Below are positions 1 to 10,075 of a stretch of 10,075 nucleotides of DNA, in pieces. The position numbers were made by a program, and so were the translations under genes. Position 1 is the stretch's first letter. Each line of letters starts with the position of its first letter. A model generated the notes under the pieces. That model saw only the letters and a list, made by a program, of their open reading frames with translations, was not told the DNA's origin and ran no database searches. The stretch covers positions 1 to 10,075 of the forward strand of contig JAYSWN010000126.1 of assembly GCA_043718025.1 (NCBI GenBank), in the 5' to 3' direction. The DNA is from Pseudomonadota bacterium (lineage in GTDB: Bacteria; Bdellovibrionota; FAC87; UBA2466).

Positions 1-465
1 GTAAGGACAAGCGAGATACAAGGCAGATCTTGGTCTAATGGCTAGGACAGTTTTACGAAAAGCCTCTAACTCGCGCAGATTCGTAACCATCGAAGCCACG
101 TCTCCATTCAAAATCCAGGCAGAAAAACGACCAGCAATCGGTGCCAGGGACGAAACGCGCTCCTGCATTTTTGCGCGCGAGGAGTAATCCCATTTTCCTA
201 AGTCGATGGAGTAATGAATCCTCGAATCAGGCTCTGGCGTCAGTGCCTTTGCCTCTTCAAATGGCACGACGATGTTGGTCACATGCTTGGCATAATCAGT
301 TGGCAAAGTTTTGGTGAACTTTGAGTCGCCCAACGACATGACTCCAATCTGGCGATGGAAAGGGGGCATATACCGACCGGGCACGAGCGGCCAGGGGGTG
401 TCCGCGTTAATCACTCGACTAAGGATTACGGCGATAAGGGCAAACCAATAGAAAGCAGTTTTCAT
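1..465 (-). CDS. Secreted hypothetical protein, partial (runs off the left edge)
   Basis: Not in the ORF track. Manual translation from ATG at 465 is open for 155 codons to position 1: MKTAFYWFALIAVILSRVINA|DTPWPLVPGRYMPPFHRQIG... The N-terminus is signal-peptide-like, and a TAGAAT -10-like hexamer lies 6 nt upstream. Confidence 0.75.
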   Translation of the reverse strand, partial: MKTAFYWFALIAVILSRVINADTPWPLVPGRYMPPFHRQIGVMSLGDSKFTKTLPTDYAKHVTNIVVPFEEAKALTPEPDSRIHYSIDLGKWDYSSRAKMQERVSSLAPIAGRFSAWILNGDVASMVTNLRELEAFRKTVLAIRPRSALYLACPY

Positions 466-471
466 ATCAGT

Positions 472-477
472 ATTCTA
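472..477 (-). promoter_or_regulatory. Putative -10 element (TAGAAT) of a leaderless transcript
   Basis: Minus strand reads TAGAAT-actgat-ATG, with no Shine-Dalgarno and no convincing -35. Confidence 0.45.
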
Positions 478-565
478 CCGGCATGTGGCCCAGGGGTTTA
501 GCGCAAAATGTTTCGGAAAAATGACGCTTTGCCGGTTCAATCTAATTCCAGTAGACACGACCAGC

Positions 566-2083
566 ATGACTTCACCTGCTTACGGCATTCATTGGTTCCG
601 CCGCGACCTTCGCGTCGCCGGTAATCCCGGCTTAGCGCTGAATTGGAAAGAGACCAAGGGACGTACGGTTGGCCTCTTTGTTTTTGACACTAAGTTTCTC
701 GCGCGGCCCGATTTTTCGGCTAATCGTTTCGCTTTTTTTCTGGCCACACTAACGTCTCTCCGCAACGAGTTACGCACACTGGGCTCAGACCTCCTCGTAC
801 TCGATGTCAATGCGGTCGAAGCGCTACCTGCCCTGTTTCATAGATTTGAAACAGCCCACGTTGGGAAACCCACCTTTGTTTCTTGGAATCGTGACTATGA
901 GCCCTTTGCCCGCGAACGGGACGCCAGGGTACGCCAATGGCTGAAGGGACAAGGAGTCCAGCTTCTTACCGATCGAGACCATTTGCTAATCGAGCCCGAT
1001 GAGTTGTCGAAGCCCACCGATCCGCAGGCGACTTACCAAGTCTTCACCCCCTTTTCGAAACGGTGGTACGAACTTTTTCTTACTCCGGCGGTGCAGGCTC
1101 GAATCGAGCAGCAGAGGAGAGGAATCGCCTTTTTAGACGATCTGAGCCGGGGCAAAGGTGAGAAGATCTTCTCGCTGACCTGGCCCGAACTCTTGCCCGT
1201 TAAATTACCTGGCCCAATGCTTGGCGCACAGCAACCCCCCGATGATTTAATTGAGCGCTACCAAAAGAATAATTTGGCCCAAGTCACGGTGCCCATTCCA
1301 GACGCGGGCAGCCAAGCGGCACTTAAGGTCTTACGGAAATTTAAAGATCACATTCAGCATTACGGTGAAGCCCGCGACTTTCCTGCCGTGATGGGAACTT
1401 CCTACCTCTCCCCTTTTTTGAAAAATGGATCAATCACGATAGCCCAAGCCATTAGTGAACTGAAGCTCACGCCCGATTCCAAAACGATGAAAACAAATCA
1501 GGGAAAATACTTTACCGAACTGGTGTGGAGGGAATTTTATTATCACATTCTCTTCCACCACCCTCGTGTCGAAGGGCAAGCCTTTCTCGATAAGTTTGCA
1601 AGCCTAAAGTGGCAAAACCGGGCGGACTGGTTTCAAGCGTGGAAGGACGGCATGACCGGTTTTCCGATCGTCGACGCTGGGATGCGGCAGTTGAAGACCA
1701 CCGGGTGGATGCACAACCGGGTGCGAATGATCGTGGCCTCGTTTCTCACCAAAGATCTTCTCATCGATTACAGGTGGGGAGAGCAACATTTCATGTCGCT
1801 ACTCTTGGATGGTGATTTGGCTCCAAACAACGGGGGCTGGCAATGGGCGGCTTCGACCGGCTGCGACCCCCAGCCCTATTTCCGAATTTTTAACCCTTGG
1901 CGGCAGAGTCTGAAATTTGATCCGCAGGGTGACTACATCCGAAAATATGTTCCCGAACTTTCGAATTGGGAAACCGACGCCATTCACAAGCCCTCGCCAC
2001 TACTGGCCCGTAATGGCTACCCCTTGCCGATCGTGGAGCATGACGTTCAGCGCGACAGAGCCCTGGCCATGTATAAGGCTTAA
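566..2083 (+). CDS. phrB: Deoxyribodipyrimidine photo-lyase (class I CPD photolyase, cryptochrome/photolyase family)
   Basis: Motifs HWFRRDLRV, YQVFTPF, RDFPA..GTSYLSPFL, ELVWREFY, GMTGFPIVDAGMRQL..TGWMHNRVRMIVASFLTKDL, DGDLAPNNGGWQW, PYFRIFNP..Q..KFDP.G.YIRKYVPEL. Start moved from GTG 485 to ATG 566 (505 aa) because WFRRDLR normally lies near the N-terminus. Confidence 0.95.
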   Translation: MTSPAYGIHWFRRDLRVAGNPGLALNWKETKGRTVGLFVFDTKFLARPDFSANRFAFFLATLTSLRNELRTLGSDLLVLDVNAVEALPALFHRFETAHVGKPTFVSWNRDYEPFARERDARVRQWLKGQGVQLLTDRDHLLIEPDELSKPTDPQATYQVFTPFSKRWYELFLTPAVQARIEQQRRGIAFLDDLSRGKGEKIFSLTWPELLPVKLPGPMLGAQQPPDDLIERYQKNNLAQVTVPIPDAGSQAALKVLRKFKDHIQHYGEARDFPAVMGTSYLSPFLKNGSITIAQAISELKLTPDSKTMKTNQGKYFTELVWREFYYHILFHHPRVEGQAFLDKFASLKWQNRADWFQAWKDGMTGFPIVDAGMRQLKTTGWMHNRVRMIVASFLTKDLLIDYRWGEQHFMSLLLDGDLAPNNGGWQWAASTGCDPQPYFRIFNPWRQSLKFDPQGDYIRKYVPELSNWETDAIHKPSPLLARNGYPLPIVEHDVQRDRALAMYKA

Positions 2084-2346
2084 GGGGTGGTTAGTCGTTC
2101 GAGATCGCCCAAGATTTGATTGGCCTCTTCGTTGCTGTTTCCACAGTACCGCACGTCGGGGGTGAAGCCGCGGCAAACGCTGGGATACGATTCGGATCCC
2201 CACAACCCACAAAGATTCTGGGTATCAAGATTGACGCAGCGAACCCCGGCGGGTTTACCCTTCGGCATGTTAGGCAGAGCCGACCCAATGCTGATGGTAG
2301 TGCAGCAAACCGCGCAGCCCGGGCGGCAAGAAAATGCCAAGTTCAT
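2080..2346 (-). CDS. YkgJ/UPF0153 (YeiW-like) cysteine-cluster protein, putative Zn/Fe-chelating
   Basis: CRPGCAVCC...MPKGKPAGVRCVNLD..NLC.L......P.VC......YCGNS.......L..LE.LT closely follows the YeiW pattern. Stop overlaps the phrB stop (TTAA 2080-2083); start overlaps the upstream gene's stop (ATGA). Confidence 0.88.
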   Translation of the reverse strand: MNLAFSCRPGCAVCCTTISIGSALPNMPKGKPAGVRCVNLDTQNLCGLWGSESYPSVCRGFTPDVRYCGNSNEEANQILGDLERLTTP

Positions 2347-2966
2347 AAGTTCATCAATTCGGATTTTAGGCGCTGATATTCCGCATCGGTAAGCGCCCCT
2401 TTTTTATGGAGTTCAAAAAGGCGATCGAGTTCATCGTATTGGTTACGCCGCGCGGGGCTGGGCACCTGGCTTTGAATTTTTTCGTAAGCCTTTTGGCCGG
2501 CGCCAAAAAGTTGTTTCAATGAGTCTAACCAGGCATCCAGAAAACGGACGCCAACGTTTTCCCCTCGAATCACGACCGAGTCAGCAACCAGGTCGTGAAC
2601 CGCCTGGCGTTTCTCTGAAAACAGGGCAAGCGCATGGCCGACGAAACAGAGACACGAAGAGGCCGCCTCTACGAAATACCTCAGAATTGCCATCGGCAAG
2701 GTGAGCGGATCGCCCATCGAATTGGTCACTTTAATGCCCATCAGTTTCTTACCAAGAGTAGCCTGCATCGCCGACGAGTGCAGAAGTGGATAGTAAAAAA
2801 AACCCAGCACGATCGGTCCGGCAAAGGGAATTCCGAAATGGAGCAGCCCACCCGGAATGAGAAGAATTAGTACATCGATAAAGAAGGCCACCAGCCGCGA
2901 CCCTAGCGACGCATAATCAGGGGAATGTACTTTGCCACCGGAAGAAGGAGGGATTGTAGGTTCCAT
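2343..2966 (-). CDS. RDD family membrane protein with C-terminal SHOCT-like domain
   Basis: YASLGSRLVAFFID, QATLGKKLMGIKV and KRQAVHDLVADSVV are the RDD motifs. C-terminal ELDRLFELHKKGALTDAEYQRLKSELM matches the SHOCT pattern. Confidence 0.9.
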   Translation of the reverse strand: MEPTIPPSSGGKVHSPDYASLGSRLVAFFIDVLILLIPGGLLHFGIPFAGPIVLGFFYYPLLHSSAMQATLGKKLMGIKVTNSMGDPLTLPMAILRYFVEAASSCLCFVGHALALFSEKRQAVHDLVADSVVIRGENVGVRFLDAWLDSLKQLFGAGQKAYEKIQSQVPSPARRNQYDELDRLFELHKKGALTDAEYQRLKSELMNL

Positions 2967-2995
2967 AAATAGTCTTTTTACCGCCTTTGCGAGAC

Positions 2996-3024
2996 AGCTT
3001 AGTTTCCCTTTGGCCGAAGGGCAA
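2996..3024 (-). promoter_or_regulatory. Putative sigma70 promoter of the RDD / YeiW-like operon
   Basis: Minus strand TTGCCC (3024-3019), 17-nt spacer, TAAGCT (3001-2996), about 30 nt upstream of ATG 2966. Confidence 0.5.
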
Positions 3025-3126
3025 TACGGCCAAAAACTAACCTTAATTTGGGAGCCGAGCGCGGTTCGAAAATAGCTCAGCTTTTTTAAGGACAGAGCGA
3101 AGGGGGATGCGCTATCACCCTGAGCT

Positions 3127-4179
3127 ATGCGGGTAAAAATAATTTTATTGATTGTTGGTTTGGCCGTCGGAATATTTTTTTATTGGCGATCAACCCCTTT
3201 GGCGCCGGTGACCGAAGTGGTGGCCACGACATTGGCGCCGGCCCCCAAGACCGAGATATCCACCCCTAAAGCGCGGGAGCGAGCGTTGTACGCCGGACCC
3301 CGCCCGGTCGTGGAGCCGGCATTGGTAAAAAAGCAAGAACTCAAGCCTGAGTGCGTGGCCTTCTGGGACAAACTTCGCGGCTTGGATTTAGAAAAATCTT
3401 TTAATGGGCCCGTCGATGCAGAAAACCCTTTTCCGGTTACTGGCGGCTGCCAATCGGTGCCTAAGGCTCTGGAAACGGCACACCAACATTTTCAGCAATT
3501 TTGTGGCGTCATGGCTCAGTTAAAAGCCCTGCCCCGTGAACAGGCGGATGTGGGACTGGCCCAATGTCAAACCATGTCCCTGCTCTACCGTGCGCAGATT
3601 GCCGACTGGCTAAGCCGCGATATTCCGCTAAAAGAAATAAAAGACAATCGGATCCTGGCCGATAAATTGCTCGCTAAATTCGCCGACAATCCAGCCGGGG
3701 CGGCCGAAGTGGCCGAGCAAATGCTGGCCCGCGATCCAGAGTTAGGTTTTGCCGCCAAGGCAGCGGCAATTGGCCGGTTTATGGATGCGCAAACTACGGC
3801 GACCGGAAATTCAAAAGATCCGAAATGGGAAAAGGCCAATGAAAGTCAGGCTCGTTTGGATAGCATTAAGGACGGAGACAAACCGCAGGCCGATGAAATA
3901 CGCCTGCTGATCGCCCAACGACGTGACGCTGATCCGCGAGGGTTTCGCGATGAAGCCGTAAGTTTGGCCGAAAAGGACCCCTCTAGTTGGGTGGGGCCTT
4001 ATTACGCCGCGTGGGGTGAGCACGCGCTAAAAAACAAACAAAAAGCTGGAGAGTGGTTAGATCAGTGTCTGACGGACGCCCGGTGTCGAGAAGCAAAAGA
4101 AAATTTAGCCAAAGGCGGGGAAGCGCCTTTTCAAAGTCACCTTACCTTTGGTTTGAATCCTCTCGAGAAGAATCCGTAG
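3127..4179 (+). CDS. Hypothetical membrane-anchored protein, helical / possibly TPR-like
   Basis: 350-aa ORF. N-terminal hydrophobic anchor (IILLIVGLAVGIFFYW), Pro/Thr-rich linker, several Cys, Ala-rich helical segments (AEVAEQMLARDP; GPYYAAWGE....NKQKAGEWLDQCL). Family not recognised. Confidence 0.8.
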   Translation: MRVKIILLIVGLAVGIFFYWRSTPLAPVTEVVATTLAPAPKTEISTPKARERALYAGPRPVVEPALVKKQELKPECVAFWDKLRGLDLEKSFNGPVDAENPFPVTGGCQSVPKALETAHQHFQQFCGVMAQLKALPREQADVGLAQCQTMSLLYRAQIADWLSRDIPLKEIKDNRILADKLLAKFADNPAGAAEVAEQMLARDPELGFAAKAAAIGRFMDAQTTATGNSKDPKWEKANESQARLDSIKDGDKPQADEIRLLIAQRRDADPRGFRDEAVSLAEKDPSSWVGPYYAAWGEHALKNKQKAGEWLDQCLTDARCREAKENLAKGGEAPFQSHLTFGLNPLEKNP

Positions 4180-4183
4180 GCAG

Positions 4184-4222
4184 AATACTAAAAGGAGTGA
4201 ACGGCGATTCGCCGATCACTCC
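4184..4222 (-). terminator. Intrinsic terminator-like hairpin between convergent genes
   Basis: GGAGTGA-A-CGGC-gattc-GCCG-A-TCACTCC (4194-4222). On the minus strand it is followed by TTTTAGTATT and lies about 25 nt after the stop of 4248..4508. Confidence 0.65.
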
Positions 4223-4247
4223 CAATCAAATTCGTTCTGCAAACTAT

Positions 4248-4508
4248 TTAGTAACAGATGGTGCGGTAAACGTAGGTGGTAACCGTTCGGTACTGGTATC
4301 CGAAACCAGTCCAAACCAATTGGACGCTGGTCACTGGAACTAAGCGAGTGACGCATGGACGAATTGGATACACGGGATAGACCGGGTACACAGGATAGAC
4401 GGGATAAACAGGAACCACGACAATGGGACGACGGCCGAACTGAGCCTGAACAGGCGAAGCCACCGACATACCCAACACCAACAGCATACCTAATAAGAAT
4501 TTACGCAT
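4248..4508 (-). CDS. Small secreted Pro/Val/Tyr-rich protein with (PVY)5 repeat and two Cys
   Basis: ATG 4508 is preceded by a GGGGGA SD-like sequence. Signal peptide MRKFLLGMLLVLGMSVASPVQA; 86 aa. Repeat codons vary only synonymously, and a terminator-like hairpin follows. Confidence 0.85.
   Translation of the reverse strand: MRKFLLGMLLVLGMSVASPVQAQFGRRPIVVVPVYPVYPVYPVYPVYPIRPCVTRLVPVTSVQLVWTGFGYQYRTVTTYVYRTICY
4368..4412 (-). repeat. Degenerate 9-bp tandem repeat encoding (Pro-Val-Tyr)5
   Basis: CCT GTT TAT / CCC GTC TAT / CCT GTG TAC / CCG GTC TAT / CCC GTG TAT. Confidence 0.9.
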
Positions 4509-4733
4509 AATCCCCCATAAATTTCCCCCGGACTCAGTGCCACCGCAGAACACCCACGTACCCCAAACCCGGGCTGAAGCCCTTGATTTCGACTCAACGC
4601 GCGCTCAAGTCAATTAGCGCTTTATTAAGCGTTATCAGTTGGTTGTGCATTTTTTATAGACCGCCATTTCATTCGCGCGGCGGGCAGGCAAAGCCCCTGC
4701 TAAAGGCCGTCCAAAGGCGTGGCGACCAAATAT

Positions 4734-4755
4734 AGGTAACCGATGTTGGTTACCT
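4734..4755. promoter_or_regulatory. Palindromic operator-like site upstream of TIGR02147 gene 1
   Basis: AGGTAACC-gatgtt-GGTTACCT, a perfect 8-bp inverted repeat. It adjoins GTTGATCAAC (contains -35-like TTGATC, 4757-4762) and a weak TG-a-TATGAA (4778-4786). Confidence 0.6.
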
Positions 4756-4798
4756 GTTGATCAACCGGCCCCTCCTTTGATATGAAGCGTCACAACCT

Positions 4799-5626
4799 AT
4801 GAACGAAAACCCTATTCCCAGTCCAGCCCAATTCGTTACCGGCGCTCTAGCGCAAAAACGGCAACGCAATCCATCTTACTCGCTGCGGGCCATGGCGCGT
4901 GATCTTGGCGTCAGTCATACGTACTTAAGTCTGGTAAAGAATGGCCGCAAACAAATATCGGCTCACCAAGCACAGTGGATGGGAGAGGCGCTAAAACTCG
5001 ATGAAACCACCCGCGCCCATTTCGTAAAGAGCGCATTGCAGACGCTCTCGGCGCGATCCCAAGGTCCCCGCCCGCTTCCCAAAAAGGTGGCGGCGTTTTT
5101 AAAACTGGAGGCAAGTCAGGCCCGATCGTTAACTGATTGGTACCACTTTGCTATTGCCGATCTCACTCTGACCAAAAATTTTCAATTTGATCCAAACTGG
5201 ATCGCCAAGCGTCTGGGCATTCCCCCGAAGCAGGCGGCACAAGCCATGTCACGTTTAGAGAGGTCGGGGTTGCTAGAAAAAACCGACCATGGCTGGCGAA
5301 AGACGAATTCATTTTTGCAATTGCCTACCGATAAAACACTGGCGCCGATGCGCCGGCTTCATCGCACAATGATTTTGAAAGCGCTGGCCGCTTTGCAGTC
5401 TTCAAAAAAATCTGACTTCGAACGGCGCGACATCACCGGCAGCATGATACCGGTGAATCCAGACCGCCTGGCCGAGGCTAAAAAGCGGATCGCTCGCTTT
5501 CGAAAACAGATGATCCGATTTTTAAGCGAAGGCGAATGCTCTGAACTTTATCAGATGAATGTTCAACTCTTTGCCCTCACCCGCCCTACCCCTTCCGCGG
5601 TCGCGGCCCTTAAGGAGCAGCCATGA
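4799..5626 (+). CDS. TIGR02147 family protein (N-terminal XRE-like HTH + DUF4423), putative transcription regulator
   Basis: RNPSYSLRAMARDLGVSHTYLSLVKNGRK (HTH), LTDWYHFAIADL, WIAKRLGI....A..A..RLER.GLL, RDITGSMI, I..FRK, LYQMNVQLF. Confidence 0.9.
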   Translation: MNENPIPSPAQFVTGALAQKRQRNPSYSLRAMARDLGVSHTYLSLVKNGRKQISAHQAQWMGEALKLDETTRAHFVKSALQTLSARSQGPRPLPKKVAAFLKLEASQARSLTDWYHFAIADLTLTKNFQFDPNWIAKRLGIPPKQAAQAMSRLERSGLLEKTDHGWRKTNSFLQLPTDKTLAPMRRLHRTMILKALAALQSSKKSDFERRDITGSMIPVNPDRLAEAKKRIARFRKQMIRFLSEGECSELYQMNVQLFALTRPTPSAVAALKEQP

Positions 5627-6852
5627 AATTATTAATCTGTGGATTACTTATTGCCCTTTCCGCCTGCGACAAAACGCGACCAATTACCCTCGGTGGCGAG
5701 AATCCCTCGCAAAACGGCACACCGCATTCGTTTGGCCCCACCCCCGGCGGCGCCGCTTCTCCCGGTGGAGGCACTGACTTTGGCGGTGGAACCGATCGAG
5801 GCATGCGCTTCCGCTTCGCCCATTGGTTTCCGCTTAAACGCAATATCGAGGTTTGTATCCGCCGGGCCGATGACTTTGCCCTAAGCCAAGAACAGTTGCG
5901 CATCACGGTTGGCAACGTATTTGACACCTGGAACGGCTACTTGGGCGACAACAACGTTGAGTTGCATGGGCTCCGCCTCAACGTGAGTATCGCTGAAAGC
6001 TGTTCACTGAACACGGATGTAGAGTTTTTATTCGGCGTCTCCGATGAAAGAGTTAGAAATTCGCGGCGCCGCTTTTACGACCCATTCGGCATGGCGCTTT
6101 TCCAGGAGGGGAAGGGCTTCATTTGGGTGGCACCAATGCAACCGAATAGCCCGCAATCGCCCGATTGGAAAAAAGCCGGCCATCTTACGGCGGTCTTGTT
6201 GCACGAAGTGGGACATGTCTTTGGCAACGATCACGTCGAAGGCACCGTGATGGCGGCGGATCTCGGCGAGTCCTTAGATGAGCTTCCGGTAAAGTGGTTG
6301 ACCCAGATCGATCACTCGCGGCAACTTCTGGCGTGCACGACGTGCGCACGGGGCTACCGAATAAAGATCGAACCCGAACTTGAAGGCAATGACCTTGTTC
6401 AGATTGCCACCCTCCAGCGAATCGCGGGCACTAATGAAACCTCGCCGTTTACCGTTCGCTTTGACGTTCAACCCAATCGAAAGAACGAGAATTTGGCATT
6501 GGAAATCAACTGGCGTGGAGGACGACGTCGCTTGACCAGCAATTTGTCAGAAAAGCTAGATCTGGGCGTTTTCCTTTCCGGCTCAAAAGTATTTTTGGTG
6601 ATGGGTAAAGACTGGAGTAGCAGCAGTTTTCAGTACAGTTCCGGTTACGAATTCCGTAACATGTGGCAAAGTGACGACGGAAAAAAATACGAAATCATTT
6701 ATGGGCTGAACATGGCTCAGGCCGATCAGGGTGATTTCGATTCAACCTTTCCCGCGCGGCTTCAACTTCTGCATGAAGGGCAGCGCGTGACCATTGTAAA
6801 CTTCCCCTCCGACAGCAATGATTTAGAATCAACGAGGAAGACTATTCAGTAG
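5623..6852 (+). CDS. Lipoprotein with metzincin-type zinc metallopeptidase motif
   Basis: Lipobox LSA|C at residue 15. HEVGHVFGNDH (6202-6234, HExxHxxGxxH) is followed by a Met-turn-like GTVM. AAGGAG SD and ATGA overlap with the upstream gene. Confidence 0.85.
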   Translation: MKLLICGLLIALSACDKTRPITLGGENPSQNGTPHSFGPTPGGAASPGGGTDFGGGTDRGMRFRFAHWFPLKRNIEVCIRRADDFALSQEQLRITVGNVFDTWNGYLGDNNVELHGLRLNVSIAESCSLNTDVEFLFGVSDERVRNSRRRFYDPFGMALFQEGKGFIWVAPMQPNSPQSPDWKKAGHLTAVLLHEVGHVFGNDHVEGTVMAADLGESLDELPVKWLTQIDHSRQLLACTTCARGYRIKIEPELEGNDLVQIATLQRIAGTNETSPFTVRFDVQPNRKNENLALEINWRGGRRRLTSNLSEKLDLGVFLSGSKVFLVMGKDWSSSSFQYSSGYEFRNMWQSDDGKKYEIIYGLNMAQADQGDFDSTFPARLQLLHEGQRVTIVNFPSDSNDLESTRKTIQ

Positions 6853-6858
6853 CGCGCC

Positions 6859-6879
6859 GTGTTTCGTTTTTTGAAACAC
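6859..6879. promoter_or_regulatory. Palindromic operator-like site upstream of TIGR02147 gene 2
   Basis: GTGTTTC-gtttttt-GAAACAC, a perfect 7-bp inverted repeat. It could alternatively be a weak terminator of the preceding gene. Confidence 0.55.
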
Positions 6880-6894
6880 ATCTTTTCAACTTAG

Positions 6895-6923
6895 TTGTCG
6901 TTGCCGTTTCACGCTCTTAGTAT
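6895..6923 (+). promoter_or_regulatory. Putative sigma70 promoter giving a leaderless mRNA
   Basis: TTGTCG (6895-6900), 17 nt, TAGTAT (6918-6923), 6 nt, ATG 6930; no SD. Confidence 0.6.
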
Positions 6924-6929
6924 CCAAGC

Positions 6930-7751
6930 ATGGGTTATTTGGATTACGAAACGGCGCCCGCAGTTGAAAATTACCGCCTCTGGTTGGTTAAAGAACTCAC
7001 TGAACGCACGCGACGCAACCCGTCATACTCGCTGCGCTCCTTTGCCAAATCGTTGGGTGTCTCCGCTCCAAGTCTCTCGCAAATTCTATCGGGGAAACGG
7101 CCATTGAGCCGAAAGACCGCCTTGAAAATTATCGATCGCTGCGCGATCTCGCCCGAGCAAGGAAAAGCCTTTTTGATGGCGGCGATGGGAGAAAGCTGGC
7201 AAACCGCGCTCAATCGAATCGATGCCTCCGCCGAGCCTGTAAACGAATTTCAGCAAGTGCAGGTTGAAACCTTTCGCGTAATTGCCGACTGGTACCACTA
7301 CGCGATCTTAAGCTTGGGCGACATTCCATCCAATCACGCCTCGCCAGTCTGGATTGCAAAAAAATTAAACATTTCTCTACGCACCGCAACCAACGCCTTC
7401 GATAGGCTACTCAAGCTAGGTCTGATCAAAAAACGGGGCAAAGGTTTTTACCAATCAGCTAAACCCTTGGCCGCCACCACCAAAATCGAACTCTCGGCCG
7501 CGCTTCGTCATTGCCACTTGGAAACCCTACGTCTCGCGGAAAAGGCGTTAGAAGAAGGGCAAGCCCCGCTCGAACTGTTTAGCTCGGTGACCATGGCCAT
7601 TGACGAAACCAAACTGCCCGAAGCCCGTGAGCTTATAAAAAAATTTAGAAGAAGCCTCTGCCGCTTACTCGAATCCGGCGACCGGCAGCGAGTTTACACG
7701 TTAGCGGTAGGACTATTTCCCGTCAGTACACCCACTAAAGGTCACCCATGA
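6930..7751 (+). CDS. TIGR02147 family protein (N-terminal XRE-like HTH + DUF4423), putative transcription regulator
   Basis: RNPSYSLRSFAKSLGVSAPSLSQILSGKRPLS (HTH), FRVIADWYHYAILSL, WIAKKLNI....A..AFDRLLKLGLI, FSSVTMAID, LIKKFRR, VYTLAVGLFP. Confidence 0.9.
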   Translation: MGYLDYETAPAVENYRLWLVKELTERTRRNPSYSLRSFAKSLGVSAPSLSQILSGKRPLSRKTALKIIDRCAISPEQGKAFLMAAMGESWQTALNRIDASAEPVNEFQQVQVETFRVIADWYHYAILSLGDIPSNHASPVWIAKKLNISLRTATNAFDRLLKLGLIKKRGKGFYQSAKPLAATTKIELSAALRHCHLETLRLAEKALEEGQAPLELFSSVTMAIDETKLPEARELIKKFRRSLCRLLESGDRQRVYTLAVGLFPVSTPTKGHP

Positions 7752-8674
7752 AACCATACTTCTTAGTGCCCCTCATCGCCTTGATGACTCTCTCTCTTTC
7801 TGGTTACGGCGGGAATGAAAAGGGCGGCGCGGGCATTGCCGAAAACAACATTCTGTTTGCTTACTGGAATCTCGAAAAATTTATCGAACTCTGCCAAGCT
7901 TCCAGCGGCTGCAATGTAAACGACGACGAGCATAAGATTTTAAATCAGCTGCGTGAAAACCTCCCGAAAGAGCGACTGACCAAGGACCAAATTGTTTTTA
8001 AGTCCGAAGCAAAAGAGCCAGGATTTTTTGTAGTGGATGGTCTGATACGCATGGCGAAAACCGGATTTAAATTGGGCGACGTTATCTATGTGAACACAGA
8101 TTTTTTGTACCCGGTGCTCGCCCTGAATATAGTTGGCGTGCCGCCGTACGGCCGACCGTTTGATATTGCGCAGGCGGTCTCAATGCTAGTTCACGAAATG
8201 GGCCACCACTTGGGAATAAAAGAGCACACCGGGTTAGATCTAATTGGCACGAAAGTACAAACGATCATGCGCACGAATACCAGCGAAGTGGATGGCGGCC
8301 CTGAAGAGCGGCAACTGATTGCCACCGCCATCGACTACGGCGGAGTCAGTGCGGCCGATTTAGTGGTGCGCGACGGCAACCGCGTGCTTTCGCTAACCGC
8401 GGCTTTGAAACAATCACTCTCCTGCCCCAACGCCAAGACTGAGACTCGGGGCTTTTGGCTCTGGAATTTGCACTGGAGCCGATACCGTTTTAAAGGGCCT
8501 AATTCGTTTATTCGCCCCCTTAGGGGGCGCGCCCAGCTGCTTTGCGGCGAACTCCCGAATGCGGAAACCAGTGCTACTGAATTCGAAGTAGAACTCGTAG
8601 CACAGAGATCAAAAGAGGGGCCCTTAGTCTGGAATGACGGCCCCTTCGTGATCCGCCAATTAAAACAAAAGTAG
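7748..8674 (+). CDS. Secreted protein with HExxH zinc-peptidase-like motif
   Basis: Signal-peptide-like MKPYFLVPLIALMTLSLSGYG, then GGNEKGGAG. LVHEMGHHLGIKEH at 8186-8227. ATGA overlap with the upstream gene. Confidence 0.8.
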   Translation: MKPYFLVPLIALMTLSLSGYGGNEKGGAGIAENNILFAYWNLEKFIELCQASSGCNVNDDEHKILNQLRENLPKERLTKDQIVFKSEAKEPGFFVVDGLIRMAKTGFKLGDVIYVNTDFLYPVLALNIVGVPPYGRPFDIAQAVSMLVHEMGHHLGIKEHTGLDLIGTKVQTIMRTNTSEVDGGPEERQLIATAIDYGGVSAADLVVRDGNRVLSLTAALKQSLSCPNAKTETRGFWLWNLHWSRYRFKGPNSFIRPLRGRAQLLCGELPNAETSATEFEVELVAQRSKEGPLVWNDGPFVIRQLKQK

Positions 8675-8755
8675 CTTTTAAACAAAAAACCGTTCTCGTA
8701 ACCGAGGCATGCGAAGCGTGTGCCTTTTTTTCCGAGAACTCTTACGGAGATAATA

Positions 8756-9352
8756 ATGAGAAACCGAATCACACAAATTGTCGTCATAGCCGTACTCGCA
8801 ACCCTCGGCGCAAAAGCCGAAGAGGTAGTTAGCATAGAGGGCGTGCTGTTCGCGCACGCCTCAGCCATCGGCGGAGAGACGACTGGCATCGTGGTGCAGC
8901 ACAATGACGGTACGACCACTGACCTGGAAATAACCAATCCTGCAATGCTTCAGCTGGCCGAAACTTTAGATCACCGTCGGGTGTTTGCAAGTGGCTGGCT
9001 GAAAATTGTGCACGGGGTACAAATTCCTGAACGGCGAGTATTGCAAACCACTTCGCTAACCGCGGCCAACCGAGACGTGGTTTGCAAATCGAGCACCAGT
9101 GACTACCGACTTGAAATTTCTCTAGAAATGAAAAAGAGCCGGGTATTGAAAGGGCCGGCCTGGCTCACCACGCTGGCGTGCACGACCGCGCCGATGAATC
9201 CCGTTCAATACTTTTGCTACGAGCCCAACGTCGCCGATGCTGGCTACCAAGTGATCTTCAATGACACTTCGGGAGTACGACCGCACGCCGAGCTTTACGA
9301 AGTGTTTTTTTGGGGCCGTAAACTCCTCGATAGACTCGACTGCTTAAACTAA
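8756..9352 (+). CDS. Secreted hypothetical protein, probably two small beta-rich domains
   Basis: GGAG SD 6 nt before ATG 8756 (preferred over GTG 8720). Signal peptide ending AKA; AIGGETTG segment in the N-terminal half; four Cys in the C-terminal half; 198 aa. Confidence 0.8.
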   Translation: MRNRITQIVVIAVLATLGAKAEEVVSIEGVLFAHASAIGGETTGIVVQHNDGTTTDLEITNPAMLQLAETLDHRRVFASGWLKIVHGVQIPERRVLQTTSLTAANRDVVCKSSTSDYRLEISLEMKKSRVLKGPAWLTTLACTTAPMNPVQYFCYEPNVADAGYQVIFNDTSGVRPHAELYEVFFWGRKLLDRLDCLN

Positions 9353-9376
9353 ACCTCACTTTCAGCCCCCCTTAAT

Positions 9377-9429
9377 TAGTGCTGGCTCCTTCCCGATCCT
9401 TTCTTTGGCCGGTGAAGGGGCCGGCACTA
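9377..9429 (+). other. Long RNA stem-loop downstream of the 8756..9352 gene (3' stabiliser or atypical terminator)
   Basis: TAGTGCTGGCTCCTTC (9377-9392) pairs with GAAGGGGCCGGCACTA (9414-9429) using two G-U pairs, extended by CCG/CGG. No U-tract follows. Confidence 0.6.
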
Positions 9430-9578
9430 GAACAGGCTCATCCATTGCAACCAAGGTGAGCGGACGTTCAGCGCACGATGCAAATTGGCGCTCATACCGA
9501 GGCCGAAAGACTGCGGTTTACGGGTTTAATGCACGATGACGAACTGCAAGAAAAATTTCGCTAGTTGGCCAATCGTTC

Positions 9579-9587
9579 TGTTAAAAT
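9579..9587 (+). promoter_or_regulatory. Putative extended -10 promoter (TGnTAAAAT)
   Basis: TG-t-TAAAAT, 9 nt upstream of ATG 9597; no SD. Confidence 0.5.
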
Positions 9588-9596
9588 AAGCCCGCG

Positions 9597-10075
9597 ATGA
9601 GTACCCGTTTCGGATTACAAATTTTTTGCGCTTTTGCGATCGCATTAAGTCTCATTGGAAATGCCCTTTCGGGGTGCTCCTGGTCCGGAGTAAAACCTCA
9701 ATCCATTCAATTTCGCCTTACCCCACCCGACCGCACCTATTCGGCGCATTCCGGCCGCGGCCCCAACCTTGCCGATATGCAATTCTTCGCATTAGTTGTT
9801 TCTGGCGACAGCACCCTCACGTCGACAACTTTAGGCAGTCGCAAGCCCAGCTGTCTTTACCTAGACGGGCAAGTGCTATCGCCCCTCACTTACGAACAAC
9901 TCACGGTGAAGGGGGTAGACGTCAATGTTTCCACCGGCGCAAACCGCTTTCGCATCGTTGGCTTTTACGGTGGGCAGGGTGCCACCATCGGCGAAATATT
10001 TTCGTCGCCCGATGCTCCCCCGCAGACCTACCTCATCGCTGACTCGGGGGTAATTAATCTGGCGTCAAAAAGCCA
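9597..10075 (+). CDS. Hypothetical lipoprotein, partial (runs off the right edge)
   Basis: Not in the ORF track. Manual translation is open to the window end: MSTRFGLQIFCAFAIALSLIGNALSG|CSWSGVKPQSIQFRL...FFALVVSG...VDVNVSTGANRFRIVGF. Lipobox LSGC. Confidence 0.8.
   Translation, partial: MSTRFGLQIFCAFAIALSLIGNALSGCSWSGVKPQSIQFRLTPPDRTYSAHSGRGPNLADMQFFALVVSGDSTLTSTTLGSRKPSCLYLDGQVLSPLTYEQLTVKGVDVNVSTGANRFRIVGFYGGQGATIGEIFSSPDAPPQTYLIADSGVINLASKS

Follow-up and report, generated by a model that had tools for sequence, protein, structure and literature searches.

Two tandem cassettes of a Bdellovibrionota genome couple a TIGR02147/DUF4423 regulator to a predicted exported protein with a co-varying N-terminal tag

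What ties a TIGR02147/DUF4423 regulator to the exported protein whose gene overlaps its own, and does this tie lie in the peptidase motif that the exported proteins at this locus carry? The window analysed here (10,075 nucleotides, contig JAYSWN010000126.1 of assembly GCA_043718025.1) contains two self-contained gene pairs. In each, a regulator gene that is preceded by a conserved palindrome of its own overlaps the gene of a zinc-peptidase-like protein predicted to be exported. All the features described below are on the forward strand. Regulator 1 (4799..5626, 275 aa) runs into partner 1 (5623..6852, 409 aa), and regulator 2 (6930..7751, 273 aa) into partner 2 (7748..8674, 308 aa), in both cases through an ATGA in which stop and start codons overlap. 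The reading frames, motifs and conserved palindromes thus confirm the twice-repeated layout of the original prediction (palindrome, regulator, ATGA overlap, exported HExxH protein), as well as its view that the modules are not a recent duplication: the regulators are 29% identical over 253 aa, and BLAST detects no similarity between the partners (best E 0.05), and a profile-profile comparison matches them weakly, at 69% probability over 161 columns. The coupling extends across the family. An exported-looking gene lies within -40..+35 nt of the regulator stop for 109/147 regulators of the training set and 121/139 held-out regulators, against a genome background of 248/2741 genes.

Both regulators pass the cut-offs of the families to which they had been assigned, scoring 94.7 and 122.7 bits with TIGR02147 (Fsuc_second; cut-off 50) and 139.5 and 121.4 bits with DUF4423 (PF14394; gathering cut-off 30), where they cover model positions 4-165 and 5-165, respectively. 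An XRE HTH is followed by a winged HTH and a C-terminal domain. The source genome has 11 TIGR02147/DUF4423 matches, other genomes up to ~30, and the family is present in 99/121 genomes of the phylum sample. A literature search found no function, operator, partner or ligand tied to the family, in keeping with the earlier statement that none is established, and no description of a regulator-tag cassette system. The N-terminal domain finds its best PDB matches in the HigA antitoxins (E 4e-6). Neither regulator matches a TPR family, and the XRE, winged HTH and DUF4423 C-terminal domains leave no space for one. An NCBIfam AimR match at E 0.078 spans the HTH only. As had been noted, a Shine-Dalgarno-like word is absent before both regulator genes, but this is not distinctive: such absence is common in the source genome, where leaderless starts are a general trait and nothing special to the cassettes. 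A Shine-Dalgarno-like AAGGAG for partner 1 (5612..5617) is located within the 3' end of regulator 1.

The inverted repeat reported upstream of each regulator gene is borne out by its conservation in orthologous cassettes, at a fixed distance from a -35 box. Predicted operator 1 (4734..4755; GGTAACC-N6-GGTTACC, eight perfect pairs, 6-nt spacer) ends 1 nt before the -35 of a predicted weak promoter read from the sequence (4757..4786), with TTGATC at 4757-4762, 18 nt, TG-n-TATGAA at 4778-4786 and a predicted leader of ~6 nt. The arms, spacer and distance to TTGA are identical in L231 and L243, two orthologous cassettes with a regulator identity of 55-57%, and the 18-nt spacing and TGn-TA are likewise retained there; this promoter falls below threshold in both promoter scans. 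Predicted operator 2 (6872..6888; TGAAACA-N3-CTTTTCA) ends 6 nt before the -35 of predicted promoter 2 (6895..6923; TTGTCG, 17 nt, TAGTAT; score 9.1), with conserved spacing in L256, L257 and L258, and its counterpart in L257 and L258 reads TGAAACA-N3-TGTTTCA. The inverted repeat at this site (6871-6889; six perfect pairs, 7-nt spacer) is by itself at chance level, and the 6-6-17-6-6 spacing holds in 4/4 orthologous cassettes. The regulator ATG at 6930 would then form the first transcribed bases. A strict scan found no promoter in the region, as promoter 2 has 8/12 consensus matches and is hence unlisted; neither inverted repeat came up in a repeat search (seed 7 bases, minimum 10 bases), and a terminator scan listed the first as an 8-pair stem. 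Exact operator spacing is retained in 3/3 module-1 and 4/4 module-2 cassettes. Across the family, strong palindromes occur upstream of 32/108 regulators versus 4.2 in shuffles, and the slot just 5' of the -35 holds one in 12/42 training and 17/47 held-out promoters versus 5/142 controls. In the held-out set, further slots carry palindromes as well (13, 10 and 10 of 47), and extra half-sites lie upstream in the training data. Operator similarity tracks the recognition helix weakly (partial rho 0.10, p 0.011). With the operators conserved in orthologous cassettes, and near-matches of the two elsewhere in the genome at chance level (18 and 9 versus ~13 expected), the predicted sites support the proposal of one dedicated, local regulator per cassette acting at its own operator.

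Partner 1 is a predicted lipoprotein (LSAC, Cys15) in which a Pro/Gly/Ser linker and the tag considered below precede a metzincin-type peptidase domain and a C-terminal domain. Its likeness to the metzincins (M10/M12/M57-like) lies in HExxHxxGxxH (H194-H204; HEVGHVFG) and a Met-turn-like T-V-M210 (6202..6252): the former is found in 138/141 aligned relatives, T/S-x-M in 135/141, and M210 itself, downstream of the third His and Met-turn-like by sequence, in 137/141. Matches to MMPs and fragilysin are weak (best E 0.03) and Atlas neighbours carry Peptidase_M10, for which partner 1 scores 14.8 bits in Pfam, below the 24-bit cut-off. Partner 2 has a predicted signal peptide, the tag at its mature N-terminus, a helical zincin-like domain (30-176) with HExGHHxGxx[DE]H (H149-H160; HEMGHHLG; 8192..8227; 6/6 close relatives) and a beta-rich C-terminal domain (178-305). 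Its HEMGH recalls the M35 aspzincins, in which a GTxDxxYG motif follows HExxH; that motif is absent from partner 2, which reads GxK[DE]H in close relatives (6/6-type), with no YG. Residues 20-177 align with AsaP1 at a Z of 8.0 (rmsd 3.5, 121 aa) and with the Grifola peptidase and deuterolysin at 7.7, values that the tool rates as common; the M35 matches do not rise above unrelated rows. Both partners differ from metzincins and M35 in the tag and the additional C-terminal domains, and neither reaches any Pfam or NCBIfam cut-off. Their export signals were judged by eye and by a crude hydrophobicity rule, without SignalP.

The exported HExxH motif is thus present in both window partners, as predicted, and the neighbour count bears out its enrichment: 24/109 training partners contain it versus 37/955 exported-like proteins, i.e., ~6-fold, as do 26/121 held-out partners. 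However, one regulator per exported peptidase is not the rule of the family, since ~78% of partners lack HExxH (85/109 training, 95/121 held-out). Zinc peptidases are hence best explained as one class of cargo and not as the defining element.

What most of the partners have in common is an N-terminal tag, and this tag varies together with the regulator and not with the cargo body. The Gly-rich post-signal motifs that had been noticed in both partners, GTDFGGGTD (G50-D58; 5770..5796) in partner 1 and GNEKGGAGI (G22-I30; 7811..7837) in partner 2, both with an acidic third residue, belong with a tag of consensus G-x-E-V-G-N-G-G (extended form G-x-E-V-G-N-G-G-D). It is found in 92/121 held-out partners versus 13/955 exported-like proteins, and in 1/27 partners of a low-scoring divergent regulator clade. 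In the 5682 pairs whose cargo bodies are unrelated, tags resemble each other more when the C-terminal parts of their regulators do (rho 0.20, p 0.005), and the 9-mers before the tag, after it and at the N-terminus are uncorrelated (0.04, -0.02, 0.07); the co-variation is absent from one of three large cargo families (rho 0.04). The columns involved, in regulator 2 numbering, are S128, S218, R240 and R241, where R240-R241 (7647-7652) align with R235-K236 of regulator 1 (5501-5506). A charge rule relating the third tag residue to regulator residue 241 was noted beforehand and then applied to new genomes. In training, the third residue is acidic in 65/81 tags with a basic residue 241 versus 1/21 with an acidic one; the held-out counts are 43/48 and 0/25, with K/R in 17/25 tags of the acidic regulators, a reversal of charge. 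Of 15 tree clusters of basic tags, 12 occur with Asp241 regulators, and among column pairs tag3-R241 ranks first once more in the held-out data (z 10.4). A phylogenetic independent-pairs test (9 pairs: 5.2 same, 0.0 opposite, 3.7 no change) is one-sided in direction but not significant (median p 0.0625). A secondary rule for column 128 is in part unreplicated, N to D falling from 12/13 in training to 2/7 held-out, and D to T from 6/7 to 1/4.

Because the charge of the tag shifts with a single regulator residue, the tag is likely a feedback signal that the regulator binds, and we consider direct contact between the two quite likely. The DUF4423 domain behaves like a sensing domain, which supports the role first suggested for it. 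In the chain of events that we propose, the XRE head would read its own palindrome just 5' of a weak -35 box and activate the two-gene operon rather than repress it, a sign that we infer from the operator sitting upstream of the -35 and not over it. The regulator would further bind the tag, G-x-[ED]-x-G-[NG]-G, with which its operon's exported protein begins near the front; the tag would dock on the C-terminal part of DUF4423 and pair through its third residue with regulator residue 241. The tag would most likely return as a peptide clipped after export, like PatX for HetR, and turn the regulator down. We give this whole chain, with its route of export and return, an even chance of being right. 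Somewhat below that stands the broader proposal that TIGR02147/DUF4423 is a large undescribed class of receptors for such clipped, returning tags. Clipping might be carried out by the cargo's own zincin domain, the specificity code would set regulator residue 241 against tag position 3 and 128 against position 2, and Bdellovibrionota could hold up to dozens of orthogonal circuits that ask whether a product has been exported and processed.

A close parallel is HetR of cyanobacteria with PatS, HetN and PatX. HetR sits on a palindrome as a dimer and is released by a short Gly-containing hexapeptide with charge pairing, bound by the first strand and second helix of an alpha-beta-alpha-beta C-terminal domain (PMC4649674). 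Regulator positions 217-219 and 240-241 would fall in these same two elements on an inferred topology; a monomer model assigns no strands to this domain. By analogy, regulator-tag binding likely works as in HetR-PatS. Searches revealed no homology between the two: the C-terminal profile returned no HetR match from PDB sequences or Pfam, PF18460 (the HetR hood) does not match the cassette regulators, and the hood is not among the listed fold matches. The systems also differ in the DNA-binding domain, which is XRE plus winged HTH in the cassettes; in the tag, which is usually acidic and, in the window as in the family consensus, does not conform to the XRGSGR/RGSGR consensus of PatS; in the tag being borne on regulated cargo of the same operon; and in the number of family members per genome (up to ~30), with apparently private tags and operators.

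In restriction-modification systems, a controller (C) protein consists of one small HTH domain and controls a nuclease, whereas the cassette regulators carry two more domains and have exported cargo; no restriction endonuclease or methylase family occurs among the 12 window proteins scanned. The XRE-type gene of a C protein is described as preceding the controlled gene and overlapping it, with a weak promoter, an often leaderless mRNA and an activating site immediately 5' of the -35 (PMC2632904). The cassettes share the overlap of an XRE regulator gene with the controlled gene and the placement of the predicted site; as to the second, weaker C-protein site over the -35, 10/47 held-out promoters here have a palindrome at -2..+6. 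In the RRNPP systems PlcR-PapR and AimR-AimP, a regulator gene precedes that of an exported cognate-peptide precursor and the pairs are paralogue-specific, as is proposed for the cassettes. RRNPP regulators, however, have TPR domains and small dedicated precursors, in contrast to the TPR-less cassette regulators, whose cargo is usually 120-500 aa.

The same co-variation would equally arise if the regulator bound the tag on the cytoplasmic, unexported precursor, so that the cassette gauged the rate of export with no released peptide, comparable to chaperone- or ExsE-type secretion-coupled control in type III systems. This would require neither protease nor importer. In lipobox partners with a tag (n=113), the tag lies inside the linker in 44, up to ~55 residues in, and the sequence behind it shows no conservation of a cut site; neither a second cleavage site nor an import route was identified for the tag. 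Yet in the source genome one 96-aa partner, which resembles a peptide precursor, has no folded domain and is built from a signal peptide plus the tag in triplicate; the tag often begins at an Ala/Gly signal-peptidase-like site (preceding residue A in 65 and G in 43 of 205); and PatX, the closest analogue, is exported, then processed, and requires export to act (PMC12756182). We deem this version unlikely, if still deserving weight. That the regulator, in the manner of HigBA, neutralises a tagged precursor peptidase that would do harm on folding in the cytoplasm, in a complex that represses the operon, is improbable: the HigA-like N-terminal domain, regulator-first order, ATGA overlap, upstream palindrome and tag contact would all suit it, but the operator is 5' of the -35, not over the promoter, in 7/7 cassettes examined, no RelE/HigB toxin family matches beside the regulators, the partners are signal-peptide proteins with conserved Cys pairs, and a peptidase motif is missing both from the mini-protein made of tags and from several families of cargo.

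Quite improbable, too, is the dedicated peptidase switch of the original prediction, under which DUF4423 would sense another ligand or only dimerise and the tag would be a linked export, folding or pro-peptide signal. It could draw on the HExxH enrichment, on the HE-only motif in 95/253 other partners versus 48/955, on conservation of the tag inside the partner 1 family (G50 131/141, G56 132/141) and on the independent-pairs p value; against it, sequence closer to the regulator than the tag correlates little or not at all, the reversal of charge is a repeated event, seen in 12 tree clusters as well as in held-out families, the tag of the same metzincin family mostly departs from the consensus where its neighbour is a regulator of the divergent clade, and HExxH is absent from roughly three in four partners. 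Finally, that a frequent regulator family lies beside frequent exported genes by chance has next to no probability. Our crude export call passes 955/2944 genes (about one third), and in the only relative with sufficient flank the two cassettes do not follow each other in tandem; nonetheless, the coupling counts far exceed background, the regulator is directly upstream in 22/24 partner-1 and 7/8 partner-2 relatives, and the operators are conserved, which already contradicts this explanation.

The tag-feedback reading that we prefer would show, for a widespread family without an assigned function, which ligand its members bind, at what site, and which DNA they target. Predatory bacteria have many uncharacterised exported proteins, and a peptide switch in each cassette, if real, could time them; orthogonal sets of regulator, peptide and operator might likewise be put to use in synthetic circuits. 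Should binding of the tag prove wrong, the more modest result of local regulators of exported-protein genes remains. Bd3700, a TIGR02147/DUF4423 member of B. bacteriovorus, is reported to increase ~8-fold late in the predatory cycle (PMC12546842). A search of RNA runs returned none that contains the DNA of the window. As to the ends of the two operons, a hairpin after the partner 1 stop (6859..6879) shares its right arm with operator 2 and is predicted to be a weak terminator or an extra half-site, and the terminator scan places a terminator-like stem of 10 pairs with a T run after partner 2 (8704..8726).

The two-cassette feature is real. Module 1 consists of predicted operator 1 (4734..4755), regulator 1 (4799..5626) and partner 1 (5623..6852), and module 2 of predicted operator 2 (6872..6888), regulator 2 (6930..7751) and partner 2 (7748..8674), all on the plus strand. 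The four ORFs, the two ATGA overlaps, the short Gly-rich N-terminal motifs of the exported-looking partners (the "tag"; GTDFGGGTD in partner 1 and GNEKGGAGI in partner 2) and the HExGHxxG signatures all lie where the original prediction had placed them, and both regulators score above the cut-offs of both families to which it had assigned them, TIGR02147 and DUF4423. The partners had been described as lacking obvious similarity; BLAST indeed finds none between them, and profiles match weakly, just through the tag and the zinc motif. At 29% identity and with placement in separate clades, the regulators bear out the view that the modules are not a recent duplication, a scenario we reject. A conserved tandem order is likewise rejected, as the 1.7 kb preceding the module-2 orthologue at locus L444 of a related genome contain no relative of partner 1. 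The GC content of the cassettes equals that of the genome (0.519), which at 4.1 Mb holds 11 matches to the TIGR02147/DUF4423 family, and a Bdellovibrionota MAG encodes relatives of partner 2 (58% identical) and regulator 2 (68%).

Around the modules, a DNA photolyase (485-2083), a CxxCxxCC protein (2080-2346) and an RDD-SHOCT protein (2343-2966) are ordinary neighbors. Two further membrane-anchored or exported orphans (3127-4179 and 9597-10075) have no Pfam or NCBIfam matches. Divergent from operator 1, the minus strand encodes a 101-aa exported-looking protein with a Pro-Val-Tyr repeat run and no family match (4248-4553); a copy of operator 1 with two mismatches lies within this ORF at 4265, at chance level. 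Behind a terminator-like stem follows a 198-aa exported-looking protein with no family match (8756-9352), which also occurs 3' of module 2 in loci L256 and L444 (53% identity). A six-codon ORF (4782-4802) whose stop overlaps the regulator 1 ATG is probably due to chance, because its start falls in the predicted -10 box.

Both partners are putative zinc peptidases. With 996 clusters at E <= 0.001, the unnamed family that includes partner 1 is a large one; in an alignment of the window protein with 140 of 150 listed relatives, HExxHxxGxxH is present in 138 of the 141 sequences and is followed by T/S-x-M in 135. Its PDB matches are weak and mostly to matrix metalloproteinases and other metzincins; its most likely identity is a metzincin-type lipoprotein. 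The same alignment, used as a query against genome contigs, recovered no related locus. For partner 2, we found five relatives, and the nearest Atlas clusters are mostly from Bdellovibrionota. Its helical N-terminal domain aligns to three M35 peptidases at Z-scores (7.7-8.0) not above those of unrelated matches, its C-terminal domain is β-rich, and Foldseek returned no match at E <= 0.001.

The pairing of regulator and exported protein extends well beyond the window. A survey of 229 loci, from 12 fully sampled related genomes and the top matches of others, yielded 175 distinct full-length regulators; 149 scored at least 150 on a local profile, and 147 of these had sufficient flank. An exported-looking gene, by a crude signal-peptide rule that over-calls, begins at -40 to +35 nt in 109 of the 147 (54 via ATGA), against 248 of 2741 genes so coupled in the window genome, p-values being overstated because kin are not independent. 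In the held-out set of 142 later regulators, which lie outside the loci used to derive the tag motif and the charge rule described below, 121 of 139 are coupled, 62 via ATGA. Conversely, a regulator lies directly upstream in 22 of 24 partner-1 relatives (14 on the same strand, 8 divergent; one further case is convergent and one cut off), in seven of eight partner-2 relatives and, in metagenomes, in 9 of 12 loci (two identical), with no room upstream in two of the remaining three. The original prediction had envisaged one regulator per exported HExxH peptidase. The enrichment of that signature holds, with HExxH in 24 of the 109 coupled partners, slightly undercounted because the locus edge cuts some of them, versus 37 of 955 exported-like proteins of the genome; HExGHxxG occurs in 13. 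With HExxH in just 26 of the 121 held-out partners, peptidases are therefore enriched yet a minority of the cargo. A hydrophobic-HE motif lacking the second His occurs in 95 of 253 partners across loci versus 48 of 955 background proteins; these could possibly be degenerate or gluzincin-like peptidases.

What most of the diverse cargo shares is the tag, a nine-residue motif with the consensus G-x-E-V-G-N-G-G-D. It was trained on 132 partners, 113 of which score at least 8, a circular count; matches occur in 92 of the 121 partners of the held-out set, against 13 of 955 proteins in the background and one of 27 partners of low-scoring regulators. BLAST sorts the 113 tagged partners into 24 cargo groups. 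Where two partners have unrelated cargo, the similarity of their tags tracks that of their regulators, most strongly in the C-terminal domain, while the flanking 9-mers show no such tracking. In the nine-member clade of regulator 1, one tag type is kept across metzincin and other cargo. One large cargo family shows no co-variation between tag and regulator.

The top pairs of a mutual-information scan couple tag position 2 to the column of S128 and tag position 3 to R241 (regulator 2 numbering). For the latter we fixed a rule of opposite charges before the new loci were analyzed. In the held-out set, the tag residue is acidic in 43 of 48 cases where the regulator residue is basic; where the regulator residue is acidic, the tag residue is acidic in none of 25 and basic in 17, and with the 19 neutral residues the tags are mixed. 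Basic tags form 15 tree clusters, 12 on Asp241, one on Asn and two resembling register errors. An independent-pairs test gave on average zero opposite cases but did not reach significance (median p 0.0625). Both window pairs obey the rule, R241 being matched with E in module 2 and its counterpart K236 with D in module 1; parts of the column-128 rule failed replication in the held-out set. Charge swaps of this reciprocal kind typically indicate a salt bridge, and hence a direct contact between regulator and tag is likely.

The model of regulator 2 (pLDDT 89, pTM 0.62) comprises an XRE domain (~13-95), whose best PDB sequence matches are HigA antitoxins, an ArsR-like winged HTH (109-183) and a C-terminal part. 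The latter contains two helices, 186-209 and 226-248, and we infer strands in it, none of which the monomer model assigns. Foldseek found no match at E <= 0.001, and Kfla_6221, itself a protein of unknown function, is alone among solved structures in aligning to most of the winged HTH and C-terminal part (Z 8.0, rmsd 4.9, 150 residues).

As to how an exported tag could meet its regulator, the regulator may sense the tag on the unexported precursor, or the tag may act as a processed peptide. The latter is favored because a tag-only gene exists: on the minus strand of contig C182 of the window genome (~8410-8700, locus L005), a 96-aa ORF that shares an ATGA with a TIGR02147 gene encodes a signal peptide, three tag copies and an acidic tail, with no folded domain, and other short tagged ORFs (51-85 aa) occur among the 57 regulators lacking a long coupled partner. 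Regulators related to that of L005 (L070, L042 and L073) have partners with similar tags. In the HetR system, PMC4649674 describes PatS6 binding the αβαβ domain via the first strand and second helix, with release of DNA, and PMC12756182 a requirement of export for PatX action. No HetR homolog was among the matches listed in sequence and fold searches, which does not in itself exclude homology. As none was detected, the data fit a TIGR02147 regulator and tag that would work like the HetR-peptide system without belonging to it. The window system is probably a kind of peptide-controlled autoregulatory regulator.

Strong palindromes lie 5' of 32 of 108 coupled regulators versus 4.2 in shuffles. 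With promoters called by sigma-70 weights, a palindrome is centered 10-18 nt 5' of the first base of the -35 in 12 of 42 regulators of the first set and 17 of 47 held-out ones, where palindromes are raised in other slots too, versus 5 of 142 control genes; a strict promoter scan of the region listed none. For the predicted operators of the window, orthologous cassettes are decisive. In module 2 (window, L256, L257 and L258) the order is a TGAAACA-type palindrome of 17 bp, 6 nt, -35, 17 nt, -10, 6 nt and ATG, and in module 1 (window, L231 and L243) it is GGTAACC-N6-GGTT(A/T)CC, 2 nt, TTGA, 18 nt and TGn-TA. Each clade has a predicted operator of its own, and a regulon beyond the cassettes is rejected, near-matches elsewhere in the genome being at chance level without excess copies. 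R-M controller proteins likewise have their activating site 5' of a weak -35 (PMC2632904), and because of this match activation would be likelier than repression. Leaderless or SD-less starts are rejected as a special feature, being as common in control genes: a distance of 5-10 nt between -10 and ATG is seen for 19 of 42 regulators and, among controls, for 46 of 142 (p 0.14). Genome-wide, TANNNT peaks 12-13 nt before the ATG (111 and 62 of 2203; other offsets mostly 20-58) and no more than 616 of 2205 genes are preceded by an SD-like word, a pattern suggesting that leaderless transcripts are frequent in this lineage. No RNA run containing the window DNA was among the matches listed.

In the searchable literature, which leaves out subscription papers and bioRxiv supplements, DUF4423 is just a table row of one paper (PMC12546842), and we found no mention of TIGR02147, no description of a VGNGG motif in Bdellovibrio and nothing related on Bdellovibrio leaderless transcripts or transcription start sites; the literature matches listed contained nothing relevant on the family in Fibrobacter. 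In the available part of the B. bacteriovorus proteome from PMC12546842, six DUF4423 proteins are quantified, among them Bd3700, which goes from log2 3.4-3.9 to 6.6 at 4 h. Of 14 neighboring locus tags checked there, only Bd3701, Bd3702, Bd3757 and Bd2626 were detected; with neighbors matched by locus tag alone, Bd3701 follows the rise of Bd3700 and Bd2626 that of Bd2625, and Bd3757 is opposite in trend to Bd3758.

Low-scoring TIGR02147 members, including those of L010 and L011, form a distinct group without the WYH and FRR motifs: 28 of 31 fall in one clade, and 27 of 31 lie divergent, head-to-head with an exported gene. The group pairs with the same peptidase families, which here bear a Ser/Gly-rich tag variant. 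The L001 paralog, with its orthologs (L014-L039), is conserved throughout the family close to genes for ribosomal proteins (named by eye from ORFs); its downstream neighbor is an exported protein of 170-200 aa whose tag, in some cases present twice, is of the GFEIGNG type, and the conserved L002-type paralog has no coupled partner.
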